This document shows positions 1 through 64,000 of a DNA stretch of 64,000 nt, one piece after another (the first letter of the stretch is position 1; the number at the start of each line of letters is the position of its first letter). The stretch spans positions 1,422,532 to 1,486,531 of the forward strand of contig JBLDXI010000026.1 in the NCBI GenBank assembly GCA_047495785.1. Direction: 5' to 3'. A program made the position numbers and the translations under genes. Under the pieces are notes generated by a model. The model was not told the DNA's origin. It saw only the letters and a list, made by a program, of their open reading frames with translations, and ran no database searches. Source of the stretch: Lepidodermella squamata (lineage: Eukaryota > Animalia > Gastrotricha).

Positions 1-3000
1 ACAGGTTCAAAAGCGTGTCTATCGAAAACAATTAGTAGAAAAATTAAAAAAAAAATTGGTTCAAACTCACAAGTTCCGAAGACAACAACAACGAGAAAAT
101 ATAGCGCGAAAATCATGCCGAATTTAAATATTCCGCCCTTCGATCTAACGCCATCAAACATTCGCTAAAAAATTATGAAATAATTTCATTTTCATGGGAT
201 AAAATTTTTACCGAATTACCTGAGGCCAATCTTTCGCGGTTGTGAGTTGGAATACAGTTCTTTGGGTGAACAAAATTCAAAAAATATCGGGAAATTTGAG
301 AAAATTTATACATGATAGCAGTAGGAAAGTCGTCGAAATGAAATGCCGGACGGCCGTCATCGAAATTGTAAGACCCGCCGAAAAGACTCATACCGAGCAG
401 AGCGAAAACGATTAAAAATAACAGGAGAAAAACCAGCAGAGAAGCAATCGATTTCATAGCCCCACCAACGTTCGTGACAAAAGTTTTCAGCTGCGGCCAA
501 TACCTTGTTAGTTTAAAGACTCGAAGCAGGCGGAAACAACGCAAAACTGCAATGCCAACAGCCCATTTCGGGTTGACTGATTGTAAAATCAACTCCAATA
601 CACTTCCGATAATTATCTGAGTTCGAAAAAAATTCGATATAAATTCGAAAAAGGCCAACTGATCTTACAATAAACTCGAAGATATTCTGCTTTGAACGGA
701 AAAATGTTCGAACTCCCATGGCAAACATTTTGATAGCAATTTCCAAGCAGAAGACCCCAGCGAAAATTATCGCAAAAATATCTGAGCAAATTAACGAAAA
801 AATGATGAAAAATATTGCTATTGAAAAAATTGCGTACGAAGGGTCCTGTCAAGCCATGTAGGCTGGTTGTAGAACTCCAGCCCCAGCGTGATCGCATTTA
901 AAACCACGAATAAAATGATGACCCAGAAGAAAAATTGCGATTTGATGAAAATTCGCATCTGTCGCCGGAGTCTAGCGATGGGCGTCATAGATTTTAGTTT
1001 CTCCTCAGTTTCCTTCCGTTTCGCTTCTTCAGCCTTGTCCGTCTCCTCCTGCTGGGTGAACACATCGTCACTAGCCTCGCCCGCATTCGGAACCGAGGAC
1101 ATGGAAAGCGAAGCTGTGCTTCGGAACAAACTTTTCCCACGCTTTCTAGACATTCGGGCGTCATTTTCTTTTCTCACTGGAAGCAAGTAGTGTAATGAAT
1201 TGAGTTGTTTAGAACTATTAAGAGAAAAATACCGCTTATAATTCTGAGTTTTATCTCGTTGTCGACTGTAGAATCATTGAGCAGGGAATTTTCTGAAAAA
1301 TTCACAGGTATTATAAGAATATTTGTTTCGTCAAAAATTATGAATACCGGCTGTGGTTATCCAAGCTAGGTAGCTGCTTAATTCTTTCGCAAACTGTTCC
1401 TGTCGATGTTTCCTCAAATATTGTCGTCTCTTTTCAACCCTTCCTCGCTCTTTCGCGAATTCACTAATTAACATAAAAAATTAAAATTTGGAATATTTTA
1501 AGGAGGCGTTTTTCAACTCACGCGCTCAAAACACCGAGTACCAAATTAAGCATGAAAAATGTCCCGACAACGATGAGTAAGCAATAATAAATCCAGTTGA
1601 ATTGCTTCCCATAAACCTGTAAACCGAAAATTGAGAAAAAATCGAAAATATAAATAATTTCGACTCACTCCATCGCACATGTACATCAAATCAGACCAAC
1701 CCTCGGTCGTCACGCATTGAAAAACAGTCAGCATTGCGAAGCCAATGTTGTCGAAATTCGTTATGCCCTGATTTGGGCCGAGCCAATATCGACGGCAAGT
1801 TGCATTTTCCGAACAGATATTCGCTCCCGCTTTTGTAGAGCCGTCAGAAGCGCACGGCTTTGGATCGTCCCCACCGACAATTTTACCGGTTTGCTTATCG
1901 AAACACGTGTAGTGGAAAATTCCGACGTAAAACTGCATGCCGATAACTGAGAAAATGGCGATGACAAACAGCAATATCGCCGCGATTTGCGACAATGGTC
2001 CCATGGCGGTTATAATTGCTTGCAAAATCACCCGGAGCGGTCGAATTCTATTGTAAAAAAAGTAAAATTTGACCAACATTTGAATAGGACAAACCGGGTC
2101 AGCAATTTTAAAGGCCTCAAAACTCGAAGTGTTCGAAGAAATGACAAATCGATTTGAGTGAACAGAATTGTGAGCCACCTTAAATAAATTCTTGAAGGAA
2201 ATAGTTTCATCCCATCAAAATTTACCCAGCTATAACGACGATAAAATCGAGAAAATTCCAAAAATCGCGAAGATAAGCGCCTCGATTGAGAACAAGACCC
2301 ATGGAAATAATTTTCACCGTAGCTTCAAATGTGAAAAATATGATGAAAGGTAGTTCGGCGTTGTTGAGAATGAGGCTGATGGCAGCTTGATCGTCATTCG
2401 GTAAATTGACATCGATTGTCATTACAATAACGTTGGCAATGATGGCGCATATAACGACGTATTCAAACACCCACCAGTTGACGAGTAGGGTGCATAGTGA
2501 TCGAATGAGATTTTCTTCCCGGAATAGGTACAGCGAAACATTCGGTCGCGTCAACCACCGCCAGAGGCAGCCGAGCGAAACAGGCTCCTGAGGCTCATCT
2601 TCGTCTGGATTCCACGATTTTTTCGGTGTCTTCTGGCCGTGAAGAGGCGCTGAGGGGTCGCCGGTTGATGGGGTTGACGAGGCGCCCTGGTAGACCATAG
2701 GCAGGGTTGTCATCCAGATCGGGGCGTTTTTCGGCGCCACCGACGCGCCTGGTCGCATTCGATTGCTAGGCCCGAAGGAAGTTTCATAAGCTGGATTGTT
2801 GACAGCAGGTGATAGCGGACGAGCAACATTCGGAGATTCCCTTAGCAATTAAATTAATGAATTTAAATGCTTGTTGGAAATGAGGCTATTGATCGAAGCT
2901 ATATCAAAGCCTTGGGAGTGGAATAGTGAACCCTTACTTCATCAATTGTATTCAGATATGAACAGAGAATGGGCCCTAATTTTGGCAAATAGCTTGGAGA

Positions 3001-4616
3001 ATTCTCTAAGATATTTTGCAAGGGTCTAAAAAATAGCAACCCTAAATTTGAAATTCCAGCGTCCAGCATCGTTAAGCATCATCTTTTAAATTTCCTTTAC
3101 CGCAATAAACTTATACCTTTTAATCAATTCGGCTTCTTGTCAAGGCGCTCTAGTGAGACGCAACTTCTTTCTTGTATTATTGATTGGTTGAGAGCGTTAG
3201 ACCTTGGTTTTGTTGTGGATATTATTTATTTAGACCTATCCAAGGCATTCGACACAGTTCCTATTTCGCTTCTTCTATCTCAACTTCTTAAAATTAATAT
3301 TGTTGGCTGTGTATTTACTTGGCTTAAAGAGTTTCTCTCTGATCGATATTTTCGCGTTGTGACTGGCGGGGCGTTTTCAGAATGGGCGCCAGCTCCATCG
3401 GGCGTGCCGCAGGGTTCGGTTCTGGGACCCACGTTATTTATTATTTTCACTATATTTTCTAATGACGTCCTTACTAGTGCTATAGCCAAATATTTTGCGG
3501 ATGATACGAAACTATACAAGGTGATACACTCTATTAATGACTGTCTTTCTTTACAACATGACCTTGATAATATCACAACGTATTATAATACTAATGGGCT
3601 TTCCGTGAATCCTAAAAAGTGCGTGGTTCTTATAGATTGGGCAAAAGTGCTATCGATTTTGAATACACTATAAATGGTAATAAATTGGTGCTCGAAAAAG
3701 TTGTTAAGGATCTCGGTGTATATATTGACAACCAGCTAAATCTTTCGTATAATACTTCTCAAGTAATTGACAAATGTGCCCGAGTTACTAATGCTATATT
3801 TAAATGTTTTAAATCAAAAGAAATGCGACTGAAAGCCTTTAAAACACACGTTATACCTCTTGTTGAGTATTGTCCTGCTGTAGCTTCTCCTATTTTACTT
3901 TCCGACATAGATGACCTAGAAAGTGTGCAAATTAATTTTACTAAAAAATTGTTATGTCCTGGCTCTTTGTTTTATACTTCTGTCGACGGTTTTAACTATG
4001 ATGAACGACTGAAAAAACTTGACTTGCGAAAACTAGAGGAACGTCGTCTCATCAGGGATATTTGTCTCTGTCACAAAATGTATCAAAATACTGTTGATCT
4101 AAATTTTTATGATTTTTTTTCTATTTCTAGTCGCCGTAGAGCAGTTGCTCATGAAATTAGTTTTATACCTACAAATATTGATTCTTATAAATATTCCTTT
4201 GTTAGGCGTGTGAGGCCTCTCTGGAATTCAATACCTACTGATTATATTAATAATTCTCATAATAACTTTAAAAACTATGTTAAACAGCTCGACCTTAATA
4301 ACTATTTGACGTCAGTAGTGAGGCGCCATGACATTTTGTACCTATGACCATTTCGCCACTGTTGTTCGCGAACAAGAAGAAGAATAAAGAATAAAGAATA
4401 AAGCAATAACATTCTCGGTTTCAGCCCTTTTATGACCTTTTATGTAGTAAAAATGTAGTAAAAATGGGTCACGCCAGTGAAATTTTAGGTGATTTTTGTA
4501 AGCCAGAAACGCGAGTTGGACTGAAATCAAACTCACCCTTCGAAAACAGCATCATCGTTAGCATCGACTGCAATATTGGTGTTGCGGGGTTTCAGCTTAA
4601 TATCTGATTTTTTCAT
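1..4616 (-). CDS. Voltage-gated calcium channel alpha1 subunit (HVA, Cav2/Cav1-like), 5' part: N-terminus, domain I, I-II linker, domain II; continues off the left edge
   Basis: DI S4 LRTLRVLRPLKLL; DI pore GPNQGITNFDNIGFAMLTVFQCVTTEGWSD; AID-like EFAKERGRVEKRRQYLRKHRQEQFAKELSSYLAWITTA; DII S4 LRCFRLLRVFKLTRYW; DII pore FDDFPTAIITVFQLTTAKDWPQRMFDGVRSKGG. Proposed exon 1 (4616-4537, MKKSDIKL...DAVFEG, GTGAGT donor) joins in frame to the exon starting at 2840. Exon 1 is less certain than the family call. Confidence 0.93.
3062..4403 (+). mobile_element. 5'-truncated non-LTR retrotransposon (CR1/L2/Jockey-group LINE) RT and 3' end, antisense within Cav intron 1
   Basis: RT motifs YLDLSKAFDTV, GVPQGSVLGP, FADDTKLY, KDLGV, PLVEYC, LEERR in two ORFs (3137-3673, 3619-4347) joined by a frameshift near 3630. 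3' tail of (AATAAAG)n at ~4384-4403. Boundaries approximate; no clear TSD. Confidence 0.9.
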
Positions 4617-5170
4617 TTTCGAATGAAATTCAAGCTATAGTTGTATCTCATCATAAAGAAGTTTACCCGCTCAACTGCTACTATAAGACATTTAACTGTG
4701 CACTGCTAAAATTAGCATTTTGTATATGTGACCCGGCGCCGATTATCACAACCAGGTGCCTTAATAGGCATCAGTCACGCGATTTCCCGGCTTTTCACAC
4801 GCTTGACTCTGAAATTTGCAATCAGCTCCATCGACTGATATAGGTATGTAAAAATAGAAACGGGCTATTCAAAAGACGAAGCAAATTAAGATCATCATTG
4901 ATTGCGTTTTACTTCAACCACCGTCGAATAACCTTTTTTTTAGTACTCAACATACAACGAAATTTCAGTAGGTATGTAAGAAGAACAACATTTTTTCGAG
5001 AAGACTTCAGCAATGACTTCACAGGCGCTGGCGAAGTTGGGCCGATAGATTGATAATATTAGTGATTACTGACGTGAAATATCATGATATTCGCACTGGG
5101 ACACAAGAAAATTCGCATCGAAAATAGTTAGATAAAAATTTGAAATTTGATAATTTAATAGTATAACACG

Positions 5171-6346
5171 CTAGACAAAGAAAAGTGAGATGACGATGAC
5201 GAGCAAAATCACGAGCACAAAAATTGCACACCACTGCCGACGGTCGCTGGAAAGACGGAGCACCTTTTGCGTCCTCGCTAACAACGTGTCGATTCGCCGC
5301 TGCGAGTGCTCCATATCTTGGCCCAAATCTTCGAGCATCCTGATAAAATAAATTCAAATTAAATACATTGAATGAATAGCTGTAATTGGTATTTAAGATC
5401 GTAAAAAGACCGTCAAAATGGGCTTAAAAGATTTAAAAAAATTCAATTTTTCAATTAAAATTAAAATTTCAAAATTTTTAATTTTTTAATTTTTCTCAAT
5501 TAATAAATTCTCATTTCATCAAATATGTAGTTTGAAATAAAATAAAATAAAAGGCTTACACGTCTTGTTCATCCAATTCGTTTCCGATTCGCTGGGACAT
5601 GTCTTTCAGGAGCGAAACTCCGCCAGCGATCGCATCGAGATGTTCGTCTTGGTTTCTTAAAAGTTGCTGTTGTTCACTGATTATCGAGCTTGTGTAGGCC
5701 GCAGGAACACCGCCGCCTCCACTGTACGAAAATTCTGAGCCCTGAAAAGAATTAGAAAATTAAAATTCAAAAAAATTTATAAAAAAATCGCTGTATAGAA
5801 GAAAGAGAGACTTTCAATTCAAATGTTGCGAATTTTTTCGATTTAATGCAAAAATTAAGGATGATGCCATACCTTATTGTAAATATCGACATCAATCAAT
5901 TGTTCGGAATTAGCCGGTCTGGAAGACATAATTGAAGAATTTTGAGAACCCCCCACTCCGCCGCCGCCACCGCCCATGCGAGATTTAATGCCCTGTAGAT
6001 AGATCTTGGATCGTTGAATGAAAGCCCGCCGTTCGTGTAGCTGGTTATCGCTGATTGTGCCGAATTTCGCTCGATTCGTTTCGATTTGCTGCAACGCCTC
6101 CTCCACATCGGTTAGTTCCCATTCGCAGTTGGAAACGTGCTTCCGCAGCTCGTCCTCAAGGCGTAGCCGATCAGCTGGGGTTAACTTCGATATTCCGGTT
6201 TCGTTCAATTTCCCGAAAGTACTTGCTAGTTGCCCTAATCGACGGTTCAGATCTCTATGAAAATAAATTGAATAAAATTCGAAAATTTGAAATTTTCGAT
6301 TAACTCACTCTGACGGCTTTAAATACGGATCCGCTTGCCTCGACAT
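5171..6346 (-). CDS. STX6: Syntaxin-6/10-like Qc-SNARE (4 exons)
   Basis: N-terminal DPY, CEWELTDVEEALQQIETNRAKFG..LHERRAFI; SNARE motif [43 protein letters not shown]; C-terminal TM DRRQWCAIFVLVILLVIVISLFFV*. Confidence 0.92.
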
Positions 6347-8245
6347 ATTTCAAATTAAAATAATTGTAGTGTCTAAATTTAGAGAAAAAACTCAATTATT
6401 CTCAAGCTTTGATGACTTTTTATTTCAGTCTTTATTGCGCACACGCGATCGGCTCAAAGTCAACCGTGTGTAATAATAATAATAACATTATTCCTTCGTT
6501 AACTTCTTATATCAATCATTGATAATATAATATTATGTAACCGAAGTACATGGCAAATTTATGTAGTAATTAATTGATAGGTATCATTAGTATCATTTCA
6601 AGATGATGCACGAACAACATTACAACACCTTTTTAGTATACTATTTAGAGTCATTTTTTTCTTCATATAATAATAATATTTCAATAACGATGCCACCTTA
6701 AAACAAACAATACGCACAAACAATTTATGAAAAAGAGCGCTCGAGAAAAAACAACTCATCAATTTGTATCAGTTATCGCGTAATTCCTCACAGCGCGGTA
6801 TCGTAAGGTATGTACAAGCACAGAGAGCTAGTATTTTACTCTTATAATATAACAGTGAACATGGAGACAATTAGAGCACTTGACGTACGCACCACAGTGA
6901 GAAACAACTTTTCATATACTTCGTGTGTGGCCTCTATCCAAGGCATTAATTAATCAACTACGATATATCGTTCAATTTACACTTTTTAAATAAATGACAG
7001 GAATTATTGGACTTTAAAAAAGAGGAAAACGTATGATTTTTTTTAAATGATTTCTGTTCAACTAAAAATATAGCCCAAATGCAGACCCGGTTTTCGAGCA
7101 ATAATTCAAGTTCCCGGTAGCTTAACACATCCTGTTTCGTTTACGACGTGAAGAAAGAAAGGCTCTATAAGAATAGATTTTTTCTGATCATTATCCGACT
7201 TGATATAAAGTCATGAGAAATAATGCAGATAATTATCAATATAACATAGCTAGCCGTGTTCAGTTTGATAAACGGGAGGAGAAAACGAGATGTCACTTAG
7301 TTAGAAAATTTGTATAGTAGTGATAAAGAATAATACAGATTTGATGATTTTTAAAAGAATAATAATATAATAACAGAAGTATGCTGAAAAGTATCACGGA
7401 AGTCAGTTCATTTTCATCCATAATCAGATGTATGGAAACATTTTTTTTCACTTTCAACTTCGAACAACGCAACAAAAGTAACCTCAAGCGCTGACACCAT
7501 TTCAATATAACCCATGACAAAACGTTTTTTCATCGAAAAAAATAATAACAATATTATTTCAATTTACAGGTTCGTTCAAGTTTAGCTTGTAAAATTCGTT
7601 CAAGACCTTTGTTGCATTTTTTCCGCGCACAAAACTGAGTCATATGGAACAGTAATAAGTTTCATCAATAATTTTTTGTAAATGAAAACAGTAGCCACTA
7701 CCTTACTACAATTATAACAATAAGACCCCAATATCGATTAAGTGATGGGCCGATATTTTGAAATTTCAAGAAGAAGAAGAAGAAGATGTAAAGAAAGAAG
7801 CCTTTCGTGTGTAATAAATGCTTAGTTTAACGAATGAAAAACGAGCCACTCAAGCAAAGTGAATATTATTATTTTTTACATTTTGGTGAGACAAAATTTT
7901 CGCGAAATAGCGACGATGCACGGAACCCACCACACGCAAACAGAAAAATCCGGCCAAGCCGGTCGCTTTTTCACGATCGAGGAAAGAACGAAAAAACGTG
8001 CTCAGAAATGTTGATATTGAATATTTTAATATACTTGTTCCGTATTTATCGAAAACACAATAGGTTTAAATACAAACGAACTCACACGCATCAAGAAAAC
8101 AAGAGCCGAGGAATATTCGAGGAACAATATTCAAAAAATGCTGTCTTAATATTCATCTTTTTTATCATCATATCGGTCGTTTGATTGCATAGCATACAGC
8201 TTTGGTAAAAATAGAACGAGCTATCTTCTCCCGGCGAACTCAATG

Positions 8246-11200
8246 TCACCTGCTAAATATGTGCAGCATGTGATGGAGGTTGACCAGTGCGACTATGTGA
8301 GGCGGTAAGCAAGACATTCGAAGGCCAGTAGCAGGGTCAACTGCTAACCAGGACAGCGCATCGTGCTCCTCGACTGGAAATTGGAAAAAATTTCAACTCG
8401 TAATTTGATAATTCAATTAATGATGAAAAATGCATCTCAAGGGGGCGAAATATTACTTTTGAAAATGGATCAATGTATCAATATTTTCGATCATTCAAAT
8501 TTTGTATTCCTTCTTGATGGATAGCATTGAATTTGTTAATTCAGCTGAATTATTGCGTTAATGCAAAATGAGCTCAATTTTGATAGGTAAAAAAATTAAG
8601 GAAGACCTTTTGAAAAATCCTCCTTAAAATAATTCACTTACCGGCATATCTGAGAACATCGACAGTCCGTCTTGAGTCGAGCGGGTGTTCTTGGATCGCA
8701 TTGGCGGCACCCGCCCCGGAGCCTCCAGCACCCGAGTTGTTACCGCCAGAGGTTGAACCACTCGCCCCGAGACCGCCCGTGTTCAACCCACCAGCCGCAT
8801 TGCCCGCACTCGGCAAAATCGAAGCCGTGTGCACGTGAAGGGCCGCTCTCAACGCAGTAGGCCTGTCCACAATCGTCGATTGCGGTTGCTTCTCATCAGC
8901 CTCTTCGTTGAGCCCAGCATTTCTCGCGATTGTACACAACCAGTCGGGTAGGGACGGTCCCATTGGCGCGGATGATACGACAAAAGCTACGGCTAGCGGT
9001 TGCTGAAGTAACCCGCTACCAGCCGCACCTTGAGCCGCTCCGGTCGTCACGGTGCTATCGACCCCGAAAAAGTTGTTAGCCGAACTGCCGTACATGCTGG
9101 ACCCACCGCCGCCGCTTTCAACCGACGCCCTCGGCCAGCCACCGCTAACGCTCTGCCGAGATTGTGGCTGCTGGTTACCAGGGGCTGACAGCCCGCCAAA
9201 GCCGCCCATGTCATCAAAACCCATCAAACCGCCGCCCGCACTTGGGCTGGGAACAGCCGGCATTTCTAAGATATCTTTATCGATATCAACGGGGAACAAC
9301 AGGTCCCACTGGTCGCCGTCTTGAACCTCATCAGTGACCGTTTGAGTCTGGGCCTGAATCGCAGCTGATGTTGGGAATGCGAAAACGTGCGTGCTCGAAT
9401 ACGCGGAAGACCCGGTGCATGTGAACAACTTCCCGGCGGTTCGAAATTCAGTGGCTGATAGGTCGGAGCCCAGCCCAGCGCCTTGTAACACCGCGGTGGC
9501 GACCGGCAGTGACGCGCTTGATGACATCAACCGAAGCCAGGGATGCGGCTCGAGTGATATTAGACACGAGCTGATAACGCATGGCACATCGTGGCTAGGC
9601 AAGGCCTGGCAATGGTTGCAAGCGCCTTGCAATTTCGACGACATTTGCATCAAACTTTGCCGGGAGAGTAACGCAGACCAGGTCCGGACTTCCCCGTGAC
9701 CCAATCGTCCCAGCCTAGTCAAAACCAGTCGGATAGGCACTGCGAGGCTCGAGTGGCTGATGGCGCCCTGTAGCCAACACCAAACCCGTTCAACAGCCGC
9801 ACGGGCGACTGGTGGGCGTAGCCTGGTCGGTTTGTGCGATTTCGTCCTCGACTTATCGCCACTGGGTGGTTGTTGATCACTCTGGTCAGGCGGCGGTTGC
9901 TCGAGGGCGAGAACTCCGGTTTTCACGATATAACCGCAGTCATCGGTTAATGATACCAGGAGGAACCGCTGATCTGGGGTAGGGCAATATGCCGCGAAAA
10001 CAACCACGGTTGCGTCAGCTTTTTGCCCGCAACACTCAGCCAAACGGGTTTGTTGGTCTTTCATCCTCGCTAGGACCGCGACAGGGCTATACGGCCACCT
10101 CAACGGCCCGTCCCATAGTCCTGTTGCGTTTTCTGGCGAGTAGCGAATCGGTTTTCGATCCGGGTTCGCGGCAAGGGCGATGCGAGCGTCGGTTAAAATA
10201 ATTTCCCGCATGATCGGTAACGGCCCGGTATCTGTCAAGGCCCGTTCGCCGCGGTCGATTCGCCACCTCGAGCCGAGCTGGGTGTAAATTGAGAAGGCTA
10301 ACCGCCGGATTTCGGCTTGAACAGCTGTATGGGCACCGGACCAGGCTAAGGCGGCGAAGGAGGTCGGCACCATTTGAAGCACAACCCGCTCCCGGAATTC
10401 ATCAGAAGGCAACTGGTCGAGTAAATGCGAGAATAGCCGCAAAACTTGGCAAGCAACTGCCTGGTCGCGAACAACAACGTAACAAACACAGCCGTCGTAA
10501 CTAGATTCCACCTGCTCGCGGTCTGTTAGACTGTCAACGATCATTTTCTGAACAGATCGCAGCCAATCGCGCTGGGCATTGGCGTGTTGGGCGGCGCGGT
10601 TAGGCGTCGCCGGGGAGTTGTCCATGGCTGAATCGATTACAATAGGCATGCGTGGCACTTTTTGGTGAGCCGCAACGGGGAATGACGCCTCGACCAGGGG
10701 CGTGTGGACACTCGCCAGCCGACAGTCGACCATCACGCGGCCGACTTCGTTGATGAAATACTTCAAGGCCAACGTTTCAACCTGCTCCTCGTCGTCGAAA
10801 TTCGACTCTGGTGGTACGGAGGACGGTCTCACGCTGAAATAACACAACCGCCTACCCGCCCCAGCGACTGGTTCCAGCCCGTTCTTCTCCCAGTACGGGC
10901 CCAGGGCGGACGGGGCGAGTTGAACTGCCTCCTTCTCGCAGCTAGCCATAACAAATGGGATAGGAACAGCAGTCGCAACTCGGTCTGGCCCGCTTTCGAA
11001 TAAGCTGACCAGCTGGAGTGGCCCAGCATTAGCAGCCGCGGCTGGAATACCGGCCTTAGCTTCGCCATTTTGAGCCATATCCTTGTGCTTATTGCCCGCG
11101 GCCGAGTGATGCCCGGTCGTCTCGCCGTATCGGAATGCGTTCAACAAAACAGGGTGGATATTCGAGACGATGCGGAATAACTCGGTAGTAGAGCAAGTTG

Positions 11201-14200
11201 TCATAGGCGAGAAGCAGGTGCCTGTATTCATCCAATTGTGGAAGAAGAAGCAGTCTTCGTCCGAAATGTTATCCATCACCTCGGTTTCAAGGAAGCTCAT
11301 TAAGGAGGATACAAACACACTGTTAACTTCTAGCATCTCAGCAAAACAAGTCCGGCATCGGCATAACGCGAGAGATGAGTTCTTATCAGCAACAGCCATT
11401 CGCTTCAAGAAACTACTCGGCGTACCTTTCGACCCAGTCCACGGCCCGCTGAACTGCGGCAGCCGGGCGATGTGAGCGACAAACGGCACAGGTGGACTGG
11501 CGACAGAACACATTTTCTGGATGAGCCGGATCAAAGCTGGTTCAGGGCCTCTCGACGCGCTGTCATTCTTCGAGAATTTGATGATTGCTTTTAAGGAGGC
11601 GTTGCTTGATAATAATTCGCGCTCGTCATCTCGCAACATCCCGCAGCCGTAGGAGGCATAGCGGCGATTGACGACCGCCGAATAGCCGCAGCTACACTCA
11701 GCAATCGGACCAGGCCATGGGTTATCCGACGCGTCTCCACTATTTGACGCGTCCTCACCGTCACCGCCCGACCTCAAATAGGCCGGCCAATCAACGCCCC
11801 GCATCGGGCTATTCGAGCAAGCGCAGATCGGGGCCATGTCGAAGTTCACATCCCTTTGAATATCTAAGACGGTATCTGATATTTGAACGAGTAGCGTCAC
11901 TAGGTTTTCAGGCGTTATGCATTCGAAATTTTTCGGCGAGTCGTACAAACCGTCGACGGTAGGCTCGGGCGATTTTGCGACATCCAGCCCGTTCAACGAG
12001 TTTAGGAATGAAAACGGCGACATAGGCTGGTCGAGTTGCATGTGATGCTCCTGTTGCGGTTGAATTTGCTTCATCGGCGTGCCGTGCAGCGATTTCGGCT
12101 CGTGGCGGAGAGATTTCAGTGAAATTAAGGTGGATGAGCTGCCGAGGCTGATCATTTCATCCGTGTTCGACGAAATAACCGCCAATTGAGATAGTGGCCG
12201 ATACCTTTCGCCCTCGACAAAAGCACACGATGTTTCGGGGTGGAAAACTGTCTCGCAGGCTGAGAATGGGTCTTCGAGGCCGAGTTGCGACAAGCCAGCC
12301 TGTGATGTCGCGGTCGAGCTGACGAGTTGTGACGATAGTTGCACGTTCTGCGCCAATTGCTCGGTTTCAGCCGCCGCGGCTGGGGTGAGGCCGCGTAAAC
12401 TCGGCGGCGCGTTCGTTTCGACCGAAGTTGGCGGGGTTGGGAAGTGCGAGTCGAGAGAATTCGGGGCGGTGCTACCGTTACCCTGTCCGTTGCCTAGACT
12501 CGGCGAGTTGTCTTGCCCATCCGAGCCGTCTGAGTCGACGTCGAAGATGTTGTCCGGCAACTCTGCGCCTAGGCGGTTGTTATTTCCGCCCAGTGTCGCT
12601 AGAATGTCGAGGGTGTTTGCGTTTTCGCCCCGGTTCCGCTCAACACTGAGCGGCTCGCTCATGTCCGGGCTGTCGAGCAGCACAGCGAGGGTCGAGGGCT
12701 GTTGATGGTGTTTCGAATGGTGGTGGTGGGAATGTTGGTTATGTTGGCTATCGTGCCGCGACGAATGCTGATGTTGGTCACTTGAGTTACTGTGCGTCTT
12801 GACAGGTGACAACTCCGCCATGCATGACAGCGAGTCGAAGCCGAACAGGGAAACGAGATCATCGGCTCCATTCTTCGAGTTGCCAGCACCCTTTGTGAAC
12901 GCACTAGAAAAAAAACAGGTAAAAGAATTGATCGAGGTGGTCATAATAACGTTGGACTATAAAAAATCCTCCTTAAAATATCAACTAAATTGGAGAATTT
13001 TAAATTTAGCCATTAGGGTCTACTAAATGTATAACCTTTTTTATGGTTTTGATCCTCCATTTCAAAATCCATAGGAATTTATTAGAATTTCGGAGATTCG
13101 AAGGCATTTCTTTCTGTAATTTAATTTGAATTTTCAGTGTCCCATTTTTCGAGTTTTCCAGGCAATTTATCGAGAATCCCTTGGGTAACTGGCTTGGTAA
13201 TTATTGGTATTATACCCCGTCAGACCAAATTTCTCCGGATTTAGTAATGCTGTTGTCAAGTTTTATAGCGAATTACCCTGCTTATGAGATCCGATTTTTT
13301 TGAGCAATAATATTGCAAAATGCTTCTCATTCCACTTCCGTGATGCTGGGCTAATAATAGGACACGTGTACAAAATACTACACATTTTTATGTTTAATCG
13401 ATCGATTTAGGTCATAATTTATAGATGAAAAATCTTACGTTGATACGACGTATGCTGCGTCGTTGTGATAGCTGGCGTTTTGTTGGAACGTTTTGCCAGC
13501 ATGCTTAGTAGAGAATGACGAAGTCGCACGTTGCAGCATGTCACGCTCGTGAGAAGATGGCCAGATCTTGCGAGGCACGACTTCGTGGCTGGGCAGGCCC
13601 GTCGGAGAGACTTGTCCCGCCACCCCTGTCCCCGCCGTCGCTGGGTTCGATGGCGCCGCTGTTGTTGTCACTACAGACGGCGTCGTGAGGGTAGCCGTCG
13701 CAGACGATGACATCTGCTCAGGCACAGGCGTCGGTTTCTGCTCGGCGACGAGGGTTGCCTCCATTTTAGCCGAGATCGACCGGCTGTCGTCGTTGTTGTG
13801 GGCGGTTTGGTCGTTGCCGGTCGACGGCAAGACGGCGAGGGGTGCGACTGATAGTGGCGGAAATAGCACCGACATTTCGTCATTCGTCTGTGTAGTCAGA
13901 CCGAGCAACGGCGATGGTACGGTTTCCTCGGCCTTCAAATGGCACGAGCGGTGGAACGAGGGACGCCTGAAAAATATTCAAAAAATGCAATTCATTGCTT
14001 CGAAAAATGACTCATTTCTTCTTGATTCTAACAATAACAATAAATTTCATCCATCACCATGGCAGCTTTTAATGTAAAGGAACATCAAAGATGAGCCGTT
14101 AATTTGAGAAAAATTGTTTCAAAATGCCAAAAATTAGGCAATATTTTTGAATTCATCAAATTTGGATCCCCTACAAAGTAAAAGGCTCCAAGTCATGAAA

Positions 14201-17200
14201 AACGCAAAAATATGGTGCACAAAACAGGCAATAATAACCAAGTCTAATTTTTCATCTTCGGGTTTCAACTTCATGTACTTTTTCCGGTTTTGACCCTGCC
14301 AAACAATTCACTATCCTGTGTTTTCCATAAACTTCACAATTTTAAATCGAGTTAACAACCATGCAACACAATAAATTTAGATATTTAAAAGTTGTGATCG
14401 CAAAAATAAAAATAAAATAAATTAATATCATATTCTGCGTGATTTTATGCTCAGGCCCTCATCATAACCCAACTCTCGGGCTAGTCCATTGAGTGAAACT
14501 GAGTTTGTCTCCTTTTTCTGCTTTGCTGGGGACCCCCGAAATTTGCAGAAGATTCAGAAATCAACTATCCCGATTAGGTATAAACTTTCTTATTTAACGC
14601 TGATATTCAATCCTAAGATAAATTATTGTTTTCCACAGCTAACTTGCATACGGTAGTTCTCAGTCATTAATACTTGGGTTTCCAGTATTGAATCAACGTC
14701 ATCAAAAAATTTCATCTCCACCGCTGTAATTAACACTAAAAATTAATTGACTAATTATGGCTTTTGAATAATTTTTAATCCAATTAAAAGTTCGTAAGTA
14801 GGTCAAACGCCGCTTAAGCCTAGCACGTGAAAATAATTTCATCATGTTATTGTAGCCTAATGTTCACAGTCATGTATTAACACGTGGTTTGCGTTAAACG
14901 CCGGCTTATCATATAATCTGCTAACTTCTTCAAAGGAGCACAAAAGTGCTCGTATTACCAAGCATAAAAAATGATGAAATACTACGTCAGCTTTGACGTT
15001 CACTTACTTTGCGGCTGAATGAGAAGCAGCCGAAGTGTTTGAGCGCTTGCCGGTAAGAGAAAGCGAACAGGCGCAGTTAGGCGAGGGCAGGACGCTAGGG
15101 TGCGTCGCTATATCACTGCCCGACGACATCAAATCCAAAATGTTGATACCAAGCGGTTGTTGGCTGTGGTTTTCACACGATCCCGCCGAAATAGACCCCT
15201 TCGGCGTATTCGGAACGCGCCGTTGTTGCGGCGAAGAAGTAGCCGTCGGTTGGCATGACTCTGACTGGTCAACAGGTACTGGCTTGCCGTCGTCGACAAC
15301 CAGCAGCGAATGCGTCGGGTACCACGTGTGCACCGCACCGCCTGCTATCGCCACTTCCACAACAGATGGCAGACCACTCTCCGAGTGGCTAGGTACTACA
15401 GGGCACGTGTGGGAGAACAGGCTCAAGAACTCGCTGGCCTCGCTGCCAGTCAACGCGCGTCCCGTTAAATGGCCGGAAAGACCGAATGGGCACAGAATGA
15501 CGTTTGTTTTTTCGTTGCCACTGCTGAGGTGGCGCGTCGACAGGCGGGCAAGGGGCGGCCGGCGGCGGGCGTTGACGAAAGCGCACAGTTGCCGGCCGTC
15601 GCCGTGCACGAAGTAGTTGAGCGTGAATGCGATCGCGCAGGGCGCTTTCTGCTGGCCGTCGGCGTTTGACGTCGTCGTGCCCGTATTGCCACTGTACTCG
15701 CCCGGGCTGGTAGCGCGGACGAAATAACGGCCCACTCGGTGGTAGCCGCCTCGCGCCAATTGCGCTTGAACCAAACAATTGGTCGCTTTCATGAGCAAAC
15801 AGCGAACAGCGTAACTGAAATGAGAAAAAGTTCAAATATACTTCACCATTTCATAGAAAATATGTCAAAATTTATCATTTATAGAAAATATCAAGTAGCT
15901 GAGCTTAAATTTCAAGTCTAAGCTAGTTTTGAGATTATGAAAAATCAATCGCCCCAAGAGGTATATTCAATTTTCGAAAAATAATGGGGTCTTAGACTTG
16001 AACAGACAAATTTCAAAAATATAAAGGGCATCGAAAAACAATTGTAGGGAATTTTTCAGGATTTATGACTTATTTTGCGAGACATAAATTCATAAGAATT
16101 GGCCACGATTCGACAACTGATCTAATTCTCAACGGGCCAAAATTAAGTTACCCTAAAATGCACTTCCAAAACGTTCGGAAATTTCACGATGAAGCAACAC
16201 GAATTCAAATAAATAACTTTAAATTCTGCATCAGTTCCTATACAAAGTCTCATCATTATTTTGAGGGCAGGATTTCTCGCAATTATTGGAAAAATGACTT
16301 TCGAAATGACTTGAGATGAAAGATGAAATTTGGATGCTTCTCATTAGAATTACAAAGAAAGCTGCTCAACCTTATTTTTTGCAAAGAATTTCGGAAAATT
16401 AAGCAAAATAGTAAAATACACAACCTCCGTTTGAGATTTTCACCTTATCATGAAAATTCACTAATAAAGAAAAATACTTTAACCCGCAGCAAATTCATAC
16501 TCTTTTCCGCAGCAAATTTCTTTATTTTCTTTCCAGCATCTCCAATTTTTCTCCAAATCTTGGGATTCTCACTTATTCTGATAGAGGAGGATTAGGGCTG
16601 TCGAAAAAGCCCTAACTCATTAATAAAAGATTGACTAATTTGGGGATATGATGGAAAGTCCGAAGTCATCATACTTTTGTCTCACAAATCACACTATTGG
16701 TGAAACTTGAAAAGGGTTCGTTTGGCAACATTAGTGCCAATCGATAGCCCTCGAAACCCGCTATCAACTGGCGTCGTGCTTAGCTTCATAACAAACGTAA
16801 CCTGGCGTCCATGATTGAGTAAATGGAAATTTGCTGCGGCCAAAAGTACCGTCCCTAATAAACTATCTAATTCTTTTCAAGGAAACCACGAGATCCAACT
16901 TAAATTTGAGTATTCAAGGTATAACAAACCTCATTCCTCTATCCCAGCAGCCCTCCTCCGCAACTTTGCAGTTTGGTACAGAAGACAAAATCGTCGACAA
17001 AGTAGCAGGTAACTCAAGTTGAGGCGCATTGCTGCCACTTATCGAATTCATATTCGCATGAGAGTTGCTCTTCGAATTCTGGCCAGGCGGAGGCGTCGCC
17101 TGCTGCCAAAACACGTACAAATCCATTTGCTGATCATGCCCGCCAAAATGCGGGCTCTGCGTTCCAGATTTCGACGACCGATGCAGAACAGTACAGGCAT

Positions 17201-17429
17201 AGCCCGCTTCAATAGTTCGAGCGTACGCTGTTAACAAAGCATTTTGCTGACTCGGATTTTTAGATAGGCCATATCCGATGGGTGTTAAGGTATACCGCCG
17301 CCAGCATAGACCTTCGAGGTCTTGTAAAACGATGACGTTGGTGCGAGTCGACTCGAGGAAGGCACTGCTGCCGGACGATGAGCCGAAGCCGCCAGCCGCG
17401 CCTCCGATTGGCAAGTTAGTCGACGACAT
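8246..17429 (-). CDS. MED13: Mediator kinase-module subunit 13 (5 coding exons)
   Basis: N-terminal LESTRTNVIVLQDLEGLCWRRY and GMSYAVRCLLMKA; FPTPPTS; RDVNFD..CAC..CSCGYSAVVNRR; LTRLGRLGHGEVRTWS; C-terminal [41 protein letters not shown] (last exon to stop at 8246). Confidence 0.93.
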
Positions 17430-17751
17430 ACTTGCTCGGGCGGCTAATGCAAACCAGGTAAGGCGCGAAACTCACGTGATCCCGCCGTTTCACTTAATTA
17501 TCATTCAAATAATTCAAAACTAGACAAAAATAGAATATTTCAGTCTTTTCAATCTGTTTTTCAAAACTAAATATTTTTCCAGGTCAAAAGTGGTCATCAT
17601 CAGAGATAAGCTCAACAACAGATTTATGCTGTAAAAACCTAATAAGGCTTACCTCTGACGATCACTTGAATAAACTAATTTAGATTAAAAATTATGGAGC
17701 AATATTTCGTACAATCACATTCAAACTCAACAACCCAATTTTTCAGTTCTA

Positions 17752-18539
17752 TCACGAGGTATTTTGCAAATCGTCGAGTCGCATCGATCGATTACTAGGA
17801 ATGCAGGCCAACATTCGAACTGGGTACAGTTCGCTCGGAAAATGCGGCTGAGTTGCGCTTTTGATTACTGTAAAGCCGGCGCGTTTGAGCAAGAAAATCA
17901 CAGCAGGTTCAGGCCTGGTCAATCGAAATTCATAATTAGAAAATAACGAGAGATTAAAACAATATACCTGCACACTGATCCGTCAGATTCATCGAAATCA
18001 CTCTGAGATGAGCCCTTCTTAAAATTGTCTTTTATGACCAGCACTCCGTCTTCGGTCATTCCTTTCTTACATCGCTCGAAGAATGACGTTAGATCCGTGT
18101 CGGTTAAATACCCGATCACCCATTGAATCCAAACTACGTTGTAAGGCCCAGACGCTGCCGGGGTGAAATCTTGAAGGCCTTTCGCAAAATATTGCCCGAC
18201 TTTTTTACTCAATTCCGGGCCGATAAAACCAGGCGCTGCTGCGAGAAATTTCTCATTTTGCTCAACTAGATCAACTTTTTCGAATAGCGGCAGTAAAACT
18301 TCCCGAGAAACTCGGCCTATACCAGCCCCACAATCCAGGGCACGAATAGGTTTCGTCAACGATTTTGGCCCCGAAATTAGCGGCGCGATGAAGTCTGTCG
18401 AGGATTTCGCGTCTGATGCTGACAGATGGCCGTAACCTTGCAACATTCCTTCCACGCTGGGATCGACAGCCATCCAAAACTTTAAATTAGCCTTGTACCG
18501 CTGCAATCGCGACGAGGCAGCAGCGCCAGAAGACGACAT
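17752..18539 (-). CDS. NTMT1: Alpha-N-terminal protein methyltransferase 1 (2 exons)
   Basis: VEGMLQGYGHLS, ALDCGAGIGRV, VWIQWVIGYLTD, IKDN, DESDGSVCR, FPSELYPVRM motifs. Confidence 0.95.
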
Positions 18540-18597
18540 ATTTTTTGATAAAACTCTATGAAAAATCGAGAAATCTTAGCGAAAATAAATCAAAATA

Positions 18598-20321
18598 TTA
18601 TTTCGTTTTGGTCTGCAAAATGCGCTTAGTCGGGTCGAAAATATATCGCTTGAATGGCAATGTAACGTTAATAGCAACTGCTGGGGCATCAGCGGAATCA
18701 TTGTTATCACCTGGTCCGCCCTTTTTCTTCGCAACTTTTTGACTGAGCAAAGCGAACGTTTCGTCTTTCAATCCGTCCGGAATTCTTAACTTAACCTTCC
18801 CACTTTGACCGAAAGCGCCTTCGATGACCGCTTTCTCGCCGGTCGATAGCTCGGCCCGCATACCTTCGAAATTGCTGATATTCGTGTCTTTTTTGAACAA
18901 CGAGCGAACAATAACAGTATATTTGTCTTGAGCACGTTCAACGACGCCTTGTTTACATTTTTCGCGGAAAACTTTGAGAGACGGCAGAGAATTTTGTTTG
19001 TAATTCGTGTCACTCAGTGGATGGACCATAAACGCGGAAAAGGCAAGTCGGCACTGACGAGTTTCGGGTTCTGTGTCCAATTTCGCGCCAACAGCCATGC
19101 AATCTGGCGGGAAAACCACAGGGCGTTCGAACTCGAGCAATGCAAACCACGATTTTAGATCATTCTGCTTATCCTCCGCATTTTCCGGCACGGGGTAATC
19201 GGCTTCGTACTGGTACTCCGATGCAAAGTCGAATTTCGCACCGGCTGGTCCGGAAAAAATAGTCAACGTAGCTAGCGTTGTTTCATAAGCAACAGTAACG
19301 TGGAGTCGAGATTTGGAGACCAAGTCGCCTTTGTAGTATTTGATCCTAGAAATCGAGGCAATCGCCGCGTGGCATTGAGAAAGCGTTCCAGGGGTCGAAA
19401 GTAAAGCTCGTTCAACAAGCTCAGCATCGAGACCGGCGACACAAATGCCAACTCGATCGCCCTGTTTCGCAATTTGAACGGGTCGACGGAAAACTTGCAT
19501 AGATTTGACTTTTTTCGTTAAACCATGCGGGACGATTTCGATTGTGTCTCCGATGCTTACCTTGCCGGTCAAAATTGTACAAGTTAGTACTGTCCCGTGG
19601 CCTCGCACTTGAAAGCAATGATCGACGGCAGCCACTAGGGTACCAGTATCCGCGGCATTTCGACTGCGAGGATTAACATTCTCAACAATTGCAGTCATAA
19701 CATCGCCAACATTAGTGTTCTATTGCATCAAAAATTACCTCAAAATTGAGCATAGAATACGAATATTACCGCAGGGTCGGTAGGAGCCGCTGAGCTTGTG
19801 ACAATCGGAGCTTTCGCAAACTTGGAATCTTCTAGCAATTTCCACACCCTCTGTTTCATTTTTTCCACCTTTTGACTTCTTTCCTCGGCCGGAAATTGGT
19901 CAACTTTGTTGAGCACAACCACAATTTGAGGACAGAAAATATCTGCGATGAGTAAACACTCCGCCGTTTGAGTCTGAAAGCCCTTGGTGACGTCGACGAC
20001 TAGCAGAACGAGATCGATTATGTGAGCACCGCCGATCACAGTTCGAATGAGAGAAGCGTGGCCAGGACAGTCGACGAAGGTAAGTTGAACTTGAGAGCAA
20101 TCTTCGCCGTAAATTGCCCGTAAACGATCAGGAGCATTGACTACTGCTGAAGAGAACCCCAAATCCAAGGTGATTCCACGCTCTTGACTCTGGGGATTTT
20201 TGTCGAAAGCAGCGGTGCTGGCAACGATAGACATGGCACGAGCTAAAGCCGTCTTGCCACTGTCAACATGGCCCATCAACCCAATGTTAATGTTGGGGAG
20301 GTTCGCTTTAATGTCTGCCAT
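18598..20321 (-). CDS. EEFSEC: Selenocysteine-specific elongation factor (eEFSec/SelB), 2 exons
   Basis: NIGLMGHVDSGKT, STAAFDKNPQSQERGITLDLGFS, VDCPGHASLIRTVIGGAHIID, QTQTAECL, VDHCFQVRGHGTV, C-terminal GAFGQSGK and FKRYIFD. Confidence 0.97.
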
Positions 20322-20543
20322 TCGGGTTTAATAAATATCTAGAAACAGAAAACACCGTGTTATATTCACGCATCTTTAGACTATTTCTAGGCAAAGATAT
20401 CTGTAAATACATACATAAGAGAACACAGGATCGAAATGCATGTTTTGAGGAATCAAAAAAATCACAATCGTTCGCGATTATACTCATGTAGGCACCATGT
20501 AAGTAATTGCATGTCTCCTGCCACTAGCTAGGTTGAGCATAGT

Positions 20544-21334
20544 CTAGAATCCACCAGTCATTTGCTTGTCACGAGACTCAGTCCAAGCTTTAGCGATAGT
20601 TCGCTTCATTTCGTCGTCTCCGGACTCGTACATCTGCTTCATAATGGTCATCAAGCCATCTCCAGGCTCAGCGGCCTCATCAGGCTTAGCTTTAAGTTTG
20701 CCGTCTTGCTTCTCTTTAATTTGCTGCTCAGTCTGAGTAAGGTAAGCCCAGTTTTTGCTGTCCTTTTTGCGAAGCATGACCAACACCGAGTCTTTTTTCA
20801 GCTTAACGGAGCTTTCTTCCGTGTTAATATCGTGCAGCAAGTTCTTCATAGAGAACTCGTAGTTGTTGCCGTTGAGATTTGACAGGGAGACCACAATAGA
20901 GCGTTCAGTGAAGGTTGTTTTCACATCCCCGGCAGAAAGTGAGTCAGCACCGTTGACAGTCAAGTAAAGCTTGACAAATTTATCAGACTGATCCCAGGCG
21001 TAGTTCTTAATATCGTATGTTCGCTTGACAGCAGCCGCAGATGAATTGTCAGATGGTTTCAGAACAGCTCGGCGTTTCGATATTTGAGCCTCAAGATCTT
21101 TAACTAGGTCAATTAATTTAGCCTTTACATTGGGCCGGTTCGAACGGTCGATAAATTGCCGAAGTTCGTTGGCATCATCCAGAAGCTGCAATAATTGTAA
21201 ACAATAACCGGTCAGGTAATTATCAAACCGTAAGCTTTACTAAGTGATATTTCGCATATTAACGCCAGGAGGCAGTAAATGAAGAATTCTGTAGCAAGTT
21301 AAAAACTGACCTCGCGCAGTTCAACGTCCACCAT
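20544..21334 (-). CDS. CACYBP: Calcyclin-binding protein / Siah-interacting protein (2 exons)
   Basis: Exon 1 MVDVELRE; IKNYAWDQSDKFVKLY (CS domain); GLMTIMKQMYESGDDEMKRTIAKAWTESR (SGS domain). Confidence 0.95.
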
Positions 21335-22918
21335 GTTGAAAACTTGAAGGGGTAAATCTACGAATTAAAATCTAACTGCAACATTAAACATGAAGATAGT
21401 TTAGAAATTAGAAGGCAATCAGAAGGTGTAAAACCAGCAATGCATCTCAGTCTGAAATGAGGGCGTAAATATCTTGCACATAACCAGCAGCCAGCGAAAG
21501 TCAAAAATCGGTTGTTCAAGGCTCTGTCCAAGTGTGCTGAAGTCATAATTCCCAATTCAAATCTTAACAGCAAACCAGCACCAAAGAAGGCGGATCAAAG
21601 AAACAGGCAACTTCCAGGTGCAGTGAAGTCTGAAGTGCAACACTTCAAAAAGACACTGAATCCGCAAGGCGCCATATTTTTTTGATCATCTGCAATCATC
21701 CATCTCACACGTAAAGCGAAATGAGGATGATATCGGTGAATCGCAACGCGGAAGAAAAATGACCTAAAATTCTACGGGAAATCAAGGAAATGAAAGATCT
21801 TGCGGTGTGGTTAGTGGCTTACTACATAGGGGAACAGGCCGCGTACTATAAGGAGTTCGCTGTACACAACGCAAGCCAAGAACATCGTAAACCAAACATC
21901 GTAAATATTTTAGCGTTCGAACGCCCTTGATTTTCATGTATAACCGGTATTTCTGCGTTACTATGTAATATCAAAATAATTTGAAATTTTCTTAATACAC
22001 AAAATATCAAAATGAAAAATTGATTTTTCATTTATATTTAAGCAACTATTTTGCCGCATACATTATCAGATTTTCATCGAATTTGGCTTCGATCCAGGAT
22101 CCAGGCCTAGTAACCCAGTCCAAGTAGGCAATCATGATGCCTTTCCTTACGATTTCACGAAACTGCTATTGTTTTTCAACTTATCATGATATTTGGTTCA
22201 AAATCAAAGCGGATAGACAATTTCAACACGTGGCGATCCTTGCGAAAATAGCGAAATTTTTTTCAAAACGCAAATTTCCTGTTACGAATCCTCGTGGAAT
22301 CTCTTGGAATCTTTGGAATTTCTTCCATACCTGACATAACCTGGCATAACCAAAAATTCCGAAGTGAAAGGACAACTTTCTTAGTGGAGCCGGCGAATCC
22401 GCAATTTTCTGATTGGTATGGGTGATTTGAAATATGATTGGTCGGCTCAAATAGCAAGCGACACGTGCCATTTCAAATTTCTTCTGTGATCAGACTTTCT
22501 AAGAGATGTTACCAGCAATGAAATATAAAATATAGCGGTACACAACTCAGTCTCAGCACAGTCGGCAGTCGGTAGAGCTGATTTTTTGAATAGTGTCGTG
22601 GATCTTTATCAATCTTTTATCGAGGCAGCGGCGGATCGATAAATATCTTTAGCATATCGCGACTTCGGGGAAAATCCGTGTGTCACGCGATATCACCTGA
22701 CAAAGGCAGATCCGAAGCTAAATCCAAAGGATTAAAACAACGGGGGAAAGCATTTCAACTTGTGATGGCAAGGGAGACATAAGCGCTTCAACAAGCACCC
22801 CTCAGTAAAGCGTAAGGACTCATACAGCGTTACATACGGGCAGCAAGGGTTGATCGCTGATCCGCTCACCGTTTGGTAAATGCCAAATTGTGTTATACTA
22901 TTTTCAAACACCCGGCAA

Positions 22919-23282
22919 CCTCTGCCCTCACCGTTCGGGTCTGCCTTATATTCCGGTTCTGCCTCTATAATTACTTATTATGGAAAAACTGTAACTTTGG
23001 CAGCAAATGGGCAGAAAAAGTAGAGCTTCTAATGCTTTAATTGGTGCTTTAATTGGTGCCTCAGCTATACTCTTCTCCGTTTCTATTTGTCGATAAATTT
23101 ACGAAAATCTTGATTTTAGAGTATTCGCGTAAACAATTCTGGGATATTGATAAAAGGTATCTGCCTTCTATTTCGGTTCTGCCCTATATTGTTTCGACTG
23201 TCCTTCAAACACTGCCCTCTATTCAGGTTCTGCCCTTTATTTCGTTCCTGCCTCATATTTTGGTATTTACGCTTACGGTATA
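22919..23282. repeat. Degenerate ~18-nt repeats (consensus ~TTCGGTTCTGCCCTATAT), probable decayed MITE/DNA-transposon subterminal array
   Basis: Several imperfect copies at ~22920-22970 and ~23160-23260, ending in ...GGTATTTACGCTTACGGTA-TA. No matching left end identified. Confidence 0.45.
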
Positions 23283-24014
23283 TTCATTAATAATTTTGGT
23301 CATACCTAGGTCATCAGTATGGCTGATTTAAGCACGTCTCTCGCAAAATCTCAGCCCCCGGAGGAGTGTCCAAGAAATCCTTTTATTCCCGTATTGAAGC
23401 TTTCAAGTGAATTAACACAGTCACTCTCCCGGTATTGTCCCGCTAATGACTTTTCCCGCAACCCGGAGATTTAATTTAAATATGAGATTTAATTTGGGTC
23501 TAGCTCTTTGTTTGGGACAGTAAGTATATTATTATTATATATCAAATCATGTGGTTTTATATAACGGGAGCTGACGTTAGAAAGACTGAAAGAGCGTTTA
23601 TCCAAGTAGATTCGGTACCCAGCAACCTGAAGACTGAAAGTGACCTTTTCGCGAATAAAGGCCCTCCATTTTGTCAATGAGTTCAAACATTTTTCATTTT
23701 TAAATCATTAATTAATCATTTTTAATCATTAATCATGTGAGTATAAATGCTCAATTTTTTTAGGAAATTCTCAAGCTTTATTGCTAACAATTAATTTCAG
23801 GTATCATATTGGGTGTTGCAGTAATCCCACTCCACCTTGCCAATTGTCCTTTGCTACCCCTTATAGGTCTTGGGCGGGGTCCGCAAGTAAGCTTTCAACC
23901 AAATCATCGCATGTATGCTAAGAATATGTCCTGAAAACAAAGTCGACTGTGCTCGGTTTAGGCTGAAATAGGTTCTACGCCTTCCCAAATTTACCTTCAA
24001 AATTGATTCCCAAT

Positions 24015-24765
24015 TAAAGTATGCGCAAACTTTTTTTGCCTCGCTTTTTTTGAATAACTCCCTAACCACAATGAATTTTTCAATGCGATTTTCGCCAGTC
24101 GATAGATCTAGTCTGGGGTGATCTTTCCCTGAAGTTTCGTTAGAAAGGGGTTCGGGAGAAAAAATTGATGACGAAAATGCTGCCCGCGACTTTTATTAAA
24201 AATTCTCATTTTTGAAAAATAACATTTTAAAGGATTTGAGGCTGGATGGCATAATCCAGTGAAAAGGCTTTATCAGAAATTTTTCTTAGCTGGGAATTAG
24301 GTCAATAACGCACCGTCAACAGGGAAATTTGAATTAGCGCCCACTGAGAAGGTCTTATCCACCAACCGCGATCGGAAATGATTTTGCAGAATTTTTCATT
24401 GATCCACGCCAATTTTATGAAACCTCGAGTTTCGGACTACCGTGCAATGTTTTTTTCGGGAATCGGTGACTTGGATCCATTACGGACCATCTCTCAAAAT
24501 AAATTGAAGCCCCTGGCAAGACAGACAATCAACTCAGGCCACATCGGATGCAAAAATTTCATTTTTCAAAAATGGAAAAATTATGAAAAATGGCAAAACG
24601 CATTTCTTGCACAACTTTCTTGCGGTACATCTTTTGAAAACAAGCTCTTAGGGAATGATCAGACCACACCTGCTCTTTAATTTGCTGAAAACCGCGTCTT
24701 TGCATCACTCACGGTTTAAAAGTTATTCAAAAAAAGCGAGGCAAAAAAAGTTTGCGCATACTTTA
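24015..24765. mobile_element. Non-autonomous DNA transposon (MITE-like, ~750 bp) with perfect TIRs and TA flanks
   Basis: 24015-24059 (TAAAGTATGCGCAAACTTTTTTTGCCTCGCTTTTTTTGAATAACT) is the exact reverse complement of 24721-24765. TA at both ends fits a Tc1/mariner-type TSD. Degenerate inverted similarity continues inward. No transposase ORF. Confidence 0.88.
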
Positions 24766-26281
24766 TGTCCAATATTGATCCATAGGTAATGATCCACTGT
24801 GTTCCTTAGCCACCTCATCTGCAGCACATATAATCTGCGTTGATGTGCTTCCATTGCGTTCCAACTTTCACTCGCTTAGAGAAGAAGACAATGCTACCTG
24901 TAAATTATTGTCGCTAGTCTTCCAGTGGCAGCTTTTGTTTGATGTTCTCGATGTTCTTGACAATCCCTCGTTAGAGGAAATTCTTAATACAGTGCGCTAA
25001 AGAAGTCCGATCCACCGTAAATCAAAATCGTCATGTTTCGTGGTGAATCCGCGGTAAAAATTTATAAACATTTACCAGGTTCTTGGAGATCGAGTGTATA
25101 CTTCAAGAATATGAAAAAATTCATGGCGCAAACAAGGTTTATTTTTGCAATCGACATGCCAATCACAGACCAGGGACCGGACATTTTTGCGCAGTGTAAT
25201 TTTACAATTTTAAAACCCCTAATGATAACTTCTATTATTTTATCAATATTAACATTCCTTCTCAATTTACATTCGATATTATTAGTCGCTGAATTGAGTA
25301 ACTAAGAAGCGCGCAGTTTTAGCTGATGTGAGAACAAATTGAGCGAACTAGCTAATCACGGTTTTCATTATTAATGCAAGGCACTGATTGGAAAAACTTC
25401 GCGATTTATGGTTCCTCATCAACGCCTTGCGGAGCATTTGCTGATTTTTTCACGCTGTTAAGACCTTTGAAAGATTCCGCTCCTTTACAAAATACAGAAA
25501 TTTCGATGAGCGCAGAAGGTTGGGCGAATATAATGCAGAAAATGTCATTGTTGACCGAATAGAGGAAGTTATACAACGAATCAGGGTATTTTGACGATAT
25601 TCCCGTGAATTACTCTGTATCACTGGGAAATGAAGCTCGAAATTTCCGGAATTTACACCTAGTGAAAGAACAATAACTGTACCGCTCGAAATTATTTCGG
25701 CGTCAGATAAATGCCACGGTAGAAGTAGTCGACTTCTGGGACCTCTCTTCTGAATTGTTCCTGGTTATTAGGTCGCCAACTTCGCATCCGGGTCATTTAA
25801 TATTGAAAAATTAAGAATCATTTATTTCATTTCCGACAGGATTGTGGCAATCATGTAGGTATTTTATTCTTTATCGGTAAAACTTGAATAAAAGCATGCG
25901 ATTCCTAATATTCCAAAGTTTGAAGTGACCCAGCTGAGAACTTATACGAAATGCTCAACAGAACAAGCATCGAGTGAGTAATAATAGCAAAATCCCGAAA
26001 TTAGATTACGTATATTCAAAATAGTTTCGAAATGATTCCCCATGTATATAAGCGCGATTGACAATTTTTCGACTTGACACCAACGATGAAAGAGCGCATC
26101 AGAGTTTTCACGAGTAGTTATGACAGGATTATAAATACTCAACAATTCCAAACACACTTTGTTCAGACCCGAAGTTAAAGCCAGAGACTCAGTGGTTATT
26201 TTGCAACAATTTTTCATCAGCATTGTAATAAGTATATTGCAGCTTGGCGAGACGGAAATAATGTCAATTTTTGGTTTATAG

Positions 26282-29200
26282 TTATTCTCTGCGGAAATGA
26301 CCAGTTTTGTATTTTGACATCAAAACTTCGGCATCCATTTGATCCGAGGTATCAGCTGGACCACTATAGGGCGTATTTTGAACTCTCCTCAACGGACTGT
26401 TTTCTCGCGCGATAGTGCCCCAACTTATAGGCTCCTCTGTTTTGTACACCTTATGGTTGACGTCGTCAATAAATTTCTGTAAATAAATGAAAAATAAAGG
26501 GTGAAAATATAATATGTTGTCATAATAAGCCGGCCAGTATTTACCATGAGCGCTCGGCTCATGTAGAACGGTCTCTCGACAGTTCCGTCGTTATCTTCAG
26601 TATCTCGCACGAAGCAAACAAACAAAGAATGCAGCATATCCTGTGTGAGCCAGAGCAGACGAAAGAACACCTATTATTATCTGGCAAATTGCACCGAGCA
26701 AACAATTCAACGTACGCTGTATAGATCGAAAGTAACTGAAGCGATGAGAAACGACACGCAGAATATAAGTACAGCGCAAAACCAAGTCTCCTCTGCGGTT
26801 TTATGCTCGATCTAAACAAAATTTAACCTCAATTCGATTTTTCAATTTCAATTTCGTTTCACTCACACTTATTAAATATAATTCGGTACAGGCGGTAACA
26901 ACACTTGCCACCAGTAGGCGGCAAAGGAAAATGCAAGCGCCGCCAATCGACGCGATAGAAGCGACGTGAAGTGGGTGCCTAACGACCGAGTTGAACGCCA
27001 TGTTGGCAGCTGTGCAGAAATTTTTTCCATACATAGCTGCGCGCGTAAAAAAGACGTGCAAATTAATTCATCCATGATGTACCTTGTTTTTAATGAGCTG
27101 CTTACCCACGAACGCATAAGCGTAGTCGTTCAGCATGTTGTAGAACCTCCAGCAACAAGCTACGCAGCATTGAAAGCAGCGAAGAATGCAATTTACAGTA
27201 CGATTGTCTTCGCCATTCTTTTTCTTAGCGCTAGTTTTCGGAGGAAAAACATGAAGGCGAGAACTAATGAGATCAATCAACTTACAGCAGTAGGAGTACA
27301 CGTAGAGCCAGAAGGAGAAAGAAAAACAAAGCGTGGATAATTGAAGCAAACGCCACCGATCCAATGTGGTAGCACCAAGCTAAATGTGTTCCTATCATCA
27401 GGGCTGAATACTGATTTCGGCTAGCTCTATTAAAATATTAAATTTTAGTCAAACAATTCAGCAAAAAAATCAATGTACTCACTTAGGGGTAAAATACCAA
27501 ACAGTAGTCGAAGCACTTGTCGCCATGTTTTGAATTCCAACAATGAAGAAAAACATCCAAACGAACATTATCGAATGTACGATGATTAAATATCGGAATA
27601 TTTCATTCGGCGAAAATTCAACAAAACCCGCCGAATTAACGCTGTAGTGATCTGAAATTCACAGCTATAATCTGGGCTGAAATTACTTTTCGGCAACAAA
27701 CCAGTCGTGAACATTGAGAAGAAGACAATCGTTGACAATACGAGCCATGCTCCGATAAGGAAAATTTGTTTGAATGGCAAAAGTAGCATCGCAGGTTCAT
27801 CGGACAGGCACCTTGTGATTTCGCGGAAAATAGCGCACACCAATAAGATTTTGCGCCACAGAAAAATGACCAAGAATAAAATCAATAGCTGCAAAAAATC
27901 AACCAATTCCATCGATTTCATGTTAAATTTTATCAAAATTACCGCCGAGCATGTGCAGATGATTCCGAGTGCCAAGAATACCTTAATATTTCATCAATTT
28001 TCATCTTCATTTTCATTTTCATCATGTTTTTTTTACCGAGTGAGTGTCTACGAATGATGGAATCGGAAGGGTAGCAGGAAACCGGTAATCGTTCGCATAG
28101 GCAATCCATGACAGAATAGCCAACGCTGCATTGAGAAAAAAATCGAAGAATTTTCAATCCGTTCCCTCTCTGACATATTTTGCGTGGCAAGTGACAAAAA
28201 ATTAAGAGCCACATACCGAAACTTCCTAGAATGACGCCAAAGAGGATGAAGTATGTAAATACATAGGCCAAACAGTGCATCATCAGCATCATGAAAATCG
28301 ATAAAACTGCAAATAACACACAAGAATAATATTATTATACCAGTGAAAATGCTAGAAATCCACGAGTTTGTCATGGAAAAAAGCTAAGTAAACACAGCTG
28401 AAAGACCAAAAATCGTGAAAAGGCGAACTCTGATTGCGCAGTTTGCTCAATTACAAAGTTTCACGTAAAATTATTTTCCTAGTTTTTGCTTATCGTGACA
28501 AATCTAAATTGATGAAATAGGGTGAATATGATAAGCTCACCAACGGCAGATGCGCACGCAATGCCAATAGCCACTTCATTCGAGTAGGCTTGATGCAGAA
28601 ATTCGAACAGCAAATCCACTAATGTTCCTGTAATGAAGCTTTGCAGTTCCGACAATTGACCTCCAGTGCCAAATAATCGCAGCGACGATGAGCTCGCAGC
28701 GTTCAGCGGGATGCATCGATTAATTAATTTGACACTGAAAAAGAACCCAGGTGGAAATAATAGAATTAAAGGAGCAAAGTTAAACCTCTTTTGTATTGGC
28801 AATTTAGGACAAGGGCCATGACTCGAGAAGTTAGCCGCGGTAAGCGAGCTGTATGCATAGTAAGGTACGGAATAATCGCAGAGGTAATTTCCAGTCGCTT
28901 CGGTATAAGCAATAAATTCAGGAACTGTGGTGATAGCTGAAGCATTGTTCAAAGGAACAGGGCATTCTCGAACGCAAAGGCTCATTGCTAAACTGGACTG
29001 GCCGATTTTGTCAAAAAACATGACGCTTCTGAGAAAACAAAATGTTATCTGATGACATTCTACCAGTCTCCGTCGGTTACTTCAGGCCAGTGGTATTCAT
29101 ACCACTGTTTGATACATTAGCAACTTGAAGCTGTCGATCAGCAGACATATCACATGTGTTTCCATAGCTGTCAAACCCGTTCCAGTATCGAAGAGGCGAG

Positions 29201-29450
29201 CCCATGAAGAATGATACGATGCCGATGCAAACCTAGTTCAATATTTGATAATTATTCACAATATTTTCTGGTTGAACTTCAGCTCACCCATCCGACAACA
29301 GAAATCATGAAGAAAACAACGCACAATGAGTCAGTTAATCCTTTTCGCTTCTTAAGACCAGCATTCTAGAATATTTAAAACAAAAATCATTCAAAGATAA
29401 AGCAATAAATTATTACATACCTCTGGAATGGAACATCCGCAACACCCCAT
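26282..29450 (-). CDS. Choline transporter-like protein (SLC44/CTL), SLC44A1-like paralog A
   Basis: MGCCGCS N-terminus, RYWNGFDSYGNTC, LCVRECP, CFQCCVACCWRFYNML, AMYGKNFCTAA, FVCFVRDTEDNDGTVERPFYMS. Multi-exon with GT-AG introns. Confidence 0.9.
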
Positions 29451-31037
29451 CTGCGAGGCTTGGAGTTTTACCAATTAAAAATGCCTATCTGAGTAATAAA
29501 AACTTTTGTTACCCATGTCCCATCAAAGTCCTTAACTGCAACCCCAAACCCGAGGTGCAATAATTAAACTTATATGAGCCACAGCGGTTTTAAGCGGTTC
29601 ACTCATTGAAATGCCGAAAAATGATAAAATATCGCTAAATTTCCCATTCTAGCGCAAAAATTGTTCTCTATATTTGCCGGTCGTTGCAACTTTCCGGTCA
29701 TTTCGACTGTTTTTTTTTAATTTCGCTACTTATATTTGCGCCTTGACAACTCGAAAAATAGCCACCTTCGAGCGATGCGAGCTATAGCTAACGATATTTC
29801 TCAAATTTTGCAGTGTGCAGTGTGCAGCCAAAGACAGTTAGTTTTGAAGTCAAATTCTGACCCTTCAGTTTTAGTTAAGTTTGTGACTCAGTTTTGAATC
29901 ACATTTGGCTGAGTAGCGGAGTCAGAAAAGAGTTAATAAGACTCTGGAGTCAACGTTTGGACAACGCTGATTATGAAGGTCGAATTTACTTCACTTCAAT
30001 ACGTGCGTTCATGAGTCTCTCGTGTTTGCCACAAGTCACGCAGTGATCATCAAACTGAAGATCATTAATCAGATTTCCTCAGCATTAAAAGCTGAGTATA
30101 AAAAACCAAGCTGCACATGACCTGGGTTTTAGAGCGATAGATTATCCAAGAACGTCTAAGTACCAAATCGAAAAGCTGCAGATGCTCCAGAGAGATTCTA
30201 CCAAGAATAAAAAAAACCTGTTGGAAATTCAAAATCTGAATCCGCGCGGGTAAACCACATATGTCATGGTCGAATTCAAATTTTTTGATAAATGTAAAAA
30301 TAATAATAAAATTATCTGGTTAATATTATTCCAAGTGATTCAAAAGAAAGACTGCGCCTAATGATGGCATTAGTTCAAGGTGACCTCATCAAAGCTCAAG
30401 GATCGATCAAGACGCAAGAGCAGCTTATTTGTTGCTGATAATAGTGCTGAGATTATTCTTCAAAACTGGTAGGTTGAAGACGAGCATCCTAGTAAGTGAA
30501 TAATATTGAAGCAGTCAATGCCATGCATTTCAAAATTCAATGTACTCTGCTTGAGGCTTGAGCTCCGCCTCAGTGTCCGCAGTTATCGCCGGCCATCACT
30601 CACTTCATCAAACCTCGACCACAAAGATGCACTCAAAGTTTATATTTCAGCTGATGCTTAGACCTTACCCCAACGCGCTTGCACTTCGCTTCTTGCAAGC
30701 TTTAGACTTTATGCAAACAAAACCCACGACGCTTCGATTTACTGTTCGATTGTTTCACTTCCATAAGCAAACTTTCCAAAGTTGATGCAAGAACGACGCA
30801 CGCAGAAAATCAATCCCGGCATTGACACCTACAGCGTGTCACATTATCTATGTAAAATTGTTTTGAGGTTTTTGTTTTAGCTGATAAAGCATGAATACCT
30901 CGAAAATGTAACATCGAAGAACATTTACCGATGTTTCATTCCTTAGAATCCTTAATTCTCGTAGGCATTTTCGATTGATGGTTAGCATATAAAATTTCCT
31001 GCAGTGATTCATTTGATTTCTTTTATTAAAATTTGAG

Positions 31038-33442
31038 TTAGAAAAATAAGAAACGCGTCAATATAGTGGCAATTGTAGTCACAACTAGGAGAACACCTGA
31101 AGGCAGAGACGACGAGGCACCGAGAATTTCCGACGCCGGATCATCCTTCAACAATATCGGCCTGTCGATTATATGAATGACACCGTCTGCACAGCCTATA
31201 TTCGGGTACAGAACTTTGTAAATCTGACTGCCATAAAGCACCTGATAGTTGCTGCCGATGCGTCGTACTTGCAACAGTTCGCGGTAGTTGAGCGTATAGA
31301 CTATCAGGAAATTGTTGCCCAAGGCGGTCTGCTGGGGGTTGGTGTCAAGTTGGGAAATGTGACTCGCCTCTCCTATTGCTTCTGACAAGAAATACATCGA
31401 GCCCATAGACCTCGCCATGTGGCGACGTAAAACACGAGACATAGCATCAGCGTTGAGCAACATCTCTGCGGCACGACCTTTTTCCATCAACCATGCCCAA
31501 GACGATTCATTTGGTGCGAAAATCGTGTAATTAAACTGGCCAATTCTGCCTATTGACAGATGTTGTCCACCAGAACCAGCAACGTATCCCGGACCAAATG
31601 ATTCACCCCTGATGAAGCTATCAAAGCCGTAATCTTGCATGAGCTGAAAAGTAGTGCTGAAACATTGGAAGTAATTAGTTTTTTTCAGTGATATGGAAAA
31701 TATGCTGACTTCATTAGAGGAAATGATCTTGATTTATGGAATATGGATCGACCGGGCCGGCCTAAAAACTCGTCAATGTAGTGAATAACGCCATTCGTTG
31801 CGCCACCCATGCCATATCTCAAGTCATTGATGATAATAGTGGCGAATGTCGGGATAAAACGACCACCAGCGATCGCATGTACATAGTAAGTCCCTATAAT
31901 TTTAAGAAGAATAATCAATTAATGCATAAGACTTTGTAATAGATCAGACCATTCCACATGCGGTAAAAATTAAGTTCGGTTCCCGCTAGAGTTGTTTTGC
32001 GTACGTAACGTGGATATTCAAACGGGTTGATTTGGACGAACAGTTGTAATTCGCGTCTTATGTCGTTGAGTTGCAACTCCTCCCGAATAATGTGACCCTT
32101 TGTGAGGTTTGACAACAGTGGCTTATCAGACACGTTAAGGTTATTCACACCAACGAATCGCATGGAGTCGGTGACTGCGTTGTCACTAGGCGCCATTACA
32201 GTAAATCTAGTTACCGGGACACCGTATCCGGAATGAGACAATGTCTCTGTTAACGGCGGATCCTCATGAACGAATCCGGCAAACTCCTGCAAATCCAGCA
32301 TGCTTTTAAGCTTTGTAGGAATATCTTCGTAAGGATACAGCACATTGTCGATCATGTGAATTACGCCATTTTTCAGCGGAATGTTTCTCGTCAGCAACCT
32401 GGTTCGAACATTGTTACATATAATGTAGTCTGCGAAATCAAGATCTTTAATATATGCGAAGGAAATTGAAGAAAACTCACTAAGGGTGCTGTTGTATGAG
32501 TCTTTGCTGATTTCAAGATTCGAGTACTCCATCGGGTACAGCTCGTTTGGTTGCATCGGTCCGGTGAAGTATACCGATTTCAAGTTGAAATGAGCAAGCA
32601 GTGTGTTCCTCAGAATGTTGTTGTCCATGGTCTTGTCTTTAAGGAGCCGGTCCAGCACAGGAATAGGCAATCTTCCAAATGCTACATCGTCAGGTAAGAA
32701 TAGCGTTGACCTTGCAGGTGTCTGCAGCGTGTTCCATAAAAGCGGGTCACTCAATGCAACGCGGTCAATAAGTTCGTTGAATCTGAATACTCGATTTTCT
32801 GTCTGCTGCAAGAACCCATAAATAGTTTGCGTTTTCCCAACCGGAACGAGAGCGTGGTCAATTAGATAAACGACCGCCAAGGATGTTGCCATCGGAATAT
32901 ATGTGCCACTGATGACCTGGGCACCGTGAATAAGGTAGTCTCCCTCGATTACTTGAGCGTGATTAACAAAGTATCGCAACACCTGCACGCCAGAATTGTC
33001 TGTGACTCGAACAACGCTTGTGTACACAGGAGTACCTAGTAAATATCGACCTAGTAACGTGTCAAGAGAGGAAATCAACTGGAGTACCGTGCATAGTCGT
33101 TAGGACATCTCTGACTGTTCCGAACTCGCCAAGAGGAACAAGGCCTTTTGCAGTTGAGTCATAGATATGGTACTTGACGGTATCTCGAAGAATCAGGTCG
33201 CTGTTTATCAACTTGTCCGATTGCGAAACCTTGTAAGCTTCATCGGTGTATGCGAAAACGGTGAATTTGAAAGAGGGATTTGAAAGACGGTCACGAACTG
33301 TGGGATTCAGGTTAATTTGATTCCTGAATTGAATCAATAACGGATGATGGTTAATTATATCCCAGGCGGTCGCGGTGTTGTTTATTGGCTGTCCCGCAAC
33401 CACCGTGACCAATAACACCAAAAATGTCAAGTTTTCAAGCAT
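31038..33442 (-). CDS. Fasciclin-1-like cell-adhesion protein (signal peptide, four FAS1 repeats, probable GPI signal), 5 exons
   Basis: FAS1 H1 motifs FTVFAYTDEAY, STLFLPDDVAF, FTVMAPSDNAV, YTIFAPNESSW; H2 motifs NGVIHMIDNVL, NGVIHYIDEFL, DGVIHIIDRPI; hydrophobic C-terminus after ASSS. Confidence 0.9.
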
Positions 33443-33610
33443 AAAAAACTATAAGGTGTTAGAATATGACCGATGACAGTAGCTCATTTCAGCTGACTGA
33501 ACATGTGTTAATTTCCGTGAAGTGAAGCATGTGAAGGTATGGCGCAATCATATTTCTAGCTAAAATGAACGAACTTGAGGGTCTAAATTCGTGCGTTTCT
33601 TTTGTAGATC

Positions 33611-33810
33611 TCGTTAGCGACGCGCCAAAACAACCACTTTGATGACTCATTCGATCGTACTTTGACGAGCCGAACGTAAAGAACGAGTACGTTCGGCTTT
33701 TGAGCACTAATCGTACTAATCGTAATTTGAGTTTACTTTCAAGAGTCGAACGTACTTTCCATAAAAAAGCTATAAATAGTAAAGTGGTTGTTTTGGCGCG
33801 TCGCTAACGA
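33611..33810. mobile_element. 200-bp MITE with perfect 30-bp TIRs
   Basis: 33611-33640 TCGTTAGCGACGCGCCAAAACAACCACTTT equals the reverse complement of 33781-33810. Flanked by TC/TC (or overlapping GATC). Internal hairpin GCCGAACGTA...TACGTTCGGC. Confidence 0.82.
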
Positions 33811-34559
33811 TCTTTGACTTAGGCACAGCCAGAGTTAAGCATTCATTGCAGATTTGTTTAAGCGAAAGGTTCAATTTGGCAATAAAGTGCAAATTTCGGA
33901 ATTCGGCTATATACTTATAGAGGCAAAACAGCACCATATGAAATAAGCTAATAGTATGCAAAGGTGACGAGATGACTCAATGCCAACAACTGCGATATAT
34001 GCTTATCTCGTTATAATGCTAGTTGTGTATGCTTTTATAGTGTGGGTGGAGCCTTATCAGCACCAAAAACGCTATAAGGCTAGTTATTATTCTTTCTTCT
34101 TTCATTATTTCCTTCATTTGGCGGTTATACGTGGGCTCATTCTTGCATATTCGAAAAAGCGCGCGAAATTCAAATGGACAATCGAAGAAAGCGACATCGG
34201 GAACCCTAATTCCAGTCATTAAACAAAGAAATATCTGATGAAACACCCATATGTGAGCGTGCGTCTTTGAGGCGGAAGGCAGAAAATAAACTTTTTCGAA
34301 TAAAAAGGTTGCCAAATGTCGTAAATTGAAAAAACCAAGCAAAATACAACTTGGAATGATTCAACGACTGGATCAACATAGAGACCGTTACGCGCCACTT
34401 TTGGCACTTTCTTGGATTTGAGCGATGTCAAGTTGTTTAGTTTCGCTCGGATTTTCACACAGAACAGAACAGGTGAGTAAACACTCCTAGCGAAGTGCGA
34501 TTAGTGACAGTTATAACGACGCTGCTTCTATCACTTGGCATTCTTTAAACGGGCGAGTC

Positions 34560-35929
34560 ATGATCACGATCTGTAAATCTGAACTGCTAAAGATTCTAGC
34601 ATTCATAACTTTTTACTATGTACAAACTCTCTGCAGTTTGAGCGACAATGGTAGCCAAAGCGCGACTACATTAGCGGCCCCAATGGACTCTTTGCTAATA
34701 GATAGCTTGAAAAAACGCTGTTGGGAGATAAACGCGCCAAAAACAACTCCAAGATGCTCCCTGCAGAATGAGTATCAGGTAGTGGAGCTTGGTATGCGCG
34801 CTGAGCTATTGCGCTTACTTTCGGTCAGCGACACGGAGCAGTCGTTAGTTGAAACAACCTGGCTAAACGCTCTCCATTAATTCTTAATCAACTTATAGAA
34901 TGGCGGTCGCTTTGGAACTGGCTTTCATGTGGGAAATACCATGCATTGAATGGAGAAACGATCCTCAGTGGAAAGATATTGAATATGTAACGCTGGACGC
35001 CAAAGCAATATGGCGCCCATTAATGCAGCATACGAATGCGGTGAAATACTTCGATGCTGTAGATCGGTTCGTTTATATTTACGCGAAGCTGATTATTGCA
35101 TTAATTTATTTTCGAAGTAACGGAATGGTAGATGCTGTTCTCCTAAAATATGGCATAGCAAACTGGGGAGCGGCTGGGAAATTTGAGTCAACCTGCAATT
35201 TGAATTTCTTATATTTTCCATTCGATTATCAAACCTGTGAAATAATCTTCACAGTGAGTTATTTCGGACAAACAGAATTTGAACTTCCCAAGTTTTATTT
35301 TATAGCTGTACTCGCCTACGTTCGAGGTAGTGTTCGCCAGGAACGATAGCGAAGTAATGATTACCGATAAATTCAACGATGATGGCAGCCCATGGGATGT
35401 TGCGATGGCAACTTGGCGTGTGGAGGAAGTCGAATCTATGATAAATACATTTAACCGGGGACGATTCACCGTCACGATCCATCTTAAAAGGCGTCCTAAG
35501 TTTTACATGACTAACATCTTTATACCAGTTTTATTACTTGTTGTACTTCTGTTGGCGTCATTGATAATTCCACCAGATGCAGAACGGTGCGGATTCACCA
35601 TCACGATCTTGCTCGCTTTTGCCGTGCTGCAGAATTCGATCAATACGAATATTCCTCAGACTAATGATACCATCCTGGCTGTTTATTACATCACGGCACA
35701 AATGGGGCTCGGAACGCTACTAACGATTTACTCAGTTTTAGCCTCGAGTCTTTGTAGACACAAGCATTTTCGAAACACAGTTGTCTTGGAGAAACTCTCT
35801 AAATCCTTCAGGATTGCCAAGATAAGACTGGTTGACCTTGCAATATTGGCTGCAGCTGTCATTCTTGAGATTGCAATCAACGCTTTCTACTTCTGCGCGG
35901 TGCTAATCTTCAACAAGCCACCCGAATGA
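34560..35929 (+). CDS. Cys-loop ligand-gated ion channel subunit (nAChR/5-HT3-like, non-alpha, orphan)
   Basis: Signal peptide, IWRP, Cys-loop CNLNFLYFPFDYQTC, LKRRPKFY pre-M1, M1-M2 IPPDAERCGFTITILLAFAV, IPQTND M2-M3 loop, short M3-M4 loop, M4. Confidence 0.9.
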
Positions 35930-36026
35930 AACTATCGCAGGTATTTACTGGACATTACAAGTATTATGTAGGAAATCGGTGATTGGTAATAATAATTTCA
36001 AAGCAATTTATAAAGTCTTTTGCATG

Positions 36027-38734
36027 TTAATCGGACGATTTCTTGTCTTTTTTGTTCTTTTTGCCAACAATGCTGAGCAGCGATTTCTTCGCCCTGTACG
36101 GCTTCTCTGGGGTACCATCGTTGTACTTCAAGTCATACACTAAAATCCAATTTTATCATTACAAGGCGATGAAATTCTCTTAGGATACTTACTTATGTTT
36201 AGGAATATTGTGTCAATTGCCATTTTATACACGCTGAAGAAGCATAGGGCAGCAAGAATCGAAGCGATTAGTTCCACCTAAAAACTTAAATCATCAGATG
36301 AATTTTCCGAAATAGCTTCACTTACAATCAGAGGAATGTAGAAATATTTAACGTTAGGAAGAATCTCAGGTGGAACATCGAATCCAATGAGGCTAGGATA
36401 GAATGTGAATAAGGCAAGTGTTCCTATACCAGAGACAATGATGAAGACTGATATGCCGATAAGAACTGCTGAGATGGTCTCGAGGACAACTAGCCGAACC
36501 GCATTTTCCACAATTAGCTTCAAAGCCTTTCTTCCTGAGTAGCAGAAATGCCTGCCCTTGAGTGCCAACTAAAAGTTTACGTAAGAAGTTATTAGAATTC
36601 GATAATTTTGCTACTTATTGGACTTACGATAATGTAAGCGTTCTTCGTGATGAATTTCAGCAGTTTCTCGACGCACCACAAACAGCATCGGAAGCAGCGT
36701 AGTAACAGGACCCCAACTGGATTATGCATCTTCCGGAATTGTATCTCGAAAAAGTGAATGACAGCTCGAATGGTTTGAATGATAGCAATGATAAGAGCTC
36801 CGAACGCCATCGTGCCCATGTGGTAGCGCACAGCGCGCCAAAGAGCTCCGAAAAGCTGGAATGTCTCCGAATCTCTGGTGCCATGATTCCAATACCACGA
36901 AGAAAAGGACCCGGCCAAAGTCGTGTAATTGAGCGCCAAAATAAAATTAATGATCCAGTACCATGCAAAAATCATAGCGATAAGCACTGGCCACATATCC
37001 CTAGGAGGAACTCGAAAAATGCGAAAACATTGCCTTAAAATGGCTCAGCTTACTTTATGTTGTTTTCCAAGGTCTGGATTGTGAGGTTTTGTTCGCCATT
37101 CGATGTAGAGGTCAAAAAGTAGATTAGGCCAATGAAAAACAACGCGTGAATTCCGAGCTGAAGAGCGAAAGGAATCACAGGCCAAGCTAGTGCCATCATA
37201 CTTCCTCCAATAGCTCGGCTGCTCTCAGTGACAACGGCAGCTGCCAGCCGGATTCGATTGAACAAAGCGCAAAATAGGATAAGGAAAACCAAAGCAACCA
37301 AGGTGGCCAACAGAGCTACAAGAAATCAGTCAGGGTCTTAATAACTTTAATTCAAAGGAGCGCTAACCTATGACGAGCCAGACATCCGTGGGAATCGCGC
37401 TGAGATCTTCGGCAGGAACGATTCCAAGAACTTTTTCATAGCCCTTGCTCAAGTTGTCGTAGACGATCCAAGTGAACGCGGCAGCTGTCAATGATCCAAG
37501 AACAAGAACGACTACTGTGAACCAAATCACACATGGCCCAAGGAATCTCATTAGGAAAATCCAAATGAAAGAAACAACCATGGTCATAACAGTAAACCTG
37601 CATGGCTCAGGTAAGAAAGCGTATTTAGGAAAGGAAAACGGCTTACACAATCAAATGTATCCAAGATTCTGCGAGGTCGTTGACGATATCGTTGAGGAAT
37701 GGCAGGGAGTTATGCGCTGTTTTCAAGTTCCTAGCAAATCAATTGATGAAAATGTTACACCACAAATTTATAATCCTTACTTCTTAGCAGCGTCAACATT
37801 GACAAGAGCCCTGTTGTCCTTATCGACAAACGTTTTCGCTAAATCAAGTGTTACGCTGTCATTTTCTCCAAGGAACTTGGGTTCGCATCGGAAGAGGAAT
37901 TCGGTAGATGGGAAAATGTAGGCTGGGCACCTTCCACTTCTGACGTTTTCCTCGACTGTTTTATCAAGTTCACCATTGGCACAAAAATCAGCTAAGGCTA
38001 TCTCCTCTTCCTGAGATTTGATCATTTTGCCTTCGAGTTTCGACAAAGCATCGTCTGGCCAGTTCCAAGTCACACCAGGGCAGCTGGCCACGCAAATCTA
38101 AGAGAGAAATGATCTTAGTCGCTAGTTCACTCATAAGGTTTTATTTTAGTACCGAAGGGTTGCAGCCGGTGGTTAGATAGGAGTTCGAATCAGTTGCAAT
38201 GCATTCGATCGGGTCTAATGAAAACAAAACCGGCTTGCTTTTCAGCGAACCGACGCCGCACATCTGTCCGCCTGGATTCGTGTGGCCTCTGAACAGAACG
38301 TAAGGATCGCCGAAGAAGAAACCGGCTAAACAAATGGCGATGAACGCAACGAAGACCACGCTGAAGAGCAGCAGGCAAAGGACATCTGTGCAGGACCGTT
38401 TAGCATCGAGAGGGCCTCGGAAGCGAGTTGGGCTTGTTGAACTGCGGTCCTTCTTACCGGAGTCATCTTGTTGTAGGATTGGCGGGACAGGTTCCATCAC
38501 CCCGACGGGTGAAGCTCCTGGATACATTCCACCCGGGGGTGGTGGAGGGGGCATCATCATCATAGGGGGTGGAGGAGGACCCATCATCATCATTTGAGGT
38601 GGAGGAGAGCCCATCGTCATTGGCGGTGGTGGATACGGTGCCCCGGGAGGTGGATAGTACATAGGAACCCCTGGAGGAGGAGGCGCAGTTGGCTGCTCGA
38701 CAGGAGCAACTTGATTGTTTCGCGGCAGACCCAT
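36027..38734 (-). CDS. Choline transporter-like protein (SLC44A2/A4-like) paralog B with Pro/Met-rich N-terminus
   Basis: FRGPLDAKRSCTDVLC, LAGSFSSWYW, RYHMGTMAFGALIIA, CCLWCVEKLLKFITKNAYI, YKMAIDTIFL, YDLKYNDGTPEKPY. Confidence 0.92.
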
Positions 38735-39162
38735 TCAACTGTACTAAAAATATTAAAGATTTGCCTTTGAAGGAAGGAAATGCTAATTCCAATGCTTTAC
38801 CTATTATCTCACTTCGCCCCGCCCACTGAGATAAGGCAGTACCAGTGACCTCCATTGCTTTATTATCACGGTGAATAGTAGTATGATAGGAAATTAGGGT
38901 GGAACCAAAAATTCGTCACACCCTTTTTACACGCGAAAAAACGAATCACTGTTTATTGCTGTCACATAAACATTACATTATCAGTACTCACAAAATATCT
39001 TGAGTCTATAGGAACATTTTGCTGAGCAGGGAGTCAGACGCAGCAGCCTTTTCCACCCAACTCTTTCTTCATAAAAAAAATATCGTAGAGAATTTTTTCA
39101 CCGATTTATGAGTTATAAAGTCTGATTTTGGTACAAAACATGCAGAATAATATCGACTAGCT

Positions 39163-41707
39163 TTAGGCAGACTTCTCGTTCTTCTTGCTGACGACATTGA
39201 GCAGCGATTTACCTGCTCGATAGGGCTTTTCGGGAGTTCCATCATTCTCCTTCAAATCATACACTAAATCGAAAATTTTTGAATCGAATGGAAAGGTCCA
39301 ACTTATCCAACTTACTCAAATTAAGGAATATTGTGTCAATCGCCATTTTGTAAACGCTGAAAAAGCAAAGGGCGGCTAGGAGAGATGCAATCAGCTCAAT
39401 CTGTAGGAGAAAATTAGGAGTTTTCACGGAATATTAGACAAAAAATTACAATTAGAGGAATGAAGAAGTATCGCAAAGTTGGCGAAATCGGTTTCAGCCA
39501 GGCCCAATTAACTAGAGCTGGGTTGAAAACGAATAGAGCCATAACACCAATGCTTCCGACAATCAGGAAAATAGAGATGGCTATCATTGCTGATGAGATG
39601 GAATCCAAAATCACCAGTCTTTTACGTAGATTATAAATAAATAATCAGCGGAATTTTGAAGTAAAATACCTAACGCTGTTGCTTGCAATCAAACTGAAAG
39701 CTTTTCGGGCCGAGGAGCAGAAATTTTTCCCACTTAAAGCTATCATGATATACGCGTTTTTTGTGATCATCTGAAGGAACCGTTCAAGGCAACACAAACA
39801 ACATCCTAAGCACCTGTATAAATTACAGAAAAAATAAGAAAAATCTTGGGAATAAAGGAATCCTTACTTGAGCAAGATTACCCCAATAGGATTGTTCATC
39901 TTTTTGAATTGCTTCTCTAGATACAGCAATATAGCCCGTATGGTTTGCACAATTGCGATGAGTAAAGCTCCGAAAGCCATAGATCCAAGGTGGTAGCGAA
40001 AAGCTCGCCAAAGAGCGGATAAAAGTTGAAGATTCTCCGCGTGTTTTGTCCCATGGTTCCAATACCAGCTGGAAAAACAGCCGGCGAGAGTGACGTAATT
40101 CAGTGCGAGGATGAAATTGATGATCCAAAACCAGCTGAAGATAATTCCTATGATATAGGGCCACATATTTCTGCCATAAAAAAATGCAAGTACATTTTGC
40201 AAAAATTATTGATTTTTTTACTTGATATTTTCATTCACAGTTGCCATGCTGATTTCTTGGCCAGATCGATTTGAAGTTGCGGTGAGGAAGAAAGCCATTC
40301 CGACTAAAAATAACGCGTGAATCACCATCTGCATCGCAAAAGGAATAACTGGCCAGAATAGGGTTCCTATACTTCCGGCAACGGCTCGGCTGCTTTCGCT
40401 AACAATTTGCGCTGCTAGGCAAATGCGGTTGAAAACAGCGCAGAAAATTATGAGTAGAATCAAGAAGGCAATCGTTAGCAGAATGGCGACGACGAGATAG
40501 ACATCGGTTGAAACCGTTTTAAACTCCTTCATAGGAATAACGCCGAAGAGAAATTCGTAGTCCTTCTTCAAGGCGTCGTAAATAACCCAGCAAAATGCGG
40601 CAGCTTTTAAAATTCAGTTAAAATTTCCAAAATTTTCAAAAAAACATACCAAGCCCGCTGCCAAAGACAATGAGAATTGTTGTTAGCCAAATCAAACACG
40701 GGCCGAAGAAACGGAGAAAAATGATCCAAAGGAATGAGACAGCCATAGTAATGAGAGTAAACCTAACAATTTTCGGGTAAAAATAAGCTATTTTCTGACG
40801 AAGATTTCCTTACACTAGGACGTGTGGCCACGATTCAGTTATATCTCGAATTACATCGCTTACAACAGGCATTGAATTGTGGGCTAGAGCCAAATTTCTG
40901 GAAATAGTTGTATTAAGGACAATTTTGAATGGATGATCCTTTTACTTGACTGCCTCGTCTGTTTTCAAAGGTCTTCCGTCCGAGTTCTTGAAGCTTTTCG
41001 ACAGGTTCAACATTGCTGTATTTCCGTTGCTCAAAAACGACGGTTCGCATCTGTAGAAATAATTAGTCGAATCGAATAGGTACGGCGGGCATTTGCCAGC
41101 TCGAACAAGGTCGCCAACTTTACCCGATAACTGTTCGCTTTCACTCAACGACCGGCAGTAATTTATCAACTGGGGGACATTTGCGACTAATTTGTCCACG
41201 CTATCTTGCCATGTCCAGGAGGGTATTGACGATGGGCATGATTCGACACAAGTACTAGGAGCGCACCCTGTTAGCATGTATTGATTAGGCTGGTCGGCGA
41301 TACAATTAATTGGGTCAAATGCGAATAGAAACATTTTATTGCGGAGAGGTCCGTTTCCGCACGTGGCACCGCTTGAATCACGCCCCATAAACAAAATTAA
41401 AGGATTGCCAATGACAATTCCAACAACTGATACCAGGATAAAAGCGGCAAAAACGAGGAAAAATAAAATTAGACAAATTATGTCAGTACAGGATCTGAAA
41501 CAAATTATTGAAATAAATTTTGATTTTCGGCAATTTTTGCTACCTTTTTGCTGAGAGAGGCCCTTTGAAGTTATCAAGAGCATTGCCTGAATTGTCGAGA
41601 TTCGGATCAGAGATTACAGGAGAACTGAATGATTTAGAGTCGTCAATATTCGCGGGTTGTTGCTGCAGCTCCTCATTTCGTTTTTTTGTCGACTGCGAAG
41701 CGCCCAT
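39163..41707 (-). CDS. Choline transporter-like protein (SLC44A2/A4-like) paralog C, tandem duplicate of paralog B
   Basis: MGASQS start, FKGPLSAKRSCTDIIC, LAGCFSSWYW, RYHLGSMAFGALLIA, ITKNAYIMIA, YDLKENDGTPEKPY. Partly shared intron positions with paralog B. Confidence 0.92.
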
Positions 41708-43947
41708 TTGTTATGTTTTTTTAGTTAAAAAAATATTTAAGGGTTATTACACTGAGGCGACTTCTGCCAAAGAAGCTAGACATCGCATCGGTTTGTATAG
41801 CATATATTAGTATTCGCACCCCTTGCTCGTATCATAAAGTATTCGAGCAGGCTTTACAACTGCTCTCTTTGCAAACACACACCTGCGTGGTTCATAATGC
41901 ATATAACGCTGCTTTTCATCCATCAGCTGTATATTAGTTATAATACGATAATTTTTCGCCTCGCATTTCAAGATGATGATGTTATTATTTTTTCAGCGTA
42001 TTATAGCGATATCGAGTCGTGGGTGACGAATTATGATTAGGCAGTTTTGCGGCTTTTCCCACCATCACCACCAGGTACAAAACCCCTCGGGGAAATATGA
42101 AGAAAGCTGCTGTCGAAAAATTGATCACAATTATGAATAAAATCGAATATGAAGAATGCGAATCCCACGAGTGTCCACTGAATCGACAGCGCGGGTCAGT
42201 TTTGATTACGATTTGAAACTGAATGACAAAATATCACGAGCTGTATGAATATATTGCCTGATATAGCGTGTTCAAATTTTCAAATCAGTCACCTAAAAAC
42301 CATAAACAATCATCGATCAACATCCCATATATTTTTGCTTTGATTCTCCTCACTGCTTGTTGCTTTTTATATTACCTAGCCTGGCATCTAAGGGTATACA
42401 TACCTACTTATTAAATTAATGAATTTTCTAATATGTGCTAATGTTCTTTTATACCTTTTACGCTATACATATAATATTATAAATTTTGTTGACATCGGAA
42501 ACTGAAACGGACTGAATTGACTGACCATCACGATTTTTCTGCCGGCACCTGTGCAGAAGGCGTGTATAACTATTTTTGTGAGCGTTCGATCTCGGACTTG
42601 AGACTTGAGCTCTTAATAAATAAATATATACCTGAAGATTTTCGAAATTCATTCATCAGATGAAATAATTGTTTTTGTTCACATATTATTCAGTTGTTTT
42701 GAGAGGAAGCAATCTTAATTCGCCAATTAAAAACCTCGTCATATATTGACTGCTGAAACGAGCTTTATTTATTTATTCAATCCTCAATCGTGTGAATAAT
42801 CTTACGATGCGTGAATAAATAGCCGCATGAAACATATGGCGCATAGGGACCAACCCCCGGCCCACCTTGTCGTTTTTCTTCGCCTTTCTTCGCCTAAGAA
42901 GTTTTTTAATAGCCTCATAATTCATCGACACCCACGTGATGATAATTTGCTACCACGCGTGGAAAAAGGTGACATGGCTTGTATATTCTTCGCCTGTACA
43001 AATTAATCATCATCGGTAGGTATTTTATATTTACCTTCATTATAGAAAAATTCAATTTTTTTTAAATCGCATTTGCACTGAAATAAATGCTGCTTGCCAA
43101 ACCTCAACTTTGATTGCTTGTTTGCTTTTCAGAAAATCAGCGCGTAGGTCGGTTTCCCCTTGAAATACCGTGTTTTACCCATGCATTACGATGAGATCCT
43201 CCATTGCTCAGATTTTTTGTAAATCAATTTTACATGCATAATTTTTCTGTCCAGCCTTTTAACAATAGAATGCCTAGACTTGAAAGCTAGATCTGTTTTA
43301 TTCTCAAAAATTCTAATGCCAAACCATGACGGAGTAGGTACCCATAACAGCATAGTTAAATTCTAGCAACAGTACCACCATAGCTTGGAGATTAGATGTC
43401 AGAAATATTCCATTGAATGGGGTCTTCCAATATGTTTTCCATTATATCAAGAAGATTTAGCAGCTAAACCGCTTTTTTGCCGCGTGCGTGGATGGGTAAT
43501 GAAATCGCGAGGTCATCGCCCCATAATAATCAAATGGGTCAACTGCCGAATTGCGATCCTCACTTGCTTATCCTCCAAGCCCTTTCGTCCACTGCTAAAA
43601 ATTCAAGTCATCCGATTGTCGGTTATTTGCCATTTTCTCCAGCAAGTAATTTATCGCCCGATCGTAATTTATGAGACCAATAATCCCACGGGGTGATCGA
43701 GAATGAGCTAATGCGGAAGCAGTATTATTTTTTTTTATTCCATGCCGTTTATATTATATCACAATCGAAGTCCATACACATCTGTGATATTTCCAGGTAT
43801 TTAATTGCGAAAAATTCCCGAAAATAGCGATAAAAGTAGCCGACAGTGTAGGTGTGTTATTCCCACGTGATGATAAATTTTCACTTCATTACAGAAAATT
43901 CGAACTACAATAAGATTTATTGTCCAATTTTTATAGAAGCAACAGTT

Positions 43948-44310
43948 ATGAATTCGAAACTTTTTCTAGTCATCCTCGCGATGACTTGGCAATACGCGGT
44001 CGGCGATGTTCTGCTCGGCAATGATGAGTTTGACGATGACAGCGATGAAATCAATTTGCTGGCGCCGAAAGACACCGATGCCTTGTTCATCCCCGCTCAG
44101 ACACCCTGGGTCGCGAGGCTGTTCCGGCAAAGCATTCGCAGCGACAACGGCGATAACGACAGCCCGTTATTTCGCCAACGCTTGCCGGCTGCTGTCAACC
44201 AGCGAATTCAAATACGAGCATCCCAAGATGCGGCTATGCGAAATGGCGGCCAGAGTCGTTACGTCGCGGCAATGCCAGGCGGCCAGCAGCGAATTTTGTT
44301 CATGGGCTAG
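43948..44310 (+). CDS. Small secreted protein, candidate neuropeptide precursor (120 aa)
   Basis: Signal-peptide-like MNSKLFLVILAMTWQYAVG, acidic spacer, Arg-delimited segments with repeated LFRQ / QRI / GGQxR, terminal Gly before stop. GC-rich coding-like island preceded by a TTTTTATAG acceptor. Confidence 0.65.
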   Translation: MNSKLFLVILAMTWQYAVGDVLLGNDEFDDDSDEINLLAPKDTDALFIPAQTPWVARLFRQSIRSDNGDNDSPLFRQRLPAAVNQRIQIRASQDAAMRNGGQSRYVAAMPGGQQRILFMG

Positions 44311-47300
44311 TATTAAAAAATCCTCGAAAAAAGTCATTATGTCGTAACTACTAGCCTGATTCATACCGGATTTCCGTCATATCTCATGAAATTTATAACC
44401 TGATTTTTGATTATAGATGAATCAGCGGCCGTGGGACCGTTCACGGTTGGCCCATCTTTGATCTCTAGCAATACTAATTCGGCCGCATTATAATCAAATT
44501 GTGTCTTGTTGATAAGCGTGAAATAAAATTACGATGAGTGATATAGCAGGTCATATTAATATTTTACTAATTAATTTTTGTAAAAGCGAGCAGCCCTCAA
44601 AATGAATAATAAAATGATTCGATTATGGACGTAAAATCTCTTGAAATTAAGTTATAAAAATAATGTACCAAAAAGCTCGTGTTTTTTTTGCTGCAATTTC
44701 TGATTTTTTTCCTAGCGAAATTTTGACATTTATAAACGGACAAAGTTTATTATGGGCAACCACCCAAACAATGAATAATGTTTTGCGGCGTTTATTTTAT
44801 TATTTGAACCCGACTCTCTTATCGGTGATTGAGTTCACTCAATACCCTGGGCTTATAGACGCAGGAAGGAAGAAGGTGAAGAGTTCTTGTTATGCAAGCT
44901 GATAGGTACTATCCTCTTCGATTTGGCCCACAATAATCAAAGCACAGGTGTGGCTTTTTAGTTTTTATTACTAATTTTCTCACGTAATTCACAAAAATTC
45001 CGATAACAAGAACGGCGGTCTCGTGAGTTCTAGCCGGGTAATACCTACAAGTTCGAAACCAGCTTGCCGATAACAAAAAACAGAGTTCACACCCTCTATC
45101 GACAACATGATTTGCCTCATTACCTTCACAAAAAAATGAGTTATTTTTTTCTGTTATTTTTTTTAAGTTAAATCTGCATACTTCTTGCGTCATAGCATCT
45201 TGTTATTTTTAAGCGTGGAAAATAAAAATATCAGTCACATTTATTTATAGATATTTACCGTATAAAAATAGCAACGAGAAGCGGCACGCGATCGCCAGGA
45301 ATCAGCATTTAACAATAGACCAAGCGTCTGATCGCAAAAAACCTGGATTTATTTATAGCCATTCAACACATAATCGGAGTGCTATGTATAGCTTAAGTAG
45401 CTATTATTGTCATTTTTGTCACTTCAAAGCAGAACAGCTATTTTTCGCCTCATGGATAACATCATGATAAATTGCCATGCATTAATCATACCCATCATTT
45501 TGTAAGACAAATTTCTTCGCCTGCGCTGATCTTGAAAATTAATATCACGAACCAGCAGCTCTCGAGTGAAGCAGATTTTCCGTTTAGATTGCAGCGTAGC
45601 ACACCCACCCGCCCTCGCACCTCCGTCGACGCGCATGAGATCATTATTTATTATATAGACTTTAATATAAAAAGATTTTTGCTTAAATTACTACTACTAC
45701 GACTACTACCTGTTCCTTTCCTTCTGTCTTCGCCTCGTAAGAGATCTCGAACTTTCGGAAGTTATTAAATAATCTTATTAGGCCTATAATTTCGAGCTAT
45801 TTTTACCTAGATCAAACCGCGAAAATTTTCAGTCCTCCAGGGCTTACCGTCGAGGATTTTGGTGCACAATTTGACCCGAATTACATTGATGCGCGGTTGA
45901 GCTAAAAAAAATTCAACTTGCGTAATTTTTTAATAATTTTTTTACCGCTTTCAATAATAAAATTATTCCTAATTTGAAATTTTAAAGGTTTTTAAGGTGA
46001 CTGGTCAATTATTTTTTACGGGTTAATTTAGTATAAATTAGCATAATGCTCGGCATCACATTTCCTTCAACCCTTATTCCAACTAATTTTCGCCCCTCTA
46101 ACCTTAAAAATATATTTTTCAAAAATGGCTCGTGCGTTCGCTCGTGCGCACATTTTCAGACGCGTTGGGCGGCGCGTGTTGTAGCAAGTTATTTTTCTGG
46201 GAACCGGCTGCTGTTTGCAAACCATCTGCAAGTCTTCAACTTCTCCCGCTTCTCAATCGTTCATGTCTTGAAAAATTTGAATTGCCCGCTCTTTTTCGGG
46301 CGATTTTTTTTATTTATCATCGTTATTTTTAGACCTGACACGTGCTCTGTTTTTTAATGATTTTATTGTTGATAAAAAATTATTCTTTTTCTAACTCAGC
46401 TTGTCTGAGCTCTTTTGTTCTAGCAGACTTGACTTCAAAAGGCTTAATTTTTTGAACTGACTTTGTACCAAAAATTCCTAAAATCTCATTTGGTTGACGA
46501 GCAATTTTTTAGCCATTATCTATTCATGATTTTCTCCCATCTAGAATGACTTATGTTACTCTCATGAGCTGCTAGTTGCTAATTTAAAATTTCGGCGAGG
46601 CGAATCGAATTTTTTTGAAAATTCATGAAGGTGGGCTACGTTATGAATCATCGATGTCTCAGTGTTTCGTCGGGCTTCTGAACAGGTATAGATAGATACA
46701 TGCGAAACGAAAACTTTTAGGCGAAATACCCTTGCTCGAGCGACAAAAATCGATAATTTTTTAATTATCGACAGGCTTAAAGTTAACCAGTCGTTCTATT
46801 TCACCTGCGTCGCTGAACATTATCATTTTAGGCGCTAATCCGTAAAAATCATAGACAGGTGTAGGACTTATGTATCGTCACTTATTTCATTATTTTTTTT
46901 TCGATAGATTCCTATTACTAAATGAAGCGCGTCGATATTAACCATAGTGAGAAGGTGCTGTGTTTTTTATATAAAATGGATCCTTTCAGCTTTACAACCA
47001 TAATGGAACCACTTTGGCATCATGTGGTTCTCGTTCGTTGTAGATGATGATAATCGCATCAAGAAATTTTTCTAGCAACGTCAAAAACTCTTTATATTAA
47101 TTTTCTATATATCCATTACTCTCCAATATTAGCGTAATTCAACCATTAGGTTTTTCCTACAAAAATAATATGTAGATGGTAGATTGACGAAATTTCCGAG
47201 TCGCATCTTATATTCGTAAGACATCTTGCCATGCATGTAAAAGCCGTAAATTAATAATGTCTTTTATACGGGCAGATGGTGCGCACAAATTTTCTCCCCT

Positions 47301-48221
47301 AATATTTTTTTGCAATCTCGCAATGATGTTTTATATTATATATAAAGGTCTTGCTGTATACAAATCACTTCATACCGTTCTTGATATTTTATTTCAGTGC
47401 TAATTCATGTGATCGGACCACTCGCACAAATCGCAATGGCGTCATTAGAATTACAATCTTGACCCTCTCGTTATTGCAATCATCGAGCATTTTATTTTAA
47501 GAATAAAATCTATCTTTCGATACATAACGATTCATTAAATTTTTACGGTTTACAACCACTATTTTTGTCCTATTATCTATCGTACTATCGATCTATTTTC
47601 CAGCTTTTTTGCGTAGTGGCGAATGTTAAGGTGGCTAGGTACTCGCATCGATGCGTAATGATGTTTTATTTTTTTTTGCGAACGAACTTTTTATTGTATG
47701 AATAACAAAAGCCGTTTAAATTTTGCTGAAGGCGCTGTATTAACTTTTATCTATTTTTTTCTCGCAAGTTGAATTAACCAGTCTGTCTGCCTGCCTCGCT
47801 ATCTTCCCATCCAATTAGCTGCTTTTTTCATTCAAAAATCTTACGATACTATTTCTGTTGCCAATTCTCGTCAAAGAGAAAAATGACTACCTACCTGTCA
47901 TAGCCGTGTCAATAGGCGTTTATTTCAATCCAAGTCTGACATTTTGATTTTTTGTTAGAAGGTATTACCAAATAAGTGTATTGAAAATTGCGAAGCATCA
48001 GCTTTCGCCATTGTTTTTATTACGATCAGCAGCCATCGGCACTATTTGTCATCAACAACTGTGTCCTAATCAAAAATCGTTGCTATTATTGGACAGCAAT
48101 TACTTCGTACTAAACAAGGCCACGCCGCCAGAGACAGCAGCTAATACGTATAGTATCTGCTTGCCCAGCGCGTGATTGATTGAGATACAGCTGTTCTACC
48201 CAGTTTTCATCGGCCAAAGCC

Positions 48222-51182
48222 ATGAAGCTACTGCAAGGCCCAAAGGGCCCGCTTGTTCTATTCGATTACTTTGTCTCGTTGTTGGCTATTATCGGCAATT
48301 GCCTCGTACTTGAGAGCGTTCTCAAGGTTCACTTCGATTTAACAGGTAAATTTCATATTTTTTTATTTAATTTTTCAATATTTTAATTTTAATTTTAATT
48401 TAATTATTTTTTATTAGGTTATCGAAGGTTTCTAATATCACTGGCGATAAGTGACCTGTATATATGCGGCGTAAATCTGCTCGGTTTTATCCACGCGACA
48501 GTAACCATGTACTCGACAAATCCGCAAATGGAGAAGTGCGGTGCCGATTTTTTGCGCAGCCTGCAATTCGTCGGCTTCTTCGCCAATCTACTCAACCTAT
48601 GCGGCATGACTGTAGACCATTTTATCGGCATTGTTTATCCTCTTCGATATTGCGATGTAAGTGAATTTTTATGAATTATCTCAATTTTTTATCGAATTTT
48701 TTTTCAGCTCATGAATAAACGCGTGACTCGAATAGCCGTAGTCGCAATTTGGGTTACGTCATTTGTATTAGGATTCGCCGATTTCCCAATCGCAACAGCG
48801 GTGTATTTGACGAATCACTACGAACCCACGCAGTCTTCGTCCGATTTCACCTTCCCGTCAGACAGCGCTGGGCTGGGCGATTTCAGCGGGCTGTTCGGCA
48901 GCTTTCAAATGCCGCCGACTATCAACGACTCGTACAGCGACGTCAACAGCGATACTATGAGCATGATAAAACAGCCGTTATTCGCGCGTGGCATCGATTC
49001 GCCTATGCCGCCTAATTTTGACCCTTCGATGAACTTCGACGATCAAAGCCTACCTGTTGAACCGACGCCGAATCCGTTTTTGTTTCTCGATAATATGTCT
49101 GGCCTTATCCCAGATGAATTGTTCGGCAGCGTACCGGGCTCTATCATGGATTCGACTGGCAACATACCCAGCAGCGTCATCACGGACATTGCTAACATGA
49201 TCGCTAATGGGTAAGCTCTATTTTTATAATTACTTAATTTAATCCGGCCTAAAAATAAGTTGCGTGGGTGATTTTTTTATTAGCCGCTCACACAAATTTT
49301 AATTCGCCGTATTATTTTTCCCCAGGACCGGATCAGGATCGGGTGAAGAAAACGTGGAGAAGACCCTGTACGAGGAAATACTCAAAATTGTTCAACATAA
49401 AAAGGAAAATGTTGACTGGTGCACGTTTTACCTGTCAAACAAAGTCTGGCTCGAATTCTCTGTCATGGTAAATTAAAATTTATTAAAAATGTCCAAGATT
49501 TAATTAAATTTTTTCAGACTCTGACCTTGGCTTGCTTCATTTTCCTAATTATCTGCTATGGCCGCATTTTCAAAGAAGTATTCGTGAATATTGACCCGTC
49601 GGAGCGAAATACCCGGAAACTTGTTGTTACTACTTTTCTCCTCCTTGGCGCCTTCACTGTTTGGTAAAAATTTCGATTTTTTTTCCATAAAAAATTATGA
49701 ATTTTTTGCGTCTATTTAGTTGGCTTCCATTCATGATTTTTGAATTTTCAATGATCCTCGTTCTTCGAACTGATAATGACTCAAACAACGCCCGGACTCT
49801 GGCTGGTTCCGCGAGCTTTCTCATTATTCATAACAGTGAGTCGTAAATAAAAAAAAATTGAAAAAAATCCACCTTAATTATTTTTTCACGCAGTTTTCAA
49901 CTCGTTGCTCATGTGCTATCCGCTGCTTGACCCCGTAATTTACGCCGCTCGAATGCGAATAGTTCGGCGGTACATTCTCGCGCAATACGGCCGGTTTTTC
50001 CCGTGCTGCCGTGGTTACATCAGACGTGCCGCTGCCCGTCGCACCTCTGTCTTCACGTACACGCTAACAAGCCAAACATTCAACGGCAACTTGGCCCAAT
50101 CGAAGTCAATGTCAGGCAGTGGCCACGGCAGTAACAACAGCGGCAATCGACTGGCTGTTGTCAATAGCAACGACTTCTCGCGGCAGTACAGTATCACAGA
50201 GTCGGCCTTTACAAAGCGAGAAAGTGTCTCGGCTGTTAGCAACATGTCTGGCGCCGAGTCGCCCGACAACGACGAACAGCCCAACTACACGATAAGTTCA
50301 ACAGCGTTGAGTCACTTCAACAACCGCGATCAGCAGGTGACGGTCAGTTTGTTGGGCAACAACAAGGTTCAAACCGAGCTAGCGCCCGACATCGCAGCAC
50401 AGGTCCACTGCCCGCCGCTTATCTATCAACGCGATAGTTTCAAGAAGCAAATTCGGCAAATCTACGGCTCTGCTCAACAGACATCGCCGCAACGAATGCA
50501 AACATCGAAACCGCCAATGCCCTTCCCAAGGCCGGGCGAGAAGAATCAATGCGGCGAGAATGCGAGTAAAAGCGATTGCGATGAGTCGAAAGATGGCGCG
50601 ACATTTCGCGCGCCCAAGTTGAAATCGCGTAGCTCGTATCAAATCCCGGTGAATTTGATAAGCGGCTCGTCGAGTTGCGACCAGGACGTGACAACGGCGA
50701 GCAGCAGCTCGGCGTCGGCCGGCGTTTCAACAACGTCATCGTCCGCGCCCGACGATTCCTGCACCCAGTTGATACACGACGGTGATTGTTGTTCGGCTGG
50801 GTGTCTAGACGATGATTCATCCGATGTTGACGTGATGGCGCCGCCTGACGCGTCGATTTTGCGGCTAAATAGCGCGCTGCTACGGCGAACCGGTTGCCCG
50901 TGTTCGGAATTTGCCAACAGCCAGCAAGTTGTCGATAAATTTCGAGACAATTCACTGCGGTTACTAGGCGCGGGCAGTTTGGGCCCGGATCACTCGCGAG
51001 GCGGTGCTTCATCCTGCGGCCACGAGGTGCCGAGCAGTGAAACCAACGCGCCTATTCTAAGGAAGAACTTCATCGGTAAATCGCCGACTCTAGGCGACTT
51101 CGCTAACCCGGTCGATGACCTACTTTCTCAACGCCACCATAATAATCAAAGCGCCATCAGTAACGATTACGTGCTTAGCTAA
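48222..51182 (+). CDS. Rhodopsin-class orphan GPCR 1 (DHF motif, very long ECL2, ~400-aa Ser-rich C-tail)
   Basis: TM1 LAIIGN, TM2 GYRRFLISLAISDL, TM3 CGADFLRSLQ..GMTVDHFIGIVYPLRY, TM4 W, TM6 VCWLPF, TM7 CYPLLDPVIYAARMRIVR. Start codon tentative. Confidence 0.9.
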
Positions 51183-52025
51183 CGATTTATGTATCATAAA
51201 ATAATTATATATTAGTTTGTGAGCATTTTTTTTAATAATTTCTCTCTCTCTCGCTGTGTCATGAAATGAAAAATGTGAAAATTATTTCAGCTGTTGTAAA
51301 ATTAATAATAATATAAAAGCACTTCAAAGTGATCAAGGCTCTTTCAATGGCTATGATATATAGAACTTCGCGCTGATCAAATATTACGAAAAAAACAATC
51401 AATCAAATGCGTGTCGTTTACTATATTCAAGTTTTAATAGTTTTCGTGTCCGGTGTCTATATATTTGTGTGTGTGTGTAAATTTATTGTTAACTTTACGT
51501 GTGTATAAGAATGAAGAGCGAACAAATTACCTGTTTTTTTCAGAGTTTTTCATATTTTTTTTCTCGCGTCCGATTGTAATGATGAATGTTTGCTATTTTT
51601 TTTGATGATCGAACAAATCGAGACTGATTTGTTCCGCGCCGGTAATTTGCGTCGCTAGGTATTACCGGTCAAAATGGTTTATGGACATTTTTTTATTAAC
51701 TTCCCTCCCCACATTTTTTCGCCCACGCCAAAACAGAGTTTCTTCCTTTTTGTCTTTTCGGAACTTGAAACCATGTTTTTGAAAATGCCATCGCAATTGT
51801 ACACGGAAGAAAGAATTATTATTGTATTAACGAGTGATTGGCGTTTCTTGATCGTTACACCGAACTACGGACAGTGTGAAATCTAAAATCAGCGGTGGTT
51901 AATTTTTCTTATTTTTCTTATGAAAAAAGCGATTTGTTCGAATGAGAAAATAAACTGAAATGTGTTTATATTGCAGTTTTATTATTCAAAATTATATATA
52001 ACCTTAACAATTGTTAAATTGAGTT

Positions 52026-53664
52026 TCATAGAAGCTCACTCGTTTGAGCATAAGTAAGGTCAGAATCTGCAACATCCGCCAAAGTGGTGGAACAAAATTC
52101 TTGTTCCGGCTCCAGGTCGGCGATATGACAGCAGCGCAACAGAGGCCGCAAATATTTCGCGAAAATGTACCTGAAAAATAGCGCAATATTAATGTTAATT
52201 TTTGTTGAACTTCTTTGAAAATATACCATCGAACAGTTCGCAGGCGCAAAATGCATATCACAGCGTCAGATCTATATACGAAATCTCCGTTTGGTAGCTT
52301 TCAAAAATGAATAGCAACTCACAGAGGGTAGAGCTGAAAAAGGCTGTATAACACCAGTTCCAACTTTGGCTTCGACTCAATCGACTCGATATTCGTTAAA
52401 AATTCGTAGATATTGATCGGAAGCCAGCTTAAAAACCGCATATTAGTTGAGAATAAAAAGCTCAGCTATAGAAAATTTACCAGAACGCGTAAGTCCCAAT
52501 AAGCAAACACGTTGTGATAACTAGACTTCCGATTCTTGGATTCGAATAATCACGATAAACCTAAAAGTTATGATTATAACAAAACAATCAGCGAAAAGGG
52601 TGAAAAACCTTGACAAATATAGCCAAAAAGCAGCCAATCATAAACAAAAAGCAGAAGCCGACTTGAATCTAGAATTTAAACAAATCAAAGGTGATTTTGA
52701 GCTTGTATAATCCGAGTTACCATCGTTGCTTTCGCGATCCAGCCAGAACTTGCCGAGTACATTGTGCAGAAAGCTAATGAGCGCCATTTATCGACCGCAA
52801 ATGAATACGAAGAATCCATGTAGGCCTCGTTATCGAAGTGGCCAGTCGCGTTTAATCCTGAAGATTCCATCCGAACTTGCTCGATGTAAAATTCACGAAA
52901 TCCGCTCAAATCTGAAAATAAAATTATTTCTTAAATTTTAAATTATATTGCTTTTATATACCTTGAACATCGAAGTCTTTAGTAGCCTTTTTCTCGTCAG
53001 TTTGAAGATTCACGTATAGCAAAATCATTTGACATAAATCAACAAGTCCAAAGGTAAGCGATGCAGCCCCAATACAGCCAATTATGATGAAAGCCGTCGT
53101 GTTGCTCATGATCTGAAAATGTAAAATTAAAATCGAAATCTCGACCAACAAAATCTCTTGCACTCACTTTTCGATAAGGGGTCGGAAAAACCTGTTGGGA
53201 AATTGACAATAATTATGATTATTCGATATTTAAATGTTTACAATTCCAATAAGGTGATCAAGCGTCAGGGCGATGAGGCTTAGGATATTCCAAACGAAGG
53301 CGATGTGGTACATGCTGCGTAATTTAACCGTAACGCATAATTTTTCGATGGCCGTTTTGCCTTGAAGAGTCGCGTAAGTAACGAAGATCAATTGAAGAAC
53401 AATGACAGCGCATAGGAATAGATCTGAAGCCAAAAGGCTGACGAAAAACCGCCGATAGCCAAGAGCCACCTGGCCGAGCGATCGGGCTCCATGTCGCAGA
53501 TGCATCCTAACGAGACCTTCCAGGGCTAGGCAATTGGCAGTAATCGCAAAAATTGCGATGATAATGTTGACAACACCAAAAGCGTCTTGCAGCTGTGAAA
53601 TATCTTCAAACGATACATCCGTGTCATTTGATTGATCTACAGCCGTAGAGTTAATTAAATCCAT
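52026..53664 (-). CDS. Rhodopsin-class orphan GPCR 2 (DHL motif), divergent paralog
   Basis: FAITAN, LGYRRFFVSLLASDL, LTLDHLIGIVFPTPY, WLPINIY, DAVICILRLRTVR. Confidence 0.85.
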
Positions 53665-53771
53665 CAAAATTACCTAAAAAATAATTAATTTTTGACAAAA
53701 TTTATGAATTTTCGCAAACACAAACAGTTTTCATTATCACAGAGAAATAAAAGTTATCCTAATTAAGGCGT

Positions 53772-56238
53772 TCAAGAAAAAACGTCCTCATTATTAGCCG
53801 CCGTGTTGTCATCATCAATGTTAATGTTAATGAAATCACTGTTCTGCTGCGAAGATTCGCTAACGAAGCACTCGGATATGTTGCTGGTCGATGTCGGCTC
53901 ATTCCGAGCCAACTGCCCGCTATTAATAATGTGTTGGCTGAGTCGAAATCGCTGGCCAGTAGGCGGGCTGTGCTGCTGGCTTGATGGCTGTGATGACGGC
54001 CACGCGACTAGCAGCGCGCGTGATGAAGACCTGCTGCTGTGTTGCGGATGATGTTCGAGCATGACCTCGGTTGTAGACGTAGTCACGCTGATTCGCGGCG
54101 TCAAGGTCGCCAGCGTTTGACCTCCAGCGTAAAAATTACGCCTAATCATCGCCTTCAAACAAACTGGGAGGCGGAAATATTTTTCCAAAATAAATCTGCA
54201 ATAAATTTGCGATAAAAAAAATAATTGATAAAATTAAATTTTCCAACCTTCGTATCACTCGAATCCGGGCGAAGCATATTATTGCGTCGACGAATGGGTA
54301 GGCGATGAATAGGGTGTCCAAAATATCATGGACCAGGAAAAACAAGTTTGGAATGGGCACTGGCATGTGGGCTGTAGGTGAATTGAGCAGTGTCATGATC
54401 AATTCGTAGGCTAAAAATGGCAATCGACTGAAAAAAATCATGAAAATAATTTTCAGCTCATATTTTTCGATTTTTTGTTTACCAAATTACGAAGCCACCT
54501 AGAAGAAGGCACGTGATTAAGACGAATTTCATGCGGCTAGGTAGGTAGTGGTCGTAGCTGTTGAAAACCTTCATTAGAATACCGCTATAGCAGGCCACCA
54601 GGTATATAAAACAAGTGAATGTAAGACCCTGGAAAATAATAAAATTTATTAACAATTTTCTAAAACTTAAGGTGCAAACCATCAAAATAAATTCGACATA
54701 GGCTTGCGATGACATGTAAAATGCACACCAATCGTTTTGAAGCCGTTGTTTTCGAATCAATTTCGTTGTTTCTTCCATCAGGTAATATTCAATATCGGCG
54801 ACATTGTTGATTTCACTGTAAAAAAACATAACCATAGACATTATTAATATGTTAAAATTAAATTAAAAATTCTTAAAAAAAATTTCACATTTTTTCGAAT
54901 TTACGCCAAATTATTCATCGGATGTAGAGGAGTCGTGGTTACGAAGGGCAGAAGTTCATGCTCTAATCAAAACCATTTAAATTTTGGAGCTGTATCAAAA
55001 CTGTGTGGTGCAGGTTTATGTATTAGGCTTGCGGTTAAATAAAAACTAAAAAATTTACATATGAACAAAATAGTCTGCTTCCGTTTTTTACGTTCCTCCT
55101 CTGCCTATCCTAACCCCACGTCGCATGAGTTTGGTACCAAACAATGCTCATGAATTTATCAATCGATACAATTAGTAACATTCTGGCATGAGTATTAAAA
55201 GCCATGATTCAAGGGGATATTTTTGATAATTTTAAATAGAAATAAAGAGACATTTTTAAGATATTTAAATTTTAAATACCTGATCGTCGGAACTTCCACA
55301 ATATGCCTCACCAAATATTCCGAAATTGGTGCGGTGGAGTAATTAATAGGCTTGAAAAGGGGATTTAGATTAGCAACTGAAGGCCGAGCAAGAATCGGCA
55401 TCATCTCGCGATCGCCCTGCATTGGGTCCAAATCAAATCGATACATCGTGTCGGAGAGCGATAAAATAGCTGCAGTGTCCCGGGTTGGAAACGTAAATTT
55501 CGCCTGAGATATGTTCTGAACGTGGTTCGACACGAATTCGACTGCTGCGATTGGGACATCTATGAATCCTAAACGCAGCAAACAAATAATTAAAATTGTC
55601 TGAAAATATAGGTCAAAAATATTTTGGCTGTGCGCCAAATTTCTAAAAATTTCACATAAAAATTAAAAAAAACGCACCAAGAATAAATGAGGTTATCCAG
55701 ATAATTAGGACTGAAAACCCGATTTTTCGCTTTGTGATTATTCGATTATAGCTGCCCGGATAAACCTAGAAAATATTGAAAATTATTTTTGCAGAGAAAA
55801 ATTAATGAAATGTCTGTACTATGCCGATAAAATGATCGGTGCTCATGCCGCAAAGCGATAACAAATTCGTGCAGAAGCCAGCGTATTGTAAGCTTCGCAA
55901 AAAGGCTCCACTGCAGGCAAGTGCAACAGAGTGAACCGTGTAAAATTGGGCAGCGACATATACCATTCGAACACAATTCACCGAAGCAGTGAATAAATCA
56001 CTTATTCCAAAGCTGCGGAAAGCGGGAAATTTAAATAATATTCTTGTCGAATTTTATCGGCAAACCTGATTAAAAAGCACCGATAGCCGTGTAGCTCGAA
56101 ATGGGATTTTATCGCTGCCTCCAAGATGGTTGCATTCAACAAAACTGCAAGGACTGATAGGATAACATCGATAACCATAAGAGGGCCTTTACTTGGCTCA
56201 TTTTCCAGAAATTCGCCGGCCGAGTAGTTGGAACTCAT
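53772..56238 (-). CDS. Rhodopsin-class orphan GPCR 3 (DHF motif)
   Basis: KGPLMVID, LAVLLN, GYRCFLISFGISDL, GMSTDHFIGIVYPGSY, FIDVPIA, DWCAFYM, YPFVDAIICFARIRVIR. Confidence 0.87.
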
Positions 56239-56770
56239 AGAGCCAGCCTTAAAATGTCACTTTACGTTGTATTGAGCTTCAATACTATCAACTGTTCAAT
56301 GAAAATTTCAGTGAAAAGCTCAAGAATTTAGGTGTGAGACGATGAGAAACGCGTGCCTTTTAATTCATAATTCTTCGAAAAAACGTCAACTTCAGTCGGC
56401 TAGACGCACGCGATGGCCAGAAGTTGAGCTAAATCTGCTTTATCTCGCATTTAATTGCCCGCCCACGCAATTACCCCAAAAATATAGGAATATGGGCGAT
56501 TTCCTCTCATTGATAGCTCATCTTCTGTTCGGACAGCATAGATTGGAACGTTTGTAAGAGTTGCTCATTAAACTTGTCCCCAGACATATCTATGTACAAT
56601 CAGAGCCCAGCAATTTATTGCATAGCCATTGCTTTAAATTTTATTGCCTTGAAGCGCCGTTTGAATGCATGTAATAAAAGAGGGTCATCCGGTGATAAAT
56701 CATAAAATACTGCCGCAATCAAAGTGTACTTCGTAGTCACAGTAGTAAATTCTGGTACATGATCATCGTT

Positions 56771-58410
56771 TTAATTGAATCGGTAATTTTTCTTGACGAG
56801 AGGATGAATTTTTTGTTGCTGGAGGGAAGCGCCATCTATGCGCAGCGCCCATGCAACAGTGCTTGGCAACTTATTGAAGGGAATGCCGGACATGCTGACG
56901 ATAATTCCACCGGTTTTGCTATCAGTAGACCATTTCAGGGCCCGCATTTCATAGCCGACCATGGTAACAGTCAGACCAGGTGATGATTTAATATTTGATA
57001 ACGTCAAATTGTCATTATTCGGCCATTCAAGGACTATAGCGTAGACAATGGCGCCGTTGCCGTCTGCTTTCGAAGTATACCAAACTGGGACCTAAATAAT
57101 CAGTAAATAACTGAAAAATTTAAAAATTATAATCCGGGAAAATGTAGAACTAACGTTGGTTTCGTTCTGATGTAGCCAGGGTTGGGTGCCGTAGATAGCT
57201 TCGCCGTTAACTCTCAGCCACTTGCCCATATTACGCAAGCGTTCCTCCATCAATGGCTCGATACGACCGTCCTTAGTTGGTCCAATATTCAACAACAAAT
57301 TCCCGCCGCAACTAACTGTTTGAGCCATCACGGTGATGACATCTAGATCCGTTAAATAGTCCGCCAATTGCGCCTCCCGCCTGTAACCCCACGATTGCGT
57401 GTCCAGGGTGTACGCGTTTTCCCATTTGTGCGGAATCAAATGGCCGGGGTTGAAACGGTCGGAACATGTCCAGAAGCCGCCGTGGTGGCAAGAAATGCCG
57501 TCTCCCCATCGGTCATTTGTCACTACAGTATCTTTCACAGGTGATTCATTGTATAACCAAGCTAAGAAGCCAGTCGAGTTCCAATAGGTATCAGGAGCAA
57601 CCCAATCGCCATCGGACCAAATGACCTCAGGCTGGTACTTGTTGACCAGTTCGTACAATTCCGGCATCGTTTTGGTGTCAACGAAGTAGCTGGTCTTTAA
57701 ATTGTTCTCCTGGTCTTTAAGGAGGAGCGGGTTGTACCATTCAAATAGGCTGTGATAAACGCCGAAATGCACGTCTGTCCTCAACCTGACTGATGTCATA
57801 AGCTCACCTTAAAATTTGGTGAAATTAATATTTGAAATTGGAGTGAAAAATCGATTATTACCAACTAAATCCATCTTCGGGCCAACGTCCATCGAGTTCC
57901 AGCTGAAGGATACGTTAGATGGCCAGTTGGTGTAGCCCTCGTGGTGTTTCGAGGTTAGGACGACGTATTTTGCTCCTGAATCTTGAATCAAATCGGCCCA
58001 CCAGTCTGGGTCGAACATGTAGGCATCGAAATCTCTTGCGAAGTCTTGATAGGTGAAAGAAGGCCCACTATATATTGAATTCATAGCAATAATTTAATCG
58101 AGAAATTGTTCATTACTATTGGTCAGCCATGAATTTCATGATAGAAGGGTCTTTCCCAGTTTGCCAGTTGTACCAGAACCACTCACCTTGAATAAATAGG
58201 TGTCATGTTGCAGCCTTATAGGAATATTTAGGACTTACTGTTAAAGCTTGGGACGGAAAACACGCCCCAGTGAATGAAAATGCCGATTTTAGATTGATCG
58301 TACCAAGCTGGAAGCGGTCGAGAATCAATGGAGGCCCAATTAGGCTGGTACTGGCCGTAAGAAGATGCCAGTACCGCAAAAATAGCGGCAATTTTCAAGG
58401 ATAAAACCAT
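56771..58410 (-). CDS. Alpha-L-fucosidase (GH29), FUCA1/FUCA2-like
   Basis: [53 protein letters not shown] (nucleophile), [31 protein letters not shown]. Signal peptide present. Confidence 0.97.
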
Positions 58411-59069
58411 TTTCTATTTATCAACTGGCTAGTAAATAATTATTCCAAGAAATCGATCCTCTCCTGAACTTGGAAATCAACAAGAAACTGACAGTCCAAG
58501 GCCAAAAAATTCAGAAAGCACGGCTGGGAAACTGGTTGGATATGCAAATTATTTGAAAAATGTCGGAATAAAATTCAAAAAATTTCCTAATAAGCTCTCA
58601 GGACCCTTCCATATTAATTAGCAAATTATCTCCTAAGTAATTCTGAGAGGATATGGTCGAAACATCGGCATTCCCTATTTATATAATCAATTCGAGCATC
58701 TTCAAGGTAATTTTCCCAATAATGGTCCAATGCGATCTTTCATGTAAGCTTGGAATCTGCATCGTCGCTTTTTCTATAAAATTTTGAAAAATCTTGAAGA
58801 AATCGCTAGAGAAGCTCACAACTTTTCAAGCTGGTTGATACTAAAAGAAATGTTGAACTTGTTTTTTCTGCATCGGTGTCTCAGGTCAGCCAAATTCTGA
58901 AGAAGGCTGGCACTAAACGTAACACACAAGCAGTTTGGGTCTCAAACTTGGTATATCTGTGCATATCTATAGAACTCATAGCCCTTGGCACTCCATATCA
59001 AAACAAAATGATAACAACATTATTTTATCGTGCAATTGAACTGAACAAAGATAGCACGGTTTTATATTT

Positions 59070-61025
59070 TCACGATTCATGTGTCTCCGAGTCGAGTTCA
59101 GCAAGGTTAAAATGAGACATTCGATGCTCTTTCGGAATTTCACTCAGCGGCGTTGGAATTCTCAAGACGACATTTTTCAGCCGATTATTGCTGCCCAGCT
59201 CAATAGCCGAAGCTCTTCGACTTGCGCCTAAGGACTGCGTTGAACCGCGGCTATCTGTCGACGAGTTATTACTCCCGCGTTGAGTCAAGATAGCATTCGG
59301 CGGCCCGGCCATAGAGTCGTTTGGAGTCATTAATTCAGAACTTGATGGTAACAGCAGGTTAAAAGCTGTCGAACGTCGCGCCCAGTCTTCCATGAATCCA
59401 GGGCTTAGGCGTTTTACAGCTGATGTGGTAGATAGCTGCGATTCCCGCGGCACAACTCGCTCGTTTATACACGTTTTGAAGCACGGGAAAAATCGGCAAT
59501 ATTTTGTCAAAATAAATCTAAAAAAACGCACGCTTAAATTTTTTTTAAATTGAAATTTTAAATTTTTAATACCTCCTAACGATTCGAACTCTGTTAGCGA
59601 AGATGAAGGTGTTCACAAGAGGGTAGCAATAAGTTATGGTGCTGAATAATTGTCGTAAGATGAATAAAGCCCCGGCTGATTCCATAATCGCAGCGTTTCG
59701 ATCGCTGAAGAGTACCAGGCAAAAATCGACGATTTGATAGGGCAGCCAGCATAGCCCGAAGGTAGCTAGCAGCATGTACGTAGTTACAACCATAGGTGTT
59801 CGGCTGTATCTCAGCCTCGATTCCGACTGGCGGTAATTTTTGAAAATCTATGAAAATAATAATGTAAAAAATAGTAATTCAAAAAATGGCCAAACCTCTC
59901 GGAAAATGTGAATGTAGCACACGGATAAAACAAGAACACCCGAACCAGTTAAAACCTTTAAAAATTGCTTGATATTCAGAAAAAAAATTGAAACAATTAT
60001 TTTACCAGTACAACGACTTCAAGCCAAACTTTCAGTGCCATGTAAGTTCCACACCAACCCGTAGGATCGTCATAGTCTCCAGGTTGGTGAGTCACGATGC
60101 TCTCTAGGTCTTGATAAATTCTGGCCAGAGCAGGCGAAGGCGAAGTCCTAAAAAATTTAATTAATTTAAATACTTTTTTATTTCCATTTTTGTTATACCC
60201 GTTGATTCCACCGATTATTTTTATAGCCTGTTTAAGATCATCAATTATGGGCGCAGGGTTGATTGCTGTTCGGCCGAATGTCCAAGTAGCGGGTTGGCCT
60301 GAGTGGAAACCTGGTCGATTTTCGGTTACAAACAGCCCTTGGCTCAAGTCATGAGTTCGAGCTCTGGCGGCCTTCATGAACAAAGAAGGGTAGTTGAATA
60401 AAGTCGCTAGGTAGACAGCACCAGCAACTGGGATGTCGGCGAATCCTATTACAACTGAGGCTATCCATATTGCAGCCACTGCTATGCCTGTCAATCTCTT
60501 CCCATTGAGCTAAAAATTCAATAAAAAATCATAAGGAATAATTTTAAATAGCTAATACTTCTCGATATCTTGCAGGATAGGTCTAGGGAAACATTTTAAT
60601 GAAATTTTATTCATTTTTGTCTTTGATTTCCTTACGACTCCTATGTAGTGGTCCATAGTCATGCCAGTGATGTTAAAAAATTGAGCGAAATACCCGATGA
60701 GCTGAAAATTTCGCATAAAATGGGCCCCGCATGTTTCAAACCGACTACTTTCCAGCGCTGGTATGAAAAGTTTTGTAAAATCGTACAAAAATGCGAGGAT
60801 ATTGATTATTATCAAGTAAAAATTGCTGATAGCCAGGCTGAGTAGGAATCGCCGATAGCCGGGCAGAAAGTTGACCTTAACCAAGGCTTCAAGGACTACG
60901 ATGACGTAGATCGCCCCGACTGCGGTTATGCCGTATTCGAACATGATGAAGGTGCCCTTCGGACCTGCCAGAAGTTCTTCAATCATCTTCTGGCGAAGGC
61001 CGAACAGGCGATGGATATGATCCAT
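59070..61025 (-). CDS. Rhodopsin-class orphan GPCR 4 (DHY motif)
   Basis: LLAGPKGTF, PGYRRFLLSLAISN, CGAHFMRNFQ..GMTMDHYIGV, FADIPVA, GWCGTYM, CWLPY, CYPLVNTFIFANRVRIVR. Start may be 61124. Confidence 0.88.
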
Positions 61026-61288
61026 GTTTGTTTTAAGACCTCGGAAAATGTAGTGACAGCGCCGAGGAAGAAAGCCACGCCGCAACGTGTAATTACGCAA
61101 TTTTATTATCATCCGCCGTAGCATGCCGATAATAAGGCCAAATTTGATTAAATTTTACGCGTTGATTCTGTTCACCTCATTTTTCATATAGGAAGCTAAA
61201 AGCCGCCTTTTCTTTCCGTTCTAATAAAATGAAATTTTTTTAGCATGTTCGCTCGAGCATGGTAATACCCAACTTTGAGATGATGCTC

Positions 61289-63983
61289 TTTGATCTTTTT
61301 TCTATCGATTAATGGTATCAGCCGGCAATCGATGGGGGTGATTAAATTATTTATAATTCAATTGTGGGCGCGTGAACGTATGTTTTACTTGCCCAAATAA
61401 ATATTATGCATGTACTGCGCGCGCGAAGTAATTTTTCACGTGTGAGCGGTAAATTACGCGCCCGACTTGGCTTTTTAATGATCATTTTCATTGCGTGCAT
61501 GCGCACGTGCTTTTCTTATAAAAACCGATTTTTTTTCTCCGTGCGAATAACCTTTCGCCATTAGGTAAGTTTACCTTTGCTTTTTTCGATATTTTCCCAC
61601 CTTTAGAAAATTTATTTGAATTTTTCATAAATTTATACCTATTCTACCTCTTGCTATGGGTCAATGGAGTTTTTTCTTTCAAACAAGTAATTGCGCGATT
61701 TGTATTGAAATGCAATTCAAGCTTATAATAACAGTCGTGTAATATAATGCTTGATATGCCTCGCCGTGTTTGAATAATATTATAATAAGTGCTAAGACAT
61801 ACGTGATACTTATATTAAGTAAACCTCAACACTTTTTTGGTTAGTCATACAAGGTATCTCATCGACTGCTTCTATATTATATGTAGTTTCTCCTCATCTC
61901 TTCAGTTTCTCGATTGTTTGTAGTAATAACACACAGGATCATAAAAAATGCAGAGCGCTATATAGTACTGCGGTTATTATAATTATTTCTGCGATAAATA
62001 ATATAATATATCTGTGCTGTTATACACATCAGTGACGGCATATGATAGGGAATTTACAACCAGCTGTGCTTGCCGGCGTGAAGGGCAAGCAAATCTATAG
62101 CATAGGTCTGCTGGTGCTGTGCAAGGCCAATTTTCATCGGCTAGCTACATTTTTTCGCCGGCTAAAAAATATAAAGCGATGATTTAGCTTCGTCTCCCCG
62201 TCTTTTGCTTTTTATCCCATTTTTCGACAACTTATTATAAATAGAAAAAGGCCTATTTAATTCATATCTGCGCCATTCATTCCCTTGTCGCTTGCTCAAA
62301 AGCGCAGCGAAAGGCCCGCATTTGTATGGGAAAAAAATTTCTCCGATGTTATAGGAAATTTTTTATTAGTTGAGCCTTAAATTTTCATCTGCTGTGACCT
62401 TTGACCTTTAGATTATTTTAGAAGATTTTATTAGACATGGAAATCGAAAAAGCAGATTTGTACAAATTTTACCACGCCGCCAAGACGAACAATGTCGACG
62501 AGGCGCGGGAGCTGCTCGACAAATTCGGCGACGAAATTCTCGAAAAAACATCGCCACATGGCCGTTCATAGCCGCGAAGTGTAACGCCGTTAAATTTCGC
62601 TGGCCGTCCTTCAAGTTGCCTTGCTGCTTGTTTTTCGCCTGTTTCAAGCACAACTCGGCGATTTGAAGGGCATTCTTAGCGGCGGCTAGGTGAATCGCCG
62701 CCATTTGGTACGTTTTCGGCGATGTTTTTTCGAGAATTTCGTCGCCGAATTTGTCGAGCAGCTCCCGCGCCTCGTCGACATTGTTCGTCTTGGCGGCGTG
62801 GTAAAATTTGTACAAATCTGCTTTTTCGATTTCCATGTCTAATAAAATCTTCTAAAATAATCTAAAGGTCAAAGGTCACAGCAGATGAAAATTTAAGGCT
62901 CAACTAATAAAAAATTTCCTATAACATCGGAGAAATTTTTTCCCATACAAATGCGGGCCTTTCGCTGCGCTTTTGAGCAAGCGACAAGGGAATGAATGGC
63001 GCAGATATGAATTAAATAGGCCTTTTTCTATTTATAATAAGTTGTCGAAAAATGGGATAAAAAGCAAAAGACGGGGAGACGAAGCTAAATCATCGCTTTA
63101 TATTTTTTAGCCGGCGAAAAAATGTAGCTAGCCGATGAAAATTGGCCTTGCACAGCACCAGCAGACCTATGCTATAGATTTGCTTGCCCTTCACGCCGGC
63201 AAGCACAGCTGGTTGTAAATTCCCTATCATATGCCGTCACTGATGTGTATAACAGCACAGATATATTATATTATTTATCGCAGAAATAATTATAATAACC
63301 GCAGTACTATATAGCGCTCTGCATTTTTTATGATCCTGTGTGTTATTACTACAAACAATCGAGAAACTGAAGAGATGAGGAGAAACTACATATAATATAG
63401 AAGCAGTCGATGAGATACCTTGTATGACTAACCAAAAAAGTGTTGAGGTTTACTTAATATAAGTATCACGTATGTCTTAGCACTTATTATAATATTATTC
63501 AAACACGGCGAGGCATATCAAGCATTATATTACACGACTGTTATTATAAGCTTGAATTGCATTTCAATACAAATCGCGCAATTACTTGTTTGAAAGAAAA
63601 AACTCCATTGACCCATAGCAAGAGGTAGAATAGGTATAAATTTATGAAAAATTCAAATAAATTTTCTAAAGGTGGGAAAATATCGAAAAAAGCAAAGGTA
63701 AACTTACCTAATGGCGAAAGGTTATTCGCACGGAGAAAAAAAATCGGTTTTTATAAGAAAAGCACGTGCGCATGCACGCAATGAAAATGATCATTAAAAA
63801 GCCAAGTCGGGCGCGTAATTTACCGCTCACACGTGAAAAATTACTTCGCGCGCGCAGTACATGCATAATATTTATTTGGGCAAGTAAAACATACGTTCAC
63901 GCGCCCACAATTGAATTATAAATAATTTAATCACCCCCATCGATTGCCGGCTGATACCATTAATCGATAGAAAAAAGATCAAA
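61289..63983. repeat. Near-perfect long inverted repeat (fold-back): arms 61289-62555 and 62718-63983, 162-nt spacer
   Basis: Arms are reverse complements. The only difference I found is one homopolymer length (A7 at ~62331 vs T6 at ~62936). Confidence 0.95.
62556..62836 (-). CDS. 5' fragment of an ankyrin-repeat protein gene; a shorter mirror copy starts on + at 62437
   Basis: Ankyrin motifs FYHAAKTNNVDEARELL, AAIHLAAAKNALQIAELCL, LTALHFAAMNGHV. Truncated at the fold-back junction. Confidence 0.8.
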
Positions 63984-64000
63984 ACTCTCACGAGATGTGT

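Follow-up and report, generated by a model that had tools for sequence, protein, structure and literature searches.

A very divergent Cav2-lineage channel gene with lysine at the domain II filter position, predicted to conduct monovalent cations

Cav1 and Cav2 calcium channels have been described as carrying an EEEE selectivity filter in every known animal (PMC4436565). With EDEE as a rare variant, this all-acidic arrangement is given for both families, and a filter Lys is regarded as confined to Nav1, cnidarian Nav2.5 and NALCN channels (PMC4436565, PMC10120453). In these three channel types, Lys in the filter of domain II (DII) or domain III (DIII) governs Na+ permeability (PMC6259924, PMC10120453). 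Nav1 and Nav2 are defined by an Asp in DI and by a DII filter that is shorter by one residue and has no "beacon" position, and the DII +1 beacon Asp is considered a principal determinant of Ca2+ selectivity (PMC10120453). In case of Cav1, any substitution in the EEEE locus drops Ca2+ affinity from the micromolar to the millimolar range, and the Cav1.1 E1014K channel does not conduct Ca2+ and lets Na+, K+ and Cs+ through at Ca2+ concentrations as high as 10 mM (PMC8184209). An earlier reading of the DNA analyzed here, the original prediction, had proposed a Cav-lineage channel with Lys at the DII filter position and had taken a filter Lys as a mark of Na+- or monovalent-permeable four-domain channels. 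The literature agrees with this premise and holds that no Cav1/Cav2 channel has such a Lys (PMC6259924, PMC4436565, PMC10120453).

The window, i.e. the whole 64-kb stretch of DNA that was analyzed, contains a predicted Cav α1 gene on its minus strand (2758 to 1). Exons were assembled by script from the minus strand reading, yielding 12 exons whose joined frame is free of stops over 725 amino acids and whose 11 introns are all canonical GT-AG introns of 47-58 nt. DI and DII of the α1 subunit are encoded within the window and the gene continues left of position 1. Exon 1 (2226-2758), an open frame with a GT donor, was set to start at the first in-frame ATG, further exons upstream being possible, and encodes the N-terminus and DI S1-S3 (Pfam Ion_trans, E 2e-13); Ion_trans was found by Pfam in the expected exons of the gene. 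DI continues with S4 in exon 2 (2095-2178), where alignment and codon positions place LRTLRVLRPLKLL at 2138-2100, with S5 and the P-loop in exon 3 (1669-2047) and with S6 in exon 4 (1522-1616; gene model and alignment). The proximal I-II linker with the AID lies in exon 5 (1348-1463), from which SYLAWITTAE runs on into exon 6 (1233-1292; I-II linker, gene model). Exon 7 (838-1176) covers I-II linker and DII S1, and exon 8 (669-781) DII S2-S3, both assigned by gene model and alignment. Exon 9 (312-616) reaches from DII S3 through S4 (LRCFRLLRVFKLTRYW at 544-497) and S5 to the pore helix. The DII selectivity filter TVFQLTTAKDWPQ is encoded by exon 10 (220-259), which is 40 nt long, and is followed by the outer vestibule and S6 in exon 11 (71-164; gene model and alignment) and by the end of S6 in exon 12 (1-18; gene model), which is cut by the window edge. 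The original prediction of a 40-nt exon at 259-220, flanked by introns of 52 and 55 nt, was correct in coordinates, intron sizes and residues.

Using phmmer searches against the PDB, we found that DII S3-S5 (exon 9) matched Cav2.1/Cav2.2 with E 1e-43 and then Cav1 with 1e-37, followed by far weaker matches to Nav (1e-25), Cav3 (1e-23) and NALCN (1e-12). The DI S5-P region (exon 3) matched Cav1.3 best (1e-46) and Cav2.1 at 1e-41. By these matches the protein belongs with the high-voltage-activated (HVA) Cav1/Cav2 channels, with Cav3 (1e-20 when both searches are taken), Nav and NALCN more distant. The best PDB match of the proximal I-II linker was the Cav2.2 linker crystallized with Cavβ (4dex_B, E 1e-7), and the linker contains the Y..WI core of the AID (SSYLAWITTAE), a predicted Cavβ docking site. 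The original prediction had also called for a phylogeny. In an IQ-TREE analysis (LG+C20, 25 rows, 656 columns), the window protein was placed inside a 15-row Cav2 clade with support of 100/100 and apart from Cav1, and a 35-row quick tree agrees with this placement. The placement is qualified by a very long end branch of 2.09 compared with a median of 0.33 (ca. 6 times longer). Over DI-DII, identity was 42-43% to Cav2 proteins of Saccoglossus, Schistosoma, fish and oyster, with the best values overall at 42-45%. Judged by its sequence, the channel is a very divergent α1 subunit of the Cav2 lineage, and the HVA Cav lineage originally proposed can be narrowed to Cav2. Identity as a NALCN channel was rejected based on the E values (1e-12 vs 1e-43 for Cav2), the intact S4 charges and the presence of the AID. 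Identity as a Nav channel was rejected as well, since DI carries Glu, DII aligns without gaps to the Cav TGEDW motif with its Asp kept and the Nav match reached just 1e-25.

Exon 10 translates to T-V-F-Q-L-T-T-A-K-D-W-P-Q and matches the TVFQILTGEDWN motif of the Cav1/Cav2 representatives in an ungapped alignment. As no gap is involved, G>A, E>K, N>P, V>R and Y>F all represent true changes. The DII filter position is Lys (AAA, 234-232) where Cav channels have Glu, and the DI filter position is Glu (GAG, 1704-1702) within the TTEGW motif (CVTTEGWS). The EEEE (rarely EDEE) ring by which HVA Cav channels are recognized is broken by this combination of DI Glu and DII Lys. Around the Lys, EDWN has become KDWP with G>A at position -1, and the +1 beacon Asp is kept. 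The DII pore is the most remodeled region of the protein in the alignment, with TGEDWNxVMY changed to TAKDWPQRMF and GNY in IIS6 (exon 11) changed to GTY. S4 charges are present in both DI and DII, and good conservation is still seen in the pore helices and in S5/S6. Canonical Cav1/Cav2 proteins share 143 invariant alignment columns; the window protein alters 25 of these, mostly conservatively (V/I, Y/F, L/M, S/A), and canonical members alter 0-3. The main sequence claims of the original prediction were confirmed here: the DII filter Glu is replaced by Lys and the DI Glu is kept at 1704-1702, both with their codons located, the adjoining pore residues have diverged too as judged from the gap-free alignment, and the S4 segments of both domains and the AID core are intact based on alignment and PDB match. 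A six-frame motif scan found no P-loops in the 64-kb window beyond those of DI and DII, and therefore no alternative Glu-encoding exon is present there. We ruled out such an exon within the window, in which the introns flanking exon 10 measure merely 52 and 55 nt.

Base-level support was obtained from public sequencing data. The stretch was found in one public run, X1, which was accessed as Logan contigs and whose kind is not recorded. X1 contigs match the window at 208-389 and 1-236 with 0 differences and a k-mer depth of about 40. The agreement of these contigs argues that the AAA codon is not a lone assembly error, as had been predicted from the neighboring changes, with the qualification that X1 may be the assembly's own sample. 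The X1 short-read contigs hold two haplotypes over window positions 1-2900, one of them without any difference from the window. The other is seen over 1-236 as a diverged allele contig with 17 differences and 5 gaps. Both allele contigs stop at 236 and the next contig begins at 208. Such contig ends in a k=31 de Bruijn graph imply that the alleles share positions 207-236 including the Lys codon, so that AAA is probably carried by both haplotypes. The 40 listed haplotype differences (57 more exist) divide into 22 within introns (582 bases) and 18 within exons (2176 bases). Each of the 18 listed in exons is a synonymous third-position change, an outcome with a chance probability of about 1e-10 if roughly 1/4 of random coding changes are taken as synonymous. 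This result indicates strong present-day purifying selection and validates the exon model. The channel gene is under purifying selection. Among the public runs searched, no RNA run with the channel stretch was found.

To place the Lys among known sequences, we searched 1.84 billion representatives with exon 9 in a full HMMER scan, which gave 3182 matches. The 30 source names obtained among these were Cav2 and Cav1 channels of many phyla. The matches were canonical Cav channels that reached about 55% identity at most, with no ortholog among them, and a short-fragment word-indexed search yielded nothing above 50% identity. In the best 150 of the 3182 representatives, the DII filter residue was Glu in 113, Asp in 7, Ala in 3 and Lys in 1, with 26 not covering the site. 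The lone Lys (P0063) was rejected as the broken end of a 181-residue fragment, leaving 0 true Lys among these 150. Deviations of another kind were seen in Cav2-like proteins: Ala (TGADW) in Crassostrea (XP_078326088.1) and Bulinus (KAH9505336.1), Asp (TGDDW) in Seison (KAI3378494.1), and, in a Cav2 paralog of Hydra (XP_065647840.1), DIII and DIV filters that look EEDD-like. These Cav2-clade filters contradict the review rule of always EEEE or EDEE. The mollusc Ala filter is found in one predicted isoform (X17) and may represent an alternative exon. A JGI metagenome scan for channel orthologs returned a single locus (Ga0181612_117386) and no ortholog; by tblastn, this locus is a vertebrate-like gene of the skeletal-muscle L-type with a canonical TGEDW motif and was rejected. 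Its long introns within a metagenome contig suggest that it is probably host or contaminant DNA, possibly human. A full-text literature search found no report of a Lys-bearing Cav2 filter.

Several other features of the window were observed. A single uninterrupted ORF of 1436 residues (8634-12944, minus strand) contains Mediator Med13 C-terminal and MedPIWI MID domains. Its region has a GC content of 50-55% compared with about 40% elsewhere in the window, and an intronless exon of 4.3 kb is unusual beside genes rich in 50-nt introns. A gene for the selenocysteine-specific elongation factor eEFSec is split over several ORFs (17919-20321, minus strand). Its sole close relative among 5.8 billion proteins, at 68% identity, is intronless and located on a 2-kb ENA metagenome contig (ERZ27332993), and eEFSec proteins of named animals show about 45% identity. 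This pattern indicates that the host animal has no close annotated relative. Further, an ORF of 387 residues (31915-33078, minus strand) encodes two fasciclin (FAS1) domains. No Rfam families were found in the 64-kb window.

Taken together, the locus encodes a real, intact, selectively maintained and very divergent Cav2 α1 subunit, and we consider it somewhat better than an even chance (roughly 0.55) that the DII Lys makes it a voltage-gated, β-dependent monovalent cation channel and not a path for Ca2+ entry. The ammonium group of the Lys would occupy or neutralize the carboxylate ring, and the micromolar Ca2+ site would be abolished. Depolarization would then elicit a mainly monovalent current (Na+ in, K+ out), similar to engineered Cav1 E-to-K pores, and the channel, dependent on a β subunit, would serve to depolarize the membrane and not to admit Ca2+. 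As the beacon Asp is kept in DII, some external Ca2+ block as in NALCN may occur. Since Cav1 E-to-K mutants lose Ca2+ conductance and pass Na+ and K+, we infer a monovalent channel that is not necessarily Na+-selective. Of the original wording, "monovalent-permeable" is the better supported part and "Na+ channel" the less supported one, given that the Cav1 E-to-K mutants are non-selective (PMC8184209). The best-studied E-to-K analogues sit in DIII of Cav1 whereas the window Lys sits in DII of Cav2. Classical work on Cav1.2 found the DII filter position to be less critical than that of DIII. CACNA1C-E1115K is reportedly a non-selective monovalent cation channel, going by the title of a 2019 study by Ye et al.

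The other pore substitutions could either compensate for the Lys or close the pore. In the latter case, Lys and the further changes would shut permeation and leave a voltage sensor or scaffold that works by conformational coupling, as does Cav1.1 in teleost skeletal muscle. Natural non-conducting Cav1.1 channels arise via pore-loop changes including N617D at the Asn of the DII EDWN motif (PMC8184209), and the residue matching N617 is Pro in the window protein. Conservation of the sensors and the AID next to the most remodeled pore would be expected of such a protein, and purifying selection fits it equally well. However, this precedent is a Cav1 channel coupled to RyR and not a Cav2 channel, the E-to-K mutants pass monovalent ions instead of being shut (PMC8184209), and the pore helices and S5/S6 are still well conserved. 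We therefore hold a non-conducting channel to be unlikely, if worth keeping in mind. Acidic residues other than the lost Glu (DI Glu, DII +1 Asp and presumed acidic residues in DIII/DIV) might also sustain divalent permeation, so that the channel would still be Ca2+-permeable with lowered selectivity or affinity. The beacon Asp kept in KDW is a selectivity determinant (PMC10120453), and Ala or Asp at the site in oyster, snail and Seison Cav2-like proteins indicates that the position tolerates change. This must be set against the loss of Ca2+ affinity from micromolar to millimolar upon any EEEE-locus substitution (PMC8184209) and against a positive charge being the most disruptive change possible, and continued Ca2+ permeation appears doubtful to us.

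A duplicate that is decaying or dispensable, or an error of assembly or base calling at the Lys codon, would agree with the very long branch in the careful tree, with the lack of orthologs among 1.84 billion representatives and in the short-fragment search, and with the lack of an RNA run among the public runs searched. It is very unlikely in view of the open frame of 725 residues with 11 canonical introns, the ratio of 18 synonymous to 0 non-synonymous listed polymorphisms, the presence of AAA in short-read contigs at about 40x and apparently in both haplotypes, and the change of four adjoining residues as well. Recoding of AAA by A-to-I editing, to GAA (Glu) or AGA (Arg), would tune selectivity at the post-transcriptional level, in the manner of the GluA2 Q/R site. 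Reading IAA for AAA would give back precisely the lost Glu, a merely logical possibility. Exon 10 and its flanking introns fold no better than shuffled sequences (z = +0.39), so that no editing duplex is evident around exon 10, and we regard editing as highly improbable. A monovalent Cav2-derived channel could have a wider role if the duties of four-domain channels have been reshuffled and it provides the animal's main voltage-gated Na+ conductance. We consider this improbable; if true, Lys-based sodium channels would have arisen independently once more, this time from the calcium-channel lineage.

A naturally selected Cav2 channel with a DII Lys would be the first exception, as regards a filter Lys, to the all-acidic Cav1/Cav2 filter rule of two reviews. 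A single E-to-K change is pathogenic in humans. The locus may offer a natural experiment in turning a Ca2+ pore into a monovalent pore, showing which substitutions evolution added to E-to-K. It also raises the question of the role of a Cavβ-dependent, presumably presynaptic-type channel that would no longer admit Ca2+.

Compared with known systems, the window protein is closest to Cav2 (N/P/Q/R-type, cacophony/UNC-2), with which it shares the clade, the Cav2-type I-II linker and AID, the S4 charge pattern and the DI TxEGW motif. It differs from Cav2 in the DII Lys, the change of EDWN to KDWP, the altered invariant HVA columns and the long branch, and the QxxER Gβγ motif of the linker, as read from the alignment, is not kept. 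NALCN channels with an EKEE filter (molluscs, annelids, echinoderms, flatworms) resemble it in DI Glu, DII Lys, an Asp beacon and membership of the four-domain family. In contrast to the window protein with its fully charged S4 and its AID, NALCN has a charge-poor S4 and no AID, and its beacon Asp lies in DIV instead of DII. NALCN exons 15a and 15b further constitute an alternative-splicing choice, whereas the Lys of the window gene exists in a single version in the 64-kb scan. Cnidarian Nav2.5 (DKEA) and bilaterian Nav1 (DEKA) likewise gained a filter Lys independently, in DII in the cnidarian case, and are Na+-selective. Their filter starts with Asp (DI) and ends with Ala (DIV), and its DII part is one residue shorter and lacks a beacon position, while the window protein has a DII filter of Cav length and DI Glu. 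The Cav1.1 E1014K and Cav1.2 E1115K channels are HVA channels in which Glu has likewise given way to Lys within the EEEE locus. Both changes lie in DIII and are alleles from the laboratory or from disease, whereas the window Lys is a natural DII residue, accompanied by further pore changes and kept by selection. Finally, the Cav2-like proteins of Crassostrea, Bulinus, Seison and Hydra are also Cav2-clade members that depart from the EEEE rule. At 38-45% identity they are no close relatives of the window protein, and their filter site lacks a positive charge.
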